Source: the human T2T-CHM13v2.0 reference genome, Homo sapiens. Taken from it: DNA of 64,000 nucleotides. Below are positions 1 through 64,000 of the stretch, in pieces (the stretch's first letter is position 1; each line of letters starts with the position of its first letter). Below the pieces are notes generated by a model, which was given only the letters and a program-made list of their open reading frames with translations, did no database searches and was not told the DNA's origin. The translations under genes and the position numbers were made by a program. The stretch is taken from NCBI RefSeq assembly GCF_009914755.1, contig NC_060935.1. One strand, given 5' to 3'.

Positions 1-36
1 AGATAATTTTCATAGCTTTCATGGACTGAGTGCAGT

Positions 37-120
37 CTGTGTGGCCCTCCATGCCAGCTGTGTGGCCCTCTGTGCCTGCTGTGTGGCTCATGGCGCCAGC
101 TGTGTGGCTCTCCGTGCTGG
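37..120. repeat. Degenerate 21-nt minisatellite, 4 copies (ctgtgtggccctccatgccag)
   Basis: Units at 37-57, 58-78, 79-99 and 100-120 all begin ctgtgtggc. Confidence 0.85.
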
Positions 121-2519
121 GACGCTTAGGAGCTTTTTATCTCACATCTGCAATGGGAAGACAGGAGGCAGATGGGAAAGAAGACTGCATTTCCTGAATG
201 CCTACCACATTTCAGTTGCTGAGCCAGACTTTCACAAAATGAGGTCTCCTGTATCCTTCACAGCAAACCTGCTAACGAGGCCCTATTAAGTATTTTAAAG
301 ATGGGAAACTGGGGTTCCAAGGAGTCGTTGCCTGCCCAAGGTTGTGGAATTCTAATCTAGACCTGTTGGTTTATAGGACGCCAACACTTGTCCTGAAGCA
401 GCGTTGTGGATTTGGTGGTGGAGTTAGGCGGTACGTATCACAGATTGCAGGGCTCTGGGAGACTTTTGCCAAGGAGGTTAGTTAGAATTTGGTGGTGTAC
501 ATGTGTAATTAGATGCCTAAGTATGTCTCAGGAAATCATGAAGCTTAGGTCCAGTGATAAAATAGTAGAATTTAATTTTGAGGCACGTGTGCCAGAGCTT
601 ATTTACCCAAACAAATGTAATTCTCTTTGAAGTATTAACTTGGAAAGACTGTGCTTTGTGATATTTCCATTCTTCAGACCTTTTTAAGGAAACTTTATGG
701 GAGCAAGTGCTTTCCCAGCTTGCAAAATACGGCTTTGAATGCATTCAGCAGACCATTCTTGAGCATTGAACTCCCCTTAATATGGGCAGAGAAGTATGGC
801 TTTTCCCTAGCGGTGGTCCCTGGGACCTAGCATGGGTTCACCAAGAACGAGCCACCCCAGGCTAGCTTCGCTTCTTTCTCTGAAAACCTTATTAAGCAGA
901 AAACTATAGTTTATACAATGCATAAATGAGACCTTTGATCTGCTTTTTAATTTTATCTACTGTGTTGAAAACAGAGACATAGTCTGAGCTGAATGCAAGA
1001 ACTATGGTCTGAACTGCCCCTTAGTTAATACCTAAGAGTGACAAACATGTGTTGTAATGGGAGATCAGTACTATGTGATTTTTGTTGACTGTGCGATCAC
1101 AGTAAGTTTGTGATGTGGCTTCTGCAGAAGCGAGTGTTACCTCGGAGTGTGCAGATAGAGGAGGATGCATACCATGTTAGAACACACTTGGAGCCAGGGG
1201 TTCTGTTTTCCTTCCTTCGCTCCCTGCCTCTCTCCACTATACTGTATGCCAGGTACCTTTCTATGTGTTGGGATGCAAAGGTGGACAAAAGAAAGCCCCT
1301 TTAGAGAGAACGTAAAAACTAGGGTTTCTTCAGAGGGCAGCACCCCAGATGATAAAGAGAAGAAACCACATGTCACACAAAATCATTCAAAGGATGGGGT
1401 GGATGTGGGAGTGGTAGTATTTGCCCTGACTTAGAAAAGACTCTGCAGAGACATGGGTGAAGAAGCAGCACATTTGTCCAGTAGACTCTAGTTATAATCT
1501 TAAAAGGCAGTCACATTTTGGCTCAATTATAAAAAAGATATTCTTCACAGTCCTGCAAAGGTGGACTGGGCTTCTGCTTTAGGATATAGCGAGAAGTATT
1601 GAAGCAGGGATCAAAAGACCATTTGGTGGCTTACTGTGAAGGTCAACAATATAATGAATCTCCTTTAAAATTTCCAGTCATGAAAATTGTATAAGTGAGC
1701 AGGCATGTCATCTGCCTGCAAGACACATGCTAGTAATGAAGGAAGATGTATATCACAATGAACATGCCTGCTTTATATTGTTTATTTATTTCTTTGGGGG
1801 CAGCTGAATATGATCAATTTAGAGATGTTAGAACATTTGTAACTATAGTTTGTGAGATGGGCAATTTTAACTGCAGGAAGTCTTCAGAATCACAGCACAG
1901 GTTCAATTCACTGTGGTTGTTATGTCATAATTATATATTGTGGATGTCTAATTCCTTTTCAAACCTAGAAGTAAAGATCATGTAACATATCCTAGCCAAT
2001 ATTAAAGCAATATTATTATAAAAATGATCTCTGATGTAGAACCACTAGAATTAGGGCCTTAGGTCTACCCATATTGAGTTTGCCCTTTTTATTTGCAAAA
2101 TGCTTGATCCCAGATTGCTATGAGAGATAGACATAATAGTGATCTTTCTGCTTTTGATAGTTAGGTATCATAGTTTTAAGACAGCCCATGGAGTTTTAGA
2201 AATTGTGTCTGTGTCTACAGAATCATGTGTGTGATTAGATAAAGATTAGTAGGTACAGAAACTAGCTGAAGCATTGATTGATACACCTTGTACCTTCCAA
2301 AGAATTGATCTGTTTAAATCAAGTTAGTTTTACAGCTCCGTTTGTTGCTTCTCTAGATTGATTAGGTGGTTTTATGATGTTTCTTTTATTTTTTTCACTA
2401 GGAATTTTGCTGAGTATTTTTAATACCTGAATTGACAGACTGGTTTATCGGTGTTGGGGGTCTGTGTGAGCTTCTCATTAGTCCATTTACAATGGCAGCA
2501 CTTTCATGTTTAAATGTAG

Positions 2520-3117
2520 ACAAACCTGTCCCTAATATTTATGGAGCCTGAGGCAAAGAGTGTCAGTGGAAGCTCATGTACTCTATGTTGAAATATTTAA
2601 AGGAAAATTCGAGTTAATACACTGTTAAATAACATTTTCTCACCTCCTACTTTGACAAATTTACTTTAATAATAACTTGGAACCCAGGTTCAAATTTAGA
2701 GGCCTGCCCCCTTCTCTTCCCACTCCAGCTGTATGTTGTAACATGTTCATATGGATGCTGCAGATTGCACAAGCAAACCTTCTTCTCCTTCCTCCTGCTA
2801 ACAGCTGTTCCCAGGCCACTCCTTGCAGTGAAGCATACTCACACCTGTGACACAATCTGCCCTTTTGAGAACAGATTCAGGGAAGTGGCCTACACAGACC
2901 TTGGAAGTGGAAAAGGGTTATTGGCTTGAGAGTTCCAAAGTCTTGGGTCCTTGGTCGATGGTCTAAAAGGTGAGGGTGTTAGGTGAAGTGTCCTCTTGAT
3001 CCTCAAAGGCTCCTCACCCTGGGAGGAGGAGGAAGATGGCTAGAAGAAGACCAGAGCAAGACCCTCTAAAGTCTAGGGCCCAAGTTGGGCCCTCTGGCCG
3101 AGGTCTAAGGACTGTAC
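2520..3117. mobile_element. Possible hAT-Tip100-type DNA transposon relic
   Basis: End segments (atttatggagcctgaggcaaag...; ctagggcccaag...ggtctaaggac) resemble Tip100-family termini; recognised by eye only. Confidence 0.3.
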
Positions 3118-3904
3118 AGAATATGGATAAAAGCATGACTAACTTCCAACTGCCTTTCATACTTCAGAGCTTGAAACCGAGTAGTTTCAACCAAGTAGTT
3201 GGGTTGGCCTAAGTAGCTTTGCCATTTAACCTCGTAAATGATCTAAACATCAACATAGTCTGAGAGTTGAATAAAAAATAAGTGAAGTAGTTGTTCATTG
3301 TCAGGTCAGGTTTGAATTCTCTCATACTTGAAATCCCTGCAACTGTGAAATTGCCTGTAGGAATTGCAGGTTGTGCTAAACAATCAAACGAATTGGTAGG
3401 TTGGCTCCCATAGGCAAAATCTTGAGGCTGTTTGGGGCAAAAAAAATTACAAAATATAACTAGTAATAAGTGGGATGCAATAAGAATCAAATGTGATCCA
3501 ATTTTCTGGGGAAGCAAATTGCATTGCACTTTGTTTTATTTTAAAAAATGATGTGAAAATACAGAGCATCACAGCACAGACAAATATCTTACACCAGTTT
3601 TCACAATAAAATCCCCAAATGTGAAAGCTCTCCCTTTTTGCAAAGGCACTTTGGAAGCAATAATGTTTGTGTGCATAGTTGAGTTTATCAGAGTATACTG
3701 ATTTTTTATCCCATGAGGTTTTCAAGGAAAGTGCAGCTGGTCAACCTTTAGTGTTTTCTTTGCCACAGGGTATAGTTCTGTTTCTGTCCGCTCAAATACA
3801 GTCTTTCAGGAAACGAATTCTCTGTAGGATACCTTAAAATGTCTTTGTGTTGTAACACAGGGTAGGGGGCAGTATGTTTAATAGGTTAGTGTGGATACGT
3901 GGGT

Positions 3905-4125
3905 CCTGAAATCACAGTCCTGCTTTTTGCTCCTGGCTCTGCCACTTCTAGTTACTTGTGTAACCTTGAGCAAGTTACTTAACCTTCTCTAAGTTTCAGT
4001 TTTCTCATCAGTAAAGTGGGTTGAATAATAGTGCCTTTGTTAAAAGGTAGGTATGAGGATTGAAAAGTATAGGTAAAGGGGTTAGCACATAGTTAACATT
4101 CAATAAATGCAAACTATTAATCACT
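3905..4125 (+). mobile_element. MIR SINE
   Basis: ctggctctgccactt...taaccttgagcaagttacttaacc...cagttttctcatc MIR core. Confidence 0.85.
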
Positions 4126-5314
4126 ATTAGCTCACTTGTGTAAGGAAGGCCTATGGGTTTATAGAAAGGTAACATTTTGTGGTAAGAGAACCTCTCCAGG
4201 GGAACCTCTGTAAACTCCAGAGGGCTGCACGGAAAATTCCACTGTGGATGATGGGCCTTCTCCCGGAGTTTACCTGTTAAGGTGAAGTAGGTCGTGCTTT
4301 GAAGTGCTTGGCAGTGGCCAGACCTGGACAGGTACTGAGAGTTGCACTGGGTGCTGTGGTTGCTGTGTCCCCGCCTTCCATCCTAGGTAGCAGATGGTAG
4401 TCCTTACTCATCTCTGAAGAGTCCTAAGTAGCCCGAGTCCTAGATGTAATTTGTTGCTTATCCGCAAAGTGGTTTTGAAGGATATGGTTTTTCTTCTTTG
4501 GGTATGAAACATAAGAGGATGAAGGAAAAATGAGAAGTTTTGTTTCTAAATGAATATAGTACACAGCCTCAGAAAATATGGGGAAAAGATGAGAAGGAAA
4601 ATTATTTTTATTTCTAAATGCACTATTCATTTCATTTTCCAAGTAACTTGTGGCTATCATTATTTTTAGTGATTTATGCTTAAATAGTCTTCCTTGGGAA
4701 TTATCAAATACTGGCTTCAAATATAGACAGGGAAATTATAGGTCATAGTAGGCTCATAAAATAACGCTTAGAATGAACTTGGGATGGGACGTGGAACAGG
4801 GCAGCAGACTTTCCACCAGGCGCCATTCCTGTGTTCTCAGCTCTACCCTTGAGCCTTCTCTAGTGGGGCCCCAAATGCACCACCATGATGTAAGGGTCTG
4901 ACCAACTACTTAGTTTCTAGCAGCCCAGAGTGAAGGCACCTCTCTGTGCCTTCCTCTTCGCTAAGCCTCAGTTTTTTTGTTTTTGTTTTTTTCCCTTGCA
5001 AAAATTGAGACAGTAGTGTCCAATTTGCAGAGGGTCTCTGAGAATGAAATCAGAGGCACGTAGCAACTGCCTGGACAGTGCCAGCACTCCACCTGCCACC
5101 CCTCCCCACTGCCCTCTATTTGTGGAGAGGTGGATGATTTTGCTAGTCACAAAGCCTGTCTTCTTTGAGACAGTAGGGAAAAAGCAACCACTGTGATTCA
5201 CAGAATTTCCTGAATAGGCACAGCTGCAATTTCTCTGCCTTTACTCATCACCATAAACATACTTTAAAGTTGTCAGTTATGTTTTCTTTCTCATTTTTGG
5301 TGTTGAAAAAAATT

Positions 5315-5430
5315 AACCTTTGAGTTTCAGTTTCCTTTTCTGTAAAATGGGGAGAAGAATAGCTCCCATTCCGTAAGGTGGCTGTGAGAATGTGAGAATA
5401 CAGGTGACAGGCTGCATAATTCTCGCAAAA
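5315..5430 (+). mobile_element. MIR fragment
   Basis: cagtttccttttctgtaaaatgggg...gctgtgagaat. Confidence 0.7.
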
Positions 5431-6472
5431 TGCTGTTGGAGTCCCTAGAAGGGGAGGAGGGGAGCTGTGAAATCCGGTTTGGAATTGGGAATTTTCATCC
5501 TGAGCTTGTGTTAAGGAAAGGAATGAGGCCCATCCCAAAGTAGAAACCAAAAACGTTCTTACTGAATATGGCACAAGCACTGGTTTTCTTTCCTAATGAG
5601 TGTGGTCATTATTAGAGTTAAGCCTTTCCCTGCATGGCAAGTGTGAACATGTCTGCAGACCCTGAGGACACCAGAGCGGCAGGCTTTGAAGGGAGAGCAG
5701 TGGACACTCAGTGACGGGGCCACTCACAGTCTAGCTCTGACCCCACCAGATCCTGTAGGTTCCTGGTTCTTGTTCCTGGTGAATTCCTGACTATCACCTT
5801 TACACAGTGATAGAGCCTTTATTTCCACTCTGCATGGAGGCATATTGCATTTGAAAGATTGAAACCCATTGCTGTCCCCATTGACAGGGAGCATGTTAAG
5901 GGTAAGATGCTGCATTTCACTCATTGCTGGGCCCCCATTTCTGAATCTGGACTTGTGTCTTGTAGGCATTCAAGAAGTAGCAGTTGGAAGAATGTCACTG
6001 ATGGAATTGATGTCTCTGTGTACACACCCCCAGATCAAAGACCATGCTTCTTGGTCTAGCCATAGGAACTCTCCACCCTTGAGACTCAGCCAGGACGTGG
6101 GGCCCAGCCTTTCTTTACCTCCCTGGTAGTGCCCTTTTTAGAGATAGGCATAAAATGACAGTGCTGCCCCTCAAGTCTAAAGGAGGGGGCAAAACGTAGC
6201 GTCCTGTGCTTCACCACTGGGGGCTGGCTGGGCCACTGTTAAGGTCTGTGGAGACTTCTGTTTGCAGGAGAGGTTGATGAAAACCCTTGGCTTTAGCTGT
6301 GGCCAGAGGATCCAGGCTTTACCTTGTATGCTCCGAGCCCTGTGCCTGGCAAGTCTGCCACATGGTTATGGAAATGTTCCTGAGGCATGAAGGAGGCCTT
6401 TCTGGACCAGCCGATGGGGAGTGGGTGAGGAGGTGTGGAGGAGGAAAGAAAGAAAACTCTTTCCCCATTCTT

Positions 6473-6774
6473 TTTTTTTTTTTTTTTTTTTTTTTGAGAT
6501 GGAGCCTCCCTCTGTCGTCCAGGCTGTAGTGCAGTTGTGCAATCTTAGCTCACTGCAAGCTCCACCTCCTGGGTTCAAGCAGTTCTCCTGACTCAGCCTT
6601 CCGAGTAGTTGGGACTATAGGCGCACACCACCACGCCTGGCTAATTTTTGTATATTTAGTAGAGACAGGGTTTCACCATGTTGGTCAGGCTAGTCTTGAA
6701 CTCTTGACCTCGTGATCTGCCCACCTCAACCTCCCAAAGTGCTGGGATTAAAGGCTTGAGCCACTGCGCCCTTC
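6473..6774 (-). mobile_element. AluS element with 16-bp TSD
   Basis: Poly-T then antisense Alu body; TSD ctctttccccattctt at 6457-6472 and 6775-6790. Confidence 0.95.
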
Positions 6775-9700
6775 CTCTTTCCCCATTCTTAAGTACCTAG
6801 TAACAGGTCTGAGCTGTTTAGAGGTGTAAGGGAGCTTGCGAAGTTGGGAAGTGTCCGGATGTATGGACGCTGGAGCATTTTCCCCATGAGGGTCTAAGCC
6901 TGGGAAAATGGCCAGATTCTACTCAGAGACATTCTCCCATTTTCTTAAACTAGGGGTGTGCTGGGAGAACTCTGGGCTCCTTGCCCACAGGACAGCCGAG
7001 AAGCTTTTGTCTTCCCCTCTCTTGCTGAGACACATCCTCCCTCTGAACTTCCCACCTTAGTCTTCGGAGTCGTTTTAGACTCGAGATTGCTAGTGACTTG
7101 AAGGTTCTGGTCTTTCTGCTATGATTGGGATCTGTGCTGCACCCCTGGGTCTGGCAGTGTCCCCAGCAGTGGGATGCTGCCCAGCAGTAGGTCTTTCATG
7201 CTGACGAGCACAGTGGCTGATGTCATTGTGGGGGAGTTCCTTCTGTGGCCATAGAGGTCTTGGTCTTTAACGCTATATCTCCTCCTCCCTGGCCCTGAAA
7301 TAAATTCCTTTGGGCTGCTAACTCTCCTTCCTTTAGTGGCTGCTGTTAGTTAATAGTCCTTTTCCTAGACTGGTGAGATGGTTGCTTTCATCTCAGCCTG
7401 TGAGGCTGGGAGTCATTTGGATGGAGGTGGCCAGAAGCTACTTGAATGCTCCACGGCTATAGAGGACATTCAGCATCCATTCTGTTTTTCTTACCAAATG
7501 CATAGAGGCCAGCCCTCTCACTGGCTCATTGTATGATTCAGGTGGGATGACGTCCCTTGCAACTCTGGAAGTAGACCGTGATTGATATAAGCCTAAAACA
7601 GCTATGTCCACGGCGATTGATTGAGGGATGGTGCCTGACCAGTCACATCCAGTGAGATAGAGGAGATATCTTTCTGGGGCTGCTGGGAAAGTAAAGCTTT
7701 CTTTCGCTGAAGCTTTCAGAAGAGAATCACACATCCTGTGGATGGTGTAGGGTGAGGACATGAGTTCTATATGGGAGCAGTTTTCTTTCATAAGAATCCC
7801 ACACATGTGCAGGACTGGTTACTGGTTGGAACCACTAAGTAACCTATTGGGAGGCAGATTGGTAATGATGCCATCTAAGCTGTTGGAACAAGACTTCTTA
7901 GTTAAATAAGCCACTAAGCCCCCTCCATTGCTTAAAAGCCAGTTTGATCATTGTTTCTTAGAACATAGTGACCTGATATGCAGACCTTCCTCTTGTGAAT
8001 TTGTTGAGGACTTTTCCTACAAGGTCTTCTCCAAGGTCCGTGTGAGGGTTCGGCATTAGCATCTGGGAAGCCAGGGATCCTCATGCTAAGGCAGAACAAA
8101 AACAGGAGTCAGGGCTGGAGAGGGGCGTCTGTGGTCTCTGGGGCAAGGCAGCTTGAGGTGGGACCCAGAAGTCCAGGGAATCAGAGAGGAACAGTGGGTT
8201 GGAGTAGATCTATGGGTTGGAATAGGTCTGTGAGAGGTCTTAGGGGAGTGGTCTTGCCCACAGTGGAGTGGCCCCGAATCCACTGAGGATCCCGGGATGG
8301 GGGTGCAGGCCTTCGGTTATCATAGACTGTATATGTGTATCTGGGTGGGGGTGGGGGTAGGGTGGTGTGTCTAAGTTCTTTCATGTCTGGGGTGGTGTTG
8401 TAGATCGAACTTCTCCCAAACAGGCTCAGCCACACCGGTAGGACGTAGTCTCTTCCTGTTTTGCTTTATGATGTTCCTGTCTCTTAAGCTGAAAAGAGCC
8501 CCTGAAAGCCACTATTTAGTTGCCTATACTGACACACACCTGCGATTGGATGGATCGTCTCACACAGAGAGTTATGCACCATTCATAGCTAACCTCAGGG
8601 CCGGGGTGGTGCTCAGAAACACTGTCTTTATGATATACATGGGCTTTTGAGCTCGTGGCTTGTGGTTGTGGACTGAGAAAATTGCTTCCTGGGTTTATAG
8701 AGATGGTAGGGGAAATGACCCTCTTGCCACCACTTATTCAGTGATGGCTTCCTGGTGTGATGCTTGGGGATGGATGTGACTGAAAGGATTTCAGGAGTTA
8801 ATTGGAAGAGTACATCATAGCATGCATGATTGATCCCTATGTGGTATTATCATTATTAGAATCCCAAAAAGGTGATGGTTAAAAGAGTACTTAACTATTT
8901 GCTGGTCACTGGAGAGATGGAAACACTGAACATGTTTGTCCTTATCCTGCAAGAGCTCAGAGCCTAATATGGACAGCAGATCTGTAATAAATATTGTAGG
9001 GGATGGTAGAGGGACAGATTCACATTGACACAAATTTTTAAAAAGTAAATATTTAAAAGTAAACTTTTTCCCTCCAGAATATTACTGGTATTCATCTTCT
9101 TCCAGATAGAATATCTAATATAAAACCTATGAAATTTATCAAGAGAAGGCTTAATACAGGAGATGCTGGAAGCGCATAGATTTTCCTCAAATCCCTCTTG
9201 GTACATGTGAATCCACTACATCCAGAATCAGGCCATGCATCTTCACCAAATCATTCCCTTTGGGGAAGTCGTGGCTCAGTGCTCTTCTGGTTCAGGAACA
9301 CTGAGCCAGAGTAAATCACCCCTAATGGTCCTCTCTGCAGCCAGTGAGATTTCTAATACAGCAAGAATTCAATAGAACAATACCTTTCTAAGGTACTAGC
9401 TAGACTGTTAAGAGGGGCTAATGTGGTAGCAGCCTCCTGGCACAAAGGCAAGGGTCTGTGGTTAGTGACTGTCGTGTCTGTCTGAGCAGGGAGAATGTCC
9501 GTGAGCAGAATAGCTGGTGTCCAGATGCTCCTAGTGAACTTTTATCAGTGAGCAGACGTGGCCTGGGAGGGCAAGCCAGACTGTCCAGCCGGCTTGGAGC
9601 TGGAAGGGAGGAGTTCAGTCTTAGGTCAAGATACTGTGCTGAGGGAGGTGGAGCTGTAGAGGCAGTGGGCAAACTGGGGGCTCCCTGGGAGCCCTGGAAG

Positions 9701-10099
9701 CAGCTTCCACCACTTTGGATATTTGGCAATTGGAGGTGGAAGGATGCCAGGGAAGGTGTTTGGGTTTCTTTTCTCTGTGAAGTTATGGCAGTGCCATCTT
9801 CTAATCAGCCATCAAGAGAGCCACCTTTAAGAGTGCCTCAAGTGAGCCAAATTAGGGGATCGCCGGGACAGAAAAGCTGCTGAGGTGGGATGAGCACTGT
9901 GGATCATCTTCTGCCCTTCTGGAAGTCTTTGTGGGCTGGACATCCCAAATGTGGGCCTGGGAAAATAACATTTCCCATACTTCATGTGTGTATGTTTCAT
10001 TTTTTACAGTGGTGCTTTTGATAAGCAGTGTAACATCAAAGCCAAGAACTGTGCTTTCCATTTCTGGAAATATGAGGAGCCCAGAGGCTTCTCTTTGAG

Positions 10100-10230
10100 A
10101 TAAGAGCTGTGTGACTGTGTGAGCTACTTAATTTCTCCAAACTTCAGTGTGCACCTTCTTTGCAGGGCTGTATAAGGATTCATTGAGATGCTAACCATGA
10201 CACACTTGGCTCACAGTGGGTACTTAGTCC
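10100..10230 (+). mobile_element. MIR fragment
   Basis: agctgtgtgact...tacttaatttctc...aggattcattgagat. Confidence 0.6.
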
Positions 10231-11265
10231 TTGTCAGCTTTCCTGCCCGTCTGCAGGGGTGGCAGTGGTGCCAGGGGGTGGCGTGCTGAACTGCAAGTTC
10301 ATCTGGGATCTCCTGGTTGTGTTTGGATTTAGCTGGGGTGTGTCCTCTCCTCCTACACCTTGAGTCACCAGCCAAGGTGGAGGAGAGAGGATGGGGTGTA
10401 GCCTGTGTCCAGCTCTCTCTTGGACATGGTTGGGAGGTGCTGACCACAAGTCCGAGGCCCTGAAAAGAAGTGCTGCAAGGAGGATGTTTCTTTCCCCATT
10501 GGCACAGCATCAAGGTTCTCAACAGCTGGACACAAACAAGCTGTTCTGGGAGCCGTGTCTCATTCCCCTTCACCTCCTGCTTGCTGCCTGCTACGCTCAC
10601 TGGTCACCAGGGCTGACGTATGGGGAGGAATGGAGAGTGGTCTCACTGACAGTGGATGTCATTGTTTGCTCTCTCTGGAAGGAGGATGTCTGACCGAGGC
10701 CAGAGACCACGCTCAGGGGACCTGGACGCCCGGGGAGTTCAAGCGAGCCTCTGTCCTCAGTGATGGAGTCCTGGGCCATTGGGGCAGTGTTTGGGTGCTG
10801 CTTCCACTCTGGCTCTTGACAACAGAGTTTGTTCCCTTTGAAACAAGTTTGTAGGAACCAGAGTGTGTGAGGGGCCTTTGGCAGTGCTGAAGGAAAGGCA
10901 GCTGGAATCTTTGACCCCCTCAGGCCCCCGCTGGCCTGGCTAGAGAGCTCTGCCTGGAAGGGGACCTCTGTTGCTGGGCAAGGGAAGGCACCTTTGGCTT
11001 TAGGAAGCCTGAGGGTCTTGTCCCTGTCCTGGTTGCCAGGGCTCTGCCTAGTGCCATGGAAGGGAAGACCAGATTGGAAGTGATTCAGAAGCCGAATAAA
11101 TGAAGAGCGTGACAGCACTTGAGAGTCTTTGCGCATGTCATCTCATTTAATCCCCTAATAGCAGCAAGGGCGAGAGGCTTAGACATGTTAGGAAGCTTGT
11201 CACACCGTAAGCAAGACAGCCAGGAATTCTGATCTCAAGTCCAGCCACCCCTGACCATCGCAGAG

Positions 11266-11266
<1 letters not shown>

Positions 11267-11304
<38 letters not shown>

Positions 11305-11345
11305 CGTCCGTCCCGAGCTGTGTGTGTGTGTCTGTGTGTGTGTGC
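11267..11345. repeat. Interrupted (TG)n microsatellite
   Basis: Two TG arrays, each preceded by gagc. Confidence 0.95.
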
Positions 11346-13174
11346 ACGCGTCCCGGAGCGCACGCACCCATCAGTGAATGCTGCCTCCACGTGGGCAAGG
11401 CATATGCGTTTTTCTTTCATTATTCTCAGAAACAGGCATCCAGTGCAGAACGGGCCTGTAATGGTTGCTGACTAAGTGCTTAATGGAGATGTTTCTGCTG
11501 ATAAGCCTCAGTTGAAAAGGGAAAGACGCAGGCAAGCTGGCCAACATCAAAGCCGGGCTTTGTTTATAGATAAGGGTAGGTTTCATTCTGTGGGTTCCAG
11601 AGCCCCTGTCCCCAAATCTCAGAGGGGGTGAGTTTTAAACAGAAACTGTGTTTATCTCCCGCAGTGGGCTGGAAGACAGGCCTGCTGGGACTCAGAAGCT
11701 TCCCTCCCTCCCATCCTCCCTTCCTTCCTTTTTCCCTTTCTTCTTCCCTCCCTCCCTTCCCAGATAGCTAGCCACTGCCCTCATTTATAACATAACATAA
11801 ATAATGCTCTCTCTGCCCCAGCTGTTTCCGTTTGGTTTTTGTTCTTCACATATTTTATTCGTACTTGATTGTGGGTTATTTAAAGTAATTTGGAAAATAT
11901 GAATATTAAGTAGAGGAATCTGGAGAAGAGGTCACAGAACTGTAATGGACCCAAGCTGCAAAAATGCAAAACACAGTGTGTAACCATATGTGTGTGGACC
12001 TTCCCTCTTAGTTAAAACTGGCCATGACATGATGGTATGCCCCTCTTAACAGGTGTTTCAACTAGATGTAACCAAGTAATAAGTAGCTTCAATGATTGGG
12101 TGATGACGATTGGACTAAATTGTAATCTGGGCAGAAGTATAGAAATTCAACAGTTTTAAGGGCATTTGTGATATATGTGTATGTGTTACTTATGTGTTCT
12201 TCAGGACACAGATGGGGCCAAAGGACAAATTTTCTGTGTTTTCAGCACTGGGGTGCATGAGGGAGCAGGTGTCGGCCACACCAACACATATAAGTTGTTG
12301 CCTGCGGGTACAGATCAATGAATTCTTTCCTGTTACTTCATGGCTCAGAGGAAAGAAGGAAGAGCCAGCAAGTTAAGATCATGTATATGACGTAGAGCTA
12401 ATCCTTTTAAATTACATGTTACAGCACTTCAGGTTTTGATATGCCCAGGACTGAGGTCCTTTTAGGTTTTCAGAAGACTGAGAATTCTTAGGAACCTAGA
12501 CAGGGCCTCTGTTAAGGCTGAGCAAGCTGCGGTCTGCCTTCCTGTCTCTTCTGTTGGGCAGTCACGGGGGTGCTGATGCCAGGTGGCTTGTGAGCCTTCC
12601 CACTTTGCACTGTGCCTGCACTCGGGTGGCTTTTTATCAATCCGATACTGTTGCACTCACGTCCCACTTTGAGGCTGGATGAAGTCAAGCTGCCCGCCTT
12701 GCTGCCACCCTCTCTCATTCCAGTGTCTCTGACCACACTCTCACTAGGCCCTCTGGAAATCCCCTGTAGGATTTTGGAGGAGCATTCTGAGAACGGTTCT
12801 CTTGTATACGCTCTTGTTGTCAGGACACTTGAGCCAAAGTTGTTGGTCATTTGCCCCAGGAGCCCCTTTTCTTCTGCACGCTCTTTTTCCAGGGGATTTC
12901 AGGGTAGGTTCAACACTTTAAGTTACCCCGCCCCCTTTTTGGTATTTGTAGTGGCTTACACGCCCCAGGTAACTGAAAACTTTTGTTGGCTTATTAGGGG
13001 CATTTCCACATTGGAGCTGTAATCCGTGGAGATCAGGAAGACGTTTTCTTTGGGTGACTTTTTTCTCCTGGTGATGCAGTGGGCCAGTGCAAGGAGGAGG
13101 GTGAGTTTAGTTGCTATACACAAGCCAGGTACAAGACTTCCAGAGTGAGAGGGATAATTTACACCCTGTGGCTA

Positions 13175-13325
13175 TTTATTTAGCACATCTTTTGTGTGAA
13201 TCTCCAGTGCTAGGGACAGGGATCTCAAGATGAGTAAGACCTGGTTCCTGCTCTTAAGATGCTCATGGTTTAGTGGAGGGGACAAAGTGGGACACAGGTG
13301 ATGATGGCATTACAATGAGAATGTA
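13175..13325 (-). mobile_element. L2 3' end fragment
   Basis: atttatttagcac...gtgctagggacagg...gatgagtaagacctggttcctgctcttaag. Confidence 0.65.
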
Positions 13326-15909
13326 GAGAACCTACAACTGCTGCACCCCTCCCTGTTCTTCAAGATGCCTTCTCTGGCCATCAGGGCAGCATGTGCAGAG
13401 GCCCGCTGGTTTGGAATAGTGTTTCTTTCCATGTGTGATGCAGCGTTCCCTCAAAGCCGAGGCGAGGTTTATGCACACTGCCCAATTGAAATGTGTCTCA
13501 TGTTCACTCGCTGCTGGATCAGCAGAACCTCGCGCAGGGCACTCCTTGGGCTCACGCTAGCTACTTTGCCTTTGTTTCTTCAGGCCTTGCGCTGCTTGGA
13601 TTGAATTGGATTCTGCCACGCTGATATTATTATCTCACGCCTTTAAAGCCAGAATTTGTAATAAACTACTAATGTTCTTGGAATAAAGGCACTTCAGAGC
13701 ATGCGTAGCTTGAAATAATTCTTCTAACACCTAGAAATTAGCCAATTTTACTTTTGAAGGAGATGAGAATAAACATTTAGTGGTCAGCCAGACGGAGAAT
13801 AAATGGCCAGCATTTGAGATTTTCCTGCTCCTGTTTATGGAGAGAGACTGGCATGTACCTAATTCCCAACTTGTTGATCTGTTGTACCCTATTTTAATTA
13901 TTTTGCCAGATGTAAACATTTTCCCTTTTTTGTGAACGGAGTGTTTACACCATCTATCACATTTAATGTATTCGGTGCCTGTGAGTGCCGACCTCTTCAA
14001 AATTTGTCGACTTCATCATCCGTGTGCTGTCCAGAAATGAGATCTTGATGCCCCCCAAATGAATTATGAAAAGCTTTTCATAGTAATATAATTGATCCAC
14101 TGTTGGCCACACTTATAAAAAAATCAATGTTAACGTGTTAATATTTCATGAGTACCCACGTTGCCAGCTCCTTGCAATGGGACCAAACTATAAAGAATGA
14201 GAATTGTTTCACAGTAGCCCAGCACATGGACAGAGTGCCAAGAAAGGGAGTTCAGGGTTGACTTGAAAGTTTGAAGCGCAACAGGGCCATTGAAACACAG
14301 TCCTCTGACTCATGTCAGATTGTTATAATTATTTAATGCCCACAATGCAGCTTTGTCCCCACGGATTTATACTGGAGAGGTTTCTTACCCACACATTGTG
14401 GTTATTAGCTGCAAAGAAAGCGGCGTTTGTTTATAATGACGTGGGGTATATCTGGATGGCAAAGAAAACACTGCAGATTCTGTCTTCTTAGGAAGGAGGC
14501 AGGAATTTGGCAGATAACCTATAGGAAATTGGGAGACATGCTGTCATTACTTTTCATATATGTGGGTGGTTGCAGCCAATAACCATTAGACACCTTTTAG
14601 TTTTCACCTTTGTCCCAAACTCTTGAGAGAATGGAATTGCATGCTTACTTTTCATCTATATGACGTTATACAGCTGGTATGCCCAGAGTGTATCTCAACT
14701 TAATCTTTTTAAATGTGTCTCCCAAAATCCCTTTCTCAAGGTTCTACATCCTGCCTCCATGAAATTTGGTGTCACCAACATTGTCTTACAGAACCACTGT
14801 TACTATTTTTATAAAGAGTTTATAAATATGTTTTGAAAAGTTCTCATGTGGCTAGATCTCATCAAGGGATTTTTTTTCAGACTTGAAAAATAAAGTTAAA
14901 GAAGTAAGGCTTTGGGGCCTCCCTGGGGACATGTCTGGTTTGGAGATCAGTGGTGGTGCTAATGGCCCCGAGTCCGGCATCCGGCTCCTTGGGAGAAGAA
15001 AGGTCATTAAGTCAGAGAGGACCAGTCAAGTCCAGCTCCTCCAAACTGCTTTTCTGTGTGTCTTCCTTGGATGTCCTCCCTTCTTCCCCTACATGGAACT
15101 CTCAGTTGCCTTTGCTGTCAGAGGAGGTTCAATATCAATGGGTTTCTCAAGCTTAGAGGGCAACAGGGAGACATTGAACCACAGTAGTGTGAAATTGTCC
15201 GCAGGTACTTACAAGCTGGGGTGTGCAGATGCAATTTATAATTGCACCGGAAATAGTTGTAACCTTTATCATGCTTAGTGGTGGAAATAAGAAAATCTAT
15301 GTGAGTCAGCTTAGTACTAACTTGGGACCAATATGAAGCAACTGAATCCTCTTAGGTTTTGCAAGAGAGCTACAAATAGAAAGCAGACACAAAACATAGG
15401 CTAGAGTAACAGTAAATGTATCTGGAGCCTCAAATTAGGACTCATATATTCAATTCCTTATTTTTTGTTTTCTGGTTCAACAGGAAGTCTGGGAGATCTA
15501 TAGGAATTTGAATTACCTTTAATGGTTTATGGGGACCAGAGAACCTAAACTTTAGAATTGGGATTGTCCTGGAAAATCTGGAACACATATTGACCCAGAT
15601 CCAGACAGTGGGTTATGGAATATGATGCAGATGATGAGCCAATTAAGAGAAAGGTTTGCATTTAAGCATCTTCCTCTTGTACTGGTGACTGAGTGACTCC
15701 AAGGTGGCACCATTATCACCGGTGCTTGTGCAGAGGTGATTTTTTTTTTTTTTTACACTTTGCTGTCTGAAATGCTTTAAATGATTCTTTTAATTAAAAA
15801 AATTAGTTACCTATATAAATATTCACTTGGTAACCCCTTCATTTAAACAGTACATTTATGCCTTATGCACTTGTATGTGTGTGTGTGTTGTGTTTCACGG
15901 TAACAAAGT

Positions 15910-16209
15910 TTTTTGTTTTTTGTTTTGAGATGGAGTCTCGCTCTGTCACCCAGGCTGGAGTGTAGTGGCGCGATCTCGGCTCACTGCAAGCTCCGTCTCC
16001 AGGTTCACGCCATTCTCCTGCCTCAGCCTCCCAAGTAGCTGGGACTACAGGCGCCCGCCACCAAGCCCGGCTAATTTTTTTTTGTATTTTTAGTAGAGAC
16101 GGGGTTTCACCATGTTAGCCAGGATGGTCTTGATCTCCTGACCTTTTGATCCGCCCGCCTCGGTCTCCCAAAGTGCTGGGATTACAGGCGTGAACCACCA
16201 AGCCCGGCC
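15910..16209 (-). mobile_element. AluY with TSD
   Basis: AluY diagnostics (gcaagctccg, gttcacgccattct, ttagccaggatggtct); TSD ggtaacaaagt at 15899-15909 and 16210-16220. Confidence 0.95.
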
Positions 16210-18266
16210 GGTAACAAAGTCTTAAAAGCGGTCTTATTCTGTAATACGTTGGCCAGTTTTAAACCATTTGCAGTAATGCATTTAAAAGATGTTATTTCAT
16301 AGATAACAAAATAGCTTCTTGATTTTCATGATAAACATAGACTTGGAGCCTTTTTCTTTTTCCCCGATTGTGAGTCAGCTCTTGGAGGGCATGGACAGTT
16401 TCTCACACCTCCTGGGATTAGAGGTGGAGAAACAGAATGGGCTGGGTGGGCAGAGACTGGGTGGTTGGAGCTCAGGGCCTGGGGCAGGGAGTTGTGGGGA
16501 GGGAGGGTGGGAAGGTGAAGGGGAGGTGGTGGCAGGTCATGGGGGTCCACTGTGTGCCATACTGTGGAATATAAACCTCTCCATCAGTGCAGAGCCACAC
16601 AGCAAAGGTTTTAAGTGGATAAGTATGTATGGGGAGTGGGACGTGATCTGGTTTGAATAATGTATACTCAGGACTCTTGCCATACAGTAATTTTTTTCAA
16701 CCCGCTAGACACTGTTGCTGTGGGGAAGTGGAGAGTGGTTTCATCCATATGGCAGCATCATGGCTGTGTAGCCCTAAAGCCATAGGCACCTCCCACCCCA
16801 CCCACCCACAGTGGCATCCACAGTTTTAGTCTCTAATAGCACTTTGTCTCCTGAGAAGAAAAGCAAAGTTGTTTTTCCTTTCTTCTTCTCTCATCCCCAA
16901 AGCATTCTCCTTCTCACCCAAACCATGATCTCAGATCTTAGGAGTTACAGGTCAGACATGTCACGGAGCCTGTTTGAGATCAGTTGTCTACGTTGGTGAT
17001 GAAATTATAACACCCTAAAAGAAGACTTTGGAGTAGGAACTTGCCAGGGTCATCAGACATGGTTGGGTTGAGAGAGGAAATGCGATTATACAAAAAACGT
17101 AGAATACAAAGTAGTGCTTATTCTGTGATCATGGCTACTGTTTCAGGGGACAGGACTAGAAGGGAACCCGGACAAAGAAAAACCCTTGGCCTGTGCAGGC
17201 TGTGGGGTTGTGAGTGCTGTTTCCCCAAATTAAAATATCTTTATTATTGTCATGATTTTGTTGTGCCATTGAGGTACATTAACTTAAATAAATCAAAGCG
17301 AACAATTTTAAGATGACGAGTAAGTCTGGAGAAAAACCTAGGACCCCAGAAAGAAGGCATATTGTACATCCCAGTCTGCTGTAACTTCCGGAGCTGCTGC
17401 TGATGACAAAGGGCTTTAAGGCAAGGGAAGTGTTTGCAGCACTTTGGGGGCTGTATGCCTGTCTGCATGCTTGTTTAGTTTTTGCCATGGCCTGTTCACC
17501 AGCCTGTCTGCCCTGAAACTGGGAAAGGTGGATCCAGCTGCTGTCCAGGCCTTCAAGAAGCAGAGCCCCATTCAATTGTCCACTTCTCTGTTGCTGCCCA
17601 GAGCCAGATCCTGTGTGGGATACTTGGCTTTTCAAGGGCCTGTGTATGGTGTGTTGTTGAGTAGAAATGTCTGAGATGCTCCTTTAGTAGCACCTGATTC
17701 TTTTGGATCAGTGATTTGCCATTTCTTATATGAAAACGAGAAGTTCAGAGTTTTGAATTCTGGCCCCAGTTCCATCACTTTCTTGCCCTGTGACCCTGTT
17801 CTCCTCCCAAAACCTTTCTGAGTCTTCATCATTAATAATGTTTAATTGGATCACATGAAATGATACAGGTGAAAGCATTTAGAAATGGAAAGCACTGTGG
17901 GGGAATATTTTTGTTCATAATTGTATCATAATGTGGACATGGAGAGTTAACCTTTGTCAGCGCTTAGTTTCTCAGCCTTTTTATCTATTAAATGGGAGTA
18001 CAAATGATACCTTCATTGGGGGTTCCCTGAGCATGCAGTCGGAAACTATGACCTCTTCTGGAGGACCATGACTTTTATTTTTTGACTCTATAGTGTAGGA
18101 ACATCTTAATTAAAGATTATGGAAAAAAATGAAAAATGGGTTTATAAAAAAATGCCCAGATCCAATTTCATGTATTTGTAAACTATTGATCAACAACCTG
18201 TGTGGAACCTATGGCCGGATATGAATTATCCAGTATTAGCATTGATATGAATGCTTTTATCAATAG

Positions 18267-18720
<454 letters not shown>

Positions 18721-19734
18721 GCAGTTGTGCTGCAACTGTAGAGAAACTAGAGGTCTAATTTCTCAAATACTGGTCCTCTGTGAATTGAAATATAGATCAT
18801 CCCTCACAGATATAGATTCGGTGACTGAAATAATTATTTTGAAGGAACCATTGCATACGTGACATACTTACTGTCAGATAAAGTCTTTGGAGGGAGATGG
18901 GATAGTGTGTGGTGTCCACCCTGTCACTTCTGCCAGGGCGAGGGCTCACATAATTTATTCTAAGCTTCCCATCCTCAGCTTCTGCGCAGGAGTACAATGG
19001 AAGATGGGGGGTGGAGGCCTTGCCTGTGGAGCCTTGACTGGGAGAAGGACAAAGAAGGCATGTAGCTGGAGAGGTCCAGTGCTTTTTCCAGGGCTGGAGG
19101 CTGGGAGGTGTCCTCATGCACTCCTATAAGCTAAGCAGAAGCCAGAGAGCTTTCCCTAGTCATGCAGCTCACAGGATAGTGTGCAGTAGAGCTCTGCTAA
19201 AGGACCTTCAGTTTTAAGAGCGCCTTCACTCCGTAGTATCACAGATAAAATTAGCATCCATATTAGTAAGCCCAACCCAGAGAACCATGCAATTATCTCA
19301 TGATTTTATTTAATGACTGTGCTCTTTTCACAGCTTATCAGGGTAATCTTTGGAGCATGTCCTGATTACATGTTGTACAGACCATAAAATAAGTGAACTT
19401 AAAAAGCAATTCAAAGCTAGCTCTAATTTAATTTATAATTTTTACATCTCAAGACAACATTTTTAGTAGATAATTGTCCAGTATTTGGTTTTGTTTTTTT
19501 GTTTTTTACATATGTCAATTTTTACTTGTCTTGCAGTTTCCATTCCCCCAGCACATCTCATCTTTGCTCATAGCAGCGAAGAAGAGAGAGCATCTGTCCT
19601 GGTTCTCCTTCACCTTGCTAATCAGGCTATCCCCCTCAGCTCTTCAGGGAATGTATAATGACAAATTAGACCTTGTAGGACTTGTGCATGGAGCTTCAGG
19701 GTCTTTTCTAAATGGCAAACCAAAGTGGCCAACA

Positions 19735-19895
19735 CTTGCTAGCTGTGTGATCTTGAGTAAGTTACTTGACTTCTGAGCTCTGATTTCTTGCCTTTAAAAT
19801 GTTCCCACTTCATAGGTAGTGGTTGATTCACAAGGTTGCCATGAATCAACAACGTACCTCAGTGAGGTACCTACCTGTGAGAAGTGCCTAGTCCC
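19735..19895 (+). mobile_element. MIR
   Basis: ctagctgtgtgatcttgagtaagttacttgacttctgagc. Confidence 0.8.
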
Positions 19896-21619
19896 TGAAG
19901 GCGTTTGGAAGTCATTTCCCAGGGCAGGTCAGATACTGAGGCTTCCCAGGCTGCTGTACAGGTGGGCATGCTGGGGACCTTCTCAGACACCCTGGCCTCT
20001 TTTTCTTTCCATCTGGCACAAGAGATGCTTTTTCTAGTTGGGACATGCAGGAGGAAAGAGAGAGCAGGTGCTTCCTTGATGTGAATAATTTATTTTTCCT
20101 TCAGATCATTCTGATAATGCACCAACCTTTGGATGGGAAAAGGTGCAAAGCTGGGATATGCACTAGTGTTACATCACTGGAGTTATGTTGGGGATATGTC
20201 CAGTGTCAGATTTTTTTGTCCAAAATCCCATTAGCAGAGGAAAGGAAGAAGATACATTTCCTTGGCAACTATTATGTCCCAGGCACAGAGATTACAGAGG
20301 CAGGAGTGACAGTTGTTGAGGGATACAGTGGGTATGAGAGGGAGGGATGTAAACTGAAGAGTTCCCATCATAAAATGTGGTAGAATGTTCACAAAGGCTC
20401 ACCTACCCTACCCCAGGGAGACATTTATTCTAATTTTGGGGGAGACTAAGTGATTGGGGCTATTCACTTCTCCGAGACACCAGAAAATGAGAACGTCTGT
20501 AAAATTAAGAATATGAACTCTAGTTCTGTCTGCATTTCCAACTTCTTCATTGTTTCCTTTCTCACAAGATTTTAAATCCCTTGAGGAAGTCATTTTTCAA
20601 ACAGTATTTTCTGTGAAATCCCCAATTGTAATGTCTACTTTATTTACTCCTCCACTCATCCTTCCTTATCAGGTTTATTGCATAGTATAATGGAATATAT
20701 GAAATTAAAAATAACTACACTGGACACTGGGCTCTGCATACAGTAAATATTCAGCCGTTGTCTGCAGACTTGCCTAAGTGTGTACGCAGTAGTTATTCTA
20801 GGCAGGTGCTGTGCTCCAGGCTGGAAGTTGTGTATAGGATAGAGAGAGAGGGTGCCTCAGAGCTGGCAGTTTCCTCCAGCAGTCAAATTCTGAACACCCA
20901 GCTATGCCTCTTGCTGGGGAATCTAAACTTTCACCTTTCAGAGAAAACAAGGTCTTTGGAACCAGTGTGTTCTTTCAAACAATGTTGGATACTGCCCGAT
21001 TGTTTCCATCCGGGAACCAAGTTTTCAAAAAGAAGTCCGGCTGCTTTGTTAAGATAAGAGACTGTTGTGTGAAAATTGCTGAGTGAGAGCTCCCACTGGA
21101 GGCTCCTTGTCTTCCAGGCCATTACCAGTTTACTCCTAGCTGGGTGATGGGGGTGAGGGTTGGGGCCAGATTGCTAGAGCCCCATTCCTGCCAGTTCCTC
21201 CCAGTCCTGAACTCTGGGGTGAGTAGAAGGTAGAGAGGGTTGATGGGGCCGGGCTCCTGGCCTGGCAGAACCGTGCTGACCTGGAGCCTGTTCGGAAGCT
21301 GGCAGTGATTGCAGTCTCTCCCGGACTGTTGCTGCCCTTGTTTGCCCTCCCTTCTGTTTCCTTCTCTCTACTTCGAGCATTCATTACATGAGATGGTGCT
21401 GTTTTTTCATATATTTGTTATGAGTAATTTTATCTTTCATCTATTAGATGACATTTTTGATTCTGTTCTTAATTTAAAACACACACTCATTTTTTAAAGT
21501 TTCTAAGTACGTTTTTTATTTGTATGTGATCATGGTTCATCAGTATAAGAAAATATTTAGCCAGTTCTGTTTCGTAAAGTCTTCAAGAAAGATAATAGCT
21601 TGGGTGGACTGCTTCTTCA

Positions 21620-22610
21620 TGCACTTTATTAATGTGGCTTCCTGTTAAGATCTGAAGCCAGGCAGAGATGTCCACTTTTGCTACTTATATTTAAAATTGT
21701 ACTGCAGGTTCAGAAATCAAAGGCATCCGGATTGGGAAGAAAGAAAGAAAACTCTCTTTATTTTCAGATGAATTGAGCCTGTACTAGAAAACCTAAAGGA
21801 ACACATGCCCAATCCCGATTCCCCCAAAGTACGAACCGACTAATGAGTTCAGCAACCTTACAGGATAAAAGATTAGTATACAAAAATCAATTGTATTTTT
21901 ACATACTAGCACCAAGCAATCTGAAACCCACATTATGAACACAATTCTGAGGAATAAATTTAATAAAATCAGTGCAAGACTAGTTTATTGCTAAATGAGA
22001 GTTATCCCATGTTCATGGATTGGAAGACTCAATATTGTTAAATCTTCCTAAAATGATTTGTAGATTCAGTGCAATCCTTATACAATTTTAGTATGCATCT
22101 TTTTAAAAAAAATTGTCAAGCTGTTTCTAACAGTATAGAAATGTAGATGACCTAGAATAAACAAAACAATTCGGAAAGGGAAGAAAAAAAGATTAGGGGT
22201 CTTATATTTCTTAGTTTCAAAACTTACTACAAAGCTATACTATTCAAATCAGTGTGTTACTGGTGTAAGGATAGACAGTGGTGTAAGCATAGATAATGGT
22301 ACAGAATTGAGAGTCTAGAAATAAACCATTACATTATTGTCAATTGATTTCTCTACAGAGGTACCAAAGCAATTCAAAAGCAATTCAATTCAATAGTCTT
22401 TTCAATGAATAGTGCTAGGACAATTGGATATCCACATGCAAAAAAGGTAAATTTAAATTCTTACCGCACACGGTACATAGAATTTAACTCAAAATGGATC
22501 CTAGGCTAAAGTGTAGAAGGTTAAGCTAAATCTTTTAGCACAACATAATAAAAAGTCTTCATGACCTTGAGTTAGGCAAAGAGTTCTTAGATATTAAACT
22601 GGAAGCACAG
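21620..22610 (+). mobile_element. Old L1 (L1M) ORF2 fragment, degraded
   Basis: aaaggcatccggattgggaagaaagaa...ttattttcagatg (FADD-like RT region); catgttcatggattggaagactcaatattgttaa; aaacttactacaaagcta. Confidence 0.9.
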
Positions 22611-23019
22611 CATGTCAAATTACTTTTCGAGAAGGTTTGCTAGCTCATTCAGTGGGTGAAAATGGGTGAAAAGTGAGCACATTATTTAACTATATTCTCT
22701 TGTTCCTAGTTAGGTTGAACATATTTTTACTTACCACTCAAAAATATTACCACTTTCTGGGCTCTTGTAGGTCTCTGTCACATCTTCGAACTCACCAAAC
22801 CTTTCAGGAGAAAATAGTTCCTTGGAGAAGTACATAAAGTTGTGGGACTTTGTACCTTGGATTACACTTTCCCTGTCAACTCTGGGTCCTCCATAGTGGG
22901 GAATCCATAGTGGTTTTTGTCCTGCAAATAAAACAGTGTGACTAAGTAATTTTCCAGAAATGAACAGCAGAGTGGGAAATAGACATAAGTGAGAGTAATA
23001 TAACAATCACGGTGTGATA

Positions 23020-23250
23020 AATTAGCATGGGATTTGAAATCAACCTGTTTGGGTTCAAATCATGGTTCACCTCTTACCGGTTTTGCAAACCTTGGGTCAG
23101 TTACTTAACTCCATCAAATCCTTCACTTCATCTGCAAAATAGAGATAAGAAAATTCCTTTTCTCTTAGTGTTGCTTTGAGCATCAAATGAAAAAATGTGT
23201 GTAAATGTTTAGTGCTTTGTACCTAGCATATAGGAACCCATTATTAAGTA
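23020..23250 (+). mobile_element. MIR
   Basis: gggttcaaatc...ccttgggtcagttacttaac...catctgcaaaat. Confidence 0.8.
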
Positions 23251-23879
23251 ATATTACAGTTTGGATTTCAGACCTGTGAGCTTAGGGCTCAGACTCTAGA
23301 GGTTCCTGAACTAGGTTTTCCTAGGCATTGCATGTAGAGTCTTATCTTAAAAAAGTTTTAATTGAAAGATTGGCAGCAAATTCTTCTTGTCACTTCAGAC
23401 ATGATTTCCTTTGGGGCTCTTGTACTCCCATGGTTTGAATTCATAGAGTAACTCAAGGGCAATAGGGAATTCCTCTCAACTCTCTGTCTCCAAGAATACC
23501 TCTGGGTGCTGGAGAGATGCCACTTATCAATTCTGTTGTTATTGTTTTTAGGGCTGTAAGCCTTCTGGATAGAACTCAGTGGATTTTCCTGAGTAGTGAA
23601 GAATTAAGTGAGATGAGGGAAAAGCATTGAGAGTAATTATCAGCAGTGGACTATGCCTGAGTTTTTGTTAGCCCTGAACTTACATATACTGACTTTACTA
23701 GTCCATGAGTTCTTCATAGTCAGGAACTGTACCTTTTAATTCTCTGCATCTCCTAGGGGCTTTCTCAGTGCTAAGCAAATAGTAAATATTCATGAGATAC
23801 TGGGATTGTGCCCAGCATTTTCTGAGTTTTCAAATAGATGAAGTTATAGAATCATATTCATATCAAAGGAAGTTCCTGT

Positions 23880-24065
23880 GTATAATCTCATTTCATTCTG
23901 TCAACAACCCTAGGCTTGGGGTGGGTGTGTTGGTGTGGATGAGAACACTTAGTATCCCTATTTTACAAGTAGGAAAAGTAAGACCCAGATAAGTTAATGA
24001 CCTGCTAAAAATGATACAGCTCTTGAGAGACAGCAGACATTTGAATCCCATCTACTGATTCTAGG
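23880..24065 (-). mobile_element. MIR
   Basis: tatccctattttacaagtaggaaaagtaagacccagataagttaatgacctg. Confidence 0.75.
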
Positions 24066-26299
24066 TCCTATGGTCATTCCTTTGCTTTATGTTGCCTGTT
24101 TTGCACACTGTCAAACGCATCAGACACTTCCAGTGGTTTTTCAGTGGGTTTTTGTCCTAGTGACAGTCCACACATCCTGCTCTCCTATTATCACATTTGC
24201 AGGAGGAAGTGAGACATCTTTTGACACTGGTGATATGGGAGAAGGAGAAAAATCCTAGAATCAAAGATACTTACTCCTTGCTTCCCTCTACTCATACTCT
24301 CTGGAAAGAAACGTTTAGGGACTTCTTGTGTTGTGCCTGTTGTGCCAGGACAGCTCAAATGGATGCTTTTGTCACAGCCCCTCCACCTTTAGCAGAAGTT
24401 GTTGTATTCCTAGCCAATGCAAAAATAAACAAGTGAGGGAAAATGACATTTCCTGGTAATGGAAAGTAGCAGTTGGTGAGACTTTAGACAAGAAGCGGGT
24501 GTTCCAGCCAATGAGCAGTGACCACAGTGGAGCTAGTTGTCGGTTTACTTGGCTGAAGAATATGTTTGCCTGCATCCTGATTGTCAATAAAGACGTTTAA
24601 AAACCCCAGCTTGACTCTGGCGGGCTGAGGGTGCTGCCGTGCCACTGCTGCAGGATGGAGCTCTCTTCCTGGTGGAGACTTGATTCACAAGGACGCTAAT
24701 TATTCATTCTTCCTCCGTGCAGCCCGCTGAAACAATTGCTGTGCTTGTTCGGTGCACAGTGTGGCGTCGGACAGTCAGGCCTTTTTATGTAACTGATGGC
24801 GCTGTATGTTCATATTGTTCTTTATGTACTTATTTTATAGCTTATGCAGCAGACATTCGAGTCAATTAGCTTCTTGTCTTGCAAACTGGGCACTGCTGTT
24901 CTAGAACCAAGTTAGAAGGGTGTGTTGAGGGCGACCCGGGCAGACCTCTCTCCTTTCTTTTTGTGCTGTGTGGGTTGGTTTCAAGTTACAGCATTTTTAT
25001 TGGCTCTTGTTTGCTGAACCTTGGTTTCAAAAGCTGATGTTTGAGTTGAATTTCTTAAAGATACAGCTTTTGTTTTCACAAAACTGAAGTCAGGCAATAT
25101 GCATAGCCCTTGGGAGTGTGGGTTTTTTTTTTTTTTAACTGAGTGATTTTTTTTTTTTTTTTAAATGGTACCTATTAACCAAAAAATCTAAGCGAATGGT
25201 TTCCTAACTCACTTTTCCTTAACTGGCGTCAGCATGGAGTCCTTGTTTCTTATTGATTTGCATTTTTTTTTTTTTTCTGTATAGCCTTACTCCTGACTCT
25301 TTTGTCCTGAATTTTTTTTTTTTTTACCCCGTATTTCTTGAAACCTGCCTGTTTTGGGGACAAGTTGGAGTTTAAATAAATTAGTTAAATTCTGTTGTGT
25401 ATATTTCTGCAGATGATAATGTTTATGAAGCATAGATTCACTGTTTTGTGAGGATTTTTAAATATCGGAAAGAAAATTTCCTGCTTCCTCTTTCCATCTC
25501 CTTTTCTGTGGTTTTAGCCCCCTCGCCCTTAAGAGCCATCGGTTTGTTATTGCTGATTGAGGTAGTGGTGGTGGAAGCAGAGGCTCTGATCCAGAGAAAC
25601 TCCCCAAGACGGAAGTGCAGCAGGCAGGATTTTTATCCAGCGGATTTTGACCCAGTAGACCCTAAAGAAGCTGCATGACAGAGACTCATATTTACCATAC
25701 CATTGAATTCTCAGAGCTTTCCGTGGTGGCTGGCCCAAGGCAGTTGTTCAAAACATACGCGAGAGAATGAATGAACAAATGACCTTGCCTACCAAACGTC
25801 TCCCTCCCTCTGTGTAAGCATCCCTTAAACTCTCCCAACCCAGGTGGCCTTGACATATCCCATGCTCACCCAGGACCCTGAAGTATGCCTCGGAGCAACT
25901 GGTTTCTCCTGACCAGTTAGTGTCAACTGAGACTAATGCAGAAAACATTGCTTACCCTAATGTTTGCCTTTAGAAGTAAAATCCAAACTGAAGGAAAGGA
26001 CCTTGAATTTGTTTTTTATTCTTGCTGACTTGGAACATTGATAATGCTCATACTGATCCTCTGGCTAAACATTTTTCTTCCTTTATCCATGTATTTATTG
26101 AGCTCTCCACTGTTAGCATGAAAGGTGGAGAAGCAGGAATACATGGTGTGTGCTTCTGCTAGCCTTTTACTGTCCAGTTGTAGAGAGTAGGCCCAGTGAA
26201 CTCAGTCAGGTGTTTATAAGATTGAGCAATTGAGCAGTTGCTGTATCCTGAAGACTGTATCTGGTGCTTTACTCTTGTATAATTCTTGAGACAGGAATA

Positions 26300-26640
26300 C
26301 CTGGGTGTTGGCATCAAGGGGCTGTTGAGGCCATCTTTATTTCTCCATAACACCCAGCACAAGACATTTACATGTATGGGTTGGGTAGGGTAGGAGTTCA
26401 TAGCTGTCCATAGAGCAGGGCAGGGACATTTCTGAGAAGGTCAGAGAGGTTTGATGAGGTGATTTTCCTGAGCTGGGCCTTGGGAGTGGAGAGATAGAGG
26501 GAGAACAGGTGCATGGACACAGAGGCCAGAAGGGCATCAGACAAAGGACCCCTGGGGCTGTGGGAAAGCCCCCGAGCCATTGGGAAATAGAGGAGCTTAG
26601 CCTTGCTAAGAGGAGAGAATTCAGAGAGCCATGAGGTGAT
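26300..26640 (-). mobile_element. L2 fragment
   Basis: Purine-rich L2-like run: gaaggtcagagagg...gaggtgatttt...gagctgggccttg. Confidence 0.55.
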
Positions 26641-27136
26641 TGAGGTTTCAAAGACCAAATAAACAAAGGAAGACAGCATCTTGGGGAGTGGGCAAGACCA
26701 TGCCTCACCTGGCAGGTGAGGTCAGAGGATACCTGACCTACGAAGATCCACAAAGGCTGGCAGTGGGGGGCATCCCAGTGGACAGTGTTGTGATGAGCAA
26801 GGGGCCCAGAAGTAGGAAGACTTAAGGAGTCCTAGGCCTTAAGGAAGACTCAACCCAAACCTGGCTACCTCTTTAGGCAGCTTGAGTCTTGGCCTCTCCT
26901 ACCAGCTCCTGAAGGGTAGCTTCATGTTACATCTGGCTGCAGAGACCCTCCTTTTTAGAAGCAGGCAGGGAGTGGTGCCCAGGCTCTCAGGACCTCCTCT
27001 TGTCTGGGAGACTGCAGCCTCCCCACACGACACAGCCCAGCCCCTTTGTTCTTGAGTGCCTGCTGCTCACGTGGTCTTAATAAACAAAATCTAGAACGTG
27101 CTCATCCTTTAAAAAAATCTGTTAGCCTGGTTAACG

Positions 27137-27265
27137 TGTATATAATATGTATAAATATATGTATATACACTAATTATATATAAATTATATTTTGTGTCAG
27201 TTATATTTGCAATCACACACACACACATGCACGCACACGCACATGCACATGCACATGCACATTCA
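27137..27265. repeat. (TA)-rich tract followed by (CA)/(CATGCA) alternating tract
   Basis: Seen directly. Confidence 0.85.
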
Positions 27266-28054
27266 CATTGTAATTCCTATTTAAAGGGAAAAACGAGCCA
27301 GTTTTTTAAAGGGAAAAAACAAGCAAAAGGTGTAGGGAGAGGGAGACACCCATCTCTGCCCCCATCCGCTGATTCTCTTCCCTTTTCTATCCTCCCTCTG
27401 GCTGGGTTTACGGACAGGCCCTTCTTCCTCCTGCCCTTCATCTGCCGCAGGACCTCAGTGCTGGTGATGGTGAGCCCATGACCCTCCTTCTCTCTTGTTC
27501 TCTGCTCTTGTGGAGGCTAGTTCCAGCCGTTCAGTTCCACTGAAGCAACTGCTTTGGCAGACGAAGCTCTCTCTGCCTGAAATTTCTTACTTTCTTCCTT
27601 CTTTGGTTCCCATTTCACCACTCCATGGTTCCTCCTCCAGGAAGCCTTCCTTGTCTGGTTTTCTTCCTTCTAACTCTCCCCAGCCCTGTCTAAATCTTAC
27701 CCTTCTTCAGAGCCCATCTCAAATTTTGTTTCTTCCATGAATTCTTTCCTATAGAGCTTGTCCTTCTCCTGCCCCCTCTGCCAGCTGAGGGCTTTCTTCT
27801 TTCCCTGAATTCCCCCAGTGCCCTGAGCTGATCTTAGATCTGCCTTGTTTGCCATTAATTGAGGAGTACATATTCCCCCCAAACTCCTTGAGGGCAGATG
27901 CTCTGCCTTATTGTCTTTGTGTCTTAAAAATCTTGCTCTTGTATAGTCAAGAAATTATTGTTTGAAATGGTTTTTAAAAATAGGGTTCTAGAGGTGTTTT
28001 TGTTGTTGTTGTTGTGTTTTTTGTTTGTTTGTTTTACCAAAGGAAAATATTCCA

Positions 28055-28267
28055 CCTGGCTGATATAGTGAGACCTTATCTCTACAAACAATTTTAAAAA
28101 TTAGCCAAGTGTGGTGACGTGTGCCTGTAGTCCCAGCTACTCAGGAGGCTGAGGTGGGAGGATTACTTGAGCCTGGGTGGCAGAGGTTGCAACAAGCCGA
28201 GATCATCATGCTGCTGTACTCTAGCCTGGTGACAGAGTGAGACGCTGTCTCAAAAAAAAAAAAAAAA
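28055..28267 (+). mobile_element. 5'-truncated AluJ
   Basis: cctggctgatatagtgagacc...gaggctgaggtgggaggattacttgagcc, poly-A tail. Confidence 0.9.
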
Positions 28268-30854
28268 TGTAGAGTCTCAGTTTGCCTATAATATTTATAT
28301 TGCACAATAATACATTTACTTATTTTTTACTTATTGAAATATGCCACTTGTTTTTAAATAGCATGTAAGATGCAGATATTTGCACTTTTAATTGATATGC
28401 CAGGCAGGAGATTTACTGCTCTCAACAGGTATTAAGAGGTAGGAAAGCTGCCCCCCGGCAAGTTTCTTAGCACTGTGGAACTGATCCTAGTGCCATGGTG
28501 AGTAAGTGGCAGACCTCAGATTCACACCACGTCTCTGACTCCCAATAAACCACACTGTCCCCCCACCCCCAACCCTCATGGTGATTAAAATGATTACTAT
28601 GTACACACAAAATATATTAGGTTACAGGTTTTTTGTTTACAATTCTAAGCTTCTAAGCTCTGTTCATTTGTATCTTCATAATTTGGGGGCCTATGAAGGA
28701 TTGTTTATCCCTAAATTGAAAGCAAGCAAACTAACAAAAAATGAGATCAAACATTGTCAGAGACGGTTGTTCAGTTAATCCAAGCATTCAACAAGGGTTA
28801 TAAATACGGCATAGAAGACTAGGGGGAAAAATCCAAGTTTTTGATAAATTGTCCTCAAAGCTAAACTGTTTCTTAGCAAAGTGAGAAAAGGCATAATGTT
28901 CCCAAGACCAAATTTAATCTATACATTCTTGGTAAGACCTTATTTTTCTCCTCTTTCCATTAAGTTTAAGGTTTCCTTCTGCTTCTTGCACTAATCATTA
29001 ATAACTATACTGTTGTCACAGCTCAAAACTTTCCTATTGACACTTCAGTCATTTTTAAAGATCTTGAATGTTCAACCTCTATGAAGCTAACCTTTTGCAC
29101 TCTATTAAAATTTAAGAACCATTTGATTCTCAGTGAATGCCCCAGCTACTGGATCATGAAAGCATTACCTTGTGCCAAGGGCATGATGCAGAACACTCAT
29201 TCCTTTTTAACAAATAAGAAGAAGTTTGACTTTTCATTTACACATCCTGCCAATTGCTAACAAGTTTCCATCTCGTTCAAACACCAGATTGATCCTAAGA
29301 AATTGAAAATATTGATTTAACCCTCTGTCTGATTTGTACTGCAGGCACCTGCTAGTGCAGTCTTAGCACATTACAATTGCTTGGCTGTAATTCCTCAGGG
29401 GACCACTAATAACTACCACATCTGTCTTTTCATCTTCCGAAATTATGCTAGCAGTTGTCCAAGTCAATTGTGATTCATTTGATACTGCTCTCCTTCAAGA
29501 CATATTGCAACCAAATAGACTTGCTCACCAGTAATATATCTGATGACATAGTTAGTTCTTGTTAATTGACAGAATGATTCAGGCTTTTATGGATGGCATT
29601 AATTGGTCCCTTGTGTCCATGCAATAATTGACCAGACAGAGAAGGCAGCATTTTCTTTCACCAAGTCAGGAGAGTTTTGAGGTGAGATAAATGTAGTAAG
29701 GATGACAAAATGTCTATATTTTTAATCAAGACTTTATCAATGAGTTGAAAAAAGAAGATTTGGGGGGAATTCAGATCATCTTAATTATGAACATTGCATT
29801 GCAGCCTGCAGAGATGTGCTGAAATGCAGGTCTGCCTTCTCTTTGGCCTCCTTGTGCTGAATATTTTAATGCAGGGTACAACATGAATCTAATATATGCA
29901 AAGCAGAAGAGTGCTGTACCTGAACTAAGATAATGAAAAAGGAGAACTATAAGTAGCTTTGTTTTTCTTTTGACATTCATCATTAGTGACCCAATAGACT
30001 GGGCATGTAAAATCTGAAAATGTGGAATTTGCATTACCTCCTGCTTGCTGAGAGAGCCAGAACGTTAGTTACATTTACTCCTGTTGCCATGCTACTAAAA
30101 AAAAAAGCGTTGGTTCCTTTTTTCCTACAGGATAAAGTTTTCATATATAACAATTTTCACAAACTGCCTCCACCATTTATTCTTCCTTCCCATTTGGTCA
30201 CACAGAATTAATATTTCCAAGTTATGGTACCATTTTGTCCCTTTTTTGTACTTAGTATGCTCTTTCTTTAATTAGTCATTTTATAGATTCCCACTCATTC
30301 TTCAAGAATCCCATAGGTGCCTCCCGAATTTCTCAAACCAAATTAGCTGCCCCCTCCTTGTGTTTACTCATTTGGTTGCTTATTTCCCCAACTAGACCTT
30401 GAGCTTGCCTTGGGCGTGGGCTGTGTCTGTTTGCTTGACACAGGCAGTTATGTAAGGACTTAATAAATGTTTATGGAATTGAGTTGCAATTGTTGCATTT
30501 TGAGGAATGAGAATTTAAGATTTGAATCCGAGAGAGATGACTTGGATCAAACTAGATGTCAAGCAACCTGTACTTCCAATGTGAATAAGTGGCTGACGAC
30601 CAGCCCTGGGGAATAATTATAATTTGGTGTAAAACAAACCATTTGAGGTGTGGAAGATGAATTAGTCAGTTGACGTTTGTAGAGGGGAGGGTGAGATATG
30701 AGTTATGTGGAATAGATTTTCTGGTGTTTGATTTACTTAGACTATTCTTTTTAAATCATTTGTCACATAGGATAGACAGTGGCTGTAACAGATATCCATG
30801 GAAACTTTGGACTTGTGAACATCTGACATGACCTCCTTTTAAGGGCAGTGCAAT

Positions 30855-31060
30855 CTGACAGACCTGGGCTGAAATCCCAGTGCTACCATTTATTAGATTT
30901 GTGTTTTGAGTGAGCTCCTTAATTGGTCTGAGGCTGTTTCCTCATCTGTAAAATGAAAATAATGACAGCCTCTGTTGACTTTTATGATAGTGGAGAGAGA
31001 TGTATGGGAAGTGTGTTGCACAACGCCTGGTGGTATACAGTAGACACTTGATAAATGGTA
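30855..31060 (+). mobile_element. MIR
   Basis: cagacctgggctgaaatcccag...gtttcctcatctgtaaaatg. Confidence 0.8.
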
Positions 31061-31080
31061 CCTGTTACCAATTAAAGATA

Positions 31081-31366
31081 TTTTTTGTTTGTTTGTTTGT
31101 GTGTTGTTTTCTTGTAGGGATGGGGTCTCACAGTGTTGCCCAGGCTGGTCTTGAACTCCTGGGCTCCAGCGATCATCCTGCCTCAGCCTCCCAAAGTATT
31201 GGGATTACAGAGGTTCACACCTCTGTGCCCACTCTTTTTTTTTTTTTTTCTTAATTTTAAGTTTGTTTGTAGAGGTGGGATCTTGCTGTGTTGCCCAGGC
31301 TGGTCTCAAATTCTTGGCCTCAAGCTATCCTCCTGCCTTGGCCTCCCAAAGTGCTGAGATTACAGA
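31081..31366 (-). mobile_element. Two tandem FLAM/Alu left-monomer-like elements
   Basis: Two successive antisense left-arm sequences (about 31081-31231 and 31235-31366), each with its own T-rich tail. Confidence 0.8.
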
Positions 31367-31814
31367 GCAATTATAGATAAGTTTTGACTCTGTTTCTTCC
31401 TGAGAGTTCTGAAAGGCAGAGGGTAAATACAATTGTGTATATAGAGAAAATGCTTTAGAGTTTTGTGATTTTTTTATATTGCCTCTAGTTGCACAAGGCT
31501 GACCATGTCTCTGTGACAATATATATCACTTTCATGGGGTTCAGAGCTTCTTGTTATAGCTCAGGAAGTTACAGAGGGAGATTGGGAGCTAATGCACCAA
31601 AACCGGCAGTGAGTATGTGTAATGGGGTCAAACCTTGTTGGTTTTTTTTAGCTACAAAGCAGCAGATCGGCCACTGTGATAGAATTTGATTTTTACTGGT
31701 TTGGGATAGATTCCTGGTGATGCTGATAGTTTATTACCCAATGTAGGTCTAGAATTTATACTTGCAGAGCATTTTCATATTTGTGGGAGAATAAATTTAT
31801 TTGGCTCTGAGGTT

Positions 31815-32088
31815 GGTTGGTTGGTTGGTTTGAGAAGGAGTGTTGCTCCGTCACCCAGGCTGGAGTGCAGTGGCGCAGTCTCGGTCACTGCAGCTTCAGC
31901 CTCCCAAGTAGGTGGAATTATAGGCTCGTGCCAGCACACCCGGCTAATTTTTTTTTTTTTTTTGTATTTTTAGTAGAGTAGGGGTTTCGCAATGTTGACC
32001 AGGCTGGTCTCAACTCCTGGCCTCATGTGATCCGCCCGCCTTGGCCTCCCAAAGTGTTGGGATTATAGGCGTGAGCCACCGTACCCGG
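31815..32088 (-). mobile_element. AluS with internal deletion and (AACC)n-converted tail
   Basis: TSD tggctctgaggtt at 31802-31814 and 32089-32101; part of the right arm is missing. Confidence 0.9.
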
Positions 32089-32304
32089 TGGCTCTGAGGT
32101 TTTTAAATGGTAACACTTAAGTAAACAAACTCTAGTTTCTTTCTAACATATGGCTGGCCTAGAAGAATGTGTTATTTTTTCATAATCTACAGGTAGAGAA
32201 ATAGAAGAAGAGAACTTCTATTCAAAGAGGCAAACTCAGGGATTCTGAATGCCTTAATGCTGCTATTTGGAGTTTTATTTGAAAGCATTAATATTTTCTT
32301 TTTG

Positions 32305-32600
32305 GGGGTGGATGGAGAAAGGAGAGGTCTTAGTCAACGGGTACAAAGTTTCAGTTAGGAGGAATAAGTTCTAGTGATCTCTTGCACAGCATAGTGACTA
32401 TAGTTAATAATAATGTGGCGTATATTTCAAAATTGCCAAAAGACTAGGTTTTAAATGTTCTCGTCACAAAGAAATGATAAGAATATGAGGTGGCAGATGT
32501 GTTAATTAGCCTGATTTAATGATTCTGCAATGTATACATATATGATAACATCATATGATATCACAAATTTATCTGTCAGTTAGAAGCAAAATTAAAAAAA
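32305..32600 (+). mobile_element. L1M (L1MA/MB-type) 3' end
   Basis: gggtacaaagtttcagttaggaggaataagttctagtgatct...catagtgactatagttaataataat. Confidence 0.88.
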
Positions 32601-32609
32601 GATCTTTTA

Positions 32610-32940
<331 letters not shown>

Positions 32941-33913
32941 TCACTTAGTGTAGTGTGGATGAGTTCAACTAGACTGCTTCCTCCTAACCCCAAACTGGAA
33001 TCGTTATGTTGCGAGCATGAGACTTTAGCTTGGAGGAGAGAGCGGGTTTGGTAATTTTGGAACCTGGTAAACTTTAGGGGCCTTAGTAAATTTCAAATAT
33101 ATGCTACAGGATTGCTAATTATAGTCAACTTGCTGTATATTAAAGCTCCAGAATGTATTTATTTTTGTGCCACCTTTCAGTTTCTGATTTCAGTCCCTGG
33201 AAAACCACCCATTCTTGTGCTGACTATTCCACCAACTAGTTTATCTGCCTTAGAGGTTATTTTGGTAAACTTTCACTGCATCACGGACTTAGCAGGGTAA
33301 AAGTCGGAGAGTAATGGTACATTTGTCATAACAAGAAAAAGCGGATCTATTTTTCTTTGGCAAAGATCACCTTTGGAAAGTGTTGTATTATGAAATGCAG
33401 AGTTAAATACAACTAACTCAGCTTTGATGTGTCCTTTGTTAACGTTCAGCCTCTAAGCGCAAGTTGATTAATGATGCACATCCCACAGTGACTTTTTCTC
33501 AAGCCCAGCAAACTCATATATACCCTAGTGTATAAAAGCAAACAACTTAATTAACTTACTCTTCATCCATAATTATCTTGAAATTAACTACTTATAATGT
33601 CCAAAAGTTTATGCTGCAAGCATATTTAAAAATCTGTTGAGAGTAAAAGGGACGGTATAATTGGTTACCCTCTTCCTTTCTTGCCCACTTAGCTATTAAT
33701 ATGAAAAGTAGCTACTCCCCTCATACTCTTTGGCTGTGTGCTTAAAATTATTATTATTTTAATTTCTGCAAACACTCAAGAAAAGGGCTTTCTGTTATTT
33801 TTTCATTGAGCCCCTGCCCTGGGCCAGGCATCGGGTCCTCAGTAACGGACAGGGCAGTTTTGGCTACTGTTCTCAATGAGATTAGAGTCTCTTTGGAAGC
33901 TACAGATAGGTTA

Positions 33914-34120
33914 TACTAGTCTGGTAGGGCTGCCATAATAGAATACTGGGTGGATTAAACAACAGAAATTAATTTTCTCCCAGTTCTGCAGCCTGGAAGC
34001 CCAAGAGATCAAGGTATTAACAGGTTTAGTTACTCCTGGTACCTCTCTCCTTGGCTTGTAGATGGCCGTCTTCTCATTGTGTCCTCACACGGCCTTTCCT
34101 TTGTGTTCACGCATCTCTGG
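33914..34120 (-). mobile_element. MLT1-type MaLR LTR fragment
   Basis: ggctgccataa...ttaaacaacagaaattaattttctcccagttctg...gatcaagg...ttggcttgtagatggcc...gtgtcctcaca. Confidence 0.85.
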
Positions 34121-34319
34121 TCTCTCTTTCTCTCCTTCTTCTTCCTTCTTCCTTCTTTCTCCTTTCTCCCTTCTCCCTTCTCCCTTCTCCCTTCTCCTTT
34201 CTCCTTCTCCTTCTTCTTCTCCTCCTTCTTCTTCTTCCTCCTCTTCCTCTTCTTCTTCCTTCTCTTCCTCTTCTTCCTTCTTCTTCCTTCTTTCTTCCTT
34301 CTTCTTTTTTTTTTTTTTT
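34120..34319. repeat. About 200-nt pure polypyrimidine (CTT/CCTTCT) tract
   Basis: Seen directly; continuous with the adjacent Alu tail. Confidence 0.95.
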
Positions 34320-34596
34320 GAGACTGAGTTTTGCCCTTGTTGCCCAGGCTAGAGTGCAATGGCGCGATCTCATCTCAGTGAAACCTCTGCCTCCAGAGTT
34401 CAAGCGATTCTCCTGCCTCAGCCTCCCAAGCAGCTGGTGCCTGCCACCACGCCCGCTAATTTTTTTGTATTTTTTTAGTAGAGACTGGTTTTCACCATGT
34501 TGGCCAGGCTGGTCTCGAACTCCTGACCTCAGATGATCTGCCCTCCTGGGACTCCCAAAGTGCTGGGATTACAGGTGTGAGCCACCGTGCCCAGCC
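34305..34596 (-). mobile_element. AluSp/Sq-like
   Basis: gagttttgcccttgttgcccaggctagagtgcaatggcgcgatct. Confidence 0.93.
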
Positions 34597-35628
34597 TAAT
34601 CTATGGGATTTTGAAGACAATACTGTCACTTAATGACTTACAACACATCCTCATGAGACCTAATAACAGAAGTTCTGGGTTCTGTGTTAATACGGGACTT
34701 CCTTTTGTGAAACTTGTAATACACTCAGGAGAAATGTGTGACAAATAGGATTCTACTTTTTAGGGGCATTTGGAGCACTGTATTGTCCTTGGGTAATAAT
34801 GCTTAATGTGGACGATGCTACATGGCCTCCAAGAATATCCCTAGGCCCTTGATCCTTTAAGGGAGAAAACCAACCTTTACTTTTCGATTGTGTAATTGTG
34901 ATCAGAATAGCCTCTGAGATATAAATTCCAAATATATCTGAATTGGTTTTCTTTAATTAAGAATACTTTTGGATTCAAATCATACTGGCAGCAAATTAAA
35001 GACATGTTTCATGTGTTTACTAAATGTTAATGATGGGATTACTTTGAAGATAAATTTTAACATTTTAAGTAAAACGTTCATGTAAAACAAAAGTTTATTA
35101 TAGATTGGTTTTAAAATGAGCACTGCTTCAGAGTCAGGATATTCTTAGTAAACCCACAAGTGTTGTGGCCTTGTGCACGTCTTTTGGTTTCTTTTTGCTT
35201 TCATTTTGTCATCAGCAAAATTGAAATTGTTAGATGAAATTGTCTCTAAAGTGTTTTCTAGAGCCAAACATTTCTGATTCTCTAATATTAAAGTCTCTAA
35301 GAGAGTTTCTCTAAGCCCAGGCAGTACAGTTAAAAATATTTTCGTTGTTTGCTTGTTGGTTATAGAGTGATAATATTTTGCAATTAGGAAGCTTGGATGA
35401 GAAACCACACACGTGACATAAAATGGTTTCTCAACAGAAAATCTGTGCCGCTCAAACTGGGGAAACAGACTTATAAATTCCTTTTGACAAAAGACACGTC
35501 ACCACACAAGCAAGTTAGGACAGAACTCTGAGCATTGTTTTTCATAGACTTGGGACAATTCCCAAATATTCTTTTTTCTCAAAACAATATTTTTCATTCC
35601 AATTTACTTATTAAAAAAAAAAACTGGG

Positions 35629-35952
<324 letters not shown>

Positions 35953-36009
35953 TCACGAGCTTCAGAAAGAAATACTGCATCCACTCTGTCCACATGTTTC
36001 TGGCCTGTC

Positions 36010-36450
36010 CATTCAGTTAACAGTTATTATGTCCCAGGTGCTAGGCTGTGTCCTGGGGACTGAGGTAACAGAAATTACAGGATAAAGCTCCTGCCGTGTA
36101 GTAGTACTTTAGGGAGTAGTAGAGATGTTGGTTGGGAAAGAAGTGATGCCAGAATGTGGCGGGGGTTATCAGAGCAGGTTCAGAACGTAAGGAGCACGAC
36201 CAGGGAATCACTAACTTCGCGTAATGGAAGGGTTTGTTTCAGTTGGATATTAAAAGATGAATAGAAATTTGCAGGCAGCAACAAGAGTTGGCATTCTAGG
36301 TGTAGTAGGGGACTATATGATAGAAAGCCCACATTGAAGGTAATGTGGTAAGACTCATTAATCTAAGAAAGATCCTTCTGGTTGTAGCCTTAAGGAAGGG
36401 TGAGAGTGGGAACAGATGGAAAGTAAGGAAAACAGTTCGGAGGCAGCTTT
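36010..36450 (-). mobile_element. L2 fragment
   Basis: cattcagttaacag...tatgtcccaggtgctaggctgtgtcctggggac...aagatccttctggttgtag. Confidence 0.6.
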
Positions 36451-36465
36451 AAGAGACCAGAAACG

Positions 36466-36926
<461 letters not shown>

Positions 36927-39900
36927 TCAGTGTTGTGCTGGTAAATATAACCTCCTGTAATTAAATTGTAAAGAGGTCAGTCCAAATTCATGTACTGGGG
37001 TTGATCGTTTCTGCGTAATAGTCTTTCACTTAACTTTTACTCATTTTCACTTTCACGAAATAAATGGCCGTGTCTTAGCCTGGGGGCCTAGGTCTGGGGT
37101 TCGGCTGTGTGCTCTTCCTGCAGTTTGGAAGTGCCGTCTATGTTAATAGATATTCCCAACTCTGCAGATCTTCTCTCGAGGCTGAAGGGGCCCCATTCCT
37201 ATCAGAAGCCTCTCATTTTTCTCTGAGGTAGAAAAACTAAGGCATAGACTTCATAGGGAAGTTTATATGCAAATGGTGGCTTTCTGCACGGGCCCCTGTG
37301 AGTGGAGTGGGATGAGATACCCAGTGGCTTTCAGAGTTCTGGTGGATATTTGATTGCTCTCCATTGGTAGTAACTTTATTGCTTTTATAGGGAGAGTTGT
37401 ACTGGAAATTTGCCCTCCCTGTCCTTCAGCTGGTTTGTTCCCAAGCCAGACCTGTCTGAAAATTGAAATGGAATACTTTTTCTCATCTCAAGTTATCAGT
37501 TGTAGCTGTCAGGAATTTGTTACTGTCTGCTAAAGCCTTTTAACATGAAAATACGCTAAGGGCAGTGCATGTGTGAGTCATGTGGGAAGTTACATTATTT
37601 TATGGATGCAGAGAGGGACACAGACCCAGATTTATTCATAGGTGAAAGGGGAAAAGGAACAGAATTTAAAAGGGAAATCCTGAAAAATATGTAGCCTCTG
37701 TGGCTCTGCCTCTTTTCCTACCTGCGTCTCTTATACACCATGGATAGAATGTAAGCTCAGTGGGTACAGAAGAGCTGTCTTTTTTCCCTCCTTTGGTCTT
37801 CTTAGCTGTCCCCACCAGGCCATGCCTATAATCGGTGCTTAGCAAGCTACTGGCTTAAGAGAGTCTCTGTCTGCTGTGAGTGCAGCTCCTGAGATGGTGG
37901 GGATGGATGCTGGTTAGGAAGTGTGTTCGCTGCCTTAGCATAAAGAATAAGTACAGTTTTTCTCGATTATTTTTCTCCAAGGGAAACTCAATGGGGAATG
38001 TCGGTTTCATGCTGTTCTTGGAGGGGTTGGTTTAGAATTCTCTCTGGCTTTTCTGAGAATCCCTCCACATTCCCCCTCCAGGCTGCTGTCATGGTAGCTG
38101 CCCTTCTTTCAGCTACTTGCATTTTTTGGGAGATATGCCATCTTCCTTCAGTTTGCACCCTGGTAGCTTAGCTCCTTCAGTGTTTAGAGGGAAATGGGAG
38201 ATGGAGAATCGAAGCACACTAGTGCTTTCTGGTGTTCTCTGCATGTGTTTGGAAGGAATGTAAAAGTAGCTAGGGCTTATCGTGGTATCATAGCATTATA
38301 GGGTATGAGACCTTTGGGGAAACTGAGGCTCACAAAGGCTGATAACTTTACCTAGAGTCAGTGACTGCTAATGGCAGACTCCTAGCGTCTGTACTTTTCC
38401 ACACTTACCCGTTCATATGAAATAGTCTGGGAAGGTCTCTTTTAAAATGTATCGTGACCTCTCCTATAAACCTCAAGGTTACATATGTTAAAGAAATGTA
38501 GTCGGCTTTCCTCATGTGCCGAATTCTGAATCAAGCTTACCCAAACCCCCAAATCATTTCCACAGAGCAGAGGAAAAAAACAAAACAAAACAAAACAAAA
38601 CAGGCAAATGTGAATCATGGGAACCTATTATAATGATATATAGCTTGTCATAACACATTATAATATTACAGCAAATGTATTTAACTCACTGAACGTTCTC
38701 AGGGGGCTCTTAGCTCCCTTTAAAAGTGTTCTCCAAATCTCTGCAGCAAGATGGAGCTGCCTAGTCCACCTCACTTTTGACCAAACCACCGTTACGAGAA
38801 TACCTATTGAAAACCCTTACACTGTTGCTGTTTCCCTGGGCTTAAAAGTATGTTTGGTTTTGTCAGTACCTGGAAACAGGAAGTTGAGATTTGAGGAGAA
38901 ATCTTTGGCAGTTGTGCACTAAGCTTGCGGGAGTTAGGAGTCTGTTGCCACGGAAACCACACTGCTGCCTCATTTATTAATGGAGGCTTGGTGAACTTCC
39001 GGAGATACTCTTAGCCTGTCCTGTAAATTCATTCTAGAGAAATGCAGGGTGACTTTTAAGAGATTTCTCTGTCGTTTCTCAAGCATTCTCTCCTGGGTCT
39101 TCATGAGCTCCAGAAAATTGCTTGTATGCAGGTTCAGAACCACTGATTTTTATCTGGCAAGCATGTCTGAAGGCCGTTTCCTTTTTTTCATGCTTAAATC
39201 GTGTTTATGCCTGCCTGCCTTGTCCAATAAGTGAATTTTTTTTTATTATGCTGCCTTTAAGAATTACATGGATTTCAAATGAAGGAAGAAGGAATACAAA
39301 AATGAACTAAGTAAATATATTGAAAACCTTCTGACACTAACTTTAAGAGAGTTATAAGCATCAAAGCCTTTTCTAACTTTTAAAATTCTAAACTTAAAAA
39401 ATCTAAAATGAATGGTTTATTTCTTCTAATTCCAGTGAGATACTTTAAGAACATTTGTCTGAGACATTTTCAAATTTTGTTCTAATTTCACTAAACTAAC
39501 TCTATTCTGCTAGGCAGAGTAACAGCATTGGAAGTTGCTTCCAGGAAAAAAAAAATTTTTTTTCTAGCTAATTGTTTATCTGGGAGGATGCAAATGGTGG
39601 TTTTAAGTCCTTTAAGTCATCCATCATGCCTGGCAGCCTCTATTGTCTCATTGTTGGATTTGAGCCAAGTCAGGCCCTTTCTTGGTCTTGGGAGGGTGCA
39701 CATAGATCTTGCTCTGCCAAATCTGTGTTCACAAGGAGTCCGAGCCCAGCTCTAAGGGTAGGTAATGTTGTCAGATCTATAGATCCCCTCAGATTGGAAA
39801 AGATCATGCATCCTCGTTCCTTATGTCACACTAAAGTAGAAAGTAGCACTCTATTCAAAGTAGAAGTGACAGGACTTGTTCCCTCAGTTCTTCCAGTGTC

Positions 39901-41469
39901 TACGAATTACTGTTAGTTTTTAAACGCATTTTTGTGGATGTAATAAAATACTGTTTATAGTCAGCTACGAAGTAAGTAATTACAATGCGGGAAATGAAAT
40001 TCAATATAGCTTTGTTGTGGTTTTTTGAATTTTAATTAAACCAGTCTTAGAGTAAATTATAAATGCTGCTGCTTTTGTTGTGACAAGTGACATTGACAAA
40101 ATATTAATCTAATGGATTGTTATTCACAAAAGCTAAATCTTTTCAAATCTGCAGGGTTTGGTTGTTTATTTTGTTTTACTTTTCAGTTTGTGTTTTAAAA
40201 AGTCTAGAGAAAAGAATAAAGTTTTAAAACCACATGAAATAACTCCATGTATGGAATATTTCATTGTTGATGTCTTGCCAGCCATAATTGCATGCATCTC
40301 ATTTATGGCGCTGAAAACTTGTTCTTTTTAAAAATCAGATGTTTCTGTGGTCACTTTTTTGTTATTAAAACTGGAGCCGGGTTAAATAACCAACCATTGA
40401 CCATGAAGCCTAATATTAAAGGAATAATCAGCCCATGTTCCTATTAGATCATTTCCGTTTTCTTTTACTTTATAAATTACCTTGTTGCTTAAAAATGACA
40501 TTTTGTTGGTTGTGAAGTCCTCTTATAGCTAAATTATTCAAGTTATTTTCTTTGGAGATTCTTTTAACTTGAATTTATATAAACTGTAAAGAATGTACAT
40601 TAAATATTCAGAAACTTTTCTTTATGCCAGTTTCTTATTTTCACCCATCATGACTTAAAGCTTTTTTTTGTTTTAGCATTTTAATGTTTAAATAAATGTA
40701 AATAATTTAGTTACAAGGTCTTTATGGTAGTGCCGCCATTGTTTTTAAGAAGACAAATTTTAATCCAAGGTTAAAAACTTCACATTTGCTTATCTCTTTT
40801 TCCTCTTAAGAACTAAGAGTCCAGAGATTAGAGTAAAATCACCTTTTCCTCATAGTTTTTTCTTTCAACGTGTTAGAAATTCCTGTTTGAAAAGGAAAGC
40901 CAGTTCCTCCCCCTTTTTATGTTTGAGGGGATGATGGTAAAATCACATTATTCAGTCAGTTTCCACATGTGATTTGTTGCCTATATTTTTTAATCCAGGG
41001 ATTAAATTGTTGCCACCACCAGCATCAAATCATTGGGGGGCAGGGGTGGGGAAGGTGCGAGACAGTTGGTTATAGACATCCAAATATGACGACAGAAAAA
41101 TCTCCACAGCAATATGGCAGTGGAGCATTTGCTGACTTCAGAGTGCCAGATCAACCCCAATATTTTTTTCAGGGATGCTAAACCTCTTGTAACTGCTAAA
41201 TTGGATTTGTTACTGAATGAAGTATCAGCTGCTGTTGGACAAGACCATAAAAGCCAGCCGGCTGGCCCTTTGTAGGCAGGGCTTACCCAACGATTGATAT
41301 GTTTTAGCACTTTTGGGATTATTGTGATTAAGAGGAAACCATTCTGAATGAGTGAGCAAAGGGGGTAAGGACACACAGCCCACAGCTGGTGAGCAGCATG
41401 TGTTGGCTCCAAGGAAGTCACCATTATGGCTTTCTCCTGGTTCCTGCCCTGATTGACGTGTATGAAATC

Positions 41470-41770
41470 TTTTTTTTTTTTTTTTTTTTTTTGGAGACAG
41501 GGTCTCGCCTGTCGCCCAGGCTAAAGTGCAGTGGCGCAATCTTGGCTCACTGCAACCTCTGCCTCCTGGATTCAAGCAATTCTCTGCCTCAGCCTCCTGA
41601 GTAGCTGGGACTACAGGCACCCACTACCATGCCCGGCTAATTTTTGTATTTTTAGTAGACACGGGGTTTCACCATCTTGGCCAGGCTGTTGTTGAACTCC
41701 TGACCTCAAGTGATCCACCCTCGGCCTCTGAAATTGCTGGGATTACAGGCATGAGCCACTGCGCCGGGCC
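41470..41770 (-). mobile_element. AluS
   Basis: Full antisense dimer. Confidence 0.94.
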
Positions 41771-43509
41771 TAGAATTTTTATATGAGGAAGTGGTGTCCT
41801 TATTTTCTCCAGTTGCAGCTCTCTCTGCAGGGAAAGAGACATTTGGAATGTTGTGGACTTGAGAACTCTGAATGCTTTCAAAGCACTATCGTGTGTGTGT
41901 GCGCACACGCACACACAGTAGCTAGAAGTGTTAGTCTAGCACAGGAGTTAATTGAGTTAATGTGTAGGGAATTCAGTAATAACAACAGAGCGTCCTCTTT
42001 CATTTCCCAGATCCAAAGCTCTGTGACATGCATTAACAATATACCTCCATGTAGTTTGTGTCTCAGTCTGTGTACACGTGTGTGATGGCTAAATGGGAAC
42101 TGCACAGCCAGTGGATTTGTGAACTTGAGCACTTGCACCTGGCTAAGGGTTTATTAAGTGTGGAAACCGTACTGTTGTTGTAAAACAGTTTTCATCTCAA
42201 GAACCACCTGCCCCTTTTAGCGGTGGCCTTTTGCACGTGTCTTGCACTAGCCAAGACAAGTCTATCCAAGAGGGAGCTTGTGGAGTAGGTTGGTGTTTGA
42301 ATCTTTCCCAGTACTCCCAAATGCACATAGAATTGGTCGCCTCTCTGGGTGTCCCAGGGGGCTGTGCCCCGCTCATGTTCAGAGTTTGCTCAGCATACCA
42401 CACAGGAAAGAGGCCGGCTTGCCAGGTCCTGCGGAGCGCCTTTCCAAGCCTGTGAAAGGCACGAATCATCCAGCAGCCGAGCATGCTTACAGCTGGCCCT
42501 TTGCTAGCTTTGATCTGCGAATCAGGCCACACCATGAATGCACTTATTGTCATGTTATGTGTACACAGTGTGTGAATTATTGAAAATAGGGAGGCCTGAG
42601 CCTCATCTGGTAGAGATTACAGTGCAGGCATGCTGGGCGAAGGTCTGTAATTGAAAATCCCCAGATGCTGTTTATTTGGCCTTTGTCACATGACCTGCTG
42701 CAGGAAGATTGTCTGAACAAAATGTTGCCTGCATGGAGAGTGGAGCCCGCCCTCCCCCACCCCCCAGAGCCTCCACAGGCTCAGTCTGTGCACAGCTTAA
42801 ACACCTGCCCAAAGGATTTTTAAAGGCTTAAAATAGATTCACTCATAGCATTTAAATAGAGGGCATCTTGCTTGTTGGTTTAAACTGCTTAAGCGGTTGT
42901 TGACTTGTGGAACCTTCTATCCACACAAGGGTTTGCTGGATAATTTCACTCTGAGATATCTTTACAAAGCAACATTCAGGGCCCGAGCCACATAAGTAGT
43001 TTGGGCTCTGCCTTTTTTTTTTTAGAAGTCAAACTTCTGTGTGGTGAATGAGCTTGCAGATAAAGCTGTGTTGACTGTATATATTCCTTCTGTCTGTAGA
43101 AAATATTGTGGGTACTGAGAATAAGGCCCTGAGTTAGCATGTCTGACTTCCGTTTGTCCAGTTCATTCTTACCTATTCTGCCTATAAACAAGTTGAGGTG
43201 TTTCTTAGAAAATTTGTTTTTCTCAATTAAATGCTGAATGTTATGCTCTCTGTCAGTGGTGGATTGAAGTAGGATACTAAATCTGAAATTGATGAAGATC
43301 ACAAGAATTAAAAACAGGGAAGATTGAGCTAATTTTGAAGTAAGAAGGGCTTTAAGCTTTCCAGGTTCATTCTGTTAGGGAACAAAACAGCCACATGTCC
43401 TCTTTCATTGCCAGTCTGTCTCAGCTGTGCTTGTGGCTTCCTCTTTGATTTCTTGGAGCTTAAGAAGAGGAAAGATTCATGGGTATTTCTGCATTCCATA
43501 AGCATCCAA

Positions 43510-43590
43510 CACGACTGTGAGCTCCTTGAAGGCAGGAGCCCTGTTGCATTCTTCTTTGCATCCCCAGTGCCTGCCAACACAGTGCTTTCT
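43510..43590 (+). mobile_element. L2 3' end
   Basis: gactgtgagctccttgaaggcaggagc...tgcatccccagtgcct. Confidence 0.75.
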
Positions 43591-44197
43591 CTGTCTTCCT
43601 GCGGCTTCCCCCTCCCTTTCTGCCTGCCCATTCAAAGAAGACAGTCACTGCGTCCCATGAGCCATGATGTCATATATTCAGATATTTTTTCTTTCAGGGA
43701 GAGACTCAAGTCAACAGTAGCAATATCATTAAGTAGCAAGCACATTCTTCATGCAGGGCCAGAGGTTGGGAGGATGGAGTAGTTGGGAGTAGGATGTGGG
43801 TCCTGCCTTCACAAAGCTCACAATCTGCCAAGGAAAAAGCAAAAACAGGCAGAATGTGGTGTAGCAAGCTTGTGCTAGCAGTGTGCACAAAGTATGGTGA
43901 GCAGGAGGGGCAGACCCAGCCCACTGCTGGGGAGTGAGTGGAGGAAGTGCCAGCTGCAGAGGCCTGGCAGCTCAGGAATCATTCATTGTTCAGTAGATTT
44001 GGTGGGGTGGGGGTGGGGGTGGTGGCCATTTCACACAAAGGAAATAGCACCCAACATGACAGGAATAAGGATTTTTAGAGACAGAAGTGTGTGTAGAGAG
44101 TGGCAGGAGAAAAGACAAAAACTGATTTGCCCATGTAACGTTTTAATTTTTTACGGATAGAATGTGTTCATGTGTTACCTAGATCATTAGAAATTTA

Positions 44198-44334
44198 TTT
44201 TATTTTATTTTAGTTTTTAGAGACGGGTCTTGCTCTGTTGGCCAGGTTGTTCTTGAACTCCTGGCCTCAAGCAGTCCTCCTGTCTTGGCCTCCCAAGGTG
44301 CTAGGATTATAGGCGTCAGCCACTGTGCCCAGCC
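44198..44334 (-). mobile_element. FLAM (free left Alu monomer) with TSD
   Basis: TSD tagaaattta at 44188-44197 and 44335-44344. Confidence 0.9.
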
Positions 44335-44659
44335 TAGAAATTTAAAAGGAGAAGAAAAACCAAGCAGCTGTCCTGAATCTAAGCTCAACTGAGGAAGGTG
44401 ATTTTCTTGGTTTGCTTGGTCATCATCTCCAGTGGGAACCCTATATCATAGGCCACTGCTTTCTCTGTCGTGACTAGCTGGTATGGGGTTACCTCTGGCT
44501 GCTTCTAGTTTTGAGATAGGTCTGATGTGGCTAGGGCAGTGGGGTCAGTGAGCCAGAGCATGGCAACCCTAGGAGGAAACATCTCTGGGCACCTGTCTCA
44601 GGCCCTTCCTGAGTACATCTATCCATCTAATCGTTCCGTCTTTGATTACCATTGTTTGG

Positions 44660-44795
44660 CTTCTAGCCTCATTTCTCTTCCTAGACCATAAACTCCTTGA
44701 GGGCAGAGAGTGTGTATTATTCCAGCGTGTTTCTCTTCTAGAGCCTAGCCTAATTCCTTTTGTACAGAAAATATTCTATAAATTTTATTGAATGG
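44660..44795 (+). mobile_element. L2 3' end
   Basis: ctagaccataaactccttgagggcagag...ataaattttattgaatg. Confidence 0.7.
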
Positions 44796-45014
44796 GAGAG
44801 GAAAGTGCCTTGGGGCCAGATTATGTAGGCCTTGGATGCTTAGAGAGTTGAGGCTTTATTCTTCTGTATTGTGGATGAGAAATTAGAGAACTTTAAAGTG
44901 ATGTGTGTACAATTCAGTCCATTTCATGGCTGGATTCTGCCGCCATCTAAGATTTTGTTCTCATTAAACACTTAACAGTTGGTCTAATGTTAAGGATTAA
45001 GGAACTTGGAAGAC

Positions 45015-45176
45015 AAAGCTGGGTTCAAATCCCGACTCCACTGCTTAATTAGTTTGGGAACTTGGGCAAGTTTCTTAACTTCTTTGAACTGCAGTTTCAG
45101 CATGTATAAAATGCTGAGCTAGGTAGAATTAGGTGAATGTGAAGGTTAAATTTGTGGTGTATAAGCACAGTGCTTT
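45015..45176 (+). mobile_element. MIR interrupted by AluJ (resumes near 45499)
   Basis: gggttcaaatcccgactccact...cttgggcaagtttcttaac. Confidence 0.85.
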
Positions 45177-45858
<682 letters not shown>

Positions 45859-46360
45859 AAAAGCCCAACTTTCTATAGCCTCCCACCATCTCTAAACTCC
45901 GCAATAGTGTTTCATTTAGCTTATTCCCTGAATTTCAATTTCTTCAGTTTGAGTTCATTTTAAAAATGTTATTCCTTCTCATCATGCTTTTCATATTTTT
46001 ATTAGATTACTGAGTGCCTAGACATTTAGATACTCCTTCAGCATGTTTTCTAAGCAGCAAGTCATCCCTGAGCATGCCATTTTGACTTAATGCTTGCATA
46101 ACTTACCTTTGTGTAGCTATTGTTGTAGTAGCTTCAGAAGTTGATAGAATTCTTCTGGTGATAGTTGTTTTTACAACAAGAACTAAATACTGGACGTCCA
46201 GTGAGGGACATGCTGTTTAATGCAACACCTCCAGCCTATTCATAGACTTAATTATACAGTCTGTCACAAATTTTAAGAATTTTGGCTATACTTACCTTCT
46301 GGCAAAAACCTCATTCCTGCTATTTATTCAGTGGAGAATCTATTTCAAATTAAAAGATTT

Positions 46361-46404
46361 GTGCCCTCTTAATGTTAAGATAGTGCCCTCTTAATGTTAA
46401 GATA
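46361..46404. repeat. Perfect 22-nt tandem duplication (gtgccctcttaatgttaagata x2)
   Basis: Seen directly. Confidence 0.95.
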
Positions 46405-46666
46405 TCACAATAAGTGCTCTGTTTACTTGGAAACAATTTTTAGGACCATGTCATTTTGAAAATTGAAGAAGATACAAAGATTGGAAAAGATGTTCAATTT
46501 CAACAACATTAGCAATAGAAGCATCATGGGTTTATACCAGATGCCATGTAGTACGGTGTCCTGAACAGAAAACCTTTTTCAACCCTTTTAGGACCCTATA
46601 TATCAGTTCAAGCAACGAAGACATATAAACCTGGTGCAGTGACATTACATTACAGTTAAAGAACTG

Positions 46667-47130
<464 letters not shown>

Positions 47131-47636
47131 TTCCTCAGAAGAATCTAGGCAGTCATACCTTTGAGTCAAAAAACCAGAAATCGGCAGCATTGCATCATTA
47201 AAGATTCTTCATTATAAACTAGCGGTGTTTAGCACTTCAAATGTGTGGATTTCACACTTCTCTAAGGCCAAATAATTAATAAATAGAGTGCTTTTAGCAA
47301 ACCTTTTCATTAATAAGACTTTCTTGGGTTAATGTTAAGATTAGCTTTTTTTGGACCAGGTCTCTATGGCTGTGGCTTGGGGAAGTGGCAGGGACATGGG
47401 TATAGGGCATGAAGAAGCAATGAGCATGCATTGGTCATAAGAGACGAGAACAAAGGTCTGAAAAATTGTGCCACTTCTCACTGAAATAGTTGCAACTTTA
47501 AAAGGATTTACAGATTTCAGGTGATATTGGCAGTGCTGTCTAATTTTCATAATCTTTTTCTAGATCTTTTCTTCGGATTTTCTTTATACAAAAGAGGTGA
47601 GCTCCTTCATTCATTTATTAAAACCATTTATTGAGC

Positions 47637-48024
47637 GAGACACGGAAAGAAAAAAACTATTTCATGATCTCACTTATACGTGGAATCTTAAAAAAAAGTC
47701 ATACATATACAGAGTAGAGAAAAAACAACAACAGAGGATACTAAGAACCAGAGGAGGAGAGAGGAAACGGATATGTAGGTCAAAAGATACAAAGTAGCAG
47801 ATATGCGTCTAGAGGTCTAATGTACAACATAAGGACTATAGTTAGAATTATGCTAGACACTTTTAGGAGGATTTTAACTATTGTCGTCACACACAAAAAA
47901 TTACTATGCGATGATAGCTATGTTAATCTGTTTCACTATGGTAGCCATTTTATTATCTATATGTATCTCAATATCATTTTGTAAACTTCAAATATATGCA
48001 GTAAAATTTATTTTTTAAAAAAAT
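47637..48024 (+). mobile_element. L1M (L1MC-like) 3' end
   Basis: catgatctcacttatacgtggaatct...ggtcaaaagatacaaagtagcag...ctaatgtacaacat. Confidence 0.85.
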
Positions 48025-48324
48025 GGCTGGGCGCAGTGGCTCACACCTGTAATCCCAGCACTTTGGGAGGCTGAGGTGGACAGATCACCTGAGGTCAGGA
48101 GTTCGAGACCAGCCTGGCCAACATTGTGAAACCCCCTTGTGTCTCTACTAAAAATACAAAAAGTTAGCCAGACATGGTGGCGGGCAACTGTAATCCCAGC
48201 TACTTGGGAAGTTGAGGCAGGAGAATCACTTGAACCCAGGAGGCAGAGGTGAGCTGAGATCATTCCACTGCACTCCAGACTGGGCAACAGAGCAAGACTC
48301 CATCTCCAAAAAAAGGAAAAAAAA
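48025..48324 (+). mobile_element. AluS inserted in the L1 tail
   Basis: Full dimer directly after the L1 3' end. Confidence 0.94.
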
Positions 48325-48880
48325 AAAACTATTTATTGAGCACGTACTTAATAGCTACCAGATCTGGGGTCACAGAGAACCAGACAGGTGCTTTACCATG
48401 GAGCAGTCACTATTCTAGGAGGTGGATGAATAGTCTGTAGATAAGTAATGGCAGTGCAGCAGTAGCAGGGGTGCATGCTCAGTACTTGAGGTTACAAAGC
48501 AGGAAATGACTAACTCAGTTTGGATGGCTCCCACAGACATTGGGGAGGAAGTGTTCCAGGTAGGGTATACAGGAATGAATAGGACTTTGCAGGTAAAAGA
48601 GAAGAGAAAGAACATGTAAGGATAGGTGGTTCCACAAAGGCATGGAGGTATCTTTGGAAAAGAATGACAGTGGTCTGGGGAACTCTATGAAGAGCCACAT
48701 TCTAGAATAGAGGAGCCCTATACAGGAGTGGGCTCTTAGCTTTAGGTACCAGACTAAGGAGTTTGTGTTTTGCTTGTAGTGGATGAGAACCTGTTGGTAT
48801 AGGAAGGCAACATAACTAGATGTGGAGGTGAAAGAAAAGACAAATGCCTGCAAGATGAGTGGCAGGACATGGTGGGCGCC
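48325..48880 (-). mobile_element. L2 fragment
   Basis: atttattgagcac...purine-rich L2 body...gtaccagactaaggagtttg. Confidence 0.6.
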
Positions 48881-48883
48881 TGA

Positions 48884-49306
<423 letters not shown>

Positions 49307-51101
49307 TGAAAGACATGGACTGTACCTTGAAGAGGCTTGTAGTCTGTTACACAGGGAACTCAGCAGAGTCTGATTGTGGGCGGTTCCCTGACACATGAAG
49401 TAAAGAACTATGAGACCAGGACAGAATGGTGAAGCTCATGCTGCTTGCCTAGTTAAGAGTCAAGCCATCATTCCCCTCATATACTAAGTGACTTGTTTTT
49501 AATTCATAGTACTTTTTGTTTCACTTTATAATATTGTGGTCTTTCCCAGTTGCTGGTCTGGTGAAGTGGGCTCTGGGCACCTGGCTGTCTGGCTTACCCC
49601 TCTTCATACACTCCATGTCTAGCACATGTTTCAGGCACGTTTCAGGTGAGGTTTCTTGGAGGGGACATCTGAGCTGGACCTGGAAAGATTTTCCTTGGTG
49701 GTCTTAAGGGTTATTGCAGCTATAATACCTTAGCATGGCAGGGTGGGTTCAGGGAACTGGAAGCTTGGTAGGTATTTTGATGGTGGTAAAATGAATTGTG
49801 GTGGTGGTCGTGGTGGTGGTGTGTCATGAAAAATAGTTAGGGGCCAGATGGTGGGGACAACACTGAACACCATACTAAAGCAGTTTATTCCTTTAGATGT
49901 GGGCAGTAGGAGCCTTGGAAGGTCTTATAACTGAGAACTGTGTTTTAGGTAGCTGTGTAGAGGATGGATTAGAAAGAAAAATGATCAGAGGCATAGTTAC
50001 AGTGGTAAGGCTAGTCAAACTACTCATTAGAGGATTAAGAAAGTGATTATGTGGCGTATCTTTATTGCCTCATAGAGAATGAGCCACTAAGAAAACTTCA
50101 TTCATATTTCTTTTTCATCTAGAAATAGTTAGAACAGAAATAACTTCTATCTAACATAGCAGTGTTGTATTCACTATGCAGCCTTAAACATTTTTACTTG
50201 CTCATCTCTTTCTGACCCCTGTAACCCAAGGCAAATGTGTAGTTTGTAAGCGGTTCCTCTAAGATGCGGGAGAACACAGTGTTCTATGGAGTTGTCACAT
50301 GATAATGTTATCAGCTGCCGTTGACTGATACAAACTCCTGAGAAGGTGGGACTTGAGTTATCGCCAGACACTCACTCGCAGGGATATGAGATAGAAGTTC
50401 TGAGTAACCAGGAGTTAACACAGCCTTTCTCTGTATGTTCTTTCTCTGAAAGCTGTTTTTTTTAATAAGCCCCTGGGTGAATGCAGACACATATTATCTC
50501 CAGGGATTGCTATTGTTTACCTCCTGAAGGCCGTCAGTCCTTTGGTGAACTTCTAGTTTGGGAACAAGTAGTACCAGCCCCTGACAACCCTGAATGGGCG
50601 GCCTGGCTGTTTCTGGTGATTTTCCACATTGGTGCTGATTTCTGGTCAATGATTTATATTGAGGATTAACTGAGAACTTCCTCGTTGGATATGCTGTGGG
50701 ACTGGTTCAGAGGCTGTTTTTCATGAGCCTGTCCTTACACCTAATCTTAGCCTGTGCCCCTTCTCCCTCCCTGGCTCTCCATCCCTCTCACTCTGTCATT
50801 TACTCCATCAGTCTGTAGCCACTGAGGACCTGCTGTGTTCTCAGCACTGGATGCACAGTGATGAGCAAAACCCAGTTTATGCTCTGGGCTCCTGTGGACT
50901 TCTCTGTCTGGTAGTAGAGGGGTAGGCACATGTTCATCTTATAGTCTCATTCAGATAAATGGAACACAGTAGCTGTGCTGTGTGCTGTGACCGAGAGGCG
51001 TAGGTTCCTGTGAGAGCACATGTTAGGGTGATCTGACCAGTTCTCATGGGTTGGAGTTCTTCCAAACAAGACATAAGCACCTCCAAGGCAGAGATGGCGT
51101 G

Positions 51102-51407
51102 TTTTCTTTTTCTTTCTTTTTTTAGACAGGGTCTCACTCTGTTGTCCAGGCTGGAGTACAGTGGTGTGATCTTGGCTCACTGCATGCTTGAACTCCTGGG
51201 TTCAAGCAATCCTCCTGCTTCAGCCTCCTGAGTACCTGGGACCACAGGCAGGTGCTACCAAGCCTGGCTGATTTTTTTTTTTTTTTTTTTTAAGAGATAG
51301 GGTCTCACTCTCAGCCAGGCTGGTCTCAAACTCCTGGGCTCAAGTTATCCTCCTGCCTCAGCCTCCCAAAGTGCTTGGATTACAGGCGTGAGCCACTGCA
51401 CCCAGCT
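51102..51407 (-). mobile_element. AluJ
   Basis: gaactcctgggttcaagcaatcctcc; flanking gagatggc repeat. Confidence 0.92.
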
Positions 51408-51769
51408 TGAGATGGCATCTTTTTACCCCCATAATTTTAGCATGTTTCTTGTGTTCCATCCACACACAGTCCATGTGTGACCAGTGGATGACTGGCCAGC
51501 TTCCGTAGGCCTCCTTTCTTTTCCACTATTGCTGGGACAAGTTGCTATGGCATCCGTGTAGAAGAAATGGTTAATTAGTAACTCCTCACAGGTTAGTTAA
51601 TAAATGTTCTTTACTGCTTCCTCTGGCAGTGTCCACAGATACATACCTCCTAGATCTTCAGGAAGATGGATGGGGAGATAAAACACCCCCATTCTGTAGA
51701 CCTCTCCCAAGACAGTGACATGTGGTTTCCTCAGTGTCCCCTTCATCTATACTTTTTGGTTGTTGGCTT

Positions 51770-52099
51770 GCTTGCTTTCTTTTTTTTTCTTTTTTCTTTC
51801 TTTCTTTTTTCTTTTTTGTTGAGACGGAGTCTCGCTCTGTCATCAGGCTAGAGTGCTGTGGCGTGATCTCAGCTCACTGCAACCTCTGACTCCCTGGTTC
51901 AAGCGACTGTCCTGCCTCAGCCCCCCGAGTAGCTGGGATTACAGGCATGTGCCACCACGCCCAGCTTATTTTTGTATTTTTAGTAGAGATGGGGTTTCAC
52001 CATATTGGCCAGGATGGTCTTGATCTCCTGACTGCGTGATCCACCTGCCTTGGCCTCCCAAAGTGCTGGGATTACAGGCATGAGCCATTGCGCCTGACC
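51770..52099 (-). mobile_element. AluSc-like with TSD
   Basis: TSD ggttgttggctt at 51758-51769 and 52101-52112. Confidence 0.94.
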
Positions 52100-52173
52100 A
52101 GGTTGTTGGCTTTCATATCCTAAAATATTTTTTTCCTTTTGATGAACCCCAGCTGATGAAAACAGACTTCATG

Positions 52174-52656
<483 letters not shown>

Positions 52657-54073
52657 TTAACTTTATGTTCATGATCTGGTGCCAAATTGGGACTACAGGG
52701 ATGTAGGAGCCTCTTTTCTGACCTGAAGAATGACTCGGTCCATAAATGTTGAGCCACCTGAGAAAGGGAGGCGGAGAAGAGATCCATGTCATTGGTTCTT
52801 GTTGCCAAGGACTTTATGACTTGGTTGCAATCATGACATGTGCTGAAATGATATCACATAAGGCAGAAAAAAATACAAGTTACCAGCAAAGAAGCCCAGG
52901 TCAAAGGCTGTGAATGTTTAGGGAAAGGGGAGGCCTCCACCAGCTGGTAGGTTCATGAAGGATGAGGCCTTGGGAAGGTAGGCAGATTCCAGACATGCAG
53001 AAATGGGCAAGGACAGTACAGGCCATGACAGCAGTTGTGCACCCAGGTACAAAGTTCAAGGTGTTCACAGGAAACATTCGATAATCTAGTAGTACTACTG
53101 GGCTGAGTGGGGTGGGGGGATATGTAGAAGACCCTTGTTTGATGTAGCTTTGGTCTAGCAGTCAAGGGAAATGAGTTTTCTTTCTGATTTTCCTTGTTTT
53201 AATATGGAAGAACGGGGTGGAGAATCCTCACACATCCTTCCCAGTGAAGGGAAAGGGCCAGCAGATGTTTCCTTAGAGAAGCCAAGCTAGAGCTTCCTAG
53301 GCCCAGGGCAGTCCAGTCCTTCATGGGTGTGAGTTTGCCTTAGGACTGGCCACGGCCAGGGAAGAGAAGCATTGCATTTGTTGCTTCTTTCTTGGTGGCT
53401 CCCTGACTCCATTCAATTACAAAGTGGCTCTTACACTGTTAAAGCTTGAGTGTCTCTGGGCTACAATTTCTAGCCACAGACCTTCATTTGCTGTGCCTCA
53501 AACATGACCTTGAGGCCACATCACATTATATATACAGCCCACAACAACGTTAACCAGTCTTCTATCTGGTAAGGCAAGTGCAGTGCAAACTCCATGCCTT
53601 TCTTCTGGGATCTCTCTCTGTATTGCCCCTTTAGCAGGAAATTCCATGGCAATCCAAGATGCAAGAGAAGCCAATGATGGGCTCATTTCGAACTGTGTTA
53701 TATTATTTAGGAAAAAGAAAATAAAATGAAATAAAAACTAGATTACAGTGCCTGGTGAGGATCACAGTGTAAAAGTGACAGGTCAGGTTGTGTTTGTCCT
53801 TGCTGCTTATGTGCAGCCGGTGGGAAAGACAAGGGCAGCTACAACTACAGCATCTGAGGCTTAAAGAGGTGACATGTTGTGCATTTCTAAAATAATTTTT
53901 ATGTTGTAGAGAAGCTTTATATCTCTCTCTGACTCACTGGACAGGCGTGGTGTAAGGCAGAAAGGAAGACGGTCCCCAGGTGACTGCAGGATTGTTTTAG
54001 GAAAATAATAAGTAACTTAAAGTTAGCTTTATTGAAAGTCATTTTTGTAGCATCAGGTTTACTGAATCAAGCA

Positions 54074-54088
54074 TCTCTCTCTCTCTGT

Positions 54089-54134
<46 letters not shown>
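54074..54134. repeat. (TC)n(TG)n compound microsatellite
   Basis: Seen directly. Confidence 0.95.
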
Positions 54135-54136
<2 letters not shown>

Positions 54137-54324
54137 GAAGATCATGGCTGCAACAGGACTATGCTGCATAGCTTGGAGACCCACTTTCAGTTACATCAGT
54201 GATGGTGCTGCTTATCTTCTGGCCCTTAGGAAATGCTGCGTCTTAGTAACATGATCAAAATCCAGGGCTGTGGAATCTGTGAGCTCACCCCTTTGGAGGG
54301 CAGGGCTGTAGAAATATACATAGG

Positions 54325-54638
54325 GGCCAGTGCGGTGGCTCATGCCTGTAATTTCAGCATTTTAGGAGGCCGAGGTGGGCGGATTGCTTGAGCGCAGGAG
54401 TTTGAGACCAGCCTGGGCAACATGATGAAATCCTGTCTTTACAAAAAAATACAAAAGTTGGTCTGGTATGGTGGAGCAGGCCTGTAGTCCCATGAGCTAC
54501 CACAGTCCCGTGCTACTTGGAGAGCTAAGGCAGAAGGATCACTTGAACCTGAGAGGTTGAGGCTGCAGTGAGCCGAGATCGTGCCACTGCACTCCAGCCA
54601 GGGTGATAAATGTGAGACCCTGTCTAAAAGAAATAAAG
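54325..54638 (+). mobile_element. AluJ with small internal duplication
   Basis: agtcccatgagctac then agtcccgtgctac; degenerate TSD gaaatatacatagg / gaaatagagatagg. Confidence 0.9.
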
Positions 54639-55310
54639 GAAATAGAGATAGGACTTAGGATGTCGTATCAGGGCCGCTGACAAGACTCTCCTCAGAACCT
54701 AGTTGATACACCATGCATATACAATCCCAAACAGCCAAAAAGATCTTCCAAAATTGTTTGGAATGGCATACTTCTGTAAATGGGTAAGTATAATTAAATT
54801 CTGGAAAGATTTAGAATTAAACATATAAAATTTTAGTAGAATTAGAGCCATAGTGTTAATGTTTTTGATTTAAAGGATTTATGTATATTTGATATTTCAA
54901 GTAATTAAAAGAAATAATTTGGCCTAGGTAACAGATCAGCCTGTATTTCCAAATTAAAATGTACAATGAAGTAGCTCATTTAGACATTTGATTTGGGGGA
55001 AGGTTGAAATTGTACTAGTTTTATAAGCAACATTTTAGTGCATTTAAGATAATTTATTAGGTTTCTAAGACTTGTTTAAGGGAAGATTTTATAATTTAAA
55101 AAGCAGGTAGTTCTAATATTTAAAAGAAATAATTACTTATTCATGGCTTGAAACATAGATGAAAGAAAGAACATGGGTTTTTGAAAAGTGAGCTTGCTCA
55201 TCTGAAAAGCAAGGACATGAGAGTGAAGATGAGCTTTCAATGAAATAATGACTACAGCGTAATGCCCAGGCCACAGTACTCAGTAAGGACCTGTTGAAGT
55301 CATAATTTTT

Positions 55311-55624
55311 AGAAGTCACTGAACAACAGGATACGTTCTGAGAAATACATCATCAGGTGATTTTAGTCATTGTTAGAAAATCGTCAAGTGTACTTACACA
55401 AACCTAGATGGAATAGCCAACTACACACCTAGGCTGCAAACCTGTCTGGTGTTAACTGTACTGAATACTGTAGGCCATTGTAACACAATGGTAAGACTTG
55501 GGTATCTAAACATAATCTAAACATAGAAAAGACAGTAAAAACATGCCATTATAATTTTATGGGACCACCATCATGTATGCAGCTCATTGTTGACCAAAAT
55601 GTCATCATGTGGTGCATGATTGTA
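55311..55624 (-). mobile_element. Tigger3 (Golem)-derived DNA transposon (Tigger3a-like)
   Basis: gatacgttctgagaaat...tacttacacaaacctagatgg...atgggaccacc...gttgaccaaaatgtc...tgcatgattg followed by TA. Confidence 0.88.
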
Positions 55625-56049
55625 CTTCAGTCAAAGTGTGAGTTGACACTGTTTAACTCCAAGGGGTGCCATTTGTATAGGCTGTGGTACACAGTCAAAT
55701 AGGGCTGTCTTGGATATTGATTTTATTCATTCAACTCCAAGTGCTGCAAGAAATTAAAAGTTAGTCAGGTTATGTGTCACATCTATCAAGGTATTCTGTC
55801 TGTTTTCCCAGAAAATAAACAAGTTTGAGGGTAGGAGACATTTTTGTCATCTGGACAAGGTTCGGACAAAATTGTATGTAATACAGAGCCCTGGATCTAT
55901 TTCGCCTTGGCCGCTCAAATAGCCCTGAACAGGATGCACAGTGAGGCCCCAGGTTGGAGGATGCTTGGCTTGTCTGCAGACATTGTCATTTAGCTCTGGC
56001 TTCTCGTAATTAGGTACTCCTAGCTGGGCTCTGTTGTCAGCGAGCCTTC

Positions 56050-56900
56050 AAGACAAATTGCAAAATCTGTACAACCATCTGAGAGATGGAGAAGTAGATC
56101 CAATGATACTACAGGGGATATTGGTAGTTCTCAAAAGTTTGAAAGAGAATGCTTAGAAAAGCAATCCTCAAAACTGAATTTAGAGGTTCTTGTCCTGTGG
56201 TAAAAGGGTTCACAGGATCTGAGAAGATCTTGCAGGCAGGAATGATAGACTGAATCTAAGGGGATGAAATGGAGTAGAAAAAATGTAAGGTTCTGTTTTG
56301 AGGTCTGAAAATCTCAGCTATGCATTAAAAAGACTGGAAACAGGGGTAGGGACATATCAGAAGACGAGCCCGTATGAAAAAGACCTAGGAGTTTAAGTTG
56401 GCATATATTGATAATTTATTGTGCTCCTTAAAAATTTAATGCAGTGTTTGGCTGCATTAACAGAGGTAGAGTATTTAGGATGAGAGAGGTAATAAACTGA
56501 CTCTGATGCTATAGCAGGAGCACTGCCACAGTTCTGGACTCCAAGCTTTGAAAGGAAGACAGACAAAGGATGGTCACAGGATGGTGTGTGGGAGTGTTCC
56601 AAAGCTTGTCAGATAACAAAGTAACACAGGAGGTTTAGCTTGTGTACAACTCCAAGAGGACCCCAGAGCTGCTGTTAATATCTGAAAGGCAGTTAAATAA
56701 ATAAGGGACTGGACTTCTTGTTAAGAGGAACAGGAAGGATCTGGGGATGAAAGTTAAAGCAGACCCCCAAAAGGAGGGTCTTCTTATTCTTAAATATGTT
56801 CTAAGATAGAATGGGCTACTTCCTCAATTTTAGAAGTGCTGACTAAGGCTTATGAGGACTTTCAGGAATGCGAATGGATGACCTAGGGGTACTTTCTAGC
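56050..56900 (+). mobile_element. L3/CR1 LINE 3' fragment
   Basis: gatgaaat...aaatgtaaggttctg; tgaaaaagacctaggagttt; ggctgcattaacagagg; cagttctggactcc; atatctgaaaggc. Confidence 0.7.
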
Positions 56901-57149
56901 CCCCAGATTTCATGATTCCTTTGCCTTCCAGTGATGACCATGTCCTGCACAGTCCCAGCACTGGCAGGTGGTGGACAGAGCCATGACTCTAGGACATTCT
57001 AGGCAGTGATGAGAGAGTCTTCGCAATTCTCAGACAAGATTTCCCTAAGGACATTTTGATGTTCGTCTTCATCAGTGTTTCCAGTTCTTTACTCTGCTAG
57101 GGAAGATCTGGGGGATATGGTCACTTCCTTTCAGCAGAGGCTGTGTTAT

Positions 57150-57470
57150 TTCCTCATTCATTCTTTTCTCTGTGCCCAGCAGTGTGCTAGGTGCTAGGGG
57201 GACATTGAGGAAGAAGACAAAGTTCTTCCCCTCTTCAAGTATGCAGTATATCTGGGAGGAAGTAAGACAACAAACACAAATTTTACAACTAACTATAAAG
57301 TTATAAATACAGTTACAGTTTGGGTACATCCTAGGAAGAAGTACAGTTTGTGCCACCATGGGGGTGTAGAACAAGGCAACCAAACCTAGTTGGGCAATTA
57401 GAGAAGACTTCCCCAAGGGAGTGACATCCAAGTGAGGCCTTGAAGGAGAAATAGAATCTAGCACAATGGT
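57150..57470 (-). mobile_element. L2 3' fragment
   Basis: cattcattc...tgtgcccagcagtgtgctaggtgctaggggg...gacttccccaagggagtgacat. Confidence 0.8.
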
Positions 57471-58225
57471 CTCAGGCTGGTGAAGCACATGAGTGAATGC
57501 CACAGCAGCAAGCTTCAGACTTGTTCTTGACCAAAGGAATTTTTCACAAGGATAGAGCTGAGCTGATACAAAGCCAGCCAACAGTAGTGCTATGAAATGG
57601 TGGTTTTCCATTTACTGTAGAAAGTATGTAGAAATAATTTCAGTTCCTGGTATTAGAGCAAGTTGAAGTCGTAAATAGGACCTGCTTAGAAGAACCCATG
57701 TCTTGTATGAGTGGTTTTTATTTCACGTGGTATTTTGGTAATACATTCTCTGCTTAGCTTCTGGGGATATTTTTTCCTATCATGGTTTTCTGAAGTCAGG
57801 TTGTCTGAGACTTCTCAGTTTCCTGGTGGGATAGGGCTAGAAGGTTTTTGTTTATACTTTTGGGCATTGTTCTTTCCCCAGAAGGTTATATAACTTGGAG
57901 GAGATTGAGTCATTTTTTTCACTGACTACCTTTAGGGGGTGTCTGCCTTCGTACTGTTAGCTTCTTGTCATTGTCCGGCTTCCGTGGCCACAGCAGCTCA
58001 TTCGTTCTCTTGTGGCTGTGATTTTAGCTGGAGTAAACTATGAGTAGAAACTTGAATAAGAAGGAAAGTGAATATGAATGTGAATATGAAAAACCAAAGA
58101 CTAGAAGAGAACTGGGTTTGTTTAGTCCCAGACTAATCCTTGTCTGTATTTGTTGCTTATATGAGTGACCCACCACCCACAGCATACAAACAGACAAAAA
58201 GGCACATCTTAAAAAGATAAATTTC

Positions 58226-58533
<308 letters not shown>

Positions 58534-58768
58534 GGATAAATTTCTATTCTTAGATGCTGGTCTAAGTTCAAATTTAAATGCCTTTCATCTTAATTTTTCC
58601 TAGTAAACATTTTTGCAGACAATTGTGCTGTTTTATTTTTCTAGTATTAGTAAACACATAGTTGTAATTTTAAAATTCTTGATTCTGAATTTTGTTTTTT
58701 GCTTTCAAGGGCTTTGTTGGTTTGGTGTTTTGGTAACCCACCTCATGGTAAATTCTTCTTTCTTTCAG

Positions 58769-58833
58769 GTAGGAATGAATTGATAGCCAGATACATCAAA
58801 CTCAGGACAGGCAAGACGAGGACCAGAAAACAG
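58769..58833 (+). CDS. TEAD1: TEAD1 coding exon (about exon 4, 65 nt), TEA domain: (G)RNELIARYIKLRTGKTRTRKQ
   Basis: Acceptor ttcttctttctttcag, donor CAG|gtaaaa; translation matches the TEA-domain motif GRNELIARYIKLRTGKTRTRKQ; phase 1 start, phase 0 end. Confidence 0.97.
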
Positions 58834-59805
58834 GTAAAATAACCCACCTGGAAATTGTGCATGTCAGCGAATGGCCCAAAAAGGCATTTTGGCTGCAGTG
58901 GCTGGCTATGCTTTGGCTCCTAGGAGCCCCCAATTTGAGTTCCCTGTAAGGACGTCAGTGTTGGAGGTATTTTAAATTGGCTCAGTTTTCACTGTTCATC
59001 ATTTCAGTGACCCTTTATTATGTGGTCTTACAAGTTCCTTTTATACTCACATGGGAAAATGTCACTGCTAAGGACGGTGTATGAACCGCTCCTGTACTGT
59101 ATTTCAAAGCTGACATTTCTTTCCCAAAATGTGCACCTGTGAACACTGCAAAAACTGCAAGTGCAAATGCACTTGCAGGTCATGAAATTTTGAGGTTTTG
59201 TGCATTGTAAAATCCTGGAGCGATTATATATTAGTCATAATTTCAATGAAAAAGTAACGCCAGCAGCCTTGAGTATTGGCCTGAATGTAATGCTAAATGA
59301 TGTGCGTCCAGGGAACTGTTGCTTTTTAAGCGATGGCTTTTTGTCAGTAGCTGCTGTGACTGAAATGAAGTTACAACTTCAATACCTCTGTGCAGAGCAG
59401 TATCAGGAATTCTCTGCCCTTTGGCAGAGCTCTGCCTTTCCTCGTTCTTTCAGATGTAAAACAGCCCAAATCTCTGACATGAGCCAGTTTAGAACTGGAA
59501 CGAATGAGAAATTAGTGTTTAACTAAAAACAAAAAAAAGAAAGGAGGAAAAAAAAAACCCTAAAAACCTCATGGGTGAGTTGTTCACAGAAAAGAATTAT
59601 TTTTTAATGTCGATTTATGCTGAATGATACAGCATGAACCTTAAAAACTGTAATCAGACCAAAAGGCTAACTAAACCGTGGTCTCATTAAGATTGAGCAG
59701 CAGATTTCAGTTCTCTTCCCAGTGAGGAATTGTTTTCATGAGTGTTTATAACGGGGAGAGGCTTTTCCCAGGAATGCTACTTGTGCCACAGCCTGGGAGC
59801 CTGGC

Positions 59806-59818
59806 TGCTGAGTCAGCA
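59806..59818. promoter_or_regulatory. Perfect T-MARE (TGCTGAGTCAGCA) containing AP-1 and ARE cores
   Basis: Exact match to the Maf recognition element TGCTGA(C/G)TCAGCA; function is inferred. Confidence 0.55.
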
Positions 59819-61140
59819 CAAAGAGAAGTGGCCTCCTGCCAGCACGCAGAGGCAGCGCATTGTCTGTTTGGGGGATGCTAGTGGCCCTCGTCAAGTCAGA
59901 GAATCACAGAAGAACAAAATTCGGGTGAAAACAAGTAACAGCAGGAGCCAGATGGAGGGCTGAAGAGGATGGGGGAGTTTCTGCTTCTCTGTACTTAAGA
60001 AAAGTACCAAAGCAAATTGGAAAAAAAAATAATTGAATAATTGAAGCTCAAAGACAAAGTTAAAGATAAAAGGACCGTTTATTATAAATCCTGTTTTAGA
60101 GCCGCTGGAGAGTTGGAAATGGGGTAATCACCACACAGTCTGAGTCGCTGAACTTTTAAATGGAAAGTTCTACATTTCGGAAACCAGTGGATCTAATCAT
60201 CTACATTCTGACAGTGCGGGACCTGGGCTGTCTGCTGGTCTGTGAGCTCTGGTCATTTGCCCGGTGACCCCTTCACTGAGGGACTCTTCTAAATTTAACC
60301 AAGTCCCACTGAAAGAGATGCAGATTTCAGTGGAATCATTGTGTTTCAGAAGCTGGGCTCGGCTACATTTCCACGCCCCGGCATCCTGGGGATGTTTTTA
60401 GGCAGCAGTTGGTGATACCTCTCCAATGTGAATTTGTTGTTCAGCAAATCCATGTGGTTTTCAACCCAGATTTTTAACAGGATGGCTGGCTGGCTGTATT
60501 CACACATTTCGCTTTGTAATAATATGCAAATCCACTTGGCGCCCAGTCAATACCCAAAAGAGTGGAAGGATTAAAGATTTTTATAAGGGCAAAAAAAAAA
60601 AAAAATAGCTCTGCTAACTGGGTCTTTCCATTTCTCTTTGAGATCTAATTTACATGTCAGTATTATTTTAACGTTTGCTACAGAATCCAGAGCTCTTAAT
60701 GAGATCAGAATACAACCAACAGCTTCAGCTTTTTGATTCTGCAGAATGTGCTAATTTATGGATAGTCTCTTCTAAATTGAGAAAAAGGGATTTTCCCTCC
60801 TGATACTGAGAAGCTATAAATATTTTCATTTACCTTTACTCCCACCTTTTTAATTTTAGAATGAAAACAGCCCCTCTCATCCCTCCCAAAATTAGTTTTT
60901 CCCAGTGCCCATGATTTCTCTTGGGTGGGAAGACTAAGATGAGTCTTAACTTTCATCCTGAATCAAGTCACTGCAGTGATGACCCAGTATGAAAAGCTTA
61001 GAGCAGCGCTGGGGGCTTGTGTCTGGCTGGGACTGTGTATTCCTAACTGCAGAGCTTTGTTGAGATGCAAATAACCACCCCCCAACCCCACCCCAAAACC
61101 CTCCCAAAGAGTAGCGATTTTATATTTGATTTCCTTTTTT

Positions 61141-61184
61141 GTTTTGTTTTGTTTTGTTTTGTTTTGTTTTGTTTTGTTTTGTTT
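61141..61184. repeat. (GTTTT)8 microsatellite upstream of exon 5a
   Basis: Seen directly. Confidence 0.95.
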
Positions 61185-61209
61185 CCCCTCATAAACCCGA
61201 ACAATGTAG

Positions 61210-61272
61210 GTGTCTAGTCATATACAGGTCTTAGCAAGAAAGAAAGTTCGAGAAATTCAAGCCGCCATTAAG
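61210..61272 (+). CDS. TEAD1: Alternative duplicated TEA helix-3 exon ('5a', 63 nt): VSSHIQVLARKKVREIQAAIK
   Basis: tgtag|GTG acceptor, AAG|gtacgt donor; same length and phase as the canonical exon; first 10 codons differ from it only at synonymous positions. Confidence 0.85.
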
Positions 61273-61361
61273 GTACGTCTGGCTTGCCCACTTGTAGGGG
61301 GCTTTTCATCTCCATGGTTACAGGCTTTTCCTTTGTTTTCCTCCCTTCCCCTACCCTGCAG

Positions 61362-61424
61362 GTGTCTAGTCACATTCAGGTTCTTGCCAGAAGGAAATCT
61401 CGTGATTTTCATTCCAAGCTAAAG
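61362..61424 (+). CDS. TEAD1: Canonical TEAD1 helix-3 exon ('5b', 63 nt): VSSHIQVLARRKSRDFHSKLK
   Basis: Strong pyrimidine tract plus ctgcag acceptor, AAG|gtatgc donor; RRKSRDFHSKLK distinguishes TEAD1 from TEAD2-4. Confidence 0.97.
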
Positions 61425-61605
61425 GTATGCGCTTTTCTGCTTTTTGGCTTGTGGTTGCTATGCATCTCACTTCCTGTTTTCCATGGTGACTGGTGAATGC
61501 CTGGTGCTGGGATTCTCGTAACCTAGTTTCCTTGCATGTGAGAGCTGTTTACATTTCTTTGTGTTTAATCTCTCTGTTTCTGTACTAGCCTCACATTAAA
61601 CTCAA

Positions 61606-61660
61606 TGTGTGTGAGCGCGTGTGTGTGTTTGCGTGTGTGTGTGCGTGTGTATGTGTGTGT
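61606..61660. repeat. Imperfect (TG)n/(CG) repeat downstream of exon 5b
   Basis: Seen directly. Confidence 0.9.
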
Positions 61661-63584
61661 TCCTAATAACAATGCAAATGCAGCAGAGAGCTGGTCTTGA
61701 TAACTTTTCAGCACAGAAACATGATTTTTTTTTTTTAACCTTCAGATGTCCACCAAGCAGCCATGGGCTAGGAAAGCTTAAAAAAAGAAAAGTCCAGAGA
61801 TGCAAAATTGAGTAGAAATTATTTAGAAAGAATCATTTCCAAAGTGCTCATGAAATTACCTTTTTAAAAAATTTAGAAATTATTTTAACTCATGCTTTTG
61901 ATGTATTTTTAAGAAGACTTATAAAAAATACGTCTTTTTCATGCATGTCTCTTCCCTCAGAGTATTTTCAGCCAGATTTCTTCCACATTGCTTACTACTG
62001 TTTTTTAAGTGAATGGCGCTCTTATTAAAAGAGAAATCTGAGCAGTGGCCTTTAAAAAAAAAAGATAGATCTTAGAGATGGGAAAACTCTTGATCAAACC
62101 CATTTGCAGTTTCATTTGTACTTGAGTTTGCTTAAATTTTTTTTTACTTGTACCTCATTTTTCAGTCTCAAAATATATTTTATAGGAAAAATGGGGGCAT
62201 TGATAATTTTTCATATACAACTTCTTTCTGCTTTTTCCCTTTATAAAATTTATAATAAAACATACCTGACTTTTATTTTTCTGTAATGCCCTATTTTAGA
62301 AATGCAAAGAGATTATAGTTTGCAAGGAGGAGCTTTCGTTTATAATAAAAATTGATTTTGGCACATATTGATGGCTTTCCCATGTGCCTTTTTCAGTTCT
62401 GTTCTGATATTTTTCTATACAGTAATTAAATTTGTGGTTTTGTTCTGAACTAAAAAACAGTGTAGTCTCACAACACTTGAGTGGTGAGCACTGGGACTCT
62501 TCCCAAAGTCCTTCGACTTTTTTTTTATGCAAACAAGGCTGGCTGTGGAATAGGACAAGTGATTAGGAAGGAGCATTTGGTGTGCCCTCTGCAGTGGGCA
62601 GCATGCTGGCTCGCTCGCACGTGTGGCTGATGGTGGCTGGCTTTTAGCTGCACTGGCTGAGCAGTTGGAAGACTAAGATAACTTTGTAGATCCTGCTTTT
62701 TAACCAAAGGTGCAATACTCTCTATATGGATGTAACTACCCCAGTTTTTGCTCAAGTTCTGACTCTGTTTCTAGTTTCTCTGAGCTAATGAATTAATGAT
62801 GTACAAAGAAGTTTACAGATAACAATGTTGTTTCCATCTGTGATGATATGAATTGCTCTATTTCTGCACTGTCTGTGTGGTTCCTGTGGACTCACCAGGG
62901 CACACAGCCTTAGACTGAAAGCCCTATAAGTGAGGAATAAAGCTCTTCTGTTCAGAAGGGATTCCCATGTGATATAGGAAGCACTCTTTTTCTCACTTGG
63001 TGAATTTTAGAGTTTTCTTCCATAGAAACAATTTTTCTGTTGCTTTATACATGTACATATGTAAAAATACACAGCGGTATTTATGTTTGTTTCTAAAAAA
63101 AAATTAACAATAATAAAAAAGAAACATTCCCCTGACTTTCATCCCTGGGCCACTCTCTTTTGGGGCAGGCACAAGGAAGAGACAGAAACAGAAGCAGTAG
63201 GATAGCAACTGGCCCAGCATTTAAGCTCCAAGAACCACCTCCGTCTTCTTGTAGTTTCTTCCGTTCTTTCCTACCATATTGTTCTTGGAAAAATGGAGTC
63301 CTTTGTTTTTCCATCTGCTAATACCAACTGAGTGTTCCAGGCATGGTGCTTGCTCACTGTGATGGGCAGTTAACAGCCAATATCCTGTTCAGGGAGCTGG
63401 CCATGTAAATGGGAATGTAAACTAGAGGAGCACTTTGGGTAATAGCGGGAGCAGCCAAAATGAAATGTGGGGTGCATCCCGGGGATGAGCTTCGTGGAGA
63501 GTATACTGTTAAGTTTGGCAATTGAAAGAGGAAAGGCAGCCTAATGCGTGCTCCCTCATTTAAGCTCACTATGAAGTGACTTAC

Positions 63585-63700
63585 AGTATTCTGCTTTTGG
63601 GGCATGATACTGAGGAAACTGGGGCTGAGAGAGTATAATTGACTAGTCACAAAGCCTTCCTAGTAAGTGGTGAAGCCAGGATTTGAACTCAGATCTTTTT
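63585..63700 (-). mobile_element. MIR
   Basis: tgaggaaactggggctgagagag...ctagtaagtggtgaagccaggatttgaactcag. Confidence 0.85.
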
Positions 63701-64000
63701 GCACCCTAAACGAATCATTGTTTTAGATAAAATTTTATCTAGTGAAGGTGGGAGAATGTTTTCAAGCAGAGGGCTTCACACCAGCACACTGTACCTAAAC
63801 TGTCACCCCTCACAGTCTTTGGGGCTGGGCATTCAGCCTTTGCTACCAGCCCTTCACTTGGCATCCACATTTTAACTTTGAGCCCTTGGTCAAAACGTGG
63901 ACTTAATTTGGGTTGGTGCTGTGAGGGTCATCAGTAACTGGGGGAATGACATGGTCCTGGAGACAGAGCTGCTTGGCACCACTCTGAGGGCATTAGGACA

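What the first reader, a model, noticed from the sequence alone, without database searches (positions are those of the whole stretch)
61237..61272. Exon swap would delete the RRKS102 kinase site and remodel the basic end of helix 3
Seen: canonical R-R-K-S-R-D-F-H-S-K-L becomes R-K-K-V-R-E-I-Q-A-A-I. Knowledge: RRxS is the PKA consensus. By my count from the gene model this serine is TEAD1 Ser102, which I recall is reported as a PKA site that lowers MCAT binding. The basic cluster is also part of the TEA-domain nuclear localisation region. Inference: the 5a isoform would be insensitive to PKA at this position, and may differ in DNA affinity, tandem-site cooperativity or partner binding.
Basis: partly seen in the sequence, partly recalled or inferred. 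Interest (0 to 1): 0.75.

Follow-up and report, generated by a model that had tools for sequence, protein, structure and literature searches.

The report
Hidden alternative DNA-binding exon in TEAD1
The human TEAD1 gene holds an ancient second copy of the exon for the end of its DNA-reading helix, absent from the reference gene model; using it instead of the usual copy removes a kinase target motif, which would likely free that form from cAMP control at this spot, although the same exon pair is already catalogued in the sister gene TEAD3.

Summary
61210-61272 (5a) is a 63-nt, AG/GT-flanked, same-phase duplicate of TEAD1 exon 5 (5b, 61362-61424); it puts Val at residue 102, so RRKS is lost. The exon is ancient: human TEAD3 has the same pair (18/21 aa, synonymous sites saturated), and lamprey and amphioxus models have it too. 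The swap form is annotated from elephant shark to gerbil. Three corrections apply. (1) 5a is also annotated together with 5b (mouse Tead1-FL and many species), which moves the serine to 123 instead of deleting it. (2) The NLS keeps 4 of 4 basic residues. (3) Tandem-site cooperativity is ascribed to loop L1, outside this exon. The TEAD3 event is catalogued; TEAD1 is not in that table. I found no direct evidence of a human 5a protein, and Ser102 as the PKA site is recalled (primary paper not held). Verdict: a new member of a known kind with a testable, untested PKA consequence.

The parts
61210..61272 (+). Exon 5a: unannotated in RefSeq RS_2025_08, 63 nt, phase 0/0, residues 90-110 of TEA helix 3 in the alternative form
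   Evidence: orthologue of human TEAD3's first copy; same 21 residues in 44 of 56 tandem-pair proteins of the first search
61237..61272 (+). The finding: codons 99-110 of 5a, holding all 8 amino-acid differences from 5b
61246..61248 (+). Val102 codon of 5a (replaces Ser102)
61273..61361 (+). 89-nt intron between 5a and 5b, conserved to fish; branch-point-like adenosines at 61308 and 61320, 36 and 48 nt from the 5a donor; retention shifts the frame and stops inside 5b in human
   Evidence: branch-point use is inferred
61362..61424 (+). Exon 5b: RefSeq exon 5 of NM_021961.6, 63 nt
   Evidence: hub annotation
61389..61400 (+). RRKS motif (R99-S102) of 5b, the PKA-type consensus
   Evidence: PKA use of this residue is recalled
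61115..61209 (+). 5a acceptor region: AG-free from 61115 to 61207, U-rich tract with TTTTG x9 (61137-61181) set back from the AG; likely a weak, regulated 3' splice site
   Evidence: weakness is inferred
58769..58833 (+). TEAD1 exon 4 (upstream exon: helix 2, start of helix 3, N-terminal RK of the bipartite NLS)
   Evidence: hub annotation

Best explanation
61210-61272 is a conserved tandem duplicate of TEAD1 exon 5 that likely acts as an alternative exon in human cells, replacing the distal half of TEA helix 3 with a TEAD3-like version that has Val at 102 and so would not be phosphorylated there by PKA. Shown: exon anatomy, residue changes, orthology to the TEAD3 pair, purifying selection, gene models in other vertebrates. 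Inferred: 5b is the default because 5a has a weak acceptor. When 5a is chosen it is joined to exon 6 (swap; motif deleted), or to 5b (motif moved to Ser123, six helical turns past the DNA-facing position in the predicted model), or the short intron is retained (frameshift, likely decay). In both coding forms residues 100-109 are 5a-type. Sequence specificity is likely little changed (residues 90-99 identical) and nuclear import kept. The main predicted difference is loss of a phospho-switch and a modest change in affinity.
For: Exon anatomy and numbering. TEAD1-5a against TEAD3-5a: 16 synonymous and 4 non-synonymous differences, pS 1.08, pN 0.08. TEAD3 pair catalogued as substitution event 210. 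Swap models in gerbil (cluster of 352 sequences), gecko, elephant shark and teleosts, and one protein from an unnamed contig with spliced junctions, P0129. First copy never has Ser at 102 (0 of 107 tandem pairs among 338 fetched proteins); second copy has Ser in 93 of 107. Mouse 63-nt 'exon 4' with matching residue numbers S123/M147/A148, included or skipped in known transcripts. [quoted passage not shown] AlphaFold2 keeps helix 3 continuous in both forms; the 5a+5b model matches TEAD4-DNA 5gzb best.
Against: No human transcript or peptide of 5a was retrieved; RefSeq omits it. TEAD1 was not found in the supplements of four mutually-exclusive/tandem-exon papers (only files held as text). The HCMV event has no coordinates in the files searched (12 of 17) and could be intron retention. 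Of 6 TEAD1-type 5a proteins from unnamed contig sources read into the intron, 1 was a swap and 0 were 5a+5b. Most supporting isoforms are automatic gene models. Ser102 as the PKA site is recalled, and a review says the context of TEAD phosphorylation still needs work. The swap model has low confidence overall (mean pLDDT 59; 79-92 in the blocks over helix 3).
Confidence: 0.62

Rival explanations
1. In mammals 5a is mainly a cassette included in front of 5b, so the product is a 21-residue helix extension that keeps RRKS at 120-123 and gains a second basic cluster; PKA control would be altered, not removed.
For: Mouse Tead1-FL (ENSMUST00000059768) has both exons; its FLAG-tagged protein is stable and nuclear, while the form without that exon was partly cytoplasmic in some cells. 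56 of 120 proteins, 46 and 12 TEAD1-like of 120 are 5a+5b.
Against: The mouse plasmids were synthesised from the annotation. Branch-point candidates lie only 36-48 nt from the 5a donor, a spacing that by established splicing knowledge hinders joining. Double models also exist for TEAD3 (42 of 120), whose human event is catalogued as a substitution. Clustering at 90% identity may favour long forms as representatives.
Confidence: 0.2
2. In human, 5a mostly feeds an unproductive route: exon 4 splices to 5a, the 89-nt intron is retained, the frame shifts and the message is likely degraded, so 5a tunes TEAD1 dosage rather than making a distinct protein.
For: Human retention reading stops inside 5b. 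Spliced-upstream, intron-retaining proteins were found (P0002, P0054, P0061, P0068, P0128). The intron is conserved to fish (22/29 in a read-through comparison). The HCMV paper calls its event an 'intronic region'.
Against: The intron is 90 nt and open in frame in 50 of 120 relatives, so decay is not a conserved outcome. The 5a peptide is nearly invariant from lamprey to human with saturated synonymous sites against TEAD3, which needs selection on protein.
Confidence: 0.1
3. The swap matters through DNA affinity, partner contacts or import (K100 and the IQAAI segment), and the loss of Ser102 is incidental.
For: Seven other residues change. 5a creates K-K-x-R, matching the refined NLS consensus quoted, which 5b lacks. 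Second copies carry Ala at 102 in 14 of 107 pairs, including lamprey, amphioxus and shark TEAD3, so the pair is older than the serine.
Against: No binding data obtained. Ser is kept in 93 of 107 second copies, so it is under selection once gained.
Confidence: 0.25

Closest known systems
Human TEAD3 tandem duplicated exon substitution, event 210 (PMC8373072 supplement; ENST00000338863 / ENST00000639578)
   Same: Same position in helix 3, same order, 63 nt each, first copy Val102 and second copy RRKS; 18/21 aa between first copies.
   Different: TEAD1's RefSeq model uses the second copy; TEAD3's main form uses the first (recalled; the table lists both). Intron 89 against 189 nt. TEAD1 is absent from that table.
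Mouse Tead1 'exon 4' of ENSMUST00000059768 (bioRxiv 10.64898/2026.04.17.719138)
   Same: 63-nt exon at the same distance before exon 5; residue numbers fit 5a+5b+microexon exactly.
   Different: Treated there as a skipped cassette in a both-exon transcript; the passages read do not mention duplication, a swap or PKA.
TEAD1 exon 6 microexon (12 nt; RBFOX2-regulated, PMC9410899; also called exon 5 or 5B)
   Same: Alternative splicing directly after helix 3; the authors speculate that phosphorylation could differ by isoform.
   Different: A different exon, about 14 kb downstream. The 'exon 5B' of PMC10325915 (by primer position) and the EMT event of PMC3158048 (by coordinates) are this microexon, not 5a.
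Human TEF-1beta / TEF-1gamma cDNA isoforms (Jiang et al. 2000, recalled)
   Same: Recalled as substitutions or insertions just after the DNA-binding domain with altered binding; one may be the 5a form.
   Different: Not seen: only one citing paper was listed (not opened). Identity with 5a is unverified.
TEAD4 and Drosophila Scalloped TEA domains
   Same: Naturally lack Ser at 102 (Ala, Leu) and share REIQA with 5a.
   Different: TEAD4 and TEAD2 have one copy only in the 9.9-kb regions scanned; no switch.

Membership tests
Tandem duplicated exon substitution (homologous mutually exclusive exons) | Adjacent homologous exons of equal length and phase with canonical splice sites | tested here: met
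   63 nt each, AG/GT, 13/21 aa
Tandem duplicated exon substitution (homologous mutually exclusive exons) | Each copy can be the only one in a transcript | tested here: met
   5a-only 44 and 5b-only 12 TEAD1-like proteins of 120; non-human gene models, not human transcripts
Tandem duplicated exon substitution (homologous mutually exclusive exons) | Copies are not included together (strict exclusion) | tested here: inconclusive
   5a+5b models are common and annotated in mouse; 0 of 6 unnamed-contig TEAD1-type proteins show it; read counts not available
Tandem duplicated exon substitution (homologous mutually exclusive exons) | Deep conservation under protein-level selection | tested here: met
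   pS 1.08 / pN 0.08 against TEAD3; pairs in lamprey and amphioxus models
Tandem duplicated exon substitution (homologous mutually exclusive exons) | Human transcript and peptide evidence for the alternative copy | not testable with these tools
   No human read or proteome data; only an indirect mention
Steric-interference mutually exclusive exons | Branch point of the second exon under about 50 nt from the first exon's donor | tested here: inconclusive
   Candidates at 36 and 48 nt; branch point not mapped; threshold recalled
Docking-site/selector RNA-structure exclusion | Stable competing RNA pairings around the exons | tested here: not met
   61180-61480 folds no better than shuffles, z -0.22; long-range pairs not examined
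PKA substrate site | R-R/K-x-S/T motif | tested here: met
   Present in 5b, absent in 5a
PKA substrate site | Ser102 is phosphorylated by PKA with loss of DNA binding | not testable with these tools
   Primary paper not held; title and review support PKA action without naming the residue
TEA-domain bipartite NLS (Scalloped type) | RK, ten residues, then at least 3 basic of 5 | tested here: met
   Both copies have 4 of 5 (definition)

The most novel reading that the evidence does not exclude
A chordate-old splice switch in the TEA recognition helix toggles PKA sensitivity of TEAD1 and TEAD3 with opposite defaults, and a sizeable, tissue-regulated share of human TEAD1 is the unannotated PKA-blind 5a form, shaping how cAMP signalling meets Hippo/YAP output in heart, muscle and fibroblasts.
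Probability: 0.25. Interest if true: 0.68.

Novelty: new member of a known kind. Interest (0 to 1): 0.42.

Why it matters
TEAD1 is the main DNA-binding partner of YAP/TAZ and matters in heart development and cancer. A coding exon missing from the human RefSeq model means variants there are scored as intronic, and cDNAs and RNA-seq counts miss an isoform of the DNA-binding domain. If the 5a form is expressed and PKA-blind, it offers a simple test of how cAMP acts directly on TEAD, and the same logic covers TEAD3. The limits: the exon pair is already catalogued for TEAD3 and annotated for Tead1 in mouse and other vertebrates, and three family members already lack this serine.

Tried and rejected
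Local RNA structure as the exclusion mechanism: no signal. TEAD1 and TEAD3 inter-exon introns: no convincing alignment. 5a remnants in TEAD2 and TEAD4: none in about 9.9 kb from exon 4 (next best 30 and 29 of 63 nt, the background level). Published 'TEAD1 exon 5/5B' events: PMC10325915 and PMC3158048 concern the 12-nt microexon; the SRSF1 'exon 5' mentioned in PMC9410899 could not be assigned. Loss of the NLS: rejected. The first protein search gave 0 swap forms of 120, which I first read as 'cassette only'; a search with a swap query gave 44 of 120, so both counts reflect the query and clustering, not abundance. Papers not held: the PKA paper, the TEA NMR paper (33), the TM7SF3 paper (40), a TIBS review (74). 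PMC5867882 and PMC4004540 passages had nothing on this exon. Complex prediction was not used: it takes no DNA and no binding claim depends on it.

Full report
Observation. The window holds two 63-nt copies of the exon for TEA residues 90-110: 61210-61272 (5a) and 61362-61424 (5b, the RefSeq exon), 89 nt apart. They match at 44/63 nt and 13/21 aa. Counting 202 coding nt of exon 3 (locus L008, from the ATT start) and 65 nt of exon 4 makes exon codon 13 residue 102: Ser in 5b, Val in 5a. Among 618 AG..GT-bounded 63-mers in the window and two downstream loci, nothing else exceeds 5/21 identity to 5b.

Is 5a a working exon? Human TEAD3 has the same pair in the same order, with a 189-nt intron; TEAD2 and TEAD4 have one copy in the roughly 9.9 kb scanned. 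TEAD1-5a and TEAD3-5a share 18/21 aa but only 43/63 nt: 16 synonymous against 4 non-synonymous differences (pS 1.08, pN 0.08). Among 56 tandem-pair proteins of the first search (120 listed of 259 hits), 44 have the human 5a peptide unchanged, and two lamprey models differ by one residue. Three amphioxus models also have a tandem pair whose copies end like 5a and 5b. That suggests a chordate origin, older than the 'Vertebrata' given for the TEAD3 event; an independent duplication is not excluded.

Swap or co-inclusion? Both are annotated. With a query of 5a plus intron, 56 of 120 listed proteins were 5a+5b and none was a swap. With exon 4 plus 5a against short proteins (120 listed of 576), 10 were TEAD1-type: 4 double (all from genome annotation), 5 reading into the intron and 1 swap (these six from unnamed contigs). 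With that swap protein as query (120 listed of 490), 44 were TEAD1-like 5a-only (gerbil cluster of 352 sequences, gecko, elephant shark, teleosts), 12 double, 12 5b-only, 1 intron-containing; the other 51 were TEAD3-type, amphioxus or unassigned. These are cluster representatives, mostly automatic models, biased by the query; they show which forms exist, not how abundant they are. A mouse preprint (passages and section 17 read) uses ENSMUST00000059768, whose 63-nt 'exon 4' and residue numbers S123, M147, A148 fit 5a+5b+microexon exactly; skipping of that exon occurs in known transcripts, and synthetic full-length protein was nuclear while the skipped form was partly cytoplasmic in some cells. 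[quoted passage not shown]

Splicing mechanism (inferred). The 5a acceptor has a 93-nt AG-free zone with its U-rich tract set back from the AG, the look of a weak, regulated site, so 5b would be the default. Branch-point-like adenosines for 5b lie 36 and 48 nt from the 5a donor, close enough to hinder 5a-5b joining by the steric rule known from other exon pairs (recalled). That would explain swaps and retention, but exclusion is leaky if the double models are real. The intron is conserved (22/29 against a cichlid read-through) and is 90 nt in 50 of 120 relatives; in human it is 89 nt, so retention stops inside 5b. No local RNA structure stands out.

Protein consequence. In both forms position 102 is Val; the double form keeps RRKS at 120-123, 21 residues further along. 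The motif R[RK]x[ST] is in the second copy only, in TEAD1 and TEAD3 alike. Of 107 tandem pairs among all 338 fetched proteins, no first copy has Ser at 102; second copies have Ser in 93 and Ala in 14. TEAD4 has Ala and Scalloped Leu, so the serine looks like a gain in 5b. PKA phosphorylation of TEF-1 is reported to repress DNA binding but enhance gene activation (title in a reference list; review passage); that the site is Ser102 is recalled only. The Scalloped NLS depends on four C-terminal basic residues (passages); 5a keeps all four and gains a K-K-x-R match, so import should be intact or better. Cooperative binding to tandem sites is ascribed to loop L1 (review passage), outside this exon.

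What is known. The TEAD3 event is listed as tandem duplicated exon substitution 210, with no proteomics entry (supplement rows of PMC8373072); TEAD1 has no row there. It was not found in the text-held supplements of PMC9741552, PMC5740500 and PMC7954323 either (the last lists the TEAD3 gene id, the first two list neither gene, so they are weak tests). Ten full-text searches listed no paper linking this exon to PKA; I read listings and opened 14 papers by passage, section or supplement, none in full. The library lacks most subscription papers, and I recall that human TEF-1beta/gamma isoforms altered in this region were cloned in 2000; I could not check them. The well-studied TEAD1 splicing event is the separate 12-nt microexon.

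Verdict. A real, ancient alternative exon missing from the human RefSeq model; a new member of a known kind whose twin in TEAD3 is catalogued. Interest 0.42.

Noticed in passing
window 61137-61181: A TTTTG x9 microsatellite forms the pyrimidine tract of the 5a acceptor; length variants between people could change 5a use.
   Followed up: no
window 61425-61465: The intron start after 5b is conserved to fish (up to 12/13 in read-through comparison) and has 3 YGCY (MBNL-type) motifs in 60 nt, a density reached by 3.8% of 60-nt bins in the window; a TGCATG (RBFOX-type) lies at 61533.
   Followed up: partly
window 61273-61361: The inter-exon intron is 90 nt and stop-free in many fish and one viper model, so retention there would insert 30 residues in frame; in human it is 89 nt and frameshifts.
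   Followed up: partly
P0259, P0321, P0322 (Branchiostoma models): Amphioxus has the tandem pair too, suggesting that the duplication predates vertebrates.
   Followed up: partly
L019 (G000:C6), TEAD3 exon pair: TEAD3's first copy also has a displaced pyrimidine tract before its AG, and 42 of 120 proteins (mostly named TEF-5/TEAD3) include both copies, although the human event is catalogued as a substitution.
   Followed up: no
window 61366-61660: The RefSeq 'silencer' element overlaps exon 5b and a TG-repeat stretch; its relation to the conserved splicing region was not examined.
   Followed up: no
L023:2415-2426 (outside the window): The 12-nt microexon 6; different papers call it exon 5, 5B or 6, which confuses searches for 5a.
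   Followed up: yes
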